Shown here: positions 1 to 64,000 of the stretch, piece after piece
Numbering within the stretch: the stretch's first letter is position 1
Layout of the letters: every line of letters starts with the position of its first letter
NCBI GenBank assembly: GCA_902764415.1
Contig: CACWVU010000001.1
Span: forward strand, 67,395 to 131,394
Direction of reading: 5' to 3'
From: an uncultured bacterium
GTDB taxonomy: Bacteria > Verrucomicrobiota > Kiritimatiellia > RFP12 > UBA1067
Length of the DNA stretch: 64,000 nucleotides
The notes under the pieces: model-generated
Told to the model about the DNA's origin: nothing
Databases searched by the model: none
What the model saw: the letters and a program-made list of their open reading frames with translations, nothing else
Made by a program: the position numbers and the translations under genes

Positions 1-2
1 AG

Positions 3-494
3 CGCGCCGGCGTCGCCGGCGTCGTCTTCCACGCGCGCTTCACCTCGCAGATGCACGGCGGCGCGACGCACCTCGACCTGCTCGCGGAGATCGCCGCGCG
101 CGCGAAGGTGCCGGTGACCGGCAACGGCAGCGTCGTGGACGCGAAGAGCGCCGCGGCGATGGCGGCGACCGGCGTGGACGCAATCATGGTCGGGCGCGCG
201 GCGCTCGCGGACCCGTTCATCTTCGCCCGGCTCAAGGGGAACGAGCCGCCGGAGGAGTCGCCAGCCGCGCTCTGCGCGCGGCACCTCGGGTACCTGCTCG
301 ACTTCCGCGACCGCCTCGCCGCCGCGTATCCGCGCGACCACGTGCCGCCGCCGGATTCGTTCGCCGCGGTCAAGATGCACACCCACCTCTTCCGCTACTT
401 CAACGGGCGGCCGGGCGCGGCGAAACTGCGCGCGCGGCTAAATTCCGTCCGTACACTCGCGGAGATATATGATATAATTCACTCGTATGTTTGA
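3..494 (+). CDS. tRNA-dihydrouridine synthase (Dus family), 5'-truncated by the window edge
   Basis: Frame is open from nt 3 (..VVFHARFTSQMHGG..). It has the Dus motifs HAR, PVTGNG and DAIMVGRAALADP, plus a C-terminal helical region ending KLRARLN. Confidence 0.85.
   Translation, partial: RAGVAGVVFHARFTSQMHGGATHLDLLAEIAARAKVPVTGNGSVVDAKSAAAMAATGVDAIMVGRAALADPFIFARLKGNEPPEESPAALCARHLGYLLDFRDRLAAAYPRDHVPPPDSFAAVKMHTHLFRYFNGRPGAAKLRARLNSVRTLAEIYDIIHSYV
470..478 (+). promoter_or_regulatory. Extended -10 promoter (TGATATAAT), 8 nt before the ATG at 487
   Basis: AT-rich patch inside the dus 3' end; same architecture as five other promoters in the window. Confidence 0.6.
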
Positions 495-2583
495 CATCGT
501 AGTCATAACCGCGGCCAACCGCGCCCAGGCGGCGGGCTACCGCGCGCAGCTGCGCGGACGCAAAGGCTTCGTCGTGATCCCCGATCCCGGCGACCGCCGG
601 GTCGGCTCGCTCGGCGCCACCGTGAACGCGCTTAAACTGCTCGCGCGGCGCGGCGCGGCGCGCGGGCGCGTGCTCGTCTGCCACTCCGGCGGCGACGCGA
701 AGCGCACTCCGGCATACTCCGCGATGGGCAAGGCGTTTGTGCCGATGCCGGACGGACGCCCGATGCTCGACCACATCGTGGAGGCGATGGACGCGCTGCC
801 GCAGGCTCCGGGAGTCGTGGTCTGCTGCGGCGACGTGGTGCCGCGGCTTGATCCGGCTCGGGTCCGCTTCGCCGCGAAGGGCGTGACGGGCGTCGCCTAT
901 CCCGACGGTCCGTGGCAGGCGCGTAGACACGGCGTCTACGTGTCCAAGGCGGGGAGGGGGACGGCGCCGCGGCGAGTGGAGGATTTTCTGCAGAAGCCGG
1001 CGGTCTCGCGGGGCAAGTTCCTCGTCGACACCGGCATCATGTACATCGACTGGCCGACGGCGGAGAAGATGCGCGCGCTGCCGGTCGCCGGCGACATCTA
1101 CGAGGAGTTCCCGCGCCTGCTGCTCGGCGGCTTCGCGCCGTTCGCGGTGGCGGTGGCGCCGTCATGCGAGTTCTTCCACATCGGATCGTCGCGCGAGCTG
1201 CTGAAGCTGCTCGGGCGGAGGGGACGGAAGGGCGAACTCACGCTCGTCGACGGCGTGGAGGCGAAGGTGGAGAGCCTCGGCGGCGACAACATCGTCACCA
1301 ACGTGCCGGCGTCGTACGGTCCGGTCAGGCTCGCGAAAGGCGAGTGCCTCACTTCGATTCCGGTCGGCAAGTCCGGCTGGCGCCATCTCCGCTACCGCAT
1401 CGACGACAGCTTCAAGGAGGACGGACTCTGGGAGCGCCACCGGCTCGGCGAGCTGATGCCGCGCGTCGACCATGCGCGACTCCTCGCGCTGCGACGCCGC
1501 GCGAACGGCGCGCCGGCGGTGCGCGTCACCGCGCCGGTGCGCATCGACCTCGCCGGCGGCTGGTCCGATACGCCGCCCATCTGCGAGATCGAGGGCGGCG
1601 CGGTTCTCGCCGCGGCGGTTCGGCTCGACGGGAAGCGTCCGATCGAGGTGACGGTCTCGCCGCGCCGCGACCGCCTGGTCAAGGTGGTCTCGCGCGACCT
1701 CGGCAAGAGCCGGGTCCTCAGGTCCGCCCGCGAAGTAGCAGATCACTCGAATCCGGGCGACTGGTGCTGCCTCGTGAAGGCGGCGCTCGCCGTGACCGGC
1801 TTCAGGTTCGGCTCGGCCGGACTCGACATCGTCATCAGCGCCGATTTGCCGAAAGGCAGCGGGATGGGCACTTCGTCCATCCTCGGCGCCGCCACAATCG
1901 CCGCGCTTCTTCAGGCGACCGAAGTCGGCTTCGTGCGCGGCGGGGAGGTCGACGTCGACCGAGTCGGCGCGCTCACGCTCGCGCTCGAGCGCGAGATGCG
2001 CACGGGCGGAGGATGGGAGGACCAGTTCGCCGGCATGACGCCGGGGGTGAAGATGATGCGCTCGCGACCGGGCGCGGAACAGCGCGTAGCGGTCGAGCCG
2101 GTCGCGATGCCGCCGAAGGCGATGCGCGAGCTGATGCGGCGCAGCCTCCTCTTCTTCACCGGGCAGAAGCGCATGGCGCGCAACGTGCTGCGGCGTGTCC
2201 TCGGCTTCTACGCCGAGAACCCCCACGGCTTCGCGAAGATTCTGGTGGGCGCGCTCAAGGCCAACGCCGAGAAGGCGGCCGGGGCGCTCCGTCGCGGCGA
2301 CTTAGACGCGTTCGCCGCGTGCGTCAACTCCTACTGGCGCGACAAGCGCCTTTTAGACGCCGGTTCCACCAACGAGAAGGTGGACGACATCATCGACCTC
2401 ATCCGCGACCGCGCCGCGGCGGTGACGCTGACCGGCGCGGGCGGCGGCGGCTTCATGTACGTGCTCGCGAAGAGCCCCGCCGGCGCGCGCGGGATCCGCG
2501 TGACGCTCGAGCGCAATCCGCCGTCGCCGGACTCGCGCGTCTACGCCTTCGCGGTGGACGACGCCGGCATGAGGTTCGAATGA
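487..2583 (+). CDS. Bifunctional L-fucokinase/GDP-fucose pyrophosphorylase-like protein (Fkp-like, GHMP kinase C-terminus)
   Basis: N-terminal VGSLGAT and HSGGDAKRTP..GKAF motifs; C-terminal APVRIDLAGGWSDTPP, LPKGSGMGTSSIL, TGGGWEDQ and GAGGGG motifs. Confidence 0.8.
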   Translation: MFDIVVITAANRAQAAGYRAQLRGRKGFVVIPDPGDRRVGSLGATVNALKLLARRGAARGRVLVCHSGGDAKRTPAYSAMGKAFVPMPDGRPMLDHIVEAMDALPQAPGVVVCCGDVVPRLDPARVRFAAKGVTGVAYPDGPWQARRHGVYVSKAGRGTAPRRVEDFLQKPAVSRGKFLVDTGIMYIDWPTAEKMRALPVAGDIYEEFPRLLLGGFAPFAVAVAPSCEFFHIGSSRELLKLLGRRGRKGELTLVDGVEAKVESLGGDNIVTNVPASYGPVRLAKGECLTSIPVGKSGWRHLRYRIDDSFKEDGLWERHRLGELMPRVDHARLLALRRRANGAPAVRVTAPVRIDLAGGWSDTPPICEIEGGAVLAAAVRLDGKRPIEVTVSPRRDRLVKVVSRDLGKSRVLRSAREVADHSNPGDWCCLVKAALAVTGFRFGSAGLDIVISADLPKGSGMGTSSILGAATIAALLQATEVGFVRGGEVDVDRVGALTLALEREMRTGGGWEDQFAGMTPGVKMMRSRPGAEQRVAVEPVAMPPKAMRELMRRSLLFFTGQKRMARNVLRRVLGFYAENPHGFAKILVGALKANAEKAAGALRRGDLDAFAACVNSYWRDKRLLDAGSTNEKVDDIIDLIRDRAAAVTLTGAGGGGFMYVLAKSPAGARGIRVTLERNPPSPDSRVYAFAVDDAGMRFE

Positions 2584-3728
2584 CGGTCTGGATCGAGACG
2601 CCGTTCGACAACCTGCCGGCCGAGGGCTACCGCCGGATGCGCTACTCGCTCATGCAGGCGGCGTTCGTTGCCGCCGGTCACCGTGCGGTCGTCTTCGCCT
2701 CGGACTTCAACCACGGCACCAAGGCGCCGCGGCGGATCGCGGAGATGCCGCCGGACGTGGTGCTGGTGCCGACGATCCCCTATTCGGCCAACGTCTCGCT
2801 GCGCCGCGCCTTCAGCCACCTCGTCTATGCGCGGCGCTTCGAGCGCTTAGCGCGGCGGATGGCCGACGCCGGCGAAGTGCCGCGTCCGGACGTCGTCGTC
2901 GCCGCCGCGCCCACGCTCTCCGCCGCAACTGCCGCGATGCGGCTTGCGCGGCTGTACGGCGCGAAGTTCGTCCTCGACGTGCAGGACGCGTGGCCCGAGA
3001 CGTTCTTCCGCCTGTTGCCGAAGTGGCTTCGCTGGGCGGCGTGGCTGCCGCTCCTGCCGATGCGACTTGCCGCGCGCCGGCTCTACCGCCGCGCCGACCT
3101 GGTGACCGGAGTGTCGGCGCGCTACCGCGAGCTGACCGGGAGGAAGGATTTCGTCCTCGCGCCGCTGGGAATCGACGCGCCGGCTTCCCTGCCGCCGCGC
3201 GCCGCGCGGGCGGACGGGACGACGCGCCTTGTCTACGCCGGCAACCTCGGCTCGGGCTACGGACTCGAGACGGTGGTCGAGGCGGTGGCGCGCGACAGGT
3301 CGCTTACGCTCGACGTCGCCGGCACGGGCGGCAAGGAGGCGGCATTGAGGTCGTTCGCCGCCGCGTGCGGCGCGGCGGACCGGGTGGTGTTCCACGGCTA
3401 TCTCGGCGAGGCGGAGCTGAAGGCGCTGCTCGCGCAGTGCGACGTCGGCGTCATTCCGATGCGCGACGACAGCTGGGTGGGGCTGCCCAACAAGCTCTTC
3501 GACTATCTTGCGGCGGGGCTGCGCGTGGCGAGCTCGCTCGACGGCGAGTGCGGCGAGCTGCTGCGGCGCGAGTGGCTTGGGGCGGTGTACGACTTCGCCT
3601 CGCCCGACTCGTTCCTCGCCGCGCTCGGCTCGCTGCGGGATTCCGCCGCGGCGCTTCCCGCCCGCCTCCGCGCCGAGGCGATATATCCTGAGTATGTTGG
3701 GGAAGTAATGGCTCTTCAAAGAATTTAG
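2580..3728 (+). CDS. Glycosyltransferase family 4 (GT-B)
   Basis: ATGA overlap with the upstream gene; DVQDAWPE, LVYAGNLG and PNKLFDYLAAG motifs. Confidence 0.85.
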   Translation: MTVWIETPFDNLPAEGYRRMRYSLMQAAFVAAGHRAVVFASDFNHGTKAPRRIAEMPPDVVLVPTIPYSANVSLRRAFSHLVYARRFERLARRMADAGEVPRPDVVVAAAPTLSAATAAMRLARLYGAKFVLDVQDAWPETFFRLLPKWLRWAAWLPLLPMRLAARRLYRRADLVTGVSARYRELTGRKDFVLAPLGIDAPASLPPRAARADGTTRLVYAGNLGSGYGLETVVEAVARDRSLTLDVAGTGGKEAALRSFAAACGAADRVVFHGYLGEAELKALLAQCDVGVIPMRDDSWVGLPNKLFDYLAAGLRVASSLDGECGELLRREWLGAVYDFASPDSFLAALGSLRDSAAALPARLRAEAIYPEYVGEVMALQRI

Positions 3729-4031
3729 TGGAAGTGCCGACAGCGTGGTGTAAGAAACTCCGATCTGTGGGGCTCTCGCTACCGCTCCGCAGAATGGTGT
3801 GTGCTTCGCATTTGACATTCGTCATTGCACAGCCACTTTTACCATGTTTAATATCTGCGGCTTCGCCGCAGGGGGTCTGGGGGCTCGCCCCCAGATATAA
3901 AACCAGTTAATGCAGTCAAATGGATTGTGGTTGTGGGATGCGGAGCTACGGAGCGGTAGCGGGAGTCCCAACCATCGGAGTTCCAAACTAACACGATCTG
4001 ATAACATTTCCACCAAAAACTTCTAAGAGCC
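3710..4031. mobile_element. MITE-like non-coding element, 322 bp, with 8-bp target-site duplication GAAGTAAT
   Basis: Left end GGCTCTTCAAAGAATTTAGTGGAAGTG versus reverse complement of right end GGCTCTTAGAAGTTTTTGGTGGAAATG. GAAGTAAT occurs at 3702-3709 and 4032-4039. An inner inverted repeat AACTCCGAT...ATCGGAGTT spans 3756-3982. Confidence 0.8.
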
Positions 4032-4063
4032 GAAGTAATTCAGCTATCAGCAGCCAATCGCCG

Positions 4064-4092
4064 TTGACGCATTGGGCCGTTTTTGATACAAT
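4064..4092 (+). promoter_or_regulatory. Sigma70-type promoter for the infA operon
   Basis: TTGACG-N17-TACAAT, with an AAGGA SD-like sequence before the ATG at 4131. Confidence 0.7.
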
Positions 4093-4130
4093 ACACACAA
4101 TTTTCGTATAAAAAGGAATAAAACAACAGC

Positions 4131-4385
4131 ATGGCGAAAGAAGAAGACCAGGCGATAGAAGTGACGGGCACCGTCACCAAGGTGTTGCCTGCCACTATGT
4201 ACAAGGTGCGGCTCGAGAACGGACACGAGGTCCTTGCGCACATCTCGGGCAAGATGAGGAAGTTCTTCATCAAGATCGCGATCGGCGACACGGTCACCGT
4301 CGAGATCTCGCCCTACGACCTCGGCAAGGGCCGCATCACCTACCGCCACAAGGTCGGTGCCGAAGCAGTTTCCAACCATCCATAA
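4131..4385 (+). CDS. infA: Translation initiation factor IF-1
   Basis: [43 protein letters not shown]. Confidence 0.97.
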
Positions 4386-4406
4386 CAAGTCAAGGAGAAT
4401 ACAAAC

Positions 4407-5171
4407 ATGTCAGGTCACAGCCACTGGGCAACAATCAAGCGCGCCAAGGGCGCCGCGGACGCCAAGAAGGGCAAGATTTTCTCGAAGCTCGGCAAGGAAA
4501 TCACCATCGTCGTCAAGGCGAAGGGCGGCAACCCGGACAACAATCCGACGCTCCGCACGCTGATCGCCAAGGCGAAGGCGGCGCAGATGCCGAACGACAA
4601 CATCGAGCGCGCGATCAAGAAGGGCACCGGTGAGCTCGAGTCCGCCGAAATGGTGGACTGCCAGTACGAGGGCATCAAGAACGGCACCGCCGTGGTGGTG
4701 CGCGTGCTGACGGACAACAAGAACCGCGCGGCGGCCGAGGTCGGCAGCGTCTTCAAGAAGAACGGCATCGAGCTCGCGAAGCCGGGCAGCGCCTCGCGCC
4801 TCTTCGACAAGCTCGGCCAGGTGATGATCCCCGCGGCCGACGGCCTCACCGAGGACAAGGTGATGGAGGTCGCGCTCGACGCCGGCGCCGAGGACGTGCT
4901 GGTCGAGGACGGTGGCTTCACCGTCAAGACCCAGCCGAACGACTTCATCGCCGTCTCCGACGCGATCAAGGCCGCCGGCATCGCGATCGACGAGGAGAAC
5001 TCCAGCGTCGGGCTGGTGCCGAACATGACCAACCCCGTCTCGGACGTGGCGACCGCGAAGGCGATCAACAAGTTCGTCGAGATGCTCGAGGACCTCGAGG
5101 ACACGCAGGACGTCTACACCAACATGGAGACGACCGACGAGGTCGACGCCGCGCTCGAAGCCGAAGGCTGA
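4407..5171 (+). CDS. YebC/PmpR family protein
   Basis: MSGHSHWATIKRAK, MPNDNIERAIKK, LTDNKNR and DTQDVYTN motifs. Confidence 0.95.
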   Translation: MSGHSHWATIKRAKGAADAKKGKIFSKLGKEITIVVKAKGGNPDNNPTLRTLIAKAKAAQMPNDNIERAIKKGTGELESAEMVDCQYEGIKNGTAVVVRVLTDNKNRAAAEVGSVFKKNGIELAKPGSASRLFDKLGQVMIPAADGLTEDKVMEVALDAGAEDVLVEDGGFTVKTQPNDFIAVSDAIKAAGIAIDEENSSVGLVPNMTNPVSDVATAKAINKFVEMLEDLEDTQDVYTNMETTDEVDAALEAEG

Positions 5172-5220
5172 GCGCCGGTTCTCCCCCGCGGTCCCCGATC
5201 GGCTCGCCTCTTCTCCGGCC

Positions 5221-6093
5221 ATGCTCATCGGCTGCCACCTAAGCTCCTCCGGCGGCTATCTGGCGATGGCCCAGACGGCCGTCTCGATCGGGGCGAACGT
5301 CTTCCAGTTCTTCACCCGCAACCCGCGCGGAGGCGCGGCGAAGCCGGTCGACCCCGCCGACGTGGAGGCGTTCATCGCCTACGCGCGCGAGCACGGGATC
5401 GGCCCCATCCTCGCCCACGCCCCCTACACGCTCAACGCGGCAGGCGCCGAGGAGCGCGTGCGCGAGTTCGCCGAGGCGACGATGGCGGACGACCTGAAGC
5501 GGCTTGAGCTCACCCCTGGCGCGATGTACAACTTCCATCCCGGGAGCCACGTCGGCCAGGGCGCGGAGGCGGGGATCGAGCTCGTCTCCTCGATGCTCGC
5601 GCGCATTCTCCTTTCCTGGCGCGAGGCGCACGGCGGCAAGTTCCCCGCCACTTCGATCCTCTTCGAGACCATGTCCGGCAAGGGCAGCGAGCTCGGCCGG
5701 AACTTCGAGGAGATCCGCGCGCTCATCGACGCCACCGAGTCCAAGCTCGGGACCGGTGCACAAACACTTCTCGGCGTCTGCCTCGACACCTGCCATGTCT
5801 GGGACGGCGGCTACGACATCGTCGGCGACCTCGACGGCGTCGTCGCCGAGTTCGACCGCGTGGTGGGCCTTAAGCGTCTGAAGGCTGTCCACGTCAACGA
5901 CTCCATGAACGTGCTCGGCGCCCACAAGGACCGCCACGAGAAGATCGGCAAGGGCCGCATCGGGCTCGAGGCGTTCCGGCGGATCGTCAACCATCCTGCG
6001 CTCTCGCGCCTGCCGCTCTACCTCGAGACGCCCTGCGACTTGCAGGGGTACCGGGACGAGATCGCGCTCATGAAGGGGCTGCGGACGGCATGA
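5221..6093 (+). CDS. nfo: Endonuclease IV (AP endonuclease 2)
   Basis: QFFTRNPR, HAPYTLN, FHPGS, ETMSGKG, CLDTCH, HVNDS, DRHEKIG and LETP motifs. Confidence 0.95.
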   Translation: MLIGCHLSSSGGYLAMAQTAVSIGANVFQFFTRNPRGGAAKPVDPADVEAFIAYAREHGIGPILAHAPYTLNAAGAEERVREFAEATMADDLKRLELTPGAMYNFHPGSHVGQGAEAGIELVSSMLARILLSWREAHGGKFPATSILFETMSGKGSELGRNFEEIRALIDATESKLGTGAQTLLGVCLDTCHVWDGGYDIVGDLDGVVAEFDRVVGLKRLKAVHVNDSMNVLGAHKDRHEKIGKGRIGLEAFRRIVNHPALSRLPLYLETPCDLQGYRDEIALMKGLRTA

Positions 6094-6893
6094 GCCGCGC
6101 GCTGCTCGAGATCGAGGACCTCACGGTCGCCTACCGCTCGGAAGACGGGCGAGTGACCACGGCGGCCGAGGGCGTGACGCTGTCGCTCGACCGCGGCGAG
6201 TCGCTCTGCGTGGTCGGCGAGTCCGGCTCCGGCAAGAGCTCGGTCGCGATGAGCGTCGCGAGACTGCTGCCGAGCCCGCCTGCGTTCTGGCCGAGGGGGC
6301 GGATCCTCTTCGACGGCGAGGACGTCCTCGCGATGGACGTCGCGCGTCTGCGCGAGCTCCGCGGCCGCCGTATCGGCGTCATCTTCCAGGACCCGATGGG
6401 CTCGCTCTCGCCGCTCCACCGCATCGACGACCAGCTGGTCGAGACCGTCTTTCTCCACGAGCGGATGGCGAAGGAGTCCGCGCGCGAGTTCGCGGTCGAG
6501 TGGCTCGGCAAGGTGGGCGTGGACGACCCCGCGCGCGTCGCGCGCGCGTATCCACATGAGCTTTCCGGCGGGCAGCAGCAGCGGGTGATGATTGCGATGG
6601 CGATGATGCTGGGGCCGGACCTGCTGGTGGCGGACGAGCCGACGACGGCGCTGGACGTGACCGTGCAGAAGCAGATCCTCGCGCTGATGCGCGGGCTCGT
6701 CGGCGAGAAGGGCGCGCTCCTCATGATCACCCACGACCTCGGGGTGGTCTCGGAGATGGCCACGAAGCTTGCGGTAATGAAGGACGGACGCGTCATCGAG
6801 ACGGCCGCGGACGTCCGGGAGTTCTTTCGCCGTCCCCAACACCCCCATTCGCAGGCCTTAGTGGCCGAAGCGAGGAAAATGGAGCTCGAATGA
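6090..6893 (+). CDS. Peptide/nickel ABC transporter ATP-binding protein (OppD/DppD-like)
   Basis: Walker A GESGSGKS, IFQDP, YPHELSGGQQQR and LLVADEPTTALD. Confidence 0.92.
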   Translation: MSRALLEIEDLTVAYRSEDGRVTTAAEGVTLSLDRGESLCVVGESGSGKSSVAMSVARLLPSPPAFWPRGRILFDGEDVLAMDVARLRELRGRRIGVIFQDPMGSLSPLHRIDDQLVETVFLHERMAKESAREFAVEWLGKVGVDDPARVARAYPHELSGGQQQRVMIAMAMMLGPDLLVADEPTTALDVTVQKQILALMRGLVGEKGALLMITHDLGVVSEMATKLAVMKDGRVIETAADVREFFRRPQHPHSQALVAEARKMELE

Positions 6894-7546
6894 AGAGAAT
6901 AGGCATAATCGGCGCCGGCAGGTTCGGCATGTCGCTCGCGGAGTCGCTCGCCAACGCGGGCGTGGAGGTGCTGCTCATCGACCGGAACCGCCCGGCGATG
7001 CAGAACGCGACCGAGTTCGCGACCGCCCTGCAGGGCGACGCCACGCAGCCGCGCGTGCTGGACGAGGCGGGCTTCGGCGAGTGCGACGTGGTGGTCGTCG
7101 CGATCGGCTCCAACATCGAGGCGTCGATCATGGCGACCGCGAACTGCAAGGAGCTCGGCGTCGGCAACGTGGTCGCCAAGGCGTCGAGCGAGCTGCACGG
7201 CAAGATCCTGCGGCGCATCGGCGCCGACTCGGTGATCTACCCCGACCGCGACAGCGCCCACCGGCTCGCGCGGTCGATCGTCAACCACTCGGCCGTCGAC
7301 TTCCTCGAGGTGTCGGAGGGCTTCTCCATCGCCGAGATCGACGTCCCGGACGGCATCCGCGGGCTCACCCTCGCCGAGGCGGACCTCCGCAAGAAGCACG
7401 GCGTCACCGTGCTCTGCATCCGCCGCGCCGACGTCGACCCCAAGAAGCCGCGCCAGGTGGTGGTGCCGCAGGCCGCCGACACGATCCAGGGGGACGACAA
7501 GCTCATCGTCTTCGGAGAGACCAAGTCGATCGACTCGCTCGGCTGA
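6890..7546 (+). CDS. TrkA/KtrA family potassium-uptake regulatory subunit (RCK_N + RCK_C)
   Basis: IIGAGRFG Rossmann motif, GDAT, VVAKA..HGKILRRIGAD and a C-terminal TrkA_C domain. Confidence 0.92.
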   Translation: MKRIGIIGAGRFGMSLAESLANAGVEVLLIDRNRPAMQNATEFATALQGDATQPRVLDEAGFGECDVVVVAIGSNIEASIMATANCKELGVGNVVAKASSELHGKILRRIGADSVIYPDRDSAHRLARSIVNHSAVDFLEVSEGFSIAEIDVPDGIRGLTLAEADLRKKHGVTVLCIRRADVDPKKPRQVVVPQAADTIQGDDKLIVFGETKSIDSLG

Positions 7547-7548
7547 CG

Positions 7549-8832
7549 ATGGCAAGGCTCGTCATCAACGGCCGGCGGACCGTCTCCGGCGTCCACCGCG
7601 TGCAGGGCAACAAGAACGCGGCGCTGCCGATGATCGCCGCGGCGCTGCTCTCGCCGGAGCCGGTGACGCTCGAGAACGTGCCGGAGATCGAGGACGTGGC
7701 GATGATGCTCGAGGCGGCGCGCTCGTTCGGCGCGAAGATCTCGCGCGACCTCGCCGCCGGCACGGCGACGATCTCCGCGCCGCGGATCCGCACCGCCCGC
7801 ATCGCGCCGGAGCTCGCGGCGAAGATCCGCACCTCCTTCCTCTTCGCGGGCCCGCTCCTCGCGCGCCTCGGCCGCGCCTCGCTGCCGCCGCCGGGCGGCG
7901 ACCCGATCGGCCACCGCCGCCTCGACACCCACTTCGCCGGCTTCCGCGCGCTCGGCGCGAAGGCGGTGGCGGGCAAGAAGTCGCTTTCGCTGCGCGGCTC
8001 GCTCCGGGGCGTGCGGATGCTCCTCGACGAGGCGTCGGTCACGGCGACAGAGAACATCATGATGGCCGCCACGCTCGCGAAGGGTACGACCACGATCGCC
8101 AACGCCGCCTGCGAGCCGCACGTCGTCGACCTCGCCACGATGCTCAACGCGATGGGCGCGAAGGTCTCCGGCGCGGGAACCAACTTGATTCGGATCGAAG
8201 GCGTCGAGTCGCTGCACGGCTGCTCCGCGCGCGTCGGCTGCGACTACATTGAGGCCGGCAGCTACGTCGCCGCGGCGGCCGCTACCGGCGGCGAGCTGAC
8301 GCTCGAGAACGTCGACCCCGAGCCGTTCGATGCGCTGGAGGGGGCGTTCGCGCGCTTCGGGGTCACCTGGAGCGTCGACGCAAAGGCGCGCACCCTCCAC
8401 TACGTGCCGCGCAAGCGGCTCAAGATGAAGTACGACCTCGGCGACGCGATTCCGTCCGTCGCCGACGGCACCTGGCCGGCGTTTCCGTCCGACCTCATCT
8501 CGGTGCTGATCGTGCTCGCCACCCAGGCCCGCGGCACCTGCCTCTTCTTCGAGAAGATGTTCGAGAGCCGGCTCTACTTCGTGGACCGACTGCGCCAGAT
8601 GGGCGCGAAGATCGTGCAGTGCGACCCGCACCGGGTGGTGGTGACGGGGCCGTCAACGCTCTACGGCGGGGCAGTGTCGTCCAACGACATCCGCGCCGGC
8701 ATCTCGCTCGTCATCGCCGCGCTCTGCGCGAAGGGCGAGACGGTGATCGAGAACGCGGAGACGATCGACCGCGGCTACGCGGCGATCGAGCGCGGGCTCG
8801 CCGCGCTCGGCGCCGACATCCGCCGCGCTTAG
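7549..8832 (+). CDS. murA: UDP-N-acetylglucosamine 1-carboxyvinyltransferase
   Basis: GNKNAALP, PGGDPIGHR, SVTATEN, EPHVVDL, FESR and IDRGY motifs. Confidence 0.95.
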   Translation: MARLVINGRRTVSGVHRVQGNKNAALPMIAAALLSPEPVTLENVPEIEDVAMMLEAARSFGAKISRDLAAGTATISAPRIRTARIAPELAAKIRTSFLFAGPLLARLGRASLPPPGGDPIGHRRLDTHFAGFRALGAKAVAGKKSLSLRGSLRGVRMLLDEASVTATENIMMAATLAKGTTTIANAACEPHVVDLATMLNAMGAKVSGAGTNLIRIEGVESLHGCSARVGCDYIEAGSYVAAAAATGGELTLENVDPEPFDALEGAFARFGVTWSVDAKARTLHYVPRKRLKMKYDLGDAIPSVADGTWPAFPSDLISVLIVLATQARGTCLFFEKMFESRLYFVDRLRQMGAKIVQCDPHRVVVTGPSTLYGGAVSSNDIRAGISLVIAALCAKGETVIENAETIDRGYAAIERGLAALGADIRRA

Positions 8833-8844
8833 CGCGGCGGATGT
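8816..8844. terminator. Perfect 14-bp inverted repeat spanning the murA stop codon
   Basis: ACATCCGCCGCGCT-T-AGCGCGGCGGATGT followed by GTTT, between convergent murA and aspS. Confidence 0.5.
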
Positions 8845-8847
8845 GTT

Positions 8848-8974
8848 TCAGCAGCCAGCAGCCAGCAGCCAACAGCCAGTAACCAGCAGCCAACAACCAG
8901 CAGCCAGCAGCCAGTAGAGAGGAGATTGCCATCCTCTTTCCGCTGGACGCTGATCGCTGGCTGCTGGTTGCTGA
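8848..8974. repeat. Heptamer tandem array (YCAGCAG-like) in two inverted arms around a short hairpin
   Basis: Ten units at 8848-8917, spacer with AGAGGA..TCCTCT, then five reverse-complement units at 8940-8974. Confidence 0.85.
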
Positions 8975-8991
8975 TACGCTTCGGTCGGCGC

Positions 8992-10794
8992 CTATGCGCC
9001 GGCCGCTTCAGAGCCGGTGCCGCGGATCTTGATGTGGAGCTCGCGGAGCTGCTGCTCGGTCACGTAGTTTGGCGCGCCCATGAGGAGGTCCTGCGCCTTC
9101 TGGTTCATCGGGAAGGCGATCACCTCGCGGATGTTCGGCGTGTCGGTGAGGAGCATGACCATGCGGTCAACGCCGGGGGCGATTCCGCCGTGGGGCGGCG
9201 CTCCGAACTGGAACGCGCGGTGGAGGGCGCCGAACTTCTTGACGACGTCGTCCTTGGTGTAGCCCGCGATCTCGAACGCCTTGTACATCACCTCGACCTG
9301 GTGGTTGCGGATCGCGCCAGAACTGAGCTCGATGCCGTTGCAGACGACGTCGTACTGGTACGCCTCGATGGTGAGCGGGTCCTTGGTGTTCAGCGCCTCG
9401 AGCCCGCCCTGCGGCATCGAGAAGGGGTTGTGCGAGAAGATGATCTTGCCGGTCTCGGGGTCCTTCTCGAAGAACGGGAAGTCGACGATCCAGCAGAACT
9501 TGTAGCAGTTCTTCTCGCGGATGTCGTTCGTCATGTGGTCGGCGATGTCGGTGCGGACGAGGCCGGAGAGGCGGTTGCACTCGTCGACGTCGGCGGCCAT
9601 GAAGAACAGCGCGTCGGTCGGCTCCATGCCGGAGATCTTCTTCATCTCCTCGAGCTGGTCGGCGGAGAGGAACTTCGCGATCGGCCCCTTGAGCTCGCCT
9701 TCCTTGGTCCAGCTGATGTAGCCGAGGCCCTTGCCGCCGTTCTCCTTGACGAACGCCTCGCGCTTGTCGAACCAGGTGCGGGTCTCGACGCCGACGATTC
9801 CCTTGACGAGCAGGCCCTTGACGAGCCCGCCGTTCTTGACGCACGCGGCGAACGCCTTGAAGTCGGCCTTCGCGAAGAAGTCGGACATGTCGATCCACTT
9901 GAGCGGATTCCTGAGGTCCGGCTTGTCCGAGCCGTAGGTCATCATCGCGTCGCGGTACTTGATGCGCGGCCAGGGCGCCTCGTTGCACGCCCAGGTCGAG
10001 AACTTCCTGAACGTCGCGGAGACGACGTCCTCGACGACGGCGAAGATCTCGTCTTGCGTCACGTAGGACATCTCGATGTCCATCTGGTAGAACTCGCCGG
10101 GCGAGCGGTCGGCGCGCGCGGCCTCGTCGCGGAAGCACGGCGCGATCTGGAAGTACTTGTCGAAGCCGGACACCATCAGGAGCTGCTTGAACATCTGCGG
10201 CGCCTGCGGAAGGGCGTAGAACATGCCGCGGTGGATGCGGCTCGGCACCAGGTAGTCGCGCGCGCCCTCGGGCGAGGAGGCGGTGAGGATCGGCGTCTGG
10301 AACTCGTGGAATCCCTTCTCCCACATCTTCTCGCGGAGGAAGCGGATGACGTCGCTCCTGAGGATGATGTTCCTGTGGAGCTTCTCGCGGCGGAGGTCGA
10401 GGAAGCGGTACTGGAGGCGCACGTCCTCGCTCTCGTCGGCCTTCTCGTCCGGGATGTAGAGGGGCGTCACCTGCGAGGCGGACTCCATCACGAGCTCGTT
10501 TGCCTCGATCTCGATCTCGCCGGTCGGAAGCTCGGGGTTGATCGTGTCGGGAGTCCTCAGCTTCACCTCGCCGGTCACGGTGATGACCGACTCGAGGTGC
10601 GCCTTCTCGACGGTGCCGAAGAAGCTGCGGCTCGGGTGGACGACGATCTGCGTGAGGCCGTAGTGGTCGCGGAGGTCGACGAAGAGGATGCCGCCGTGGT
10701 CGCGGAGGCGGAACATCCAGCCGGAGAGCCGGACGGTCTTGCCCGCGTCGGAGGCGCGGAGCTCGTTGCAGGTATGGGTGCGGTACGGATGCAT
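8992..10794 (-). CDS. aspS: Aspartyl-tRNA synthetase (probably non-discriminating)
   Basis: [44 protein letters not shown] and GAPPHGG motifs. Confidence 0.97.
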
Positions 10795-10832
10795 GATTGG
10801 AATTGTCCTTCCCTTGGGGAATATGGGTGCGT

Positions 10833-10841
10833 ATTATACCA
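10833..10841 (-). promoter_or_regulatory. Extended -10 promoter TGGTATAAT for aspS
   Basis: Reverse complement reads CGAAATTTGGTATAATACGC, upstream of an AAGGGAAGGA SD and the ATG. Confidence 0.7.
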
Positions 10842-10879
10842 AATTTCGCCGCGCGGCGTAACGACTGCGGGATTGTTCG

Positions 10880-10906
10880 ACAGGATTAACAGGATTTACA
10901 GGAGTG
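10880..10906 (+). repeat. 9-mer tandem repeat ACAGGATTA/ACAGGATTT/ACAGGAGTG
   Basis: Three adjacent 9-nt units read directly from the sequence. Confidence 0.7.
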
Positions 10907-10933
10907 TGAGTGTTTATGTGAAGAGTGAGTAAA

Positions 10934-11190
10934 AAACTCCGATGGTTGGGGCTCCCGCTACCGCTCCGCAGCTTCGCCCATGACAACCCCACGTATGATT
11001 CTGCCGAAGCCAGGTTATTTAACTGGGGCTCCGCCCCAGACCCCCTGCGGCGAAGCCGCAGATATAAAACAAGGCATGTGCGGCCGTGGAAGACGAATGT
11101 CAGGCGCGAAGCATCGAGCATTCTGCGGAGCGGGACAGCCGAGCGAAGCGAGACAGCCGAAGGCCGCGAGAGCCACACGGATCGGAGTTT
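10934..11190. mobile_element. Second, inverted copy of the MITE core at 3756-3982
   Basis: AAACTCCGAT...ATCGGAGTTT ends. It shares CCCCAGACCCCCTGCGGCGAAGCCGCAGATAT, GACGAATGTCA and CATTCTGCGGAGCGG with the reverse complement of the first copy. Confidence 0.75.
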
Positions 11191-11235
11191 ATACCCCAGA
11201 TCCCTGAGCCGCGAAATTCCGGGTGACGTGGCGCT

Positions 11236-11265
11236 TTGCGCGTAGAGGGGAAATTATGGTATAAT
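11236..11265 (+). promoter_or_regulatory. Promoter for the greA-like operon
   Basis: TTGCGC-N18-TATAAT with TGn extension; GAGGAGAAGGAG SD follows. Confidence 0.65.
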
Positions 11266-11299
11266 ACACGACATCAATTTTCCAAAAGAGGAGAAGGAG

Positions 11300-13417
11300 A
11301 TGGCAGAAACGGAGACTCTGGCAGAGCAGCTTAAGGGGTGCGTCGAGAAGCGGGATTTCGAGGGCGCGCTCGGTTTGGTGAGGGGAAATCTGGAGGAACT
11401 GAAGAAGAGCCCGCAGTCAGGGGCGGTCAAGGACGCGCTGAAGAAGGCGACCGACGACCGTCTGCTGCAGTCGTACGTCGACGGCGCCGGCTTCGGCGAG
11501 CTGCCGCTCGACGCCGCGCTCGTGAGGCTCGAGAAGCTCATCTCCTTCCAGGTCGGCTCGCTGGTCCTGAACCGCACCTGGGGCGTGGGCAAGGTGAAGA
11601 AGGTCGACTACTTCTACCGCCGCGTCACGGTCGACTTCCCCAGCCGCCGCGGCCACCAGTTCACCTACGCGGCGGCGGCGGACATGCTCGAGAGCGCGCC
11701 CGACGGCCACATCCTGGTGCTGCGCGAGGTCGACCCCGCGGCGTTCGAGTCGCTGCTCAAGGAGAAGCCGGGCGAGTTCGTCAAGCGCGTCATCGAGTCC
11801 AACGGCTCGTCGATGACGCTGGTGCGGCTCGAGGACTACTGCGTCGCCAACGGCTTCGTGAAGGGCGTCAACTGGAAGAAGTTCTGGGACACCGCGCGCG
11901 CGGAGCTGCGCCGCGACAAGTGCGTCGTCATCCCGGCCCGCAAGTCCGACCCGATCCAGGTGACCGGCGCGGCCGAGGACTACGGCGACGTCTGGCTCGA
12001 GGCCTTTTCGCACGAGACCGACCCGAAGGCGATCCTCGCCGCGGTGCGCGAGTACGTGGCGCAGGGCAAGCTCAAGGCGGCGGACGATGCGGTGCGCGCG
12101 AAGATCGAGGACCGGCTGGTGTTCGCGGTGACCGCGGCGCGCAAGGTGGACGACGCGCTCTACGCGCGCCTCGCCTGCACCGTGGCCGAGCTCGGGTTCG
12201 CGCGCCCGACGGCGAAGGAGATGCGCGACTACCTCTGGGAGCGCAGGCGCTACATCAAGGCGGCGGCGGCGCTGCCCTCGCGCGAGGTCGGCGCGATGAT
12301 TTCGTTCCTCGCCTGCGACGACGCGGCGAAGGCGAAGATCTACGCCGCCATCCCGGAGTTCTGCTTCGCGGCGGTGGACGAGATCGTGAAGCGCTTCAGG
12401 GACGACAAGTCCAGGGAGGGCGAGGCCGAGGTCTGGCCTTGCCGCAAGGCCGTCGGCGACTTCATGAAGGAAACCCAGGCGCCGGCGACGCTGACCACGC
12501 TGATCGCCGGGCGGATCGAGCAGTTCGGCGAGTTCGAGTACGCCGACGTCGAGGTCGACGGCAAGAAGATCCGCACGCTCAAGGGCTACAAACTCTGGCC
12601 GGAGCTGCCGCCGATCTCCGCGATCCTCGCCCACGCGATTGCGCTCGGCGAGGGCCGCCGCTCCGGCGAGACGCTCAGGATGCAGAACCTCGTGCGCCGG
12701 CTCTTCGGCGACAAGGCGTGGCTCGAGAAGATGTTCAGACTGCTCGGGATGAACTCGACGGCCGACCAGGTGCTCTTCTTCGAGCGCTTCCAGGCCTCCA
12801 TCGCCTGGGACCCGTCCACCCACCACACGACCGTGGTCAGGATGGCGAAGCTCGTGCCCGAGCTGGAGAAGCACATCGTCAAGGTGGAGAAGAAGCGCGA
12901 GTACGCGCGCCTTACCTCCTACCGCAGCTTCGGCCTCCGGAAGCAGGAGTACCTCAAGCTCATCAACGAGGACATGCCCGAGAACGTCCGCAAGATCGAG
13001 TTCGCCAAGGGCTTCGGCGACCTCTCGGAGAACGCAGAGTACCAGTACGCGAAGGACGAGCAGCGCCAGCTGATGCAGAAGCAGACGCTGATGCAGGCCG
13101 ACCTCGAGGCGGTGAAGCCGTCCGACTTCGCCGACGCCACGACCGACGAGGTGATGCCTGGCGTCACTGTCGTCGCCGACACCAAGGACGGCGAGAAGGT
13201 CTGGCACATCCTCGGCGAGTGGGACAACGACCCCGAGCTCGGCATCCTCTCCTCGAAGACGCGCGTCGCCCAGGGCCTGCTCGGCAAGAAGCCCGGCGAC
13301 GGGTTCGAGCTGCCGGACGCGGACGGCGGCGTCGCCTTCGCGACGATCCGCGAGATCCGCCCGCTGCCGGACTCGGTCCGCGAGTGGATGAAGCTCCCCG
13401 CCGGAGTGCAGATTTAA
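11300..13417 (+). CDS. Long GreA/GreB-family transcription elongation factor with a large N-terminal extension
   Basis: C-terminal Gre domain (FGDLSENAEYQYAKDEQ, ILGEWDNDP, GLLGKKPGD) after roughly 540 aa of N-terminal sequence. Confidence 0.85.
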   Translation: MAETETLAEQLKGCVEKRDFEGALGLVRGNLEELKKSPQSGAVKDALKKATDDRLLQSYVDGAGFGELPLDAALVRLEKLISFQVGSLVLNRTWGVGKVKKVDYFYRRVTVDFPSRRGHQFTYAAAADMLESAPDGHILVLREVDPAAFESLLKEKPGEFVKRVIESNGSSMTLVRLEDYCVANGFVKGVNWKKFWDTARAELRRDKCVVIPARKSDPIQVTGAAEDYGDVWLEAFSHETDPKAILAAVREYVAQGKLKAADDAVRAKIEDRLVFAVTAARKVDDALYARLACTVAELGFARPTAKEMRDYLWERRRYIKAAAALPSREVGAMISFLACDDAAKAKIYAAIPEFCFAAVDEIVKRFRDDKSREGEAEVWPCRKAVGDFMKETQAPATLTTLIAGRIEQFGEFEYADVEVDGKKIRTLKGYKLWPELPPISAILAHAIALGEGRRSGETLRMQNLVRRLFGDKAWLEKMFRLLGMNSTADQVLFFERFQASIAWDPSTHHTTVVRMAKLVPELEKHIVKVEKKREYARLTSYRSFGLRKQEYLKLINEDMPENVRKIEFAKGFGDLSENAEYQYAKDEQRQLMQKQTLMQADLEAVKPSDFADATTDEVMPGVTVVADTKDGEKVWHILGEWDNDPELGILSSKTRVAQGLLGKKPGDGFELPDADGGVAFATIREIRPLPDSVREWMKLPAGVQI

Positions 13418-13453
13418 CCGCAAACCAGGAAATTTCAAAAGGAGGCAGCAGCC

Positions 13454-14152
13454 ATGTCCAGCAAGAAGCCAGCAGCCAAGAAGCCGGTCGCCAAGAAGGC
13501 GGCAGCGAAGAAGCCTGCCGCGAAGAAACCGGCGGCCAAGAAGCCGGAGGACAAGGGCAAGGTCCCGCACCGCGTGCCCCCGCGCATCATCCGGCGCCCG
13601 TCACCGAACGCGCGCGCGCCGGAGGGCGACTACGTGCCGGTAGACACCGCCAAGGCGGTGGCGTTCGGCATGTCGATCGTGCAGCAGATGAAGGCCGAGC
13701 GCAAGGCGGCCGAGATCAAGCGCGAGAAGAAGCTCGAGAAGGAGGCGGTGAAGCTGGCGCGGCGCCCGACCACGCGCGCGCAGGGCAAGTCGACGGCCAA
13801 GTTCCCCGCCGCCGACCTGAAGAGCTTCCGCAAGCAGCTCGTCGAGGCGCGTGAGCGCGCGCTCAACGGCGTCGACGCGATGAAGGCCACCGGCTTCAAC
13901 GAGGCCGAGGACCACGAGGCGGACGGCGGCGACGGCACCAACCAGACCCTGCGCCTGCAGGCGCTCGGCCAGATGGGCTCGATCAAGCGCACCATCCAGC
14001 AGATCGACGAGGCGCTGCACCGCATCGACGAGGGCACATACGGCGTCTGCACCGTGTGCGGCCAGCTCATCCGCAAGCCCCGTCTCCAGAACCAGCCCTT
14101 CGTGCTCACCTGCATGGAGTGCCAGAGCGAGATGGAGCGCGCCGACAAGTGA
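13454..14152 (+). CDS. DksA/TraR C4 zinc-finger protein with a Lys/Ala/Pro-rich N-terminus
   Basis: ALHRIDEGTYGVCTVCG..RL..P....CMEC, preceded by KKPAAKK repeats. Confidence 0.9.
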   Translation: MSSKKPAAKKPVAKKAAAKKPAAKKPAAKKPEDKGKVPHRVPPRIIRRPSPNARAPEGDYVPVDTAKAVAFGMSIVQQMKAERKAAEIKREKKLEKEAVKLARRPTTRAQGKSTAKFPAADLKSFRKQLVEARERALNGVDAMKATGFNEAEDHEADGGDGTNQTLRLQALGQMGSIKRTIQQIDEALHRIDEGTYGVCTVCGQLIRKPRLQNQPFVLTCMECQSEMERADK

Positions 14153-14661
14153 GGCGATTCCTGATCGTCTTCGCCGCCGTCGCCAACCTCGTGCTGGTGG
14201 ACGCGGTTTCCAAGGAGATCGCCGCCGCCCTGCTCAAGGGACGCGCGGCGGTTTCGGTCATACCGGGCCTCTTCAGCCTCGCCTACGTCGAGAACCGCGG
14301 CTGCGCCTGGGGGATGCTCCAGGGCCAGGTCTGGCCGCTCGCCGTCTTCGGCATCGCCGCGCTGGCGCTCCTGGTATGGCGTCGCCGCGACGTCTTCGCC
14401 GCGCCGGAGGGGAGCCCGCGAATGGCGTCGGTCCTCGGCGCCGTCGCCGAGCCGCTCGTCTACGCGGGCATAATCGGCAATGTCATCGACCGCGTCTTCC
14501 GCGGCTATGTGGTCGACATGCTCGACTTCCACTGGGGCACGAGCCACTTTCCGTGCTTCAACTTCGCCGACACCTGCATCTGCGTCGGCGCGGGGATGAT
14601 CGTTCTCGCCTCGCTGCTGACGCCGCGGCGGCGCAAGGAGGAAAAGGAGGCCGCGCCATGA
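14149..14661 (+). CDS. lspA: Lipoprotein signal peptidase II
   Basis: GTG start overlapping the dksA stop (GTGA); ENRGCAWG, GNVIDR, VVDML and FNFAD motifs. Confidence 0.93.
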   Translation: MRRFLIVFAAVANLVLVDAVSKEIAAALLKGRAAVSVIPGLFSLAYVENRGCAWGMLQGQVWPLAVFGIAALALLVWRRRDVFAAPEGSPRMASVLGAVAEPLVYAGIIGNVIDRVFRGYVVDMLDFHWGTSHFPCFNFADTCICVGAGMIVLASLLTPRRRKEEKEAAP

Positions 14662-15245
14662 TCGCGTACATCAGGGGGATCCTCGCCGAGAAGGAGCCGA
14701 CGCGCGCCGTCGTCGAGGCGGGCGGAGTCGGCTACGAGCTCTTCATCCCTCTCTCCACCTATGACCGGCTGCCGCGCCAGGGCGAGGAGGCGAAGCTGCT
14801 CGCCGCGCACGTGGTGAGGGACGACGCGGAGGCGCTCTTCGGCTTCTCGACGGCGGAGGAGCGCGAGATGTTCACGATGCTCGTCTCGGTGAGCGGGGTG
14901 GGGCCGAAGATTGCGCTCTCGATGCTCTCCGGGTCGTCGCTCGGCGACCTCGCGCAGGCGATCGCGGGCGGGGACGTGAAACGGATCTCATCCATCAAGG
15001 GCGTTGGCCGCAAGACTGCCGGCAAGATCTGCGTGGAGCTGAAGGACAAGGTCGGCCAGTTCGCGTTCGCGGCAGGCGGCGCGTCCGGCGGCGCGGCGCC
15101 GATGGCGAACGACGCGGTGATGGCCCTGAGGGCGCTCGGCTTCGCCGAGGACGCGTCGGCGAAGATGGTCGCGGACGTCCTCGCGGCGAATCCGTCCGTC
15201 GACTCCGTCGGCCAGGTGGTGAAGCTCGCGCTCGCAGGCAGGTAG
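14658..15245 (+). CDS. ruvA: Holliday junction branch migration protein RuvA
   Basis: MIAYIRG, GVGYE, VSGVGPKIAL and IKGVGRKTA motifs. Confidence 0.96.
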   Translation: MIAYIRGILAEKEPTRAVVEAGGVGYELFIPLSTYDRLPRQGEEAKLLAAHVVRDDAEALFGFSTAEEREMFTMLVSVSGVGPKIALSMLSGSSLGDLAQAIAGGDVKRISSIKGVGRKTAGKICVELKDKVGQFAFAAGGASGGAAPMANDAVMALRALGFAEDASAKMVADVLAANPSVDSVGQVVKLALAGR

Positions 15246-15282
15246 GAAGAAGATTTACAACCAAACGAAAGGAACAAATACC

Positions 15283-17025
15283 ATGAAGAGAACCATGTTT
15301 GCGCTGGCGCTCGGGCTCTGCCTCGGCGCCGTCGCAGGCGAGCGGATGAAGATCTGGCCCGAGGGCAAGATGCCCCATCCCCAGCCTCACCAGATTGCGG
15401 CGATGACCGACGAGCAGGAGAAGGGGAAGGAGCCCTACCTCGAATGGTTCGACCCGCCGGCCAAGCCCGCCGGCGTCAGCATGATCCTCATCTCCGGCGG
15501 CGCCTACGAGAACTGCTGCGACGTCGACCTCATCCGCCGCTGGAACGAGCTCTTCACCGCGGCCGGCTGTCAGTGCGTCAACTTCGTCTACCGCACCCCG
15601 CGGCCGAAAGGGGCGGAGATCTGGCGCAGCGCCTGGGAGGACGGCCAGCGCGCCGTCAGGGTGGTGCGCAGCGAGGCCGAGAAGCGCGGCTTCAAGGCGG
15701 ACCGCATCGGCACGATTTCGATGTCCGCCGGCTCCCACCTCGCGACGCTGCTCGCGACGAGCTCCCTCACCCCGGCCTACGACCCGGTGGACGAGCTGGA
15801 CGAGCTGCCATGCAATATTAACTGGGCGATCACCGGGGCGATCGCCTACGGCGTCACCGACGGGCTCACCGGCCCCAACGAGCGCAACGGCCAGGCGATC
15901 GACGCGAAGATCGCCCCCTGCTTCAAGTTCGACGCGAAGACCGCGCCGATGTGCATGTTCCACGGCGGCATCGACCTCTACTCGCCGATGGCCTCGACCT
16001 TCGTCTACCGCGAGCTCAGGAAGCGCGGCGTGCCCGCCGAGCTGCACCTCTACGCCGACCGCGACCACGCCTTCTGGGGCTGGAACCCCGGGAAAGACGT
16101 GTCGACCGGCTACGACAACTGGTTCGGCCGCGCGAAGGAGTTCATGGTCCAGATGGGCTTCCTCGGCCCCGTCGCCAAGCCCGAGGCGCTGATGGAGCGC
16201 TACGCCAAGAACTTCCACGACCCGGCGAAGTACGAGAAGACCGAGCTTTGGCCGAAGGGCAGGACGCCGTACTTCCAGGAAGACCAGTGCGTTCCCTACC
16301 TCGAGTGGTACATTCCCTCCAACCTAACCACCAAGGCGATCCAGATCGTCTACTCCGGCGGCGCATACTGGGGCAACGACCCCGACGGCTTCGAGGTCGC
16401 GCCGTTCCGCCGCTACCTGAACGAGAAGGGCATGGCGGTGGTGACGATGAAGTACCGCACTCCGCGTCCGAAGGGGCTCGCCAAGCACACCACCGCGTGG
16501 GCCGACCTGCAGCGCTGCATCAGGCTCGTGCGCGCCGGCGCGTCGTCGCGCGGGCTCGACCCCAACCGCATCGGCATCATGGGCTCGTCGGCCGGCGGCC
16601 ACCTGACGCTGATGGGCGCGACCAGCTCGCGGAGCCGCGCCTACTGGTACGTGGACGAGGTCGACAAGCTCCCCTGCAACGTCCAGTGGGCGGTCGGCAT
16701 CTATCCGGCCTATGGCCTCACCGACGGCACCGACACCAACAACGACACCGGCGGCAACGACGACTCCGCGCGGCTCGTCCCCGAGTTCGCCTTCGACCCC
16801 GACACCTGCCCGATGGTGTTCATCCACGGCGACTCGGACGGCTGGGCGGCGATGAACTCGGTCAAGGCGTGGGAGCAGATGCGCCGCATGGGCGTGCAGA
16901 GCGACCTGCATACGCTCGCGCAGCGCTGGCACTGCTTCCAGCGCGAGGCCTCGCCCGGCACCGGCAGCTGGAGCTGGATGGACCGCATCTGGGAATTCAT
17001 GAACCACAAGCAGATCAACAAGTGA
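15283..17025 (+). CDS. Secreted tandem alpha/beta-hydrolase (two esterase domains; carbohydrate-esterase-like)
   Basis: Signal peptide followed by an internal duplication (PYLEW, SGGAY, YRTPRPKG twice). Nucleophile elbows are SMSAG and GSSAG, each with downstream Asp and His. Confidence 0.8.
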   Translation: MKRTMFALALGLCLGAVAGERMKIWPEGKMPHPQPHQIAAMTDEQEKGKEPYLEWFDPPAKPAGVSMILISGGAYENCCDVDLIRRWNELFTAAGCQCVNFVYRTPRPKGAEIWRSAWEDGQRAVRVVRSEAEKRGFKADRIGTISMSAGSHLATLLATSSLTPAYDPVDELDELPCNINWAITGAIAYGVTDGLTGPNERNGQAIDAKIAPCFKFDAKTAPMCMFHGGIDLYSPMASTFVYRELRKRGVPAELHLYADRDHAFWGWNPGKDVSTGYDNWFGRAKEFMVQMGFLGPVAKPEALMERYAKNFHDPAKYEKTELWPKGRTPYFQEDQCVPYLEWYIPSNLTTKAIQIVYSGGAYWGNDPDGFEVAPFRRYLNEKGMAVVTMKYRTPRPKGLAKHTTAWADLQRCIRLVRAGASSRGLDPNRIGIMGSSAGGHLTLMGATSSRSRAYWYVDEVDKLPCNVQWAVGIYPAYGLTDGTDTNNDTGGNDDSARLVPEFAFDPDTCPMVFIHGDSDGWAAMNSVKAWEQMRRMGVQSDLHTLAQRWHCFQREASPGTGSWSWMDRIWEFMNHKQINK

Positions 17026-17029
17026 CGAT

Positions 17030-18853
17030 ATGAAGAACATCACCGCAGACGAACTGAGGGACCTCTACCTCGGATTCTTCAAGTCCAAGGGCCACGCCGT
17101 CATCCCCGGCGCGTCGGTCATCCCCGAGAACGACCCGACCGTCCTCTTCACCACCGCCGGCATGCACCCGCTCGTCCCCTACCTGATGGGCGCGATGGAG
17201 CATCCGGCCGGGAAGCGCCTCACCGACGTCCAGAAGTGCATCCGCACCGGCGACATCGACGAGGTGGGCGACGCCGCGCATCTCACCTTCTTCGAGATGC
17301 TCGGCAACTGGTCGCTGAACGACTACTTCAAGAAGGAGGCGATCTCCTGGAGCTTCGAGTTCCTCACCGAACACCTCGGATTCAAGCCGGAGCAGCTCAA
17401 CGTCACCGTCTTCCGCGGCGAAGGCAGGGAGGGCGAGGAGGGCTACATCCCGGCGGACGAGGAGGCGGTCGCGATCTGGAAGTCGCTCGGCATCCCCGAG
17501 GAGCGCATCTTCCGCCTGCCGCGCGAGGACAACTGGTGGGGTCCGGCCGGGACGACCGGCCCCTGCGGACCCGACACCGAGATGTTCATCGACACCGGCA
17601 AGGAGAAGTGCGGCCCCGACTGCCGCCCCGGCTGCCACTGCGGGAAGTACATCGAGATCTGGAACGACGTCTTCATGCAGTACAACAAGAACGAGAAGGG
17701 CGAGTTCGTCCCGCTCGGCCGCCACAACGTCGACACCGGCATGGGCGTCGAGCGCACCGTCTGCATGATGAGCGGCGCGCCGACCGTCTACGACACCGAG
17801 ATCTTCGCGCCGATCATGGCGAAGATCGACGAGCTCGCGAACGTGCCGGCGGACATGGACCCGGCCGACGTCCTCAAGGCGCGCCGCGTCATCGCCGACC
17901 ACATGCGCACCGCGACGTTCATCCTCTGCGACCCCAAGGGCGGCGTGAAGCCGGGCAACATCGGCGCGAACTACGTCCTTAGGCGCCTCATCCGCCGCGC
18001 GGTCCGCTTCGCCCGCATGATCGGCATCGCCGAGGGCTTCACGGTGAAGCTCGCGGAGACGATCTGCAACAAGTACAGCCACGTCTACCCCGAGCTCAAG
18101 GCCAACCTGGAGCAGTGCCGCCTCGACCTCGAGGCCGAGGAGAAGCGCTTCAACGCGACGCTGGACAAGGGCGAGGCGATGTACAAGAAGGTCGCCGAGC
18201 AGCTGAAGGCGCACGGCCAGTCGCAGATCAGCGGCAAGACCGCCTTCAAGCTCTACGACACCTTCGGCTTCCCGCTCGAGATGACCGTCGAGATGGCGAC
18301 GAAGGACGGGCTTACCGTCGACAAGGAAGGCTTCGAGGAGGCGAACCGCAAGCACCAGGAGCTCTCCAGGACCACGTCCGCCGGCTCGTTCAAGGCGGGC
18401 CTCCAGGACAACTCCGAGGTGGTGACGCGCATGCACACGGCGACGCACCTCCTCCACGCCGCGCTCCACAAGGTGCTGGGGCCGACCGCGAACCAGAAGG
18501 GATCCAACATCACCGCCGAGCGCCTCCGCTTCGACTTCACCTGGCCCGAGCCGATGACGGCCGAGCAGAAGGCCGAGGTCGAGCGGCTCGTCAACGAGTG
18601 GATCGCCGCGGGCATCGACGTCTCGAAGAAGACCACGACCGTCGAGGAGGCCAAGGCCGAGGGCGCGATGGCGCTCTTCGGCTCGAAGTACGGCGACCAG
18701 GTGACGCTCTACACGATCGGCGACGTCTCGAAGGAGATCTGCTGCGGGCCGCATGTGGCGAACACGAAGGAGCTCGGCGGCTTCAAGATCCTCAAGGAGC
18801 AGTCGAGCTCGGCCGGCGTCAGGCGCATCAAGGCCGTGGTCTCCAACATGTAG
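17030..18853 (+). CDS. alaS: Alanyl-tRNA synthetase, short form
   Basis: DPTVLFTTAGM, QKCIR, HLTFFEMLGNWS, DTGMG.ER, HTATHLLH, LRFDF and AGVRRI motifs. Confidence 0.96.
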   Translation: MKNITADELRDLYLGFFKSKGHAVIPGASVIPENDPTVLFTTAGMHPLVPYLMGAMEHPAGKRLTDVQKCIRTGDIDEVGDAAHLTFFEMLGNWSLNDYFKKEAISWSFEFLTEHLGFKPEQLNVTVFRGEGREGEEGYIPADEEAVAIWKSLGIPEERIFRLPREDNWWGPAGTTGPCGPDTEMFIDTGKEKCGPDCRPGCHCGKYIEIWNDVFMQYNKNEKGEFVPLGRHNVDTGMGVERTVCMMSGAPTVYDTEIFAPIMAKIDELANVPADMDPADVLKARRVIADHMRTATFILCDPKGGVKPGNIGANYVLRRLIRRAVRFARMIGIAEGFTVKLAETICNKYSHVYPELKANLEQCRLDLEAEEKRFNATLDKGEAMYKKVAEQLKAHGQSQISGKTAFKLYDTFGFPLEMTVEMATKDGLTVDKEGFEEANRKHQELSRTTSAGSFKAGLQDNSEVVTRMHTATHLLHAALHKVLGPTANQKGSNITAERLRFDFTWPEPMTAEQKAEVERLVNEWIAAGIDVSKKTTTVEEAKAEGAMALFGSKYGDQVTLYTIGDVSKEICCGPHVANTKELGGFKILKEQSSSAGVRRIKAVVSNM

Positions 18854-18869
18854 CCGCGGCGGAGTGCAA

Positions 18870-21800
18870 GTGGCCGAGTTTGTACATCTCCACCTGCATA
18901 CCACCTATTCGCTGCTCGACGGGCAGTGCCAGATCGTGCCGCTCGTGAAGAAGGCGCGGCGGCTGGGCATGAAGGCGCTTGCCGTCACCGACCACGGCAA
19001 CCTGTTCGCGCTCAAGAGCTTCTACGACGAGTGCCGGTCGAAGAAGGACAAGGTCTACGGCGAGTTCGCCGGCGCCACGGTCAAGCCCATCCTCGGCTGC
19101 GAGGCCTACGTCACCTCCACCGGCGACTACCTCAGCCGCGACAAGGGCGAGTTCCGCCACCACCTCTGCCTGCACGCGAAGAACCTGACCGGCTACCACA
19201 ACCTCGTCAAGCTGATCTCCGAGGCCAGCGTCAACGGCTTCTACAACCGCCCGCGCATCGACAAGAGGCTCCTCGAGCGCTACCACGAGGGGCTGATGTG
19301 CTCCTCGGCCTGCATCGCCGGAGAGGTGGCGCAGGCGCTCGCCGCGGACGACATGGCCGCCGCGGAAAGTGCCGCGGCCTGGTACCGCGACCTCTTCGGC
19401 GACGACTACTCGCTTGAGGTGATGCTCCATAAGGCGGCGAAGTCCGGCCCGGACGTGCCCGCCTCGGCGCAGCTCGAGTTCACTGACCTCTACGCGCGCC
19501 AGCTCAAGGTGGTCAAGGGCGCGCTGGAGCTGGGGAAGAGGCTCGGGATCCGCGTTATCGCCACCAACGACGTCCACTTCCTCGACGCGGAGGACGACGA
19601 CTCCCACGACATCCTTCTGGCGCTCTCTACCGGCAAGAAGCTATCGGACGAGAAGCGCCTCGTGTACACCGGCCAGGAGTACCTCAAGACGGCGGACGAG
19701 ATGGCGGCGCTGTTCGCCGAGTGTCCGGAGGTGGTGGCGAACACGCTCGAGGTCGCCGAGCGGGTCGAGGAGTACAGGCTCGATGGTCCGCCGATCGTGC
19801 CGAAGTTCGCGATTCCGCCGTCCTTCGGCAGCGAGGCCGACTACGCGAAGCGGTTCGGCGCGGACGCGCTGAAGGCCGAGTTCGACGAGGACAAGGCGGG
19901 CAACTTCGAGCGGCTCGGCGGCTACGACAAGGTGCTGCGGGTGAAGTTCGAGGCGGACTACCTCGCCTCGCTCGTCTGGGCCGGCGCGGCGAAGCGCTGG
20001 GGCGACCCGCTGCCGGACGACATCCGCGCGCGGCTCGAGTTCGAGCTCAGGACGATCAAGCTGATGGGCTTTCCCGGCTACTTCCTCATCGTCTGCGACT
20101 ACATCCGCGCCGCGCGCGAGGAGTGCGGGGTGTGGGTGGGCCCGGGGCGCGGCTCGGCGGCCGGCTCGGCAGTCGCCTACGCGCTCTGGATCACCAATGT
20201 CGACCCGCTCAAGTACGACCTCCTCTTCGAGCGGTTCCTCAACCCCGACCGCATCTCCATGCCCGACATCGACGTCGACTTCGACGACGCCGGGCGCGAG
20301 CGCGTGCTCGACTACGTGACGCGCCGCTACGGAGCCGACCACGTCGCCCACATCGTCACTTTCGGGCAGATGGCGGCGAAGAGCGCGATCAAGGACGTCG
20401 GGCGGGTGATGGGCTACGACCTCGCCGCCACCAACAAGCTCGCATCCTACGTCCCCGACACCCCCAAGATCACCTTCAAGGCGGCGACGAGCCCTACCGA
20501 CAAGCACGGCGAGGCCAACAAGGACTACTCGCCCGACCTGGTGGACGCCTTCAACAGCGCCGACCCGACGGTGCACTCGCTCATGGAGCGCGCCGCCCGG
20601 CTCGAGGGCTGCATCCGCCAGCCCGGCGTGCACGCCTGCGGCGTCATCATCTCGCGCGACCCGATCGTCGAGACCCTGCCGGTGATGCAGACGCCGGAGA
20701 AGGGCGGGAAGAAGAAGCCCGACGGAGAATCTGCCGCGGGCGGCGACAAGCTGCTCACCACCCAGTACGACGGCCATTTCGTGGAGCCGGTGGGGCTCCT
20801 CAAGATGGACTTCCTCGGGCTCAAGACGCTCACGGTAGAGAAGGAGTGCGTCGCGCTGCTGGGCAAGGACAGCCCGCGCGTCCCGAAGGCGATCCGCGGC
20901 GCCGACGGTTTCCTCGACCCGGACAGGATTCCGGACGACGACCGCGCGACCTACGAGCTCTTCGGCCGCGGCGAGACGACCGGCCTTTTCCAGTTCGAGT
21001 CGCCGGGCATGAAGAAGTGGCTCCGGGCGCTCCAGCCCGAGCGGCTCTCCGACCTCGTGGCCATGAACGCGCTCTACCGCCCCGGCCCGATGGAGTACAT
21101 CCCCGACTTCGTCGACCGCAAGCAGGGGCGCAAGGAGGTGGCATACGACCATCCGCTGATGGAGCAGCGGCTCAAGGACACCTACGGCATCACCGTCTAC
21201 CAGGAGCAGGTGATGCTGCTCTCGCGCGACCTCGCCGGATTCTCCCGCGGCGACTCCGACATGCTGCGCAAGGCGATGGGCAAGAAGCTCATCGACGTGA
21301 TGAGCGAGCTGAAGGCGAAGTTCGTCAAGGGTTGCATGGCGAACAAGGCGTTCCGCGTCGGCGAGTGGGAGGACGAGGCGGCGGCGATGCGCCTCGTGGA
21401 GAAGATCTGGAGCGACTGGGAGGCGTTCGCGTCCTACGCGTTCAACAAGTCCCACTCCGTCTGCTACGCGTGGATCGCCTACCAGACCGGCTACCTCAAG
21501 GCGCACTACCCGGCCGAGTTCATGTGCGCGCAGATCTCGTCCGAAATCGGCAACTTCGACAAGCTCCCCGGCTTCGTCGCCGAGGCGCAGGAGATCGGGC
21601 TCGCGCTGAAGCTCCCGGACGTCAACGAGTCCGGCGCGCGGTTCACCCCGACCCGCGACGCGCGCGGCATCCGCTACGGCCTCGGCGGCATCAAGGGCGT
21701 CGGCGCGGCGGCGGCCGAGGCGATCGTCGCCGAGCGCGAGGCGAACGGCCCCTACACTGGGTTCATGGACTTCTGCATGCGCCTCGCGGGGCTCAACCTC

Positions 21801-23084
21801 GTCAACCGCCGCGTGCTCGAGAACCTGGTGCGCACGGGCGCGTTCTCCACCCTCGAACCAAACCGCGCGAAGCTCTTCGGCAACATCGAGTTCGCGCTCA
21901 AGAAGTCCCAGCTCCACGCCAAGGAGAGCGCGAGCGCGCAGACGAACTTCTTCGACCTCATGGCCGACGGCGGCAAGGAGGTGGCGGACGACTCATGCCT
22001 CGCCGACTTTCCGCCCTGGGCGCCGGCCGAGGACCTCAAGAACGAGCGCGACTTCCTCGGCGTCTACATCTCCGGCAACCCGCTCGCGTGCTGCGCCGAG
22101 CTGCTCCGGGAGGCGTCGGCGATGCGGGTCGACCGCAAGGACGCCGAGACGGTGCCGTTCGACTTCTCGATGATCGAGCGCAGGAAGGAGCCTGCGGAGG
22201 AGGCGGACGAGGCCGAGGGCGCGGACGACGAGACCGTCGGCGATGGCGAGGCGGACGGCGAGGACGCGGCGGAGGCGGAGGCGCGCGAGGAGCGGCAGGA
22301 CGTCGAGTCGCTCCTCCGCACCGGCGAGGAGAAGGACTGGATCCTCAAGGGCCTCGCGCGCGCCGCGCTCCGGGCGAAGGGCGGAGTGAACTGGTCCAAC
22401 CGGGACGCCGTCAACAAGGCGGTGGCGAAGCTCAAGCCCGTGATCAAGGCGGCCGCCGACAAGACGCTCCTCAAGAAGATCGACGTCCGGGCGGTGGGGA
22501 TCCTCGAGCAGTGCTTCGTGAAGACGCCGAAGCCGCGTCCCGACGGCAGCGTTGGCGCGAAGTGGGCGGTGCTCGCGCTTGACGACGGCCGCGGCCGCGC
22601 GGAGGGCGCGGCGTTCGCCAAGGTGTGGACGCAGTGCGCCGGCCTCGAGCAGAAGAAGGACCAGCTGGTGATGGTGACGGGCGAGATCGCCCACAAGGCG
22701 GTCTACGCGAAGGACGACGTCCGCCGCGAGCATCCCCAGATTGGCGACCTTTCCTTCACCATCAAGGAGGCGATGCCGCTCGAGGACGCGATGCCGATGG
22801 TGTCGAAGGGGCTGACGGTGCGGCTCGACAGCGCCGACCCCGACACGCCGCGCCGCGCCGCGGCGCTGAACGAGGCCGTCGCGAAGAGCCCCGGCCTGCT
22901 GCCGGTCCGCATCGAGCTCGAGCACGAAGGGCGCACGGTTGAGGTAGAGCTCCGCGGCCGCGCGGCGGTCACGCTCTCCTTCCTCTCCGAGCTCGACAAG
23001 GCCGTCGGCCAGGGCTGCATCTCCTTCGGGCTCTCGGACGAGCTCGTGATCGTGCCGCGCGCGCCGATGCCCTGGGAGGTGTAG
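18870..23084 (+). CDS. dnaE: DNA polymerase III alpha subunit
   Basis: GTG start; PHP domain FVHLHLHT..SLLDG, GRGSAAGS, PDIDVDF, KMDFLGL, GLFQFES and YAFNKSH. Confidence 0.96.
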   Translation: MAEFVHLHLHTTYSLLDGQCQIVPLVKKARRLGMKALAVTDHGNLFALKSFYDECRSKKDKVYGEFAGATVKPILGCEAYVTSTGDYLSRDKGEFRHHLCLHAKNLTGYHNLVKLISEASVNGFYNRPRIDKRLLERYHEGLMCSSACIAGEVAQALAADDMAAAESAAAWYRDLFGDDYSLEVMLHKAAKSGPDVPASAQLEFTDLYARQLKVVKGALELGKRLGIRVIATNDVHFLDAEDDDSHDILLALSTGKKLSDEKRLVYTGQEYLKTADEMAALFAECPEVVANTLEVAERVEEYRLDGPPIVPKFAIPPSFGSEADYAKRFGADALKAEFDEDKAGNFERLGGYDKVLRVKFEADYLASLVWAGAAKRWGDPLPDDIRARLEFELRTIKLMGFPGYFLIVCDYIRAAREECGVWVGPGRGSAAGSAVAYALWITNVDPLKYDLLFERFLNPDRISMPDIDVDFDDAGRERVLDYVTRRYGADHVAHIVTFGQMAAKSAIKDVGRVMGYDLAATNKLASYVPDTPKITFKAATSPTDKHGEANKDYSPDLVDAFNSADPTVHSLMERAARLEGCIRQPGVHACGVIISRDPIVETLPVMQTPEKGGKKKPDGESAAGGDKLLTTQYDGHFVEPVGLLKMDFLGLKTLTVEKECVALLGKDSPRVPKAIRGADGFLDPDRIPDDDRATYELFGRGETTGLFQFESPGMKKWLRALQPERLSDLVAMNALYRPGPMEYIPDFVDRKQGRKEVAYDHPLMEQRLKDTYGITVYQEQVMLLSRDLAGFSRGDSDMLRKAMGKKLIDVMSELKAKFVKGCMANKAFRVGEWEDEAAAMRLVEKIWSDWEAFASYAFNKSHSVCYAWIAYQTGYLKAHYPAEFMCAQISSEIGNFDKLPGFVAEAQEIGLALKLPDVNESGARFTPTRDARGIRYGLGGIKGVGAAAAEAIVAEREANGPYTGFMDFCMRLAGLNLVNRRVLENLVRTGAFSTLEPNRAKLFGNIEFALKKSQLHAKESASAQTNFFDLMADGGKEVADDSCLADFPPWAPAEDLKNERDFLGVYISGNPLACCAELLREASAMRVDRKDAETVPFDFSMIERRKEPAEEADEAEGADDETVGDGEADGEDAAEAEAREERQDVESLLRTGEEKDWILKGLARAALRAKGGVNWSNRDAVNKAVAKLKPVIKAAADKTLLKKIDVRAVGILEQCFVKTPKPRPDGSVGAKWAVLALDDGRGRAEGAAFAKVWTQCAGLEQKKDQLVMVTGEIAHKAVYAKDDVRREHPQIGDLSFTIKEAMPLEDAMPMVSKGLTVRLDSADPDTPRRAAALNEAVAKSPGLLPVRIELEHEGRTVEVELRGRAAVTLSFLSELDKAVGQGCISFGLSDELVIVPRAPMPWEV

Positions 23085-23098
23085 GACAGAAAGTGAAC

Positions 23099-25210
23099 AT
23101 GACCATGAGCTACAGGACGATGGCGGCGGTGCTGGCCGCGCTTGCCGCCGCAGGCGGATGCACTACGGCGGTGGAGGAGCCGCAGCCCGCGCCGGCGAAG
23201 ATCACCCTCCACCTGAACGCGAATCCGATCCGCGACGTGTCGAAGTCGTCGTGCGCGCCGGTGCTCGGCTACGCCGGCGGCGGCGTCGGCGGCGGAGAGG
23301 ACGCGAAGTGGCTCTTCGAGACCCATCGCCAGGAGGCGGCGAGGCTCTTCCGCCGGTGCGGCGCGAGGTTCGTGCGCCACTGGGACGCCAACCGCCAGTG
23401 GCAGATCGGCGCGGGCGCGCTGCTGGTCAAGGACAAGCAGACCGGCAAGATGAAGAACCGTTTTGCGGAGCGGACGACCGACATGAAGAACGCCTTCTCC
23501 TTCTACAAGGAGTACGGCGTCAAGGTGATGCTGACGCTCGAGAACTACGGGGCGCTCACCAACCTGGAGACCGGCGCCACTTCCTCCGACATCGGCATCG
23601 TCAAGCAGCACATCTGCGACTACGTGCAGTGGATCGTCGACAACGGCTTCAAGGAGGTGGTCGCCGGTTTCGAGCTCGGCAACGAGCCGTACTGGGCCGG
23701 CGGCTCGATGTTCACGAACCAGTTCAACACACCGGAGAACTTCGCCGCCAGGTGGTGCGAGATCGTCCCCGAGATCAAGCGGATCTTTCCGGAGTGCGAG
23801 ATTGGCATGCCGCTCGCCGAGTACTTCAGCGCCGACCCAGACATAGCCGCGGTGCGCGCCCGCACCGAGCAGGCCGAGAAGATCGAGGCCAAGGGATATT
23901 TCGATGCCAGCTGCATGAACCAGTGGTCTGCGCGCTTCATCAAGGCGATGGCCCCGCAGCTCCACAACGTCAGCCACGTCATCTACCACTCCTACGGCGC
24001 GGACGCTCCGTTCTCCGCCACCTACTGGGGGCTGCGGCGCTACCGCCGCTTCACCGAGGCGTTCCCCGAGCTCAAGGGCAAGAAGTTCTGGATCACCGAG
24101 TGGCGCGACCGGTCCGACGAGGAGGTGCCGTCGCACCAGCGCTTCCGCGAGACGCTGAACAAGTCCGCCTTCATGCTGATGATGGCGGCGCATCCCGACG
24201 TCGACGGCATGAACCTCCACGAGTTCCGCTGCCAGACCGGCTCGCTGATGTGGTCCAACTGGGACCCGAAGACCAAGACCGGCAGCTGGCAGGTGCAGTG
24301 GATGAACGGCGGACCGGACCGCCCCGACTTCGAGTCCGCCGGCGAGAGCCGCGCCGTCGTCGGCAGCATGGGCCCGGCGATGCAGCTGATGGTGGAGTCG
24401 CTCCTGCGCTATCCGGTGGTGATGGACTTCGGCAGCGCCAACTACGGCGCGTTCTCGGCGGGCGCGTCGAACGCGGTCTGGGCATGCTCCGACTATTACG
24501 CGAGCGTCCTCGACCGCCGCCTCGGCATCCGCAAGGGCCTCGCCACCGCCGACCTCCCGAAGGTCAAGGGCGACTGCGAGTACCTCGTGACCCGTTCCAA
24601 AGACAAGGGCATCTGGGCGGTCCTCTGCGTGAACATGAACCCGCACGACGTCGAGTTCGACTTCGAATTCGACGGCTGGTGCACCCCGGGCGCGCCGGAC
24701 ATCCGCTCCACCTTCTGCGACGAGGCGTATGCCGACGCGCACGAGATCGCCGGCTTCGGCCGTCTCTCGCGCGAGTTCGCCTACCAGCCTTTCGCGATGG
24801 GCGTCGGCAAGTACCGGGTGCGCATCCCGGGCAACTCGGTGACCACCGTCACCATCCCCGTGCGCCCGACCTGGAAGGGCAACGCGGCCGCGGCGATCCT
24901 GCGCGCGGCGGTTCTCCTCGACGCGCCGTTCCCGCCGCGGCCCGCCTGCGGCGCGGACCAGTCGCCGGACGACTACCACTACTTCGGCGAGCTCGACCGC
25001 TACGGCAAGCTCACCGTGACCGAGAAGGGACGGAAGGTCTGCGACGCGAAGGTCGGCAAGCTGCACGACGCCGCGGCGCTCAGGACCATGAAGGCGTCCG
25101 ACCATGAGCGCAAGCTCGAGCTGGTGCTGGAGACCGACATCCAGGACCCGGAGATCTTCGCCAAGCTCAAGGCAGACATCGCAAAATTCTATGAAGTCGA
25201 ACTCAAATAG
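23099..25210 (+). CDS. Putative lipoprotein glycoside hydrolase, clan GH-A-like
   Basis: Lipobox-like LAAAGGC; FELGNEP (acid/base) and FWITEW (nucleophile); C-terminal beta-sandwich-like IPGNSVTTV. Start uncertain (23093/23099/23105). Confidence 0.65.
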   Translation: MTMSYRTMAAVLAALAAAGGCTTAVEEPQPAPAKITLHLNANPIRDVSKSSCAPVLGYAGGGVGGGEDAKWLFETHRQEAARLFRRCGARFVRHWDANRQWQIGAGALLVKDKQTGKMKNRFAERTTDMKNAFSFYKEYGVKVMLTLENYGALTNLETGATSSDIGIVKQHICDYVQWIVDNGFKEVVAGFELGNEPYWAGGSMFTNQFNTPENFAARWCEIVPEIKRIFPECEIGMPLAEYFSADPDIAAVRARTEQAEKIEAKGYFDASCMNQWSARFIKAMAPQLHNVSHVIYHSYGADAPFSATYWGLRRYRRFTEAFPELKGKKFWITEWRDRSDEEVPSHQRFRETLNKSAFMLMMAAHPDVDGMNLHEFRCQTGSLMWSNWDPKTKTGSWQVQWMNGGPDRPDFESAGESRAVVGSMGPAMQLMVESLLRYPVVMDFGSANYGAFSAGASNAVWACSDYYASVLDRRLGIRKGLATADLPKVKGDCEYLVTRSKDKGIWAVLCVNMNPHDVEFDFEFDGWCTPGAPDIRSTFCDEAYADAHEIAGFGRLSREFAYQPFAMGVGKYRVRIPGNSVTTVTIPVRPTWKGNAAAAILRAAVLLDAPFPPRPACGADQSPDDYHYFGELDRYGKLTVTEKGRKVCDAKVGKLHDAAALRTMKASDHERKLELVLETDIQDPEIFAKLKADIAKFYEVELK

Positions 25211-26042
25211 TCCCGCGTCCGTCGCGCCGTGCTGCCTGACCATCGCCGGCAGCGACTCCGGCGGCAACGCCGGCGTCCAGGCCGACCTGCGCGCGTTCCA
25301 CGCCTACGGCCTCCACGGCTGCACCGTGTTCGCCGCGCTGACCGCGCAGAATCCGTCCGGCGTAAGCGGCGTGATGGCGGTGCCGGCCGACTTCGTCGCC
25401 TCGCAGCTCGACGCGGTGCTGGGCATCTACTCAATCCGCGCGTTGAAGACCGGCATGCTCGCCGACGTCGCCGCGATCGAGGCGATCGCCGCGCGGATCT
25501 GGGCGCATCCCGAGATCGCCAAGGTGGTCGACCCGGTGATGATCGCCACCAGCGGTGTGCGGCTCGTCTCCGAGGACGCGGTGGAGGCGGTCAAGCGGCG
25601 GCTCCTGCCGCTCGCGACGATTGCCACCCCCAACCTGCCCGAGGCGGAGGCGCTGTGCGGGCTTGACCCCGCCGATGGCGCCCGCGGCGCCGATGCCGCC
25701 CATGCGGCTGAACTGGCGCGGGAGATCTGCGGCCGCTACGGCTGCGCGACGCTGGTGAAGGGCGGCCACGGTTCCGGCCAGGCGGCGGTGGACGTTCTCT
25801 GCACGCGCGCGCCCGACGGCTCGTTCGTTGTCCGCGAGTTCCCGCTTCCGTGGATAGAGAATCCCGTCTCGACCCACGGCACCGGATGCACGCTGGCCGC
25901 GGCACTCGCGGCGGAACTGGCGCTCGGACACGGAATCGAGGCTGCGGTCGCAGGCGCGAAGGAGCACGTCCACCGCGCCATCGCGGGCTCGTACCTGGTC
26001 GGACCCGACTGTGGCGTGTTGGGCTTCGCACCAATGGTCTGA
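25191..26042 (+). CDS. thiD: Hydroxymethylpyrimidine/phosphomethylpyrimidine kinase
   Basis: LTIAGSDSGG.AGVQADL, LTAQN, KTGML, VVDPVM, TPNLPE, KGGH and THGTGCT motifs. Confidence 0.93.
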   Translation: MKSNSNSPASVAPCCLTIAGSDSGGNAGVQADLRAFHAYGLHGCTVFAALTAQNPSGVSGVMAVPADFVASQLDAVLGIYSIRALKTGMLADVAAIEAIAARIWAHPEIAKVVDPVMIATSGVRLVSEDAVEAVKRRLLPLATIATPNLPEAEALCGLDPADGARGADAAHAAELAREICGRYGCATLVKGGHGSGQAAVDVLCTRAPDGSFVVREFPLPWIENPVSTHGTGCTLAAALAAELALGHGIEAAVAGAKEHVHRAIAGSYLVGPDCGVLGFAPMV

Positions 26043-26056
26043 AGAGGAGTGTACGG

Positions 26057-26359
26057 ATGGCTTATTACAGCGAGACGGCGGAAGGGGTGGTGCTGAACGT
26101 GCGGGCGCAGCCGCGCTCGTCGCGTAGCGGCGTCGACGGCGTTATCGGCGACGCGCTCAAGGTACGGATCCGCTCGGCGCCGGTCGACGGCAAGGCGAAC
26201 AAGGAACTGGTGGAGACGCTGGCTGACTTCTTCTCGCTGCCGAAGAGCCGGGTGAGCTTTGTCGGCGGCGAGACCTCGAAGAGCAAGCGCATCCTGCTCG
26301 CAGGGCTCGGCGCGGCGGAACTGCGCGTGGTGGAGGAGGGCGGATGGAAGGGGAAATGA
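26057..26359 (+). CDS. DUF167/YggU family protein
   Basis: VRAQPRSSR, LKVRIRSAPVDGKAN and GETSKSK motifs. Confidence 0.9.
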   Translation: MAYYSETAEGVVLNVRAQPRSSRSGVDGVIGDALKVRIRSAPVDGKANKELVETLADFFSLPKSRVSFVGGETSKSKRILLAGLGAAELRVVEEGGWKGK

Positions 26360-27024
26360 CCGTCGGCGAGTTCGCCGCAGAGCTTCGCCGCGGCGCGCGC
26401 GCGGTGCTGCAGGTGCGTCACGCGGAGCGTCCGAAGATCGACCACGACGACCCCACCTTCGGCGACAGGTTGCCGATTACCGAGGCGGGCATGGCCACCG
26501 CGCTGAAATTCGGCGCCATGCTCGCGGAGTTTCGGGACGACGTCACCTTCGTCTCCAGTCCGCTTCGGCGCACTCGGATGACCGCCGCGACGATTGCGGA
26601 GGGGATGGGGGTTAGGTCGCCGGTGATCCCGGTCGACGAGCTCTTGGGCAACGGGTCGTTCTACTACGACGATCCGCTCATTGTGCTGAAGGTGTTCAAG
26701 GAGCGGGACTTCTTCGAGGCGTGCTGCGAATACTACGCGACCGGGAACCTCCCCGGCTTTCGTCCGCTCGCCGCCTCGGCGGACAGATGCGAGCGCTGGC
26801 TGCTGGAGCGGCTGGAGCGGCGGCTTTTGATCGCCTCCACCCACGACTGCTACATCGCGGCGCTGCTCGCCGCGCGCGGCGCGATTCCGCAGTTCTCCCG
26901 CGCGAACTGGCCGCGTTTCCTCGATTCCGCCGCGATCCTCGTCTATCCCGACGGCTCGCGCCGCTACGCGCTCGTACGCGCCGGCCTCTCCGACGGCATC
27001 TGCGGCGTTGCCGTTGAAGGTTGA
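26356..27024 (+). CDS. Histidine phosphatase family protein
   Basis: RHAER, SSPLRRT..TA and STHD motifs; alternative start at 26344. Confidence 0.8.
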   Translation: MTVGEFAAELRRGARAVLQVRHAERPKIDHDDPTFGDRLPITEAGMATALKFGAMLAEFRDDVTFVSSPLRRTRMTAATIAEGMGVRSPVIPVDELLGNGSFYYDDPLIVLKVFKERDFFEACCEYYATGNLPGFRPLAASADRCERWLLERLERRLLIASTHDCYIAALLAARGAIPQFSRANWPRFLDSAAILVYPDGSRRYALVRAGLSDGICGVAVEG

Positions 27025-27066
27025 AAAGTTGAAAAGTTGAAGGGTTGGAAGGCCACGAACCACCCG
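27013..27066 (+). repeat. Octamer-like GTTGAAAA tandem array followed by CCACGAA heptamer remnants
   Basis: GTTGAAG GTTGAAAA GTTGAAAA GTTGAAGG GTTGGAAGG CCACGAA CCACCCG. Confidence 0.7.
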
Positions 27067-27093
27067 CCTGCGCCAGATGTTGCTGCCTATGTC

Positions 27094-27130
27094 AAGGCTA
27101 CGGCGGGCAGGCGAATATGGTATAATACAC
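27094..27130 (+). promoter_or_regulatory. REP-like motif plus extended -10 promoter of cysS (36/37 identical to 38665-38701)
   Basis: AAGGCTACGGCGGGCAGGCGAATATGGTATAATACAC; TATAAT lies 9 nt before the ATG. Confidence 0.75.
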
Positions 27131-27135
27131 GCCAA

Positions 27136-28542
27136 ATGAACGTCTACAACAGCCTCTCCAGGAGAGTCGAGGAGCTCAAGCCCCTCGAGGGTAACGTCGT
27201 CCGCCTCTACACCTGCGGGCCGACCGTCTACAACTTCGCCCACATCGGCAACTTCCGCGCCTACACGTTCGAGGACGTCCTTAGGCGCGTCATCCAGTTT
27301 TGCGGCATGGGCGTGAAGCAGGTGATGAACCTCACCGACGTGGACGACAAGACCATCCGCAACGCCAACGCGAACGGGGTCGCCCTCGGCGACTACACCC
27401 AGACCTACAAGGACGCGTTCTTCGCGGACCTGAAGACGCTCAACATCCAGCCGGCCGAGGTCTACCCGGCGGCGACGGACCACATCCCGGAGATGATCGC
27501 GCTCGTCGCGAAGCTGGTCGAGAAGGGCATCGCCTACCAGAGCGACGACGGTTCGGTCTACTTCAGCGTCCGCAAGTTCCCCGGCTACGGCAAGCTCGCG
27601 CACATCGACTTCGACCACCAGCAGACCGGCCTCAGGTGCGCGGCCGACGAGTACGACAAGGAGAACGTAGGCGACTTCGCGCTCTGGAAGGCGTGGGAGG
27701 AGTCGGACGGCCCCGTCGGCTGGGACTCGCCGTGGGGACGCGGCCGCCCGGGCTGGCACATCGAGTGCTCGGCGATGTCGATGAAGTACCTCGGCGAGTC
27801 GTTCGACCTCCACACCGGCGGCATCGACAACCTCTTCCCGCACCACGAGAACGAGATCGCCCAGGCCGAGGCGGCGACCGGCAAGCCGTTCGTGCGCACC
27901 TGGATGCACTGCGCCCACCTCAAGGTGAACGGCGAGAAGATGTCCAAGTCGGCCGGCAACTTCTTCACGCTGCGCGACCTCGTCGAGAAGGGGTATACCG
28001 GACGCGAGATCCGCTATGTGCTGGTGAACGCCCACTACCGCACGGGGCTCAACTTCGCCTTCAGCGCGCTCGAGGACGCGCGGCGCTCGCTTGCCCGCGT
28101 CGACGAGTGCGTCGACAAGCTCGAGGCGGCCGCGGCCGGTGCCGCGGGCGACCTCGCCGCCGCGCCGGCGTTTGCGGCGAAGTGCCTTGAGGACTTCACC
28201 GCCGCCGTCTCCGACGACCTCAACCTGCCGCGCGGATTCGCCGCGCTCTTCGAGCTCGTGCGCGGTGCCAACGCCGCGATGCAGTCCGGTGGGCTCAAGC
28301 CGGCCGAGGCGGCCGCGGTGCTTGCGGTGTTCCGCCGCATGGACGAGGTGCTGGGCGTGGTGTTCTTCGGCCGGGCGAAGGCCGCCGAGATACCGGCGGA
28401 GGTCCAGGCGCTCGTTGACCGCCGTGCCGCCGCGCGAGCGGCGAAGGACTGGGCGGAGTCGGACAAGATCCGCGACGAGCTCGCCGCCGCCGGCTGGGCG
28501 GTGAAGGACTCCAAGTCCGGCCAGCAGCTCAGCCGGATTTAG
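27136..28542 (+). CDS. cysS: Cysteinyl-tRNA synthetase
   Basis: YTCGPTVY, HIGN, DFALWK, GRPGWHIECSAM, FPHHENE and KMSKS motifs. Confidence 0.97.
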   Translation: MNVYNSLSRRVEELKPLEGNVVRLYTCGPTVYNFAHIGNFRAYTFEDVLRRVIQFCGMGVKQVMNLTDVDDKTIRNANANGVALGDYTQTYKDAFFADLKTLNIQPAEVYPAATDHIPEMIALVAKLVEKGIAYQSDDGSVYFSVRKFPGYGKLAHIDFDHQQTGLRCAADEYDKENVGDFALWKAWEESDGPVGWDSPWGRGRPGWHIECSAMSMKYLGESFDLHTGGIDNLFPHHENEIAQAEAATGKPFVRTWMHCAHLKVNGEKMSKSAGNFFTLRDLVEKGYTGREIRYVLVNAHYRTGLNFAFSALEDARRSLARVDECVDKLEAAAAGAAGDLAAAPAFAAKCLEDFTAAVSDDLNLPRGFAALFELVRGANAAMQSGGLKPAEAAAVLAVFRRMDEVLGVVFFGRAKAAEIPAEVQALVDRRAAARAAKDWAESDKIRDELAAAGWAVKDSKSGQQLSRI

Positions 28543-28570
28543 CGCTCTTTAACAGGGGGAGCAGCCCAAG

Positions 28571-28633
28571 TCTCCCGGCTCCCGGACAACGAGCCACGAA
28601 TCACGAATTACGCAACGCGATTTTTGGTATAAT
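28571..28633 (+). repeat. Degenerate heptamer array abutting a TGGTATAAT promoter
   Basis: TCTCCCG GCTCCCG GACAACG AGCCACG AATCACG AATTACG CAACGCG, then ATTTTTGGTATAAT. Confidence 0.7.
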
Positions 28634-28641
28634 ACACCTAA

Positions 28642-29937
28642 ATGGACAAGGTATACCAGACTGCCGTCTTCGAGGGCGGGGTGCTGCGCGTCATGGCTTC
28701 CGGCGTGAAGAGCCGGGAGGCCGCGCTGGCGCTGCCGCTCGGGCGGTTGCTCGTCAGGCTGTTGCGCGTCGCCGAAGGCGAGGACCCAGTCGAGGTCGCG
28801 CGCGGCGTGCTGTCCGCGGCAAGTCCGTTTCCGGACGAGTCGCTCGCGGTCGGCCTCGAGAAGGTCTGCGACGAGGCCGGCGGCCGCGCGGTGTACCTTG
28901 CCGCGGCACTGCCCGAGAGCTCGACCGATGACATCGCCGACGCGCTCGACGCGGCGAAGCTGAACGTCGTCAGGGTCGACGCACTGGTGCTCGGCGAGCT
29001 GCGCGGCGTCTGGAAGTCAATCGGCGGCGAGGGTCGCCGACTCGTGGTCTTCGAGGGTCCGGACGGCGTGTCGCTCGTCGTCCTCGACGCCGACCTCCCC
29101 GTCTCCATCCGCGCCGCGTCCACGGGATCGGACTTGAAGCGCGAGGCGATGCTTTCCCTTTTGGAGGCCGAGGACTTCGGAGGGCCGAAGCCGCTCGGCG
29201 AAGTGGTGCGCGTCCGGCGCGAGGCCGAGGATTCCGCGGCGGAACCCGCGGCGGAACCCGCGGCAGAGTCTGCGGCAGAGCCTGCGCCCAATCCGCTCGC
29301 CTCGTTCGGCGCGCCGGTGCGCTCGATCGAGATTGGTGCCGACGCGGGGCTCGCGGGCATAGCCGAGCGCACGGCTGAGGAGGGCTCGCTCAACGCGATG
29401 CCCGACAGTTGGCGCGCGGTGCTCGCCGAGACACGTTTCAAAGCGAAGCTCGTTCGCAACATGATTGCGGCGGTCGCGGTGTGGCTGGTGGCGATGGCGG
29501 TCATCTTCGGGGTGCCGGTCGCCTATGGCTACATGACCGACTATCAGAAGAATCTCTGCAAGCGCCACGCCAAGCAGTACAAGGCGGTGGCGGACAAGAA
29601 GGCGAAGGTGAAGCTGGTAAGGAAGTACTCCGACCACTCGCGCGGCGCGTTGGAGATAATGAAGGCGGTGTCGGACCGCCTGCCCGATGGGGTGACGCTC
29701 TCTTCCTGGGACTTCACGCGCGACGACGGCGTGCGCCTGCGCGCGGAGTCGGACGACTCCAGCTCCGCCTACCAGCTCAAGGACGCGCTCGCGGAGATGT
29801 GCGCCGAAGGCGAGGACGCCGAGGATGGCGAGGGCGAGAAGATCTTCGAGGTGGTGCGCCTCGGCGCGCTCAGCAAGCAGAAGGACGGCAAGCAGAAGTT
29901 CGAGATCGAGTGCAGCCACAGGACGGAGGAGGAGTAG
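28642..29937 (+). CDS. GspL/PilM-PilN-like type II secretion or pilus assembly platform protein
   Basis: Cytoplasmic N-domain, one TM helix, a coiled coil and a PilN-like ferredoxin segment (LPDGVTLSSWDF..VRLRAES); lies upstream of a secretin. Confidence 0.65.
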   Translation: MDKVYQTAVFEGGVLRVMASGVKSREAALALPLGRLLVRLLRVAEGEDPVEVARGVLSAASPFPDESLAVGLEKVCDEAGGRAVYLAAALPESSTDDIADALDAAKLNVVRVDALVLGELRGVWKSIGGEGRRLVVFEGPDGVSLVVLDADLPVSIRAASTGSDLKREAMLSLLEAEDFGGPKPLGEVVRVRREAEDSAAEPAAEPAAESAAEPAPNPLASFGAPVRSIEIGADAGLAGIAERTAEEGSLNAMPDSWRAVLAETRFKAKLVRNMIAAVAVWLVAMAVIFGVPVAYGYMTDYQKNLCKRHAKQYKAVADKKAKVKLVRKYSDHSRGALEIMKAVSDRLPDGVTLSSWDFTRDDGVRLRAESDDSSSAYQLKDALAEMCAEGEDAEDGEGEKIFEVVRLGALSKQKDGKQKFEIECSHRTEEE

Positions 29938-29942
29938 CCGAC

Positions 29943-30476
29943 ATGGACGACGCGAAGCTCAGGGAGAAGGCGATGATGGCCGTGGTGGCCGTCGTCGTGC
30001 TCTACGCCGTCGCGGTCGGGGTCTGGTTCTTCAGCGCCGAAAGCGCGTGGAAGCGCGCGGCGAAGGCGTACGGCAGGGAGCGCGACCGGTACGAGCAGGA
30101 GGAGAAGCTCATCTCCGAGAAGCGCAAGTGGAACGAGCTCTACGACCTCGAGAAGGCGGCGATGCCGACCTTCGAGGCGGGCAAGGCGACGGACACGGTG
30201 TGGCTCCGGAAAGTGGAGGACCTCGCTCGCACGAACCTGGTGCTGATCACCTCGATCGACTCCGGCAAGGAGGTGGAGGCGGGGGACGTGCTGGAGCTGC
30301 CGATCGAGGTGAAGAGCTGGGAGGGTTCTCTGGAGGCGCTCGTCAAGTTCATGCACGCGCTCGAGAACACTTCCGAGGGGATGTTCGACGTCAAGGAGAT
30401 CAGCCTCAAGCCCAGCCAGAAGAAGGGGTACCTCAAGGGGTCGCTTTCGATAACCTGCGCGTACATGCGTGAATAA
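29943..30476 (+). CDS. GspM/PilO-like protein
   Basis: LREK followed by an N-terminal TM helix, a coiled coil and EGSLEALVKFM; cluster context. Confidence 0.65.
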   Translation: MDDAKLREKAMMAVVAVVVLYAVAVGVWFFSAESAWKRAAKAYGRERDRYEQEEKLISEKRKWNELYDLEKAAMPTFEAGKATDTVWLRKVEDLARTNLVLITSIDSGKEVEAGDVLELPIEVKSWEGSLEALVKFMHALENTSEGMFDVKEISLKPSQKKGYLKGSLSITCAYMRE

Positions 30477-30509
30477 CCAGCGGATTTAAAACGAAACGGA
30501 GCGGTGAAT

Positions 30510-33431
30510 ATGAAATCAAAGTTCAAGACTCTACTTATGCTGGCGGTCGTGGTCATCCTGTCTGCAGCGACAGCCGTGGCTCAGGAGCAGGGATCGGAGA
30601 ATTCCAGATTGCGGCGCCCCGGCGGACTGTTGTCGCCCCGACGTTCCCTTTTGCGCAACAATCCGTCCGCCAACACTCCCTCGACGACTTCTCTCCAGAC
30701 CTCGTCTTCGCCGTCTGGGACTGCTGACAAGAAGGTGGAGCCGGGCGGCAGGTCGATCGAGTTCAACCAGGCGCCGGTGGAGATGGTATTCAAGGTCTAC
30801 GGCGAACTCAAGGGCATTACCGTCCTCAAGGACCCGCAGACTCCGTCCGCCACCATAACCCTCCAGCCGCTGCAGGGACAGGAGCTGACCGACGAGGACA
30901 AGATCGAGGCGATCGAGACGGTGCTGGAGATGAACGGCATCCACCTCGAGCCATACGGCGAGAAGTTCTGCCGCGCGATTCCGCGCAAGGACGTGCGCAA
31001 GGACGGCATCCCGCTCATCATGGACCCGGACGCGGAGCTCAGGGAGTCGACCCGCGTAGTCTCGCTGGTGGTGCCGTTCCACAACATTTCGGTCGAGGAG
31101 GCGCAGAAGGCGCTGGAAGGCTTCAAGTCCGCCAACGGCGTGCTGCTCGTCTTCGAGCGCACTAACTCGATCATCATCACCGACACCGAGGCAAACATCA
31201 ACCGGATGCGCGAGATCGCCCGGATGATCGACATCACCACCCCCGTCACCGAGAACGTGTACGTGCGACAGATCCACAACGCGGCGGCGGCGGACATCAA
31301 GACGGCGCTTGAGGCGATCGTGCAGAAGAGCAAGGAGGAGCTGGAGAAGGACGGCAAGCAGCCGAAAACCGCGGCGCAGTCGTCGGCTCCTCACTCCCCG
31401 TTTGCTTCGCGGCTCATGAACCGCAACAACCCGCAGCCGACGGCGCCGGTGAACCAGCCGTCGATCGTCACCTCGGTCTCCGACGCCGACCGCGGCATGA
31501 TCCGCGGCAAGGTGCTGATCCTCTCCGATGAGCGTTCGAACAAGCTCATCATCGTCACCTCCAAGTCGAACATGGACTTCTTCGACAAGGTGATCGAGCA
31601 GCTCGACATCGAGACCACGCCGCCGACGGTGGTCAAGGTCTATCGCCTCAAGTACGCTGACGCCGAAGATGTCTCGGACATGATCAACGACCTCATCGGT
31701 AACGCTCCATCGGGTAAGTCGACCACGAAGTCCAGCCAAAACGCCGCGGCGAAGACCTCGACCGGCGGCGGCGCGAACATGACGACCGGTTCCGCGTCTC
31801 GACCGTCCACCAACAAGCGCACCGGCGAGCCGCAGGCTGGCGAGCTTTCCAAGGAGAACACGACTGTCCTCGCCGACAAGCGCATCAATGGCCTGGTGGT
31901 GATGACCCAGAAGGAGCTCGTCCCCACGGTCGAGGCCATCATCGAGGCGATGGACATCAAGCTCGCGCAGGTGCTGATCGAGACGGTCATCATCGAGGTG
32001 TCGCTTGACAACGGAATCGAGAGCGGCATCGACTGGGTGCAGAAGGGCAGAAAGCACGGGGTACACACCAGCGAGCCGCTTACTGATGCACTTGGTCGTC
32101 AGTTGTTTTATCCTTATGCCAAGGATTCGGAGGGGGCTTATACAAAGTATGTGGACTATGCCGGAACGCCGGTTTTGAAGGGTGTGGAGGGAGCCAGCGA
32201 AACTCCGGCTTTGAAAAGTCTCTCCGTCGTTGCTCGCGACGGGTTCCTAAATTATGTTTCCGGTGGCGCATATGGAATGGGCGGTGGCGCAAGTGGCGGC
32301 GCCGAGGCGTTCAAGGTTGTGGATTTCGCAAGAAACGCCGCCACCAACCTGCTCAGCAAGTCTTTTAGCTTTGTGTTTGATTCCGACGAACTTGGGATTT
32401 CGGCCATCCTCCATATGACGGAGAACGACAACCGTGCCAAGTATATTGCGTCTCCAGTGATAATGACCGTTGACAACAAGGAAGCATCGATTGACGCAAC
32501 CGAGAACCGTCAGTTCCTCACAGGCTGGACTGCGCAGTCGGGCTCATACGGGAACAGCGGCCAGCCCACGCCAAACTACAGCGCGAAGGACATTGGCATC
32601 AAGCTCAAGATCACGCCGAAGATCAACCCGAACGGGACTGTCATGCTCAATGTGGAAGAGGAGTATTCGCGGTTCGTCGAAAACGGGCAGTCGATGCTGA
32701 TCCCGCAGGGTGGGATGTACATCCCTGGATTCGTAGACCTTGCGGTCGAGCGCAAGATGTCGGCCGACGTCCTGCTTGAAGACAAGCAGACGGTGGTCTT
32801 TAGCGGACTAACCGAGACCGCAAAGGCCGCAAGCGAATCAGGAATCCCGATTCTCAAGGACATTCCCTGGATCGGCAAGTGGCTCTTCAGCGAGGTCAAG
32901 GAGAGCGAGGGTCGCAAGGAGCTGTTGGTGTTCCTTACGCCATATGTCCTTGACGACGCCGAGGCGGCGCAGGTCGAGGCACTTCGCCGGAAGAAGACGC
33001 TTTCCGACCCCAATCCGTGGGACGACCACGGCTGGTCGCTTAGCGAGCTTGCCGATCCGGTCGAGAAGAAAGAGCAGCTCCGTCGACTGAAGGACGAGTG
33101 GAAGAAGCAGGACGAGGAGCGCAAGACCAAGATCGCAATCGAAAAGGCCAAGGTCGAGCGCGTCAAGGCACTGGAGAAGATGTCCAAGGACGAGCGCGAG
33201 CTCTGGCTTAAGATGCACAAGGAAGAACTCGACGAGGAAAAGCGCGAGGAGCTGGAGGAGAAGATGCTCGACGACAAGAGTCAGGAGGAGCTCAAGAAGA
33301 TCGCCGCGGAAGTGCGCGAACGCAAGCTCAGGGAGGCCGAGAAGGAAATCGGCGCTGCAGAGGAGGCGTACAGGGGCGAGAACGCCCGCGCGGTGAAGGA
33401 TCGCGAAGACGCCGAGAAGGCCGAGAAATAA
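30510..33431 (+). CDS. gspD: Type II secretion secretin GspD-like
   Basis: Signal peptide, N-domain repeats (ERTNSIII, DERSNKLII, DKRINGLVV), QVLIETVIIEV, DIGIKLKITPKIN and GIPILKDIPWIG.LF..ELLVFLTPYV. Confidence 0.88.
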   Translation: MKSKFKTLLMLAVVVILSAATAVAQEQGSENSRLRRPGGLLSPRRSLLRNNPSANTPSTTSLQTSSSPSGTADKKVEPGGRSIEFNQAPVEMVFKVYGELKGITVLKDPQTPSATITLQPLQGQELTDEDKIEAIETVLEMNGIHLEPYGEKFCRAIPRKDVRKDGIPLIMDPDAELRESTRVVSLVVPFHNISVEEAQKALEGFKSANGVLLVFERTNSIIITDTEANINRMREIARMIDITTPVTENVYVRQIHNAAAADIKTALEAIVQKSKEELEKDGKQPKTAAQSSAPHSPFASRLMNRNNPQPTAPVNQPSIVTSVSDADRGMIRGKVLILSDERSNKLIIVTSKSNMDFFDKVIEQLDIETTPPTVVKVYRLKYADAEDVSDMINDLIGNAPSGKSTTKSSQNAAAKTSTGGGANMTTGSASRPSTNKRTGEPQAGELSKENTTVLADKRINGLVVMTQKELVPTVEAIIEAMDIKLAQVLIETVIIEVSLDNGIESGIDWVQKGRKHGVHTSEPLTDALGRQLFYPYAKDSEGAYTKYVDYAGTPVLKGVEGASETPALKSLSVVARDGFLNYVSGGAYGMGGGASGGAEAFKVVDFARNAATNLLSKSFSFVFDSDELGISAILHMTENDNRAKYIASPVIMTVDNKEASIDATENRQFLTGWTAQSGSYGNSGQPTPNYSAKDIGIKLKITPKINPNGTVMLNVEEEYSRFVENGQSMLIPQGGMYIPGFVDLAVERKMSADVLLEDKQTVVFSGLTETAKAASESGIPILKDIPWIGKWLFSEVKESEGRKELLVFLTPYVLDDAEAAQVEALRRKKTLSDPNPWDDHGWSLSELADPVEKKEQLRRLKDEWKKQDEERKTKIAIEKAKVERVKALEKMSKDERELWLKMHKEELDEEKREELEEKMLDDKSQEELKKIAAEVRERKLREAEKEIGAAEEAYRGENARAVKDREDAEKAEK

Positions 33432-33457
33432 GTGAAGCTTAGGAAAGGAGACAAGCC

Positions 33458-34063
33458 ATGAAGTCCATAGCCGCAGTTCTGTGTGTCGTTTCGCTGTCGA
33501 CCGCCTCGTTCGCCGGGACGCAGCGCGAGAGCGAGTTCGCCTCCAGCGGAAGCTGGACGCCGTTCGCCATCGGCCTGTTGCCGCCGGTCCAGGTTCCCTG
33601 CTCGGACTGGGACGTCACCGGGCTGAGAGTCGGCATCCTCGCCGCCCGTCACCACAACGTGCTCTTCCTGAGCGCGAGCGGACTCGTAGACCTCGCCACC
33701 GGCGACGTGAACGGCATCGAGGTGGCGGGGCTCTGCAACCATGTTGGCAAGAGTTCTGGCGCGTTCCAGGTTGCTGGCGTCCTCAACAGCGTCGACGGCG
33801 ATTTTGTCGGAATGCAGGTGGCTGGCGTCTACAATGCGGTCAATGCCGAGGCTGCGGGCATGTCGGTGGCCGCGTTCAACCGCGCCGAGACGATGGAAGG
33901 TATGCAGGTCGGAGTCTTCAACCGTGCCCGGGCGCTCAGTGGAGTGCAGGTCGGCGTGGTCAACCTGGTCGAAGACGGGTCCGAGTGCATCCAGCTCGGC
34001 CTCGTCAACGTGATGCGCGACGGGATTTATCCGGTGATGCCGGTGCTGAACATCGGCTTCTGA
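33458..34063 (+). CDS. Secreted Gly-rich repeat protein (GxQxGxxN repeats, LA_2272-like)
   Basis: Signal peptide; GIEVAGLCN/GMQVAGVYN/GVQVGVVN/CIQLGLVN repeats; ends PVLNIGF with a terminal Phe. Confidence 0.65.
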   Translation: MKSIAAVLCVVSLSTASFAGTQRESEFASSGSWTPFAIGLLPPVQVPCSDWDVTGLRVGILAARHHNVLFLSASGLVDLATGDVNGIEVAGLCNHVGKSSGAFQVAGVLNSVDGDFVGMQVAGVYNAVNAEAAGMSVAAFNRAETMEGMQVGVFNRARALSGVQVGVVNLVEDGSECIQLGLVNVMRDGIYPVMPVLNIGF

Positions 34064-34081
34064 GCCGAGGAGGGGATTGTC

Positions 34082-34765
34082 TTGATCGGAAGAGTGATGG
34101 TGCCGCTGGCGGTGGTGGCGGCGGCGATGTCCGGGTGCTGGACGTTCAACGAGTCCGAGTATCCGGTGGAGGCGACGACCGCGGCGGCGACCAACCTCTC
34201 CGTGGCGGTGGTCGGCTACAAGGCGACGTTCACCGACTACGAGCCGGTGACCGGATACTCCTCGGTGTATGTCCCCGGCTGGTACGGCTACCGCTACTAT
34301 CACCCAGGCCACTTCGAGACCGTCGCCTCCACTGCCTACGTGCCGCTCCGGCGCGAGTCCGACGCCTACCTGGTGCGGGCGAAGGAGCGGTTCGAGGGCG
34401 CCGGCTTCACCGTCGGCGCGGCGGTGCCGAAGGTGTCGGTGGAGGTGCAGTTCGCAGGGCCGTTCGACTCGGACGGCGACCTGGGCCGGGCGCTGCTGTG
34501 GTCAGTCGGGACGATCTTCTTCTGCGACTACTCCTCGCAGCGATGGACGGCGAAGCTGACGATCCGCGACAACACCGACGGCAGGCTGCTGCTGCGGCGC
34601 GAGTTCGAGCAGAAGTACGAGGCGAACGTGTTCTCGCCAATTCCGATCTTCGGGCCGGCGTCGTGCGACAAGACCAGCTCGGCGGCCATGCAGTGCTGGT
34701 GCCTCTCGGCGCTCACCGACCGCACCGTCGCCGCCGCCACCGCCTTCCTTGCCGGAGGCAAGTGA
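34082..34765 (+). CDS. Putative lipoprotein of unknown function
   Basis: SD GGAGG; hydrophobic N-terminus with AMSGC lipobox; host-like codon usage. Confidence 0.65.
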   Translation: MIGRVMVPLAVVAAAMSGCWTFNESEYPVEATTAAATNLSVAVVGYKATFTDYEPVTGYSSVYVPGWYGYRYYHPGHFETVASTAYVPLRRESDAYLVRAKERFEGAGFTVGAAVPKVSVEVQFAGPFDSDGDLGRALLWSVGTIFFCDYSSQRWTAKLTIRDNTDGRLLLRREFEQKYEANVFSPIPIFGPASCDKTSSAAMQCWCLSALTDRTVAAATAFLAGGK

Positions 34766-34769
34766 AGTT

Positions 34770-35481
34770 ATGTTTTCGTCGCAAAAGACGCAAATATGCG
34801 ATCGAGACGCGATTGTCGTCGCCTCCCGCTTCGCGGGCGACAATCGGTCTCGCTCGCGGTAATGGGCTGGGTTTGCCGTATCGATGCTGGCGCAGTGTAA
34901 GATCAGCAATTATTGGGAATGAGGACATATGCATCCGCTGTATGAGCAGGCCAATAATCTGACCAAAGAGGTGATAGACGCTGCGATTGCAGTGCATAAG
35001 CATTTTGGCCCAGGGGTGTTGGAATCCATCTATGTTAAAAGCCTTGAGCAGGCGTTGAAGGTTGCAGGCCACAAGGTTGAGCGGGAGAAGACAGTGGAAA
35101 TCTCCTATATGGGCGCCACATTCGAAGAAAAGCTTCGGTGCGATCTTCTTGTCGACGATTGCCTGGTTATCGAAGCCAAGTCGGTCGAAGCTTGTGATCT
35201 TCAGCGATTCCGAATGCAGTTGCTTTCGTACTTGAAGTTGCTCGATAAACCATTGGGATTGGTTATGAACTTCGGCGACGAGCATTTTGGAAGTCATGGG
35301 ATTCGCCGCGTCATACTGAAAGGCGCTGACAAAGGCAACGATTAAAAATGAAATCTAAACAGACTTTCAAATCATCAAAATGTCTCATAGGCCGCGGACG
35401 ATTTCGATTGTCTCCCGCGTCAGCGGGAGACGACGACAATCGGAAATCGGACGCAATATCTGCGTACTTTGCGACTAAAAC

Positions 35482-35483
<2 letters not shown>
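34770..35483. mobile_element. Candidate GxxExxY-nuclease element with ~90-bp structured inverted ends and GTT direct repeats
   Basis: 34770-34859 aligns to the reverse complement of 35392-35483 (about 72/92 by hand). GTT occurs at 34767-34769 and 35484-35486. The interior is AT-richer than the flanks. Confidence 0.7.
34929..35345 (+). CDS. GxxExxY protein (PD-(D/E)XK nuclease-like)
   Basis: HFGPGVLESIY (GxxExxY), RCDLLVDDCLVIEAK (D..ExK), QLLSYLKL and GLVMNF; SD GAGGA. Confidence 0.93.
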   Translation: MHPLYEQANNLTKEVIDAAIAVHKHFGPGVLESIYVKSLEQALKVAGHKVEREKTVEISYMGATFEEKLRCDLLVDDCLVIEAKSVEACDLQRFRMQLLSYLKLLDKPLGLVMNFGDEHFGSHGIRRVILKGADKGND

Positions 35484-37715
<2,232 letters not shown>

Positions 37716-37716
<1 letters not shown>

Positions 37717-38645
37717 TGGAGAACCTCATTGCAGTGGCGCGCCAGGTGGCGGTGCTCTTCGCGCTGATCGGCGTGGGGGCGGCGGCGCGCTGGACGGGGA
37801 TCCTCAAGGACGCCGCGGCGGAAGGGCTCGTGGACCTGCTGGTGATCGTGGTCACGCCGTGCGTGATCGCTAACTCGTTCGTCCGTCCCTTCGAGCCGTC
37901 GATGGCCGGCGGGCTTGCCGCGGCGTTCGCGATCGCCTTCGCCGCCCACGTGGCGGCGATATTCCTCGCCAAGGCGCTGGTCCGGAAGGGCGCGGCGGAC
38001 ACGCGCTGCGTGCTGCGGATGACGGTGGTCTTCTCCAACGCCGGCTTCATGGGCATTCCGCTCGAGCAGGCGATCATCGGCGCGGACGGGGTGTTCTACG
38101 GCTCGGCGTATATCGTGGCGTTCAACCTCTTCATGTGGACGTGGGGGCTTAGGGAAATGCAGGGTGACCGCGGCGGCGTGGGGATGCGGCGCATCCTCGT
38201 GAACCCGGGCACGGTGGGGCTGGCGGCGGGGCTGCCGGTGTTCCTCCTCTCGATACCGCTGCCGGCGGTGGTGTCCGCGCCGCTCGGGCACATGGCGGAC
38301 CTCAACACGCCGCTGGCGATGATCGTGATCGGCCATTCGCTCGCCCGTGCCAACCTCGGCAAGGTGCTGAGGTGCGGCGCGGCGCATTTCGCGGCGTTTC
38401 TGCGGCTGGTGGCGTTTCCGCTCCTCGTGGTCGCCGCGCTCGTGCCGCTCCGCGGGCGGGTGCCGCGCGACATGCTGCTCGCGGTGGTGGTCGCCGCCTC
38501 GGCGCCGGTGGCGGCGATGGTGTCGATGTTCGCTACGCGCTTCCGCCGCGACGTGGACACGGCCGCGGCGCTGGTGAGCGGCACCACCCTCGCGAGCGTC
38601 GCCACCATGCCTCCGGTCATCGCCCTGGCGATGAAGCTGCTGTAG
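37716..38645 (+). CDS. AEC (auxin efflux carrier-like) family transporter
   Basis: Multiple TM helices; FSNAGFMGIPL, NP, TPLAMIVIG and APVA motifs. Confidence 0.88.
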
Positions 38646-38664
38646 CGAGCCGCCAGCCTGCGCT

Positions 38665-38701
38665 AAGGCTACGGAGGGCAGGCGAATATGGTATAATACA
38701 C
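38665..38701 (+). promoter_or_regulatory. REP-like motif plus extended -10 promoter (copy of 27094-27130)
   Basis: AAGGCTACGGAGGGCAGGCGAATATGGTATAATACAC; GCCTGC(38656)..GCAGGC hairpin; ATG 8 nt after TATAAT. Confidence 0.75.
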
Positions 38702-38705
38702 AACT

Positions 38706-41700
38706 ATGAAGGACAGGTTTTTCTCAAAGCTGGACTGGGCTGCGTTCTGGACGGCCACGGTCGCCACTTTCGCGGTGTATTTCTATACCCTTGGGCCCTC
38801 CGTGGGGCTGGAGGACTCGGGCGAGCTCGCCACTGCCGCCGCCAACCTCGGCGTGCCGCATCCGCCGGGGTATCCGTTCTGGACCTTCTGCTCGTGGCTC
38901 TTCTGCAAGGCGTTCTCCTTCGTCACCTACATGGGCCATCCGACGCCGGCGTGGTGCGTCTCGCTCTGCTCGGCCGTCTTCGGCGCCTTCGCCGCCGGCT
39001 GCACGGCGATGCTGATCTGCCGCTCGGGGCGTGACTTCGTCGACGGCGAGGAGGGGCCAGGCGCGTGGCTCTGCTTCGGCGGCGGCGTCGCCGGCGCGCT
39101 GACCTTCGCGCTTTCGCCGGTCGAGTGGTCGCAGTCGACGATCGTCGAGATCTACTCGCTCAACGCGCTCTTCCTGATGTGGGTGTTCCTGCTGTCCTAC
39201 CGCTGGATGCGCCGGCCGTCCGACAAGATCCTCTGGACGACGGCCTTCGTCTTCGGCCTCGGCCTCACCAACTACCAGGTGCTGCTCTTCGCCATCGTGC
39301 CGCTCGCGCTCGTCATCGCGATGAAGAACCTGGGGCTGTTCCGGGACGTGTTCATCTACCTCACCCCGGTCGCGCTCACCTACCAGGTGCTGCAGATCGG
39401 CCAGCTCGTGCGCGCCGACCGCGCGATGAGCGCGGACGCGATCAACAAGCACCTGCCGCTGAAGGGGGCGACGGTGCCGTCCACCACGGTGCTGGTCCTC
39501 GGCCTTGCGGCTATCGTAGTGTCCATCGCCGCCGCGGCGTTCCTGAGCCGCCGCGGCAGCCGCGAGCGTGCGCGCAAGGTGGCGCTCTTTGGCGGCGTGG
39601 GAGGCGTCGTGCTGATGCTCGCGTCGATGTATATCTTTTCGTCGATTTCGGTGTGGGGCGGGGCGGACCTCGAGCTTGCGCCGCTCGTCGAGCCGTGGCG
39701 CTACCTGCTCGTGGCCGCGTGCGCGGCAGGCTCGGTCGTCGCCGCGGCGCTGGCGGCGCTTCGTCCGGCGGAGGATCCCGAGCCGGACGGGTTCGCCGCG
39801 CGCGTCAAGGCGCAGTTCTGCCGCGAGCTCTGGATCGCGGTCGCGCTCGCGGCGCTGGCGGTGGTGTTCGCGACGATGGTGCCGCAGGCCGGCGACGGCG
39901 GCTACCTGGGGCCGAAGTATCCCTGGGGCAAGTCGACGCTCGTCTTCGTCCTGGTGCTGGCGGCGCTGTTCGCGATGTGCTCCTCGACGCCGCGCGGGCT
40001 CTCCTTCGCGGTGCCGGTGGCCGGCCTCCACATCGCGGCGTTCGTGCTCCTCTCGCGCGGCGCGCTCAACGGGCTTACGCATCCGACCACCTGGTACTTC
40101 TGCTGGCCGGTCGTCTGGAACTTCGCGCTGCTGGCGCTTTCGGTGCTGACGCTGCCGAACGGCCTCAGCGTCGCCGGCGCGGCGTTCTTCGCGCAGCTCG
40201 GGGTGAGTTTCTACGCCTATATGCCGATCGTCTCCGACCTCAGGAACCCGCCGATGAACTGGGGCTACCCGCGCACCTGGGAGGGCTTCAAGCACGCGAT
40301 CATGCGCGGCCAGTACGAGGCGATCGGCTTCCAGCTGCCGAAGTGGGGGGCGATCCTCGAGTACTTCAAGGACGTGCGGGTGCAGTTCACCGACGTGATG
40401 ATCCCGTTCGCGCTGGTGCCGTTCGTCGCCGGGCGTTGGATCGTGAGGAAGGAGAACCGAAAGGCGTTCTGGCAGTGGATGGTGCCGGTGCTCGTGTGCT
40501 TCCTCCTGATGAGCGTGCTGCTCGTCGGCCTCGCGAACGTGAAGGGCGACCTGCAGGACGGCTTCATCCAGAAGGTGAAGTTCATCTCGTCGCACGCGAT
40601 GATCGCGCTCTGGATCGGCTACGGCCTCGTCTTCGCCTGCGCGTTCGCGCTTCGGAAGGCGGGCGAGCGCGGGCTGCTCGCCGGCGGCAGGGTGCGCCTC
40701 GCCGCCTTCGCCGCCGCCGCGCTGATGATCGCCGTCTCGTTCTTTGCGCCGCTCGTCGACAACTACTGCGGCGACTACCGGCTCGGCGTGAACGAGGTCG
40801 CGTTCAAGCTCGGCGGTTCGGAGCAGAACGGCCACACCTTCGGCTGGCAGTTCGGCGCCTACCAGCTCGAGGGCGCCAAGGCGATCAACGAGCAGATCGA
40901 GGCCGACGAGGAGCCGCTCCCCGACCCGACCTGGCCGCCGCCGATGGAGAAGTACTCCATCTTCTTCGGCGGCACCGACCCGGGCCGGTTCGTGCCCACC
41001 TACATGATCTACTCGGCGCTCTTCCGCCCCGACGTCTACCTCATCACCCAGAACGCCCTCGCCGACGACACCTACATGTCGGTCGAGCGCGACCTCTACG
41101 GCGACGAGATCTGGATTCCGTCCAAGGAGGACTCCGCCGAGGCGTTCAACGTCTACGTCGACGAGGTGCAGCGCGGCGTGAGGCAGGCGAACGGCGACGT
41201 GAAGATCGAGAACGGCCGCGTGCAGGTGACGGGCGCGCTCGGGGTGATGGAGATCAACGGCATCCTCACCAAGATGATGCACGACCACGACCGCCTGCGC
41301 CACGCGTTCTACGTCGAGGAGTCGTACGTCATCCCGTGGATGTACCCGTACCTGAGCCCGCACGGCCTCATCATGAAGATCAACGCGGACCGCACCCCCT
41401 ACGACGCGAAGACCGCGGCGAAGGACCGCGACTTCTGGGACTGGTACGTGCGGCGGCTCCTGAACGACCCCGCCTACCGGCGCGACTTCGCCGGCCAGAA
41501 GAGCTTCTCCAAGCTCCGCGCCGCCATCGCCGGGCTCTACATCAAGCAGGGCCGCTACCGCGAGGGATCCCAGGCCTTCCGCGAGGCGTGCCTCCTCTAC
41601 CCCGCCTCGCCCGAGGCGACGTTCCGCTACGCCCAGGAGTGCCTGATGCCGTTCCGGAAGTGGAACGAGACGCTGGAGCTGATGGACTACACCGACCTCA

Positions 41701-42227
41701 TCGACCCCAACAACCGCCGCACCCGCCAGCTGCGCGACTACGTGACCAGGATCCGCGCGCTCACCGAGGAGACCGAGCGGCTCGAGGGCAAGCGCCGCTC
41801 CGGCAACCTCACCGACGCGGAGTCGCTCGCGCTTGCGCGCTGCTACTACGAAATGGGCAGGACGGTCGAGGCGGCCTCGCTCGTGCAGCCAATCGCCGAC
41901 TCGCTCCAGAGCCCGGCCGACCTGCGCCTGGCGGCGACGGTCCTCCGCGAGGCGCGGCGCGCCGCCGAGGCGGAGAAGGTGCTCGACCGCTACCTCCGCG
42001 CGGTGCCGTCCGACGCCGACGCCTGGCTGGAGCTCGCCATTTTCCAGCACCGCTCCAACCGCCGGTCCAAGGCGATGGCCAGCTTCGACCAGGCGGTGCG
42101 CGCCAACGCCGGCGTGGTCGAGGCGCGGCTCCAGAAGCGCGAGCCGGACCTGATGGAGATCTACACCGGCTGGGCCCGCCACCAGCCAGCCGCGCAGCGT
42201 CGCCAGCCGTCCTCGGTGTGGCAGTAG
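38706..42227 (+). CDS. DUF2723/TMEM260-like GT-C membrane glycosyltransferase with C-terminal TPRs
   Basis: EDSGEL..A..LGVPHPPGYP, WSQSTIVEIYSL and NPPMNWG.P motifs; many TM helices; TPR-like C-terminus. Confidence 0.85.
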   Translation: MKDRFFSKLDWAAFWTATVATFAVYFYTLGPSVGLEDSGELATAAANLGVPHPPGYPFWTFCSWLFCKAFSFVTYMGHPTPAWCVSLCSAVFGAFAAGCTAMLICRSGRDFVDGEEGPGAWLCFGGGVAGALTFALSPVEWSQSTIVEIYSLNALFLMWVFLLSYRWMRRPSDKILWTTAFVFGLGLTNYQVLLFAIVPLALVIAMKNLGLFRDVFIYLTPVALTYQVLQIGQLVRADRAMSADAINKHLPLKGATVPSTTVLVLGLAAIVVSIAAAAFLSRRGSRERARKVALFGGVGGVVLMLASMYIFSSISVWGGADLELAPLVEPWRYLLVAACAAGSVVAAALAALRPAEDPEPDGFAARVKAQFCRELWIAVALAALAVVFATMVPQAGDGGYLGPKYPWGKSTLVFVLVLAALFAMCSSTPRGLSFAVPVAGLHIAAFVLLSRGALNGLTHPTTWYFCWPVVWNFALLALSVLTLPNGLSVAGAAFFAQLGVSFYAYMPIVSDLRNPPMNWGYPRTWEGFKHAIMRGQYEAIGFQLPKWGAILEYFKDVRVQFTDVMIPFALVPFVAGRWIVRKENRKAFWQWMVPVLVCFLLMSVLLVGLANVKGDLQDGFIQKVKFISSHAMIALWIGYGLVFACAFALRKAGERGLLAGGRVRLAAFAAAALMIAVSFFAPLVDNYCGDYRLGVNEVAFKLGGSEQNGHTFGWQFGAYQLEGAKAINEQIEADEEPLPDPTWPPPMEKYSIFFGGTDPGRFVPTYMIYSALFRPDVYLITQNALADDTYMSVERDLYGDEIWIPSKEDSAEAFNVYVDEVQRGVRQANGDVKIENGRVQVTGALGVMEINGILTKMMHDHDRLRHAFYVEESYVIPWMYPYLSPHGLIMKINADRTPYDAKTAAKDRDFWDWYVRRLLNDPAYRRDFAGQKSFSKLRAAIAGLYIKQGRYREGSQAFREACLLYPASPEATFRYAQECLMPFRKWNETLELMDYTDLIDPNNRRTRQLRDYVTRIRALTEETERLEGKRRSGNLTDAESLALARCYYEMGRTVEAASLVQPIADSLQSPADLRLAATVLREARRAAEAEKVLDRYLRAVPSDADAWLELAIFQHRSNRRSKAMASFDQAVRANAGVVEARLQKREPDLMEIYTGWARHQPAAQRRQPSSVWQ

Positions 42228-42263
42228 CGCCGCGGAAGAAATTTCACGAAAGGAGAAAGACAG

Positions 42264-43292
42264 ATGAAAGCGCCAAAGAAGGGAATCAAGTGGGAGAAGC
42301 TCGGTTTCGGCTTCTCCGATGTCAACTGCCACCTCAGGATGACCTGGAAGGACGGCAAGTGGTCGAAGCCGAAGTTCGTCAAGGATCCGTGGATCAAGAT
42401 GCACATCGGCGCGGCCTGCCTCCACTACGGCCAGGAGTGCTTCGAGGGGATCAAGGCGTTCCGGCAGAAGGACGGCAAGATCGCGATTTTCCGTCCCGAC
42501 GAGAACGCCAAGCGCATGTACAGGACGGCCGAGCGCACCTGCATGCCGCCGATTCCGGTGAAGACCTTCATCGAGTGCTGCCGCGCAGTGGTGAAGAAGA
42601 ACGCCGAGTACGTGCCGCCGTTCGGCACCGGCGGGTCGATGTACCTCCGTCCGCTTTTGATCGGCACCGGTCCGCAGATCGGCGTCGCGCCGGCGAAGGA
42701 ATACACTTTCATGATCATGGTCATGCCGGTCGGCGCGTACTACAAGGGCGGCATCAAGCCGGTGCGGGCGGTCATCTTCGACCAGTGGGACCGCGCCGCG
42801 CCCCACGGCATGGGCGACGTCAAGGTCGGCGGCAACTACGCCGCGGGCATCTTCGCGCACGAGAAGGCGAAGAAGGAAGGCTGGCCGGTCGAGCTCTACC
42901 TCGACGCCAAGACCCACAAGTACATCGAGGAGTTCGCGACATCGAACTTCGCGGGCATCACGAAGGACGGTGCGTATGTCACGCCCGACTCCTGCTCGGT
43001 GCTGCCGTCGGTCACCAACATGTCGCTCCGCCAGTGCGCGAAGGACCTCGGCATCAAGGTCGAGGTGCGCCCGGTGCCCTACACCGAGGTGAAGAAGCTC
43101 AAGGCCGTCGCCGCGCTCGGCACGGCGGTCGTCATCACGCCCGTCTGGGAGATCACCCGTGGCAAGGACGTGATCAAGGTGTCCGACCCCGAGGTCGTCC
43201 ATCCGACCCTGCAGAAGCTCTACGACCGCGTCCAGGGCATCCAGTACGGACTCGTCCCCGACCGCCACCACTGGTGCTTCGAGGTCAAGTAG
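42264..43292 (+). CDS. ilvE: Branched-chain amino acid aminotransferase
   Basis: LHYGQECFEGIKA, FRPDENA.R, YLRP, KVGGNY and LPSVT motifs. Confidence 0.95.
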   Translation: MKAPKKGIKWEKLGFGFSDVNCHLRMTWKDGKWSKPKFVKDPWIKMHIGAACLHYGQECFEGIKAFRQKDGKIAIFRPDENAKRMYRTAERTCMPPIPVKTFIECCRAVVKKNAEYVPPFGTGGSMYLRPLLIGTGPQIGVAPAKEYTFMIMVMPVGAYYKGGIKPVRAVIFDQWDRAAPHGMGDVKVGGNYAAGIFAHEKAKKEGWPVELYLDAKTHKYIEEFATSNFAGITKDGAYVTPDSCSVLPSVTNMSLRQCAKDLGIKVEVRPVPYTEVKKLKAVAALGTAVVITPVWEITRGKDVIKVSDPEVVHPTLQKLYDRVQGIQYGLVPDRHHWCFEVK

Positions 43293-43296
43293 CCAC

Positions 43297-44955
43297 GTGT
43301 CGGCCGGCGAGATAGTCGCGAAGATCCTCCGGGCCCGCGGCATCAGCGAAGCCGAGCTCGGGGACTTCCTCAATCCGTCCCTCGACCAGCTCGCGCGCCC
43401 AGAGGACCTGCCCGGCGTCGAGGCGGCGGCCGACGCCGTCCTCGCCGCGATGGCGGCGGGGCGCGGAATCGTCGTCTTCGGCGACTACGACTGTGACGGC
43501 GTGTGCGCCACCGCGATCCTGGTGAAGGCGCTCGGTGCGCTCGGGGCGGACGTGGAGCCGTTCCTGCCCAACCGGTTGACCGAAGGCTACGGCATGAGCG
43601 ACGCCTCGGTCGCGCGGCTCCTCGCCGAGCATCCCGGCGTCGGGCTCGTCATCACCGTCGACAACGGCATCAACTCCCTCGACCAGATTGCCGCGCTCAG
43701 GTCCCGCGGCGTCGAGGTGGTGGTGACCGACCACCACCTGCCGACCAGGCTCCCGGGGTCGGACGGCGCACCTGGCGAAATCGCGCTGCCGGACGCGACC
43801 GCTCTCGTCAACCCGAAGGTGGCGGCGCCGCGGCACCTCGTCGACCTCTGCGGCGCCGGCGTCGCCTTTTTGCTCGCGAACCGGCTGATCGCCGAGGCAG
43901 GGCGCCGCGGCATCTACTCGGGCGCCAAGGTCGGCGGTCCGCTGCTGGTGCTCGCCGGCATCGCTACGGTGACGGACCTCATGCCGCTTCTCGGACAGAA
44001 CCGCATCCTCGTCGCCGAGGCGCTGAAGCGCTTCGCCGCGTGGGCGCCGATGGGCGTGCGCGAGCTCTACGCGCGCGCCGCCCGCGTCGGCGCCGAGCGC
44101 CTGACCTCGCGCGACTTCGGCTTCCTGATCGGCCCGCGCATCAACGCCTCGGGACGGCTCGGCTCCGGCGAGCAGGCGCTGGAGCTGGTGCTTTCCGACG
44201 ACCGCGAGATCTCGCGCGAGCTGGCGCGGATCGTGGACATGCGCAACATGGAGCGCCGCTCGATCGAGCAGAAGATGTCCGAGGACGCGCTCGCGCGCGT
44301 GGTCGAGGGCGCGAGCGCCCAGGTGATCGACCTGCCCGAGGGGCATCCCGGCGTCGTCGGCATCGTCGCCGCGAGGCTCCTGGAGCGCATAGGCCGTGGC
44401 CCGGTGTGCGTCATCGCGGGCGGGCACGGGTCAGGGCGCGCGCCCGACGGCTTCAACCTGCGCGACGCCTTTGACGCGTGCGCGTCCGTGCTCGAGCGCT
44501 ACGGCGGGCACGCCGCCGCGGGAGGGTTCTCGGTGAAGGAGGGGATGACGGACGAGTTCCGCCGTCTCCTCTGCGAGTACTGCGATCGCGTGGATCGGGA
44601 GCGACCGCCCTCCGCGGCAGGCGGAGTCGAGCCCGACATCTGGATCGAGCCTAAGGACGTCACGCTCGAGCTCGCTGACGAAGTCGCGCGGCTCGAGCCG
44701 TTCGGCGAGGGCAACCCCGAGCCGACCTTCGGGCTCCGCGGCGTCACCTTGGCCGACGTCCGTCCGCTCGGCTCCGACGGCCGCCACCTCACGCTTTCGC
44801 TCCGCGAGTCGCGCCTGAGGGGGGTGTTCTGGAACCACGGCGACATGGTCGAGGACCTGCGCGCCAGCCCCGTCCGGCGCGACCTCGTGTTCGCGCTCGC
44901 CGTCTCCGACTACGGCGAGCGACACGTCGAGCTCAGGCTCGTCGCGGTGTCCTGA
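43297..44955 (+). CDS. recJ: Single-stranded DNA exonuclease RecJ
   Basis: GDYDCDG, TVDNG, TDHH, PRINASGRL, GGHAAAGG and LEPFGEGNPEP motifs. Confidence 0.93.
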   Translation: MSAGEIVAKILRARGISEAELGDFLNPSLDQLARPEDLPGVEAAADAVLAAMAAGRGIVVFGDYDCDGVCATAILVKALGALGADVEPFLPNRLTEGYGMSDASVARLLAEHPGVGLVITVDNGINSLDQIAALRSRGVEVVVTDHHLPTRLPGSDGAPGEIALPDATALVNPKVAAPRHLVDLCGAGVAFLLANRLIAEAGRRGIYSGAKVGGPLLVLAGIATVTDLMPLLGQNRILVAEALKRFAAWAPMGVRELYARAARVGAERLTSRDFGFLIGPRINASGRLGSGEQALELVLSDDREISRELARIVDMRNMERRSIEQKMSEDALARVVEGASAQVIDLPEGHPGVVGIVAARLLERIGRGPVCVIAGGHGSGRAPDGFNLRDAFDACASVLERYGGHAAAGGFSVKEGMTDEFRRLLCEYCDRVDRERPPSAAGGVEPDIWIEPKDVTLELADEVARLEPFGEGNPEPTFGLRGVTLADVRPLGSDGRHLTLSLRESRLRGVFWNHGDMVEDLRASPVRRDLVFALAVSDYGERHVELRLVAVS

Positions 44956-45003
44956 AGCCGTCCCCGGCCCCTCCGGGGGGTAAAAATTTTTTAATTTGCC
45001 CCC

Positions 45004-45060
45004 TTGACGCAGACACAAGATTTAGTGTATTATACTCAACCTAACCACAATAGGGTGTTG
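45004..45060 (+). promoter_or_regulatory. nrdD promoter with tandem NrdR boxes
   Basis: TTGACG-N18-TATTAT; boxes ACACAAGATTTAGTGT (45013-45028) and CCACAATAGGGTGTTG (45045-45060), 32 bp apart. Confidence 0.7.
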
Positions 45061-45110
45061 TTGGTTGGAAAATCGAGAAAATCCCAAAGGAAAAGGAGCG
45101 GGGGAAAGAG

Positions 45111-47348
45111 ATGAGGCAGTTCAAGATCATCAAGCGCAGCGGCGAGGAGAAGGACTTCGACATCACGAAGATCGAAAACGCGATTCGCGCGGCTTCGAAC
45201 ACGGTCGATCCGGTCAATGCGCTTTCCGAGGACCGAATCCGCCTCATCGCCAAGGAGGTCGCCGGCGTCTGCGAGGCGCGCGACCGAGCGATGACGGTCG
45301 AGGAGATCCAGGACGTGGTCGAGAACAAGATCATGGAGATGGGGTCTCACGAGATCGCCAAGAAGTACATCGTCTACCGCTACAAGCGCGAGCTCGTGCG
45401 CAAGGCGAACACCACCGACTCGGCGATCATCTCGCTCATCGAGTGCAACAACGAGGACGTCAAGCAGGAGAACTCGAACAAGAACCCGCGGATCAACGCG
45501 GTGCAGCGCGACTACATGGCGGGCGAGGTGTCGAAGGACGTCGCCGCGCGCCTGCTGCTGCCCGAGGACGTGGTGCAGGCGCACAAGGACGGCATCATCC
45601 ACTTCCACGACATGGACTACTACGCGCAGCACATGCACAACTGCGACCTCGTCAACCTCGAGGACATGCTGCAGAACGGCACGGTCATCTCCGGGACGAT
45701 GATCGAGAAGCCGAAGTCCTTCTCCACCGCCTGCAACATCGCCACCCAGATCATCGCCCAGGTCGCCTCCAACCAGTACGGCGGGCAGTCGATCTCGCTC
45801 ACCCACCTCGCTCCGTTCGTGGACGTCTCGCGCCAGGTGATCCGCGCCGAGCTGAAGAGCGAGTGCGAGATCGCCGGGGTGAAGATGGAGCCGGAGAAGT
45901 TCGACGCGATCGTCGAGAAGCGCGTCCGCAAGGAGATCCAGAAGGGCGTGCAGACCATCCAGTACCAGGTCGTCACCCTCATGACCACCAACGGCCAGGC
46001 GCCGTTCGTGACCGTCTTCATGTACCTCGGCGAGGCCAGGAGCGAGCAGGAGCGCCGGGACCTGGCGATGATCATCGAGGAGGTCCTGAACGAGCGCATC
46101 CGCGGCGTCAAGAACGAGGAGGGCGTCTACATCACCCCGGCGTTCCCGAAGCTCATCTACGTGCTCGAGCCGCAGAACGTGGAGGAGAACTCGCCCTACT
46201 GGTACCTCACCGAGCTCGCGGCGAAGTGCACGGCCAAGCGCATGGTGCCGGACTACATCAGCGAGAAGAAGATGCGCGAGTACAAGCTCTCCAAGGGCGA
46301 GAGCGTCGGCAACGGCGACACCTACACCTGCATGGGCTGCCGCTCGTTCCTCACCCCCGACCGCTCCGGCAACGGCTACGGCAACATCGCCAACGCCGGC
46401 AACTACGAGCCGGGCAAGCCGAAGTACTACGGCCGCTTCAACCAGGGCGTCGTCACCATCAACCTCGTCGACGTCGCGCTTTCCGCCGGCGGCAGCATGG
46501 ACGAGTTCTGGCGCATCTTCGGCGACCGCTGCGAGCTCTGCCACCGCGCGCTCCGCTGCCGCCACGAGCGTCTCAAGGGCACTTCCTCCGACGCCGCGCC
46601 GATCCTTTGGCAGTACGGCGCGCTCGCGCGCCTCGAGAAGGGCGAGAAGATCGACAAGCTCCTCTACGGCGGCTACTCCACGATCTCGCTCGGCTACGCG
46701 GGGCTCTGGGAGTGCGTGTTCGCGATGACCGGCAAGAAGCTCACCGAGCCCGAGGGCGAGGCGTTCGGCCTCGAGGTGATGCAGAAGCTCAACGAGTACA
46801 CCGCGAAGTGGAAGGCGGCCGAGGACATCGACTACTCCCTCTACGGGACGCCGCTCGAGTCGACCACCTACAAGTTCGCCAAGTGCCTGCAGAAGCGCTT
46901 CGGCATCGTCAAGGGCGTGACCGACCGCAACTACATCACCAACTCCTACCACATCCACGTCACCGAGCCGATCGACGCGTTCCGCAAGCTTGAGACCGAG
47001 GCGAAGTTCCAGAAGCTCTCGCCCGGCGGGGCGATCAGCTACGTCGAGGTTCCGAACATGCAGAACAACCTCAAGGCGGTGCTCGCGATCATGAAGTTCA
47101 TCTACGACCACATCATGTACGCCGAGCTCAACACCAAGTCGGACTACTGCCAGGTGTGCGGCTTCGACGGCGAGATCGAGATCGTGAAGGACATGAGCGG
47201 CAAGCTGATCTGGAGGTGCCCGAAGTGCGGCAACACCGACGAGTCGAAGCTGAACGTCGCCCGCCGCACCTGCGGCTACATCGGCTCCCAGTTCTGGAAC
47301 CAGGGCCGCACCCAGGAGATCAAGGAGCGCGTCCTGCACGTGAGCTGA
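45111..47348 (+). CDS. nrdD: Anaerobic (class III) ribonucleoside-triphosphate reductase
   Basis: ATP-cone (IIKRSGE..FD..KI), HNC, MGCRSFL, YITNSYH, CQVCG..CPKCG and the RRTCGYI glycyl-radical loop. Confidence 0.97.
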   Translation: MRQFKIIKRSGEEKDFDITKIENAIRAASNTVDPVNALSEDRIRLIAKEVAGVCEARDRAMTVEEIQDVVENKIMEMGSHEIAKKYIVYRYKRELVRKANTTDSAIISLIECNNEDVKQENSNKNPRINAVQRDYMAGEVSKDVAARLLLPEDVVQAHKDGIIHFHDMDYYAQHMHNCDLVNLEDMLQNGTVISGTMIEKPKSFSTACNIATQIIAQVASNQYGGQSISLTHLAPFVDVSRQVIRAELKSECEIAGVKMEPEKFDAIVEKRVRKEIQKGVQTIQYQVVTLMTTNGQAPFVTVFMYLGEARSEQERRDLAMIIEEVLNERIRGVKNEEGVYITPAFPKLIYVLEPQNVEENSPYWYLTELAAKCTAKRMVPDYISEKKMREYKLSKGESVGNGDTYTCMGCRSFLTPDRSGNGYGNIANAGNYEPGKPKYYGRFNQGVVTINLVDVALSAGGSMDEFWRIFGDRCELCHRALRCRHERLKGTSSDAAPILWQYGALARLEKGEKIDKLLYGGYSTISLGYAGLWECVFAMTGKKLTEPEGEAFGLEVMQKLNEYTAKWKAAEDIDYSLYGTPLESTTYKFAKCLQKRFGIVKGVTDRNYITNSYHIHVTEPIDAFRKLETEAKFQKLSPGGAISYVEVPNMQNNLKAVLAIMKFIYDHIMYAELNTKSDYCQVCGFDGEIEIVKDMSGKLIWRCPKCGNTDESKLNVARRTCGYIGSQFWNQGRTQEIKERVLHVS

Positions 47349-48106
47349 TGAAGGCGCTTGCGGACGCAGTCGCCGGCGCGAAGTGCGTCGCGGCGATGAC
47401 CGGGGCCGGTGTGTCGACGCTCTGCGGCATACCGGACTTCCGCGGTCCCAAGGGGCTCTACCGGAACCCCGACGCCGAGCGCATCTTCGACATCGGCTGG
47501 TTCGATCGCGACCCCTCGGTGTACTACCGCGGGTGCCGCGACCTCATCTACGGGCTGGACGCGTTCTCGCCCGGGCCGGTGCACGTCGCGCTCAAGCGGC
47601 TCGAGGACGCGGGCCGGCTCGCCGGCATCGCCACCCAGAACATCGACATGCTCCACCAGAAGGCCGGCTCGTCGAACGTGTACGAGGTCCACGGCTCGCC
47701 GATAATGCACCACTGCCGCCGGTGCGGTGACGCGAAGGGCTTCGGCGAGATCCGCGCGATGATCGAGGCGAACGGCGGGCTCGGCGCGCTCGACTCCGGC
47801 TACGTGCCGCGGTGCGCGTGCGGCGGCGCGTACAAGCCGGACATCACCTTCTTCGGCGAGGCGCTCCCCGAGGAGGCGTTTCTGCGCTCGCAGGAGCTGG
47901 CGATGCGCGCGGACGTGATGCTCGTCCTCGGCACCTCGCTCACGGTGTTCCCGGCGGCCGGGCTCCCGCGGCTCACGCTCCAGAAGGGCGGCAAGGTGTT
48001 CATCGTGAACGCCCAGCCGACTCCGCTCGACGCCTACGCCGCCGCCCGCTACCCCGACTTGCGCGAGTTCGCGGAAATGGTCCTCTCCACCTGGCCGGAA
48101 TGCTGA
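47348..48106 (+). CDS. cobB: Sir2-family NAD-dependent protein deacylase
   Basis: TGAGVST..GIPDFRG, TQNIDMLHQKAG, VHGS, CxxC..CxCGG, KPDITFFGE and GTSLTVFPAA motifs. Confidence 0.92.
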   Translation: MKALADAVAGAKCVAAMTGAGVSTLCGIPDFRGPKGLYRNPDAERIFDIGWFDRDPSVYYRGCRDLIYGLDAFSPGPVHVALKRLEDAGRLAGIATQNIDMLHQKAGSSNVYEVHGSPIMHHCRRCGDAKGFGEIRAMIEANGGLGALDSGYVPRCACGGAYKPDITFFGEALPEEAFLRSQELAMRADVMLVLGTSLTVFPAAGLPRLTLQKGGKVFIVNAQPTPLDAYAAARYPDLREFAEMVLSTWPEC

Positions 48107-48230
48107 GGGAAGATGAGACTTGGGTGATGTATTCCAGCTTCCTGCAAACGGCGTGAGCCTTGCCGAGGCGCGGACTGCCATCGAGCGACTCCGTTCAAGG
48201 GGGTGTTCGGGGTTTTCATAGGAGAACGGC

Positions 48231-49565
48231 ATGGGTAGGGGCAAGAATCCGTTTGATAGAATCGTGGGGCCGGACGGCGAGTGGCGGGTGCCGGTGCCGG
48301 GAGTCGAGGTTGGCCCGCGCGAGGAATTCATGCTGCGGTGTCTGAACGCGGCTGTGAACTTGCGAGGAGTCCTGACCTACGGCGAGTTCTGCGACGTCTA
48401 CAACCGCTATGCGCCCGATCACGACGAGCCGGTGTCAAATTCGCTGGATGAAGACGAGCTGTCTGATTTTCTGATCCGCGTCGCTGGTTGCAGAGAGGGC
48501 GATGGCTCGGCAATGGACGCGCTGATCGACGAGTTCGGTATGTATTTCGTCTGCTGGCGCGACCACCGCACTGGTGAGAAGGTCGTTGCCGCCGCTGAGA
48601 TGTTCTGCCACCGGGACGCGGATGGCTGCTATCAGGAGCCGGAAGGCGATGCCGCCGACCTGAAGTCGTTTTTTGACAAGCGCGTGGCGGCAGCGCGCGA
48701 TGTGCAGCGCGGCATCACTTACCCTGATCTAGACGAGGATCTTTTTCTGTCCTTCGAATTCCCAGACGACGATGACGACGAGTATCCTGACGGCGCCGGC
48801 GACGACGGGGAGACCGGCGAAGAGGTCCGAGTCGAGGACCTGCCGCCGGCGAAGTTCACTGGGCCGTTCGACTTCAAGTCCGTGAAGGACCCATCAGTGC
48901 GCGACAAGTTGCTCTGGGACTACGAGGGCGTCCGGCTCGTTACGCGCGACTTCGTTCGCCGCGAGGTCATGCGCGAGCTGACGGGCGACGAGCGCCGCGC
49001 CGCGGCGAAGCGGCTCGGCTTCAAGATCGACGGGCAAACCGGCTTTGTCGCAGATCCCAACCTCGACATGGTCGTCGGGGACTTCGCGGCAATGATGGAC
49101 GACCAGCACGGCGAACCAGCGATCAAGCGCATCATGAAGCGCAAGGACAAGCTCGAGGACGACCTCGGCCGCGCCGCCTCAGAATACTACGAGAACTATC
49201 GCTACACGTGGCTTGAGGTGCTGGCGTCAAAGGCGGGAGTCGGTCTCAAGTGCCGCGACCTGATGACCTGCGAGGACATCTTCCTCATGGAGACGAGCCT
49301 CAGCCGGGACAATGTGAAGGGGATGACGATCTGCGCAGGCATCGCGCCGATGGGCGAGGTTTACCTCTCGCTCGGCGTCATCCATCCCGCGAACTTCGAG
49401 AATCCAGCGACGATCCTCAAGATCGTCTTGACTTATCTGGGGCTGCCGACAGAGCTGCCGGTTCGCCTTTCGTTTGCCGACCAGGCGCGATTCGCCGCGG
49501 AGACGATCCGCCGCGTACACGCTAATGGCAAGTTCGACACCATCACCTACGGAACCATGGAATGA
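48231..49565 (+). CDS. Hypothetical protein with an acidic central linker; atypical codon usage
   Basis: 444-aa ORF with SD AGGAG and an ATGA overlap with nrdG; more A/T-ending codons than its neighbours. Confidence 0.7.
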   Translation: MGRGKNPFDRIVGPDGEWRVPVPGVEVGPREEFMLRCLNAAVNLRGVLTYGEFCDVYNRYAPDHDEPVSNSLDEDELSDFLIRVAGCREGDGSAMDALIDEFGMYFVCWRDHRTGEKVVAAAEMFCHRDADGCYQEPEGDAADLKSFFDKRVAAARDVQRGITYPDLDEDLFLSFEFPDDDDDEYPDGAGDDGETGEEVRVEDLPPAKFTGPFDFKSVKDPSVRDKLLWDYEGVRLVTRDFVRREVMRELTGDERRAAAKRLGFKIDGQTGFVADPNLDMVVGDFAAMMDDQHGEPAIKRIMKRKDKLEDDLGRAASEYYENYRYTWLEVLASKAGVGLKCRDLMTCEDIFLMETSLSRDNVKGMTICAGIAPMGEVYLSLGVIHPANFENPATILKIVLTYLGLPTELPVRLSFADQARFAAETIRRVHANGKFDTITYGTME

Positions 49566-50065
49566 ACTACGCGTCAATCAGGACCTGCGACGTCGCTAAC
49601 GGGGAGGGGGTGAGGGTCTCGCTCTTCGTCTCCGGCTGCACCCACCGCTGCAAGGGGTGCTTCAACGAGGAGGCGTGGGACTTCGCCTACGGCAAGCCCT
49701 TTACCCGCGAGGTGGAGGACGAGCTCCTCGCCGCGCTCGCGCCGCCGCACATCGCCGGGCTCTCGCTCCTCGGCGGCGAGCCGATGGAGCCGGAGAACCA
49801 GCGCGCGCTCGTGCCGTTCCTCCGGCGCTTCCGGGAGCGCTTCGGCGCCACTCGCACGCTCTGGGTGTACACGGGCTGCGTCCTCGAGACCGAGCTTAAG
49901 TCGCCGTCGCGCTGGCGCACGGAGCTCACCGACGAGTTCCTCTCGATGGTCGACGTGCTCGTGGACGGCCCGTTCGTCGAGCCGCTGAAGGACATCTCGC
50001 TCGCCTTCCGCGGCAGCTCCAACCAGCGCGTCCTGCGCCTCGCCGACGGCCGCCGCTCGGCCTGA
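49562..50065 (+). CDS. nrdG: Anaerobic RNR activating enzyme (radical SAM)
   Basis: D.ANGEGVRVSLFVSGCTHRCKGCFN, LLGGEP, DVLVDG.F and FRGSSNQR motifs. Confidence 0.97.
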   Translation: MNYASIRTCDVANGEGVRVSLFVSGCTHRCKGCFNEEAWDFAYGKPFTREVEDELLAALAPPHIAGLSLLGGEPMEPENQRALVPFLRRFRERFGATRTLWVYTGCVLETELKSPSRWRTELTDEFLSMVDVLVDGPFVEPLKDISLAFRGSSNQRVLRLADGRRSA

Positions 50066-50098
50066 GGCTCAGGCGGCGCAGTTTTTGAAATACCCCCC

Positions 50099-50128
50099 TT
50101 GCGCTCCAACGCCTGAATATGATATACT
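50099..50128 (+). promoter_or_regulatory. Promoter of the tRNA cluster
   Basis: TTGCGC-N18-TATACT with TGn extension, just upstream of tRNA-Gly. Confidence 0.55.
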
Positions 50129-50145
50129 ACGCAATGTTTTCCGAT

Positions 50146-50221
50146 GCGAGGATAACTCAGTTGGTAGAGTGCCACCTTGCCAAGGTGGTTGTCGCGGGTT
50201 CGAGTCCCGTTCCTCGCTCCA
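50146..50221 (+). tRNA. tRNA-Gly(GCC)
   Basis: Acceptor GCGAGGA/TCCTCGC; anticodon arm CCACC-TTGCCAA-GGTGG; GTTCGAGTC; encoded CCA; 76 nt. Confidence 0.97.
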
Positions 50222-50238
50222 GAAAGCCAAGGTGAAAT

Positions 50239-50314
50239 GGGGGCGTAGCTCAGCTGGTAGAGCAAGTGACTCTTAATCACTGGGTCCAGGGTTCGAATCC
50301 CTGCGCCCCTACCA
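50239..50314 (+). tRNA. tRNA-Lys(CTT)
   Basis: Acceptor GGGGGCG/CGCCCCT; anticodon arm AGTGA-CTCTTAA-TCACT; GTTCGAATC; CCA. Confidence 0.96.
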
Positions 50315-50332
50315 TTTCGACCAGACGATGAT

Positions 50333-50408
<76 letters not shown>

Positions 50409-50442
50409 GATATCTTGTCGTCTTCGCGGCAGATTCTGCGGG

Positions 50443-50482
50443 CCGCGAATCACGAACCACGAATCACGAATTTTGGTATAAT
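50443..50482 (+). repeat. YCACGAA heptamer array (4 units) abutting a TGGTATAAT promoter
   Basis: CCGCGAA TCACGAA CCACGAA TCACGAA TTTTGGTATAAT; ATG 8 nt later. Confidence 0.85.
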
Positions 50483-50490
50483 ACGCAGCA

Positions 50491-51636
50491 ATGGCGGAAA
50501 TGCACGAGACGCCTTCGGCGAACAGGCTGCGCATCGCGTTCTTCGGTCCGAGGAACGCGGGCAAGTCCACGCTCGTGAACGCCTTCACCGGCCAGGACGT
50601 CGCGATCGTGAGCGACGTCCCCGGCACCACCACCGACCCGGTCTCGAAGGCGATGGAGATCCCGCCGCTCGGCCCCTGCCTGGTCACCGACACCGCCGGG
50701 CTCGACGACGAGGGCGAGCTCGGGGCGATGCGGGTCAGGCGCACGCTGGAGGTGCTGGCGGTCGCCGACGTCGCGGTATGGGTGGAGGGCGAGGATCCTG
50801 ACGCCTGCGCCGCCCTGCGCGAACGGTTTTTCGCGGAGTGCCGCCGCAACGGCACCGCGGCGCTCGTCCACCGCCGCGGCGACGGCGTCGACGAGCTGAT
50901 GCGCAAGGTCGCCGCGGCGAAGGTCACGGAGCACGAGCGCGGGCTGCTCGACGGAATCGTCCGCGACGGCGAGCGGCTGGTGCTCGTCTGCCCGATCGAC
51001 TCCTCGGCGCCGAAGGGGAGGCTCATCCTGCCGCAGGTGCAGCTGGTCCGCGAATGCCTCGACCGCCACCTCGCCTGCGTCGTCTGCCAGCCGGAGGAGC
51101 TCCCCGCCGAGCTCGCCCGGGCCGGCGGCGCGGCGCTCGTCGTCACCGACTCGCAGGCCTTCGCCGCGGTCGCCGCCGCGGTGCGCGCCCACGGCGGCGC
51201 TTCGACGCGGCTCACTTCGTTCTCGATCCTCTACGCGCGGCAGAAGGGCGACCTCGCCGCCTACGCCGGCGGAATCGCCGCGGCGCGCCGGCTCCGCGCC
51301 GGCGACCGGGTGCTGGTGGCCGAGGGCTGCACCCACCACCGCCAGTGCGACGACATCGGCGCGGTGAAGATACCGAAGGCGATCGAGCGGCTCTCTGGCG
51401 CGCGGCCGGAGTTCTCCTTCGCGAGCGGCGGCACCTTCGACCTCGGCGCGGACGGCGGCGGCTTCGCGCTCGCGGTGCAGTGCGGCGGCTGCATGCTCAC
51501 GCGCCGCGAGGTGCTGCGGCGGATCCGGCTCTGCCGCGAGGCCGGGGTGCCGGTGGTCAACTACGGCATGCTGCTCGCCGCGGCCGGCGGCCTCGGCGAA
51601 GTGCGGGCGGACGGAACGGTGGAGACGGGGGAATGA
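50491..51636 (+). CDS. hydF: [FeFe]-hydrogenase H-cluster maturation GTPase HydF
   Basis: GPRNAGKS, PGTTTDPV.K.ME, DTAG, APKGRLILPQ, TDSQAF, LTSFSIL, EGCTHH, CGGCM and NYG motifs. Confidence 0.9.
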   Translation: MAEMHETPSANRLRIAFFGPRNAGKSTLVNAFTGQDVAIVSDVPGTTTDPVSKAMEIPPLGPCLVTDTAGLDDEGELGAMRVRRTLEVLAVADVAVWVEGEDPDACAALRERFFAECRRNGTAALVHRRGDGVDELMRKVAAAKVTEHERGLLDGIVRDGERLVLVCPIDSSAPKGRLILPQVQLVRECLDRHLACVVCQPEELPAELARAGGAALVVTDSQAFAAVAAAVRAHGGASTRLTSFSILYARQKGDLAAYAGGIAAARRLRAGDRVLVAEGCTHHRQCDDIGAVKIPKAIERLSGARPEFSFASGGTFDLGADGGGFALAVQCGGCMLTRREVLRRIRLCREAGVPVVNYGMLLAAAGGLGEVRADGTVETGE

Positions 51637-52472
51637 AGACCAACTACCATACCCACACCAACTGGTGCGACGGACGCGACTCGATGGAGAGGATGGCGCT
51701 CGCGGCGGTGGACAAGGGGTTCTCCGAGCTCGGGTTCTCCTCGCACGCGATGCTGCCGGCGGGTCCGCTCGACTGGACGCTCACCGCCGGACGCATGAGC
51801 GACTACGTCACCGAGGCGCGAGAGCTCGCCGACGGCTATGACGGGCGGCTCAGGATCCTCTGCGGAATCGAGGCGGACTATCTGCAGGGCGCGTCCAGCC
51901 CCGACCGCCGGGTCTACGCCGCCTACGACCTCGACTACATCATCGGCTCGGTCCACTTCGTCCGCGCGCCGGACGGCGCGGCAGTTGCGGTGGATGCGTC
52001 GCCGCGCGAGCTCGCGGACGGAATCGCCGCGCATTTCGGCGGCAGCGCCGATGCGCTGGTGCGGGCGTACTTTGCCGCCGTCAGGGAGTCGCTTGCATTC
52101 GACTTCGACGTCGTTGGCCATCCCGACCTGGTGCGCAAGTTCAACCTGAAGCACCCGTACTTCGACGAGCGAGCCGCCTGGTGCCGCGAGGAGCTGGAGC
52201 GCACTGCGGACGCGATCGCCTCGAGCGGCAAGGTCGTCGAGGTCAACACCGGCGCGATCTCGCGCGGCTGGCTCGACGACGCCTATCCCTCGGCGGAGTT
52301 CCGCGCGCTCCTGCGCAGCCGCGGCGTCAGGTTCATCCTCAGCTCCGACGCCCATTCCGCCGACGCGCTCGACTGCGCCTTCGACCGCTTCGCCGCAGAG
52401 GAGGAGTACGTCGACTCCTCGGCCTTCGCGACAGCCACGAACCACGAATCACGAACCACGAATATGGTATAA
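51633..52472 (+). CDS. PHP-family histidinol-phosphatase (HisJ-like)
   Basis: NYHTHT.WCDG, GFSSH, GIEAD, IGSVH, GHPD, EVNTG and SSDAH motifs. Confidence 0.88.
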   Translation: MKTNYHTHTNWCDGRDSMERMALAAVDKGFSELGFSSHAMLPAGPLDWTLTAGRMSDYVTEARELADGYDGRLRILCGIEADYLQGASSPDRRVYAAYDLDYIIGSVHFVRAPDGAAVAVDASPRELADGIAAHFGGSADALVRAYFAAVRESLAFDFDVVGHPDLVRKFNLKHPYFDERAAWCREELERTADAIASSGKVVEVNTGAISRGWLDDAYPSAEFRALLRSRGVRFILSSDAHSADALDCAFDRFAAEEEYVDSSAFATATNHESRTTNMV

Positions 52473-52473
52473 T
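52435..52473 (+). repeat. YCACGAA heptamer array (4 units) abutting the TGGTATAAT promoter of tkt
   Basis: CCACGAA CCACGAA TCACGAA CCACGAA TATGGTATAAT; the upstream CDS reads through it and stops inside TATAAT. Confidence 0.85.
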
Positions 52474-52483
52474 ACACCTATCT

Positions 52484-54427
52484 ATGAAACCAACCAACGA
52501 CCAGCTTGATCTCGCTTCGAGAACCATCCGCTGCCTCTGCGCGGACATGATCGACAAGGCCAACTCCGGCCACCCCGGCGCCGCGATGGGCATGGCGGAC
52601 CTCGCGCTCGTCCTGTGGCTCGAGTTCCTCAACGTCGACCCCAAGGACCCGCTCTGGGCCGGGCGCGACCGCCTCGTCTTCTCCGGCGGGCACGCGAGCG
52701 CGCTCGTCTACGCGCTTTTCCACCTTTCCGGCATGGGCGGCCTCACGATGGACGAGCTCAAGACCTTCCGCCAGTGGGGCTCTCGCTGCGCGGGGCATCC
52801 CGAGCGCAGCCTCCTGCCCGGCGTGGAGGTGACCACCGGCCCGCTCGGCCAGGGCATCGCGATGGGCGTCGGCCTCGCGCTCGCCGCGAAGAAGTCGAAG
52901 ATCGCCAACAAGACTTGGGTCTTCTGCGGCGACGGCGACCTCGAGGAGGGCATCAGCCACGAGGCGTGCAGCTGGGCCGGGGCGATGAAGCTCGACGACC
53001 TGGTGCTCGTCTACGACTCCAACCGCATCACCATCGAGGGTCCCACCTCGCTCGCCCTCGCCGACGACGTCAAGAAGCGCTTCGCGAGCTACGGCTGGAA
53101 GGTGCTCGAGGCCGACGGCCACGACTACGACGCCATCCGCTCCGCCTACCGCCGCGCGGCGAAGGTGAAGGGCCAGCCGGTGATCGTCGTCGCCAACACC
53201 GTGATCGGCCGCGGCGCCCCGACCAAGCAGGACACCGCCGACTGCCACGGCGCGCCGCTCGGCGCGGAGGAGACCGCGGCGCTCAAGCGCGCCCTCGGCT
53301 TCGACCCGGAGCAGTCCTTCGTCGTGCCGGACGAGGTGTACAAGATCTTCAAGTCGCGCACCGACTCGCTCCACCGCTTCGCGCTCAAGTGGAAGAAGGG
53401 CGGATGGAAGCGCCCGGTCGGCGACATGGCGGACCGCGCCGCGCTCGTAGCCGCGCTGCCGAAGTTCGACCCCGCGAAGCCGGTCGCCACCCGCGCGGCC
53501 TGCGGCGCGGTGATGAACGCGCTCGCGCCTCTCGTCCCCGGCCTCGTCGGCGGCAGCGCAGACCTCGGGCCGTCGAACAAGACGGTCCTCAAGGGGCTCG
53601 GCGACGTCGGGCCCGGCGCGTTCGACGGGCGCAACATCCACTTCGGCGTGCGCGAGCTCGGCATGTCAGCGATCGTCAACGGCTTCACCGCCTTCGACCC
53701 GGCCCTCCGCGGCTACGCGGCCACGTTCTTCGTCTTCTCCGACTACTGCCGCCCGGCGATCCGCCTCGCGGCGCTGATGGAGGTGCCGTCCATCTACGTC
53801 TTCTCGCACGACAGCTACTGCGTGGGCGAGGACGGCCCCACCCACGAGCCGGTCGAGCACCTCGCCGCGCTCCGCGCGATGCCGAACGTGATGACGTGGC
53901 GGCCGGCGGACGCGAACGAGACCGCCTTCGCCTGGGTGGAGATCCTCCAGCACACGACGGGCCCGAGCTGCCTCCTGACGACGCGGCAGAACGTGCCGGT
54001 GCTGGACGGTGTGACCGCCGAGGGCGTCGCCAAGGGCGGCTACGACATCTACATCGCCGGCCCCCAGAACGCCGACACCATCCTCTTCCTCGCTACCGGC
54101 TCCGAGGTGGCGCTCGCGGTCGAGGCGGCCAAGCGGCTCGCGGCCGAGGGCGTGGGCGTGCGCGTCGCGTCCTTCCCCTGCGTCGAGCGCTTCCATCGCG
54201 GGACGACTCCGGAGTACCGCTGCGAGGTGCTGCCGCAGGAGATGCACAAGCGCGTGATCGTCGAGGCGGGGACGCGCTTCGGGCTGGACCGCTTCCGCAT
54301 CGACTTCAGGACCACGGCCTACGTGACCATCGACCGCTACGGCGCCTCCGCGCCCTACAAGGAGCTGAGCGAGAAGTTCGGCTTCACGGTCGACAACGTC
54401 TACAAGGTCGCGAAGGAGCTGGTGTAG
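52484..54427 (+). CDS. tkt: Transketolase
   Basis: ANSGHPG, RDR.VFS.GH, TTGPLGQG, GDGDLEEG, GGSADL, FGVRE and GEDGPTH motifs. Confidence 0.96.
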   Translation: MKPTNDQLDLASRTIRCLCADMIDKANSGHPGAAMGMADLALVLWLEFLNVDPKDPLWAGRDRLVFSGGHASALVYALFHLSGMGGLTMDELKTFRQWGSRCAGHPERSLLPGVEVTTGPLGQGIAMGVGLALAAKKSKIANKTWVFCGDGDLEEGISHEACSWAGAMKLDDLVLVYDSNRITIEGPTSLALADDVKKRFASYGWKVLEADGHDYDAIRSAYRRAAKVKGQPVIVVANTVIGRGAPTKQDTADCHGAPLGAEETAALKRALGFDPEQSFVVPDEVYKIFKSRTDSLHRFALKWKKGGWKRPVGDMADRAALVAALPKFDPAKPVATRAACGAVMNALAPLVPGLVGGSADLGPSNKTVLKGLGDVGPGAFDGRNIHFGVRELGMSAIVNGFTAFDPALRGYAATFFVFSDYCRPAIRLAALMEVPSIYVFSHDSYCVGEDGPTHEPVEHLAALRAMPNVMTWRPADANETAFAWVEILQHTTGPSCLLTTRQNVPVLDGVTAEGVAKGGYDIYIAGPQNADTILFLATGSEVALAVEAAKRLAAEGVGVRVASFPCVERFHRGTTPEYRCEVLPQEMHKRVIVEAGTRFGLDRFRIDFRTTAYVTIDRYGASAPYKELSEKFGFTVDNVYKVAKELV

Positions 54428-54455
54428 GGCGGTCCACGGCAAGGCGGCGGGAGCG

Positions 54456-55172
54456 ATGGCTGGGTCAGAGAGCGAGAAGACGGTCGTGGTGATCCCCACC
54501 TACGACGAGCTTGAGAACGTGGAGCGGATGGCCGCGGCGGTTCTCGCGACGCCGGGCGTGGAGCTGCTCTTCGTGGACGACAACTCGCCCGACGGCACCG
54601 GCGCGAAGATCGACGAGATGGCGAAGTCCGAGCCGCGCGTCTCCTGCCTCCACCGCGAGCGCAAGGAGGGCCTCGGCCGCGCCTACGTGGCCGGCTTCGC
54701 GAAGGCGCTCTCGATGGGCGCGGGGAAGGTGGTGCAGATGGACTGTGACTTCTCCCACGACCCCAAGGATCTTGTCCGCCTCATCGCCGAGGACGCGGAC
54801 CTCGTGATCGGCTCGCGCTACGTGCCAGGCGGTTCCACGCCGGGCTGGCCGTTCAAGCGGCGGCTCATCTCGCGCTGCGGCGGCATCTTCATCCGTGCCG
54901 TCACCGGCATGCCGCTCCGCGACCCGACCGGCGGCTACAAGTGCTGGCGCGCGGAGACGCTGCGAAGGATCGACTTCGAGTCCGTCGCCTCGGCCGGCTA
55001 CTCCTTCCAGCTGGAGATGAACCACCGCGCCTGGAAGGCGGGCTGCTCCATCCGCGAGATCCCGATCCAGTTCTCCGACCGCGCGGCCGGATATTCCAAG
55101 ATCACCGCCGGCATCGCCGTCGAATCGCTGAAGATCGCCCTGCGCCTCCGCTTCGGCGGCGGGCGCGGATGA
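54456..55172 (+). CDS. Polyprenol-monophosphomannose synthase-like GT2
   Basis: IPTYDE.EN, VDDNSPDGTG, GLGRAY..GF, QMDCDFSHDP, IGSRYV.GG and GYSFQ.E motifs. Confidence 0.9.
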   Translation: MAGSESEKTVVVIPTYDELENVERMAAAVLATPGVELLFVDDNSPDGTGAKIDEMAKSEPRVSCLHRERKEGLGRAYVAGFAKALSMGAGKVVQMDCDFSHDPKDLVRLIAEDADLVIGSRYVPGGSTPGWPFKRRLISRCGGIFIRAVTGMPLRDPTGGYKCWRAETLRRIDFESVASAGYSFQLEMNHRAWKAGCSIREIPIQFSDRAAGYSKITAGIAVESLKIALRLRFGGGRG

Positions 55173-55193
55173 ACCCGGGAGGCGCTGGCGAAG

Positions 55194-55712
55194 ATGGAAG
55201 AGCCCAATCCCTCCCGAAGCTACGACGCCGCCTTCATGCGCATGGCGCTGGACGAGGCGCGGCGAGCGGCGGAGGAGGGCGAGGTGCCAACCGGGTGCGT
55301 GGTCGTGGAGGAGCCGGCCGATCCCGCCGCGGACGCGTCGGAGGTCCGCATCCTCGGCCGCGCGCACAACCGGGTCGAGGGACTTGGCGACGCCACCGCC
55401 CACGCCGAGATGCTCGCGCTCGCGCAGGCCTTCGCCGCGCGCGGCGGCTGGCGGCTCAACGGCACGCGGCTCTACGTCACCAAGGAGCCTTGCCCGATGT
55501 GCGCCGGCGCGATCGTGCTTGCGCGCGTCGGCACCGTGGTATGGGGCGTCTCCGACCCCAAGCGCGGCGGCTCCACCGAGTTCGGTATCTTCGCCCATCC
55601 GGGCATCAACCACCATCCGGCGGTCGTCGCCGGCGTCGAGGAGGAGGCGTCGCGCGCGGTGCTCGTCGACTTCTTCCGCCGCCGGCGCGAGGAGGGGGAA
55701 AGGGAGGAATGA
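55194..55712 (+). CDS. tadA: tRNA adenosine deaminase
   Basis: GEVP, AHN, TAHAE, LYVT.EPCPMCAGA and DPK.G motifs. Confidence 0.9.
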   Translation: MEEPNPSRSYDAAFMRMALDEARRAAEEGEVPTGCVVVEEPADPAADASEVRILGRAHNRVEGLGDATAHAEMLALAQAFAARGGWRLNGTRLYVTKEPCPMCAGAIVLARVGTVVWGVSDPKRGGSTEFGIFAHPGINHHPAVVAGVEEEASRAVLVDFFRRRREEGEREE

Positions 55713-56308
55713 AGACCAAGCCGCTTTTCATCGTGATCTCGGCGCCGTCCGGCTGCGGCAAGACGACGCTCATCGACATGCTGCTGCAGGAATACAGCGA
55801 CATCGTCTACTCGGTATCCTGCACCACCCGCGCGCCGCGCGGCGAGGAGGAGGACGGGGTGGACTACCACTTCAAGACTGTGGAGCGCTTCGAGGAGCTG
55901 ATCGCCGAGGACGCGTTCATCGAGCACGCGCGCGTGCACGGCAACTACTACGGCACGCTCCGCGAGCCGATCGAAAGTGCGCTCAGGGAAGGGAGCTCGG
56001 TGATCCTCGACATCGACGTGCAGGGCGCGGCGAAGGTGCGCGAGTTCGTGCGCGCGCTGCCCGACTCAGACCCGATGAAGGCCGGATACGTGGACATCTT
56101 CATCCTGCCGCCGTCGATGGAGGAGCTCCGGTCGCGGCTCGTCGGCCGCGGCACCGACTCGCCGGAGGCGGTGGAGAAGCGGCTCGAGAACGCGGAGGGG
56201 GAGATCGCCCGCGCGGGCGAGTACATGTTCAGGGTGACCAACGACGACCTCGGCATGGCCTACCGCCGGCTCTGCGACCTCATCGACGCACTTTCGGGAA
56301 GGATGTGA
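55709..56308 (+). CDS. gmk: Guanylate kinase
   Basis: SAPSGCGKTT, TTRAPRGEE.DGVDYHF, GNYYGT and LDIDVQG motifs. Confidence 0.96.
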   Translation: MKTKPLFIVISAPSGCGKTTLIDMLLQEYSDIVYSVSCTTRAPRGEEEDGVDYHFKTVERFEELIAEDAFIEHARVHGNYYGTLREPIESALREGSSVILDIDVQGAAKVREFVRALPDSDPMKAGYVDIFILPPSMEELRSRLVGRGTDSPEAVEKRLENAEGEIARAGEYMFRVTNDDLGMAYRRLCDLIDALSGRM

Positions 56309-56315
56309 AAAGGAT

Positions 56316-57467
56316 ATGAAAACCAAGAGACTGAAATACGCAATGATCGGCGGCGCGAGGGGCGCCTTCATCGGCCCCATCCACCGCATGGCAATCAGGA
56401 TGGACGACCTTGCCGACCTCGCGGCCGGCTGCTTCTCGCGCGACGAGCGCTCCAACGCCGCGACTGGCGCGAAGCTGCGCCTCGATCCGAAGCGGGTCTA
56501 CCCCAGCTGGCGCGAGCTGATCGCGGCCGAGCGCGGCAAGGTGGACTTCGTGGTCGTCTGCACCACCAACGAGACCCACTACGAGATCGCGCGCGCCGCG
56601 CTCGAGGCCGGGTTCGACGTCTTCTGCGAGAAGCCGCTCTCGCTGACCGTCCCCGAGGCCGAGGAGCTCGGCCGCGTCGCCAGGCGCCGGCGGCGCGTCC
56701 TGGGGATTCCCTTCACCTACACCGGCTACCCGATGGTGAAGCTCGCGCGCGACCTCGTGCGCAGGGGCGAGCTGGGCAAAGTCGACAAGGTGGTGCTCGA
56801 GTACGTGCAGGGGTCGTTCCGCAAGGTGGACTTCTCCAAGCCGCTCGACCGCCACAATGCCTGGAAGATGAACCCGAAGATCTCCGGCCCGAGCTGCGTG
56901 GTGGCGGACATCGGCGTCCACGCCTTCACCATGGTCGAGTACGTGACCGGCCTCGAGGCGAAGACGCTCCTCGCCGACCTCTCGTCCTTCGCGCCCGGCA
57001 ACAAGCTGGACGACGACGCGTCCATCCTCATGCGCCTCGGCTCCGCGAAGGGCGGCGCGCGCGGCGCGTCGGCCAAGGCGTCGCTCGTCGTCTCCAAGAT
57101 CGCGACCGGCGAGGAGAACGGCGTCAGGCTGCGCGTCTACGGCGACAAGGCGTCGCTCCACTGGGACCAGGAGGCGCCGAACTACCTGACGCTCAAGTAC
57201 CCGTTTCAGCCCGACCGCGTCTTCCGCCGCAAGGCGCCGTACGTGGCCGACCTCTCGCCGGCGTCGGTGAAGGCGTCGCGCTTCCCGGCCGGACACCACG
57301 AGGGGTTCGTCGAGGCGCTCGCCACGATCTACGACGAGTTCGTCGCCGCGGTCCTAACGCGCCGCGCCTGCGACTACCCCGGCCCGCGCGAGGGCGTCCG
57401 CTCGATGCGCTTCGTCGAGGCGGCGCTCGCGTCCAACGCCAAGGGCAGCGCCTGGGTGAGGGTGTAG
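56316..57467 (+). CDS. Gfo/Idh/MocA family oxidoreductase
   Basis: GG..GAFIG..H, CEKP, YTGYPMV, DIGVHA and PAGH.EG motifs. Confidence 0.9.
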   Translation: MKTKRLKYAMIGGARGAFIGPIHRMAIRMDDLADLAAGCFSRDERSNAATGAKLRLDPKRVYPSWRELIAAERGKVDFVVVCTTNETHYEIARAALEAGFDVFCEKPLSLTVPEAEELGRVARRRRRVLGIPFTYTGYPMVKLARDLVRRGELGKVDKVVLEYVQGSFRKVDFSKPLDRHNAWKMNPKISGPSCVVADIGVHAFTMVEYVTGLEAKTLLADLSSFAPGNKLDDDASILMRLGSAKGGARGASAKASLVVSKIATGEENGVRLRVYGDKASLHWDQEAPNYLTLKYPFQPDRVFRRKAPYVADLSPASVKASRFPAGHHEGFVEALATIYDEFVAAVLTRRACDYPGPREGVRSMRFVEAALASNAKGSAWVRV

Positions 57468-57493
57468 TATGGGCGCACGCGCACGGGGATTTT

Positions 57494-57502
57494 TGGTATA
57501 AT
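57494..57502 (+). promoter_or_regulatory. Extended -10 promoter TGGTATAAT for the rhaA-uxuA operon
   Basis: GATTTTTGGTATAAT, followed by an AAAGGAG SD before the ATG at 57543. Confidence 0.65.
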
Positions 57503-57542
57503 TCAACAAAACCGGACCTAGTCCACCAAAGGAGAAAACACC

Positions 57543-58781
57543 ATGAGCTACAAGGAAGCCAAGTCAAAGTACGCGAAGATCGGCATCGACACCGAGAAGG
57601 TGATCGCCGACCTCGGCAAGATCTCCATCTCCCTCCACTGCTGGCAGGGCGACGACGTCGGCGGGTTCGAGACGACCGGCGGCGCCTCCGGCGGCATCCA
57701 GACGACCGGCAACTACCCCGGCAAGGCACGTACGCCCGCGGAGCTGATGCAGGACCTCGAGTTCGCGCTCGGGCTCATCCCCGGCCGGCACCGCGTCAAC
57801 CTCCACGCCTGCTACGGCATCCACGAGGGCAAGGTGGTCGACCGCGACAAGATCGGCCCCAAGCAGTTCGAGCCGTGGGTGAAGTGGGCGAAGAAGACCG
57901 GCGTGAAGCTCGACTTCAACCCAACCTTCTTCTCGCATCCGCTCGCCGCCGACTCGCTCACCCTCTCCAACCCCGACCCGAAGGTCCGCAAGTTCTGGAT
58001 CAACCACGGCATCCAGTGCCTCAAGATCGCGGAGTACTTCGCGAAGGAGCTCAAGAGCCCGTGCGGCATCAACTTCTGGTGCCCCGACGGCTACAAGGAC
58101 GAGCCCTCGGACCGCCTCGGCCCGCGGCTCAGGATGGCCGACTCGCTCGACAAGATCTTCAGGTACAAGTACAACAAGAAATCGGTCATTCCGTTCCTCG
58201 AGTCGAAGCTCTTCGGCATCGGCCTCGAGAGCTACACCGTCAACTCCCACGAGTTCGTGATGGGCTACGCGATGAAGGCGAAGATCCTCGCGCTCCTCGA
58301 CATGGGCCACTTCCACATCTCGGAGTCGGTGGCGGACAAGATCAGCTCCTTCCTCTACACCTTCGGCAAGGTCGCGTTCCACATCTCGCGCCCGGTCCGG
58401 TGGGACTCCGACCACGTGATCCGCCAGAACGACGACCTCAGGGCCGCCGCGCAGGAGATCGTGAAGATGGACCCGAAGAACTTCATCATCGCGCTCGACT
58501 ACTTCGACGCCTCGATCAACCGCGTCGCCGCCTGGGTGCTCGGCATGCGCAACATGCAGAAGGAGCTCCTCAAGGCGATGCTGACGCCGTGGAAGGAGCT
58601 GAAGGCGATGCAGGACGCGCAGGAGTTCACCTCGCAGCTCGTCCTGCAGGAGGAGTACAAGAACTACCCGGCCGAGGAGGTGTGGGCGGAGTTCTGCCGC
58701 CGCGCCGGCGTGCCGGCCGGCGAGGCCTGGCTCGACGGCGTGAAGAAGTACGAGCGCGACGTGCTCGCGAAGCGCGCCTGA
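57543..58781 (+). CDS. rhaA: L-rhamnose isomerase
   Basis: HCWQGDDV.GFE, TGNYPGKART, LDFNPT.FSH, ESKLFGIG.ESY, RPVRWDSDHV and LDYFDASINR motifs. Confidence 0.96.
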   Translation: MSYKEAKSKYAKIGIDTEKVIADLGKISISLHCWQGDDVGGFETTGGASGGIQTTGNYPGKARTPAELMQDLEFALGLIPGRHRVNLHACYGIHEGKVVDRDKIGPKQFEPWVKWAKKTGVKLDFNPTFFSHPLAADSLTLSNPDPKVRKFWINHGIQCLKIAEYFAKELKSPCGINFWCPDGYKDEPSDRLGPRLRMADSLDKIFRYKYNKKSVIPFLESKLFGIGLESYTVNSHEFVMGYAMKAKILALLDMGHFHISESVADKISSFLYTFGKVAFHISRPVRWDSDHVIRQNDDLRAAAQEIVKMDPKNFIIALDYFDASINRVAAWVLGMRNMQKELLKAMLTPWKELKAMQDAQEFTSQLVLQEEYKNYPAEEVWAEFCRRAGVPAGEAWLDGVKKYERDVLAKRA

Positions 58782-58797
58782 GGCGGGGAGGCACGGC

Positions 58798-59985
58798 ATG
58801 AAGCAGGGCTGGAGATGGTACGGTGACGCTGACGCGATCACCCTGAAGGAGATCCGGCAGGCCGGGGTCACGGACATCGTCGCGGCGCTCTACGAGCGCA
58901 GGCCCGGCGAGGTCTGGCCGGTCGCCGAGATCAGGGCGCGTGCGAAGAAGGTGAAGGACGCCGGGATGACCTGGAGCGTCGTCGAGTCGGTGCCGGTCCA
59001 CGAGGACATCAAGAAGCGCACCGGCGACTACCTCAAGTACGTCGCGAACTACAAGCAGACATTGCGGAACCTCGCCAAGTGCGGCATCAAGACCGTCTGC
59101 TACAACTTCATGCCGGTCCTCGACTGGACGCGCTCCAACCTCACCTACGCGCTCGCGGACGGCTCCACCTGCCTCGAGTACAACGAGTACGAGCTCGCCG
59201 GCTTCGACCTCTTCTACCTCAAGCGCCCCGGCGCGGAGAAGGAGTACGACGCGAAGACCAGGGCGCGGGCGAAGAAGACGTGGGCGAAGCTCGACAAGAA
59301 GGGCAGGAAGCGCGTCGCGGACTCCGTCCTCTGCGGCCTCCCTGGCACGGTGGACGACCTCACGCCCGCCGAGTTCCTTGCCCAGCTCAAGACCTACGAC
59401 GGCATCGACGACCGGAAGCTCCGCGAGAACATGTACTGGTTCCTCAACGAGATCTCTCCGGTCCTCGAGGAGACCGGCGTCGACATGTGCATCCACCCCG
59501 ACGACCCGCCGCACCCGATCTTCGGGCTGCCGCGGATCCTCTCGAACGCGAAGGACATCGCCGAGATGTACCGCCGCTGCCCGTCGAGGCACGTCGGCCT
59601 CACGCTCTGCACCGGCTCCCTCGGCGGCGACCCGCGTAACGACGCGGTGGAGATCATGAAGAAGTTCGGCAAGCGCGTCTTCTTCTGCCACTTCCGCAAC
59701 CTCGAGTACACCGACGACAAGGTGTTCCACGAGTCGCAGTGCCACCTCTGCGGGCAGACGAACATCCCTAAGCTCTTCGAGGAGTTCCTCAAGGAGGAGA
59801 AGCGCCGCGGTGAGGGGATCGTCGTGCGGCCCGACCACGGCCGCTACCTCGAGATCGACCGCGAGCTCGCGAAGCTCAAGGGCAAGGACTGCTACTGCGG
59901 CTACAGCTACGGCGGGCGGCTCATCGGCCTCGCGGAGCTGCGCGGGCTGGAGATCGGTCTTAAATACGCAAGGAAGGGGAAGTAG
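58798..59985 (+). CDS. uxuA: Mannonate dehydratase
   Basis: WRWYG, VVESVPVHEDIK, YNFMPVLDWTR, HPDDPP, CTGSLG and RPDHG motifs. Confidence 0.96.
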   Translation: MKQGWRWYGDADAITLKEIRQAGVTDIVAALYERRPGEVWPVAEIRARAKKVKDAGMTWSVVESVPVHEDIKKRTGDYLKYVANYKQTLRNLAKCGIKTVCYNFMPVLDWTRSNLTYALADGSTCLEYNEYELAGFDLFYLKRPGAEKEYDAKTRARAKKTWAKLDKKGRKRVADSVLCGLPGTVDDLTPAEFLAQLKTYDGIDDRKLRENMYWFLNEISPVLEETGVDMCIHPDDPPHPIFGLPRILSNAKDIAEMYRRCPSRHVGLTLCTGSLGGDPRNDAVEIMKKFGKRVFFCHFRNLEYTDDKVFHESQCHLCGQTNIPKLFEEFLKEEKRRGEGIVVRPDHGRYLEIDRELAKLKGKDCYCGYSYGGRLIGLAELRGLEIGLKYARKGK

Positions 59986-61356
59986 ATGAAGCAGACCAGG
60001 AGATCGTTCCTCAAGGGTGCGGCGGCGATCGGCGCGTTCAACCTCGTGCCGGCGAAGGTGCTGTGGGGGGCGGACGCGCCGTCCAACCAGCTCACCCGCG
60101 CGCTCATCGGCTTCGGCAGCATCGCGCACAGCGAGAACCACCTGCCGTTCAAGGGCTCGCGCCTCGTGGGCCTCTGCGACCCCGACCAGCTGCGCGTCGC
60201 GGAGGGCCTCGAGGCCGCTGAGAAGAACGGCTGGGGCAAGGTCAAGGCGTACAAGGACTTCCTCGAGCTCCTCGCCGACCCGGGCGTGGACATCGTCCAC
60301 ATCTGCACCCCGCCGCACTGGCACGGCGTGCAGTCGCTGATGGCCGCGCGCGCCGGCAAGGACATCTGGTGCGAAAAGCCGATGACCCGCACCGTCGGCG
60401 AGGGCAAGCGGGTGATGGACTACGTGAAGGCCAAGGGGCGGATGTTCCGCCTCAACACCTGGTTCCGCTTCCAGGGCGGCTTCTACGGCTTCGGCACCAC
60501 GGTGAAGCCGATCCGCCAGGTGGTCGAGGGCGGCGTCCTCGGCAAGGGCCCGCTCAGGTGCGTCTTCGGCGCGGGGCAGGGCTTCAGCTGGAAGTTCTAC
60601 TGGTCCGGCAAGGTCAACCTCGACCCGGAGCCGTGCCCCAAGACCTTCGACTGGGACATGTGGCTCGGCCCGGCGCCGTGGAAGCCCTACAACAAGCACC
60701 GCACCCACGGCACCTTCCGCGGCTACTGGGACTACGACTCCGGCGGGCTCGGCGACATGGCCCAGCACTACCTCGACCCACTCCAGTACCTGCTGTGCAA
60801 GGACGAGACGAGCCCGGTGAAGGTCGACTACGTCGGCCCGAAGCAGCATCCGGACGTGGTCGGCCGTTTCGACCGCATCACCCTCACCTACGCCGACGGC
60901 ACCGAGGTGATCCTCGACGGCGACGAGTCGCTCAAGGACGAGCCGCTCTTGCGCGGCGCGAACGGGGTGACGGTGTGGCCGGTCGGCAAGCTCGACGGCA
61001 AGGTGATCAACGGCGGCTGGACGAACGAGGACGTGGCGAAGACGCAGTTCTTCGGCATGCTCGACGCGAACGGCGTGAAGATCGACGTCCCCTCGCTCCT
61101 CAAGTCGCTGCCCGAGCCCGCGGCGCAGCAGACCGACTTCATCGACAGCGTGCGCACGCGCCGGAAGTTCTGCCTCAACGAGGAGACCGGCTTCCGCAGC
61201 TGCACCATGTTCAACCTCGCGATCGCCGCCGAGCGCCTCGGCCGCGGCTTCGAGTTCGACCCGGTGAAGCTGGTGGCGAAGGGCGACGAGGCGGCCAACC
61301 GCTTCCTCTACCAGGAGATGCGCGAGCCATGGGCGAGCGAGTTCGCCCGCGACTAA
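59986..61356 (+). CDS. Tat-exported Gfo/Idh/MocA oxidoreductase
   Basis: TRRSFLK twin-arginine signal; TPPHWH, CEKPM, DWDMWLGPAP and GDMAQH motifs. Confidence 0.9.
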   Translation: MKQTRRSFLKGAAAIGAFNLVPAKVLWGADAPSNQLTRALIGFGSIAHSENHLPFKGSRLVGLCDPDQLRVAEGLEAAEKNGWGKVKAYKDFLELLADPGVDIVHICTPPHWHGVQSLMAARAGKDIWCEKPMTRTVGEGKRVMDYVKAKGRMFRLNTWFRFQGGFYGFGTTVKPIRQVVEGGVLGKGPLRCVFGAGQGFSWKFYWSGKVNLDPEPCPKTFDWDMWLGPAPWKPYNKHRTHGTFRGYWDYDSGGLGDMAQHYLDPLQYLLCKDETSPVKVDYVGPKQHPDVVGRFDRITLTYADGTEVILDGDESLKDEPLLRGANGVTVWPVGKLDGKVINGGWTNEDVAKTQFFGMLDANGVKIDVPSLLKSLPEPAAQQTDFIDSVRTRRKFCLNEETGFRSCTMFNLAIAAERLGRGFEFDPVKLVAKGDEAANRFLYQEMREPWASEFARD

Positions 61357-61375
61357 GGGAAAGGAGTAGCAGACG

Positions 61376-61921
61376 ATGAATCTGAAGACAGCATTTGCGG
61401 TCCTCGCCGCGGCCTTCGCCGCGGCCGCGCTCGAGGCCAAGGACCAGTACGACATCCGCCCCGGCGAGAGCTCGTCCGCGGCGCTTACCGCCGTCGAATG
61501 GCAGGCGACGAACGCAACCCGGCTCGCCGCGGCGACCACCACCGAGGCGCTCGCCGCGCACGTCGCGACCGCCGAGGCCGCCGCCGCGCTGCTCGAGAAG
61601 GTGAAGGGCGCCTACCACACCGATCCGCTCGACGCCCACGTGATTGGCGCCGTCAGCCAGTACGTGATGACCCTCAAGGGCGGCTTCAGCCTCGCCTTCT
61701 GGAAGACGTCCGTCGCGCCGGAGCGCGAGCTCTGGTCCGCCGCGCTCCTGAAGCGGGCAGAAGACGCGTCCGACGCGTACGTGCAGCAGTTCTGCATAGA
61801 CCAGCTGCGCTGGTGCGGACTCAAGTGCCAGGCCGCGGCGATCGCGGCAATCGGCGAGAAGTCGTCCGACAAGGGCGTCAAGGACCTCGCCTACATCGCC
61901 TCAAAGGAGCTTTCCAGGTAG
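61376..61921 (+). CDS. Secreted helical (HEAT-like) hypothetical protein
   Basis: SD AAGGAG, signal peptide and a helical C-terminus (YVQQFCIDQLRWCG). Confidence 0.6.
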   Translation: MNLKTAFAVLAAAFAAAALEAKDQYDIRPGESSSAALTAVEWQATNATRLAAATTTEALAAHVATAEAAAALLEKVKGAYHTDPLDAHVIGAVSQYVMTLKGGFSLAFWKTSVAPERELWSAALLKRAEDASDAYVQQFCIDQLRWCGLKCQAAAIAAIGEKSSDKGVKDLAYIASKELSR

Positions 61922-61922
61922 G

Positions 61923-62903
61923 ATGCGCGTAGTCTTCATGGGTTCTTCGCCGGCCTCGGTCGAGTGCCTTCGCGCCATCCTGCGCGAACCGGAGCTCGAA
62001 GTGGTCGGCGTCGTCACCCAGCCGGACCGCCCCGCCGGGCGCGGCAAGGCGCTCACGCCGAGCGCGGTGGCGCGCTTCGCGGCGGAGCACGGCATCGCCG
62101 ACATCCTCAAGCCGGACCGCGTCAACGACCCGGAGCCGATGGCGTGGCTGCGCGAGCGGCGGCCGGACGTGATCGCGGTCGTCGCCTACGGCCAGATCCT
62201 CAAGCAGCCGCTCCTCGACCTGCCGCTCTTCGGCTGCGTCAACTGCCACTTCTCGCTGCTCCCCAAGTACCGTGGCGCGGCGCCGGTGGTGGCCGCGCTC
62301 GAGGCGGGCGAGCGCCTGACCGGGGTGACGGTGATGCACATGGGTCCGGGGCTGGACGACGGGCCGATCATGCTCCAGAGTTTCGAGCCGATCTACCCCG
62401 ACACCACCGGCGGCGCGCTGATGAACGACCTCGCCATCGCCGGCGGCTGCGCGCTCGCCAAGGCGCTGAGGCTCATGAACCGCAACGCGCTGCCGCCGGA
62501 GGTGCCGCAGGACGACGCGGCCGCGACGTTCGTGAAGAAGCTCAAGAAGACCGACGGGCTCATCGACTGGGACCGGCCGGTGATCGTGACCGAGCGGAAG
62601 ATCAGGGCCTACAACCCCTGGCCCGGCTCGTACACGTTCCTGCCCGAGCGCTTCCGCCGCAAGGGCAACACCGGGCGACTGGTGGTGCTGCGCTCGAAAA
62701 TAGTCCGGCTCGAGCCCGGCTGGGAGGCATACGCCCCCGGGACGGTGCTCAAGGTCGGCAAGGAGGGGCCGGTGGTCAGGTGCCACGACACCGCGCTCCT
62801 GCTCTCGGAGGTGAAGCCAGAGGGCGCGGCGGCGATGGACGGCGGCGCGTTCGTGCGGGGCCGTCCGCTCAGGCCGTTCGAGGACGTCCTGCTCGACGCT
62901 TAA
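61923..62903 (+). CDS. fmt: Methionyl-tRNA formyltransferase
   Basis: VVFMGS, VVTQPDRPAGRG, VAYGQIL, NCHFSLLPKYRGAAP, LDDGP and IRAYNPWP motifs. Confidence 0.96.
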   Translation: MRVVFMGSSPASVECLRAILREPELEVVGVVTQPDRPAGRGKALTPSAVARFAAEHGIADILKPDRVNDPEPMAWLRERRPDVIAVVAYGQILKQPLLDLPLFGCVNCHFSLLPKYRGAAPVVAALEAGERLTGVTVMHMGPGLDDGPIMLQSFEPIYPDTTGGALMNDLAIAGGCALAKALRLMNRNALPPEVPQDDAAATFVKKLKKTDGLIDWDRPVIVTERKIRAYNPWPGSYTFLPERFRRKGNTGRLVVLRSKIVRLEPGWEAYAPGTVLKVGKEGPVVRCHDTALLLSEVKPEGAAAMDGGAFVRGRPLRPFEDVLLDA

Positions 62904-62933
62904 GGCCGGAACAATTTCAAGGAGGAATATCGC

Positions 62934-64000
62934 GTGAAGAGACTCAACGAAATCGAATGGGAGAAGTTCGAGGCGCTTTCGCTCGAGGAGAAGCGTCCGT
63001 ACCTCGAGCGCGTGGAGGGCGACGGCATGCCGTACCACACGCTGTTCGCGCAGCAGTTCGACCGACCTGTCCTCGAGCGGCTCTGCGCGCTCGCCAACCG
63101 CATCCGCTTCATCAACAAGTCGAAGGAGGGCGCGCTCTACCTGAAGGGGGTGCTGGCGCACAAGCGGGCTATGCTCTACTTCTCGCAGCCGTCGTCGCGC
63201 ACGTTCCTCTCCCACCTCGCCGCCTGCCAGATCCTCGGCATCACCACCGGCTCGGTCAGGGACGCGGCGACGTCCTCGGAGTTCAAGGGCGAGTCGCGGG
63301 AGGATTCGGTGAGGACATTCTCCTCCTACTTCGACATGATCATCATGCGCTCGCCGGAGCAGGGCCTGGCGGAGCGGATGGCGTGGGAGCTCTCCAACTC
63401 CTCGCGGTCGATCCCGATCATCAACGCCGGCTCTGGCAAGGACCAGCACCCGACCCAGGCGCTGCTGGACATCTACACGCTGATGCGCTCCTTCGAGGAG
63501 AAGGGCGGGCTGGACGGCCGCACCGTGGTCTTCTGCGGCGACCTCATGCGCGGCCGCACGGTGCGCTCGCTCTCCTACCTGCTCACCGACTTCCGCAACG
63601 TCCGCCAGGTGTTCGTCGCCCCGCAGGAGCTGCAGGTCCCGGCCGACGTGGTGATGATCCTCGCGCGCCGCGGCATCGACTTCGAGGTGACCGACAACCT
63701 GCGCGAGTCGGTGAAGTCGGCGGACGCGGTGTACATGACGCGCATCCAGGACGAGTGGGACTCGTCCAAGGGAGCCTCGGCGCGCATCGACACCTCGCGC
63801 TTCAAGTTCGGCGCCGAGGAGCTCAAGCTCCTCAAGCCGGACGGCTGCCTCCTTCATCCGCTGCCGCGGCGGGACGAGATCGCCGTCTGCTGCGACCGCG
63901 ACCCGCGCGCGATGTACTGGCGCCAGATGCGCAACGGCATGTGGATCCGCGCCGCGCTCATTGCCGCCACCTTCGGCTTCGAGAAGGACATCATGTCCTG
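62934..64000 (+). CDS. pyrB: Aspartate carbamoyltransferase catalytic subunit, 3'-truncated by the window edge (missing from the ORF track)
   Basis: SD AAGGAGG plus GTG; FSQPSSRTFLS, SSEFKGES, INAGSGKDQHPTQALLD, GDL..GRTVRSL, YMTRIQDE and HPLPR motifs. Confidence 0.88.
   Translation, partial: MKRLNEIEWEKFEALSLEEKRPYLERVEGDGMPYHTLFAQQFDRPVLERLCALANRIRFINKSKEGALYLKGVLAHKRAMLYFSQPSSRTFLSHLAACQILGITTGSVRDAATSSEFKGESREDSVRTFSSYFDMIIMRSPEQGLAERMAWELSNSSRSIPIINAGSGKDQHPTQALLDIYTLMRSFEEKGGLDGRTVVFCGDLMRGRTVRSLSYLLTDFRNVRQVFVAPQELQVPADVVMILARRGIDFEVTDNLRESVKSADAVYMTRIQDEWDSSKGASARIDTSRFKFGAEELKLLKPDGCLLHPLPRRDEIAVCCDRDPRAMYWRQMRNGMWIRAALIAATFGFEKDIMS

Follow-up and report, generated by a model that had tools for sequence, protein, structure and literature searches.

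Small palindromic repeats are common in bacteria, and the enzyme that acts on them is known for only a few kinds, namely REP repeats with RAYT, attC sites with IntI, and IS200/IS605 elements. IS200/IS605 elements encode a Y1 HUH transposase, TnpA, and carry subterminal imperfect hairpins that lie on the same strand and are recognised as single-stranded DNA; they have no terminal inverted repeats and leave no obvious target duplication. Short palindromes, such as Rickettsia palindromic elements and in-frame palindromic MITEs, are tolerated in frame within genes, and we know of no cognate gene-bearing copy of these. ORF-bearing intervening sequences of 23S rRNA have inverted repeats that are cut by RNase III. 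For the GxxExxY (PDDEXK_3) family, the passages found in the literature describe no flanks, and the family is named there as a domain call (PMC8934634) or in a table row that lists its function as "Unknown" (PMC3424549); the whole element type described below was likewise not found in print. Here, two hairpins in a 64,000-nucleotide stretch of DNA from an uncultured bacterium (the window) are end modules, conserved in shape, of a small insertable cassette with one nuclease gene.

The element occupies positions 34770-35483 of the window, with the hairpins just inside its two ends (Table 1). That it is a 714-bp insertion follows from an empty site in G112, another genome of the genus, with 94% identity in the flank: there the stop of a lipoprotein-like ORF and the start of tex lie 2 nt apart with nothing between them, and the site reads AAGTT followed directly by GTCC. 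In the window, the flanking genes (an otherwise unassigned 227-aa lipoprotein-like ORF and tex) are co-directional, with the cassette between them, and the final AT of the element forms the tex start codon together with the flanking G. The GC content is 0.44-0.51 within the element versus 0.62-0.73 in the flanks. The span given by the initial annotation, 34798..35450, covers the hairpins only. The left terminus is the inverse of the right one, hence terminal inverted repeats are present, and the stretch GTCGCARAG.. is kept in the alignment of family ends. This contradicts the earlier description of the ends as unlike classical TIRs, since a sequence-conserved terminal inverted repeat (ATGTTTTN-GTCGCARAG..) stands outside each hairpin and the bulge is itself a conserved word. 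The possible GTT/GTT duplication is weak, being seen in the window copy only and beside a diverged right flank, and the flanks of 15 copies show no consistent target duplication. A consensus scan for a sigma-70-like site and a scan for a T-tail terminator returned 0 and 0 matches; the cassettes of relatives carry TGGTATAAT just before the ATG.

Table 1. Features of the cassette and its borders, in positions of the window
Feature	Positions	Strand	Sequence or content	Remark
Possible 3-nt target duplication, left copy	34767..34769	.	GTT	same GTT at 35484-35486
Left outer terminus	34770..34797	+	ATGTTTTC + GTCGCAAAAGACGCA, word-repeat inverted repeat	limit from the G112 empty site
A-type end hairpin	34798..34857	+	basal stem GCGAnCGAGAC/GTCTCGnTCGC, middle CGATTGTCG/CGACAATCG	folding, family alignment, pair counts
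Left hairpin, outer basal arm	34798-34808	+	GCGATCGAGAC	
Left hairpin, first middle arm	34810-34818	+	CGATTGTCG	
Left hairpin, bulge	34819-34824	+	TCGCCT	6 nt, one-sided
Left hairpin, top stem and loop	34825-34837	+	CCCGC-TTC-GCGGG	
Left hairpin, second middle arm	34838-34846	+	CGACAATCG	
Left hairpin, closing basal arm	34847-34857	+	GTCTCGCTCGC	
Spacer upstream of gene	34858..34928	+	GAGGA 5 nt before ATG	putative promoter of its own
Gene, 138-aa GxxExxY PD-(D/E)XK nuclease	34929..35345	+	PF13366, TIGR04256	sole gene between the hairpins
B-type end hairpin	35394..35454	- (outside-in)	basal CGATTT/AAATCG with outer GCG/CGC; on the - strand middle CGATTGTC/GACAATCG, bulge GTCGTC, top TCCCGC/GCGGGA, loop TGAC	folding, alignment
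Right hairpin, basal arm	35399-35404	+ strand reading	CGATTT	
Right hairpin, middle arm	35405-35412	+ strand reading	CGATTGTC	
Right hairpin, top stem and loop	35413-35428	+ strand reading	TCCCGC-GTCA-GCGGGA	
Right hairpin, bulge	35429-35434	+ strand reading	GACGAC	
Right hairpin, other middle arm	35435-35442	+ strand reading	GACAATCG	
Right hairpin, other basal arm	35444-35449	+ strand reading	AAATCG	
Right outer terminus	35455..35483	-	inverse of 34770-34797	
First ~60 nt of tex by the element	35484..35543	+		43-57% identical to three close relatives

Immediately right of the element, tex is diverged: over its first ~60 nt it shares only 43-57% identity with the three closest relatives, compared with 87-100% past this stretch and left of the element. 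Because of this difference, the cassette and the short tex stretch are most simply explained as having entered together by homologous recombination; the window copy would then have reached its site from a diverged donor that already carried it there. No other genome was found in which this site is filled by this element.

Each folded alone as single-stranded DNA, the two ends take a common form of three stems, a 6-nt one-sided bulge and a 3-4-nt loop. With DNA parameters, the folding energy is -25.0 (+ strand) and -26.0 (- strand) kcal/mol for the left end, and -22.2 and -21.4 kcal/mol for the two strands of the right end; the four end strands give z-scores of -5.0 to -5.9, and 0/200 dinucleotide shuffles fold as well. 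Within the window, the arm pair CGATTGTC..GACAATCG is present at these two ends and nowhere else, versus 0.00 occurrences expected; the 2.6-Mb assembly has five. The initial annotation had proposed the same hairpin at both ends, and every stem that it named is present where it placed it. Two of its details read differently across the family. It had taken the swap of GAC/GTC at the left end for TTT/AAA at the right end as a triple compensatory change; the swap is real, but since the A and B end types recur in every two-ended copy it represents one old event rather than three independent changes. It had also pointed to GCGAAGC as an ultra-stable mini-hairpin. This heptamer does lie on the - strand at 34828-34834, and GCGNAGC is described as a very stable DNA mini-hairpin (PMC13037366); we give it no weight, because it is common in the window (45 matches vs 33.4 +/- 6.0 expected) and is found in only 6/46 ends of the family.

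The single gene between the hairpins encodes a protein that matches PF13366 (PDDEXK_3; E 7.8e-30, 104.1 bits against a cut-off of 22) and TIGR04256, "GxxExxY protein" (E 1.1e-31, 109.6 bits against a cut-off of 35). The protein has both the GxxExxY motif and the catalytic D...(D/E)xK residues; an alignment of 21 sequences shows no variation at G29, E32, Y35, D72, E82 or K84. Judged from its sequence, the nuclease gene is intact with all catalytic residues kept. A search of PDB sequences with the nuclease gave no match at E up to 1. In the predicted structure (pLDDT 93.3), the best fold matches are all PD-(D/E)XK nucleases with Z from 8.0 to 6.0, tied rows among them: a Spirosoma "restriction endonuclease-like" protein, Cas4 SSO0001, BpuSI, CinB, HsdR and Hjc. 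The whole set spans about 2 Z units; such matches are generic for the superfamily, and a sub-type cannot be named from them.

To follow the fold beyond the window, 46 curated ends were oriented outside-in and aligned with MAFFT, leaving out opposite-strand self-matches, five truncated ends, two ends with a foreign tip insert, exact duplicates and two unrelated repeats. RNAalifold predicts the hairpin from this alignment alone, with double changes in 7/20 pairs. Specifically, standard pairs make up 91.1% of the 1119 cells of a 25-pair manual structure versus 83.5 +/- 0.5% in shuffles (0/500 reach this value), double-change cells number 74 versus 19.8 +/- 3.9 (0/500), and 10/25 pairs show double changes versus 7.4 (10/500), although these shuffle tests overstate the signal and its independence because the ends are related and some are orthologues (G112_a = M1, G106_b = M2). 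When the partners are slid by 1-3 columns, only 25-45% are paired. The earlier claim that differences between ends preserve pairing is supported among homologous ends. The stems vary accordingly in sequence: the middle stem occurs as CGATTGTCG/CGACAATCG, TGATTG../..CAATCA, AGATTG../..CAATCT, AAAATGTCG/CGACATTTT and GATTTGTCG/CGACAAATC, and the top stem as CCCGC/GCGGG, CCTGC/GCAGG and CGAGC/GCTCG. The tip measures 3-4 nt in 13 ends and carries an extension of about 45 nt in the other 33. The bulge word with its neighbours, TGTCGTCRCC, is kept in 37/46 ends. Taken together, the shape of the stems is conserved and their sequence is not, the termini and the bulge are conserved in sequence, and the ends thus combine read sequence with kept shape.

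Apparent compensation of this kind might also arise with no function at all, if palindromes form and are homogenised by template switching, so that one arm is simply copied onto the other. Palindrome instability in the family would fit such a process: both hairpins are deleted in the G030 orthologue, where the copy itself persists, one end in the source genome (M3_B) is truncated, and the intergenic sites concerned change quickly. Arm-to-arm copying, however, would erase the 6-nt bulge and the internal mismatches, and both are kept, on the same side, across the 46 ends; in addition, the A and B ends remain different within every element, and the same layout recurs with unrelated sequence beside diverged copies of the same gene. 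We therefore regard template switching without function as very improbable.

The two ends of an element differ. The basal stem reads GCGAnCGAGAC or GCGnTCAAGAC in A-type ends and GCGkCCGATTC in B-type ends, and all 10 two-ended elements examined (four in G000, together with G112_a, G106_c, G006_a, G013_F, G029_a/G012_a and G013_c/G068_b) have one end of each type. The order A end-gene-B end is found in 4/4 copies with the gene or its remnant. The window copy is one of these; another, G013:C221, is intact and encodes a 90%-identical protein at a different locus with quite different neighbours; G006:C58 and G068:C57 are remnants. A and B mark the upstream and the downstream side of a single gene.

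A covariance model built from eight ends (R1) finds such ends in 17/117 genomes of the genus, with 67 matches in 36 sources, and most family copies lack the gene. On contig C31 of the source assembly, gene-less copies of the same ends lie at 20455-20737, 21142-21367 and 28110-28327; two of the three are in frame within mnmG, which is open through both (a 795-aa frame), and these make up 2/4 copies in the source genome. In G068, two identical copies have the same flanking DNA and therefore represent a segmental duplication, and the contig data showed no excision product, circle junction or fresh insertion. A 15-mer of the bulge region, searched against 596 Gb of contigs, gave among the matches listed single ones in unrelated phyla, about what chance would give. 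The orthologous G000 sites of two G106 copies hold other repeats, and the element limits are unreadable there. These intergenic sites turn over fast.

Similar anatomy accompanies far more diverged relatives of the gene. In G124, G092 and G093, whose proteins are 68, 59 and 54% identical to that of the window, R1 finds nothing, and each gene has a word-repeat terminus and a long bulged hairpin on each side. The stems of these hairpins are unrelated to those of the window (for example GTTTGTTGCC/GGCAACAAAC and GTGGC-TACGAC-GCTTCGGCC), and 5/6 of the ends fold at z-scores of -3.9 to -12.9 and one at -1.1. In relatives, the end hairpins reach about 130 nt versus 60 nt here. In a sample of the phylum, a full-length relative (E <= 1e-28) was found in 22/400 genomes. 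Flanks were counted at 20 of 23 loci, with L306, L317 and L320 dropped for flanks cut by a contig end or a stop in the match; the best 120-nt window falls below the 5th percentile of 40 controls upstream in 9/20, downstream in 9/20 and on both sides in 6/20. Raw flank folding energy stood out from far controls at 0/23 and 2/23 loci only, and as these controls are GC-rich coding DNA, z-scores were used. Same-family loci of the phylum carry bulged hairpins that differ between the A and B sides, directly inside AAAGCCGCAAAG-type termini.

Additionally, the cassette style extends to other genes. In five genomes, the inverted repeats that flank PF13366 genes exceed the 95th percentile of 200 random controls in 15/18 cases, and the control maximum in 9 of the 18; in the source genome, 4/4 PF13366 genes exceed the 95th percentile. 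The arms of PF13366 cassettes are arrays of 7-9-nt words, and at least one such PF13366-type gene is present in 69/117 genomes of the genus. In other clades, word-repeat arms are present in many GxxExxY cassettes that have no room for end hairpins. A PF05635 four-helix-bundle gene of the genus sits in a like-styled cassette between inverted word arrays, so that the nuclease fits the part of "cargo" as well as that of "engine".

The inner gene may accordingly be interchangeable, and the same folded-DNA ends might be served by another enzyme, such as a RAYT-like HUH tyrosine enzyme or a host or absent transposase, with the GxxExxY gene as a passenger, for example of a selfish or defence type. 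The absence of the gene from most family copies agrees with this, as does the doublet layout shared with REP doublets and RAYT as described in passages of PMC3337134. PF01797 (Y1_Tnp) matches do occur in 5/5 hairpin-bearing genomes asked, but 5/5 genomes lacking the family have them as well, so that they do not follow its distribution, and none adjoins a hairpin end. Moreover, over a range of 100% to 54% protein identity this gene lineage is found with the same end architecture even as the hairpin sequence is replaced, a DNA search of 61 relatives found no longer element with these ends, and the only longer copies of the family are those carrying the GxxExxY gene. A passenger role for the nuclease is thus unlikely in our judgement, and its own cassette's ends remain the substrate that we favour. 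The sole tie between the two is that they travel together.

How the ends are recognised is constrained by the stems that stay paired while their sequence changes, by the variable tip length and by the hairpins of relatives that are unrelated in sequence; reading of a duplex at fixed spacing cannot explain these features, and a folded strand can. The proposal of the initial annotation that the ends are recognised as folded single strands is sustained by these features to this extent: recognition of folded ends, most likely as single-stranded or cruciform DNA, is plausible but unproven. Measured from the element tip, the bulge lies on the same side and carries the same word at both ends; it does not follow the direction of any one transcript, in which the two hairpins would consequently have different structures. 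With DNA parameters, 34/46 ends fold more stably on the tip-ward strand, and with RNA parameters 26 versus 14 do so, a small bias whose direction is opposite in the G122 subfamily. G:T pairs number 18 on the tip-ward strand versus 5 on the opposite one, at A and B ends alike. In attC sites, a similar G:T skew marks the recombined strand, according to passages of PMC5027507.

These strand features bear on whether the hairpins act in RNA instead, as stem-loops for processing or stabilisation that would insulate the cassette mRNA from the host operon, in the manner of the ORF-bearing intervening sequences. RNA parameters also give strong folds (-30 to -59 kcal/mol), the genes on either side of the cassette run in the same direction, the B hairpin is downstream of the stop codon, and one 151-nt metatranscriptome contig spans 34776-34926 across hairpin A at a depth of 3.8, with DNA carry-over possible. 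RNA libraries as a whole gave assembled contigs of 151-380 nt at depths of 2-4 on 34700-35254, which mark neither ends nor strand and may equally reflect DNA carry-over, and none on 35255-35560. Yet the hairpins are mirror images, so that one transcript would contain different bulge sides and words, and the bulge word is nevertheless the most conserved part at both ends. The G:T pairs favour the tip-ward strand at both end types, which would need outward transcription on both sides. The G013 cassette is antisense to both its neighbours, gene-less copies keep their hairpins inside the coding frame of mnmG, and a terminator-like tail is absent. No Rfam family comes near its gathering score, the best being mir-1306, which scores 19 bits where the gathering score is 70. 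Action in RNA therefore seems quite unlikely, and DNA the probable medium.

For folded DNA, we propose that the hairpins would fold out of the DNA as single strands or cruciforms, the folding strand on each side being the one that runs to the element tip. The fold would then present the bulge word to a nuclease or recombinase acting at the nearby terminus, a mode functionally like that of RAYT on REP hairpins or of the integron integrase on attC hairpins. The best candidate for this enzyme would be the cassette's own nuclease, which may also act in trans on gene-less copies; copies consisting of the two ends alone persist and spread. We consider this reading, in which folded-DNA ends are acted on by the cassette's own nuclease, the most likely one, at about even odds, and the enzyme is its weakest link. 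A broader proposal is more doubtful and is put forward tentatively: GxxExxY cassettes may form a distinct class of mobile DNA, in which a minimal PD-(D/E)XK nuclease, in place of an HUH, DDE or tyrosine/serine recombinase, recognises fold-defined single-stranded DNA ends, left/right-differentiated and with a conserved bulge, and drives the spread of the cassette and of gene-less doublets, which would enter new genomes by homing-like recombination.

A widely annotated protein family travels with ends of conserved shape and changing sequence, which offers a concrete substrate for the protein: two defined hairpins and a 10-nt bulge word, with natural compensatory variants such as CGATTG/CAATCG and AAAATG/CATTTT as ready controls. 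If the nuclease does act on these folds, it would represent a new enzyme class for structure-recognising mobile DNA and would account for the in-frame insertions seen in essential genes of uncultured gut bacteria; otherwise, the family would still be a clean natural example of fold-constrained DNA ends.

Several described systems share single features with the element. Like IS200/IS605 elements, it has subterminal imperfect hairpins and, across 15 copies, no consistent target duplication; membership is rejected, as its ends are inverted and the gene inside encodes a PD-(D/E)XK nuclease, with no Y1. Two of its copies lie in frame in mnmG, as Rickettsia palindromic elements do in genes. With 23S rRNA intervening sequences and the PF05635 cassettes it shares a small ORF enclosed by inverted repeats; identity with the former is rejected, since the element lies between protein genes and its ends have their own local hairpins. 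The 60-nt diverged tract by the right end recalls a free-standing homing endonuclease gene, but the G013 copy is at another locus. The terminal inverted repeats recall an IS-derived MITE; a MITE with a parent IS was rejected, as no same-ended transposase-bearing parent was found in 61 genomes (by DNA search) or 117 (by the end model).

The likeness to REPIN/RAYT systems goes further. In both, the non-autonomous unit consists of two short imperfect palindromes in inverted orientation (here the gene-less copies on C31 and in other genomes), a single small nuclease-type gene stands between such ends, and end types pair specifically with gene lineages. The systems differ in that the gene here is a PD-(D/E)XK GxxExxY gene (PF13366) rather than HUH/Y1, with PF01797 matches lying elsewhere; that the cassette ends add an outer word-repeat terminal inverted repeat; that the hairpins are 60-130 nt long with a conserved one-sided bulge; and that copies are not strictly extragenic, in-frame ones lying inside genes. 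With attC the element shares a site defined by its fold, in which the stems are conserved, one arm has unpaired bases and the terminal structure varies, as set out in passages of PMC5027507, which also describe one strand as more stable and richer in G:T pairs (here 34/46 and 18:5). This likeness would be one of working, not of membership. Each cassette here has two inverted hairpins versus one attC, the hairpin feet are GCG..CGC with no GTTRRRY/RYYYAAC boxes, and, different from integrons, the cassettes are scattered singly, here beside a lipoprotein-like ORF and tex, rather than arrayed behind attI. By analogy, the element would work most like REP doublets with RAYT and attC with IntI, and it fails a defining feature of each, namely the enzyme class of the former, and the boxes and the rule of one site per cassette of the latter. 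What is new here is a second tier, a local, covarying and left/right-differentiated hairpin inside a word-repeat terminus.

The 2-nt gene junction upstream of tex is occupied differently from genome to genome. In G112 it holds no element, in G000, the genome of the window, it is filled by the hairpin cassette with its GxxExxY nuclease gene, and in G106 and G030 it carries another repeat family, with arms AAACTCCGATGG... In every filled junction (G000, G106 and G030), the tex ATG is provided by the terminal bases of the inserted element (..ACAT) and the G that follows. Additionally, the first 60 nt of tex (window 35484-35543) share 43-57% identity with three relatives, against 87-100% otherwise; because the peptide from this tract remains tex-like, the diverged sequence looks like an imported flank.

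Coordinates of the features discussed (G, genome; C, contig; L, extracted locus)
Feature	Location	Locus
2-nt gene junction	window 34766-34769 / 35484	compared: L161, L162, L163
Other GxxExxY genes	G000 C17:52144-52488; C1:66172-66495; C1:28797-28934	L001, L002, L004
PF05635 genes	G000:C21:4211-4513	L138
	G106:C61	L139
Altered hairpin ends	G000:C3:86864-87014	
	3089-3250	L064
	1606-1696	L006
Y1_Tnp (PF01797) matches	G000 C18:82489-82662; C5:55-228; C53:121-288; C4:31948-32253	
mnmG	G000:C31:20011-22398	L005 1512-3899
Gene-less elements in mnmG	C31:20455-20737; 21142-21367	L005
Palindrome in mnmG	C31:20753-; 21120-	L005 about 2254-2270; 2621-2637

Each of the three other GxxExxY genes of G000 is surrounded by inverted arms, with a word-repeat family that differs per gene; the C17 gene has several foldback units of about 100 nt around it. 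A comparable layout is found at two genes for PF05635 four-helix-bundle ("23S rRNA IVS protein") products, which are enclosed by inverted arrays whose words measure 7 or 8 nt (TTCGTGR; AATTGTGG). In G092 and G093 (L174 and L176), whose cassettes carry a gene of the same clade as the window's nuclease gene, TGGTATAAT lies 7-8 nt upstream of the ATG; this suggests a leaderless messenger transcribed from a promoter belonging to the cassette.

PF01797 matches are present in all 10 genomes queried within the genus. Because three of the four in G000 sit at contig ends, these sequences are probably repeated there.

Some hairpin ends are altered: one B-type end has a foreign insert of about 70 nt in its tip, and M3_B, from the G000 copy on C31, is missing its 3' arm. 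Among the altered-end loci, G000 and G106 share 400 nt of flanking sequence at 100% identity.

In G000, mnmG maintains an uninterrupted frame of 795 aa across both of its gene-less hairpin elements. Of 41 genomes, 31 (G000 counted) gave an orthologue match, with stop-free frames of 582-858 aa, and in an alignment of 12 orthologues the length variation falls mainly at two variable sites. In the G030 orthologue of the second element copy in mnmG (L080, on contig C48, compared with L079), both hairpins are deleted while the outer word-repeat termini are kept. The palindrome TGTTCCACGTGGAACA has one conserved occurrence in mnmG, translated as LFHVEQ or VPRGT, and reaches up to five repeats at the variable sites of some relatives. 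The neighbouring gene is dnaA (from L005 4066), and the palindrome, which looks parS-like, appears to be multiplying within mnmG beside dnaA.
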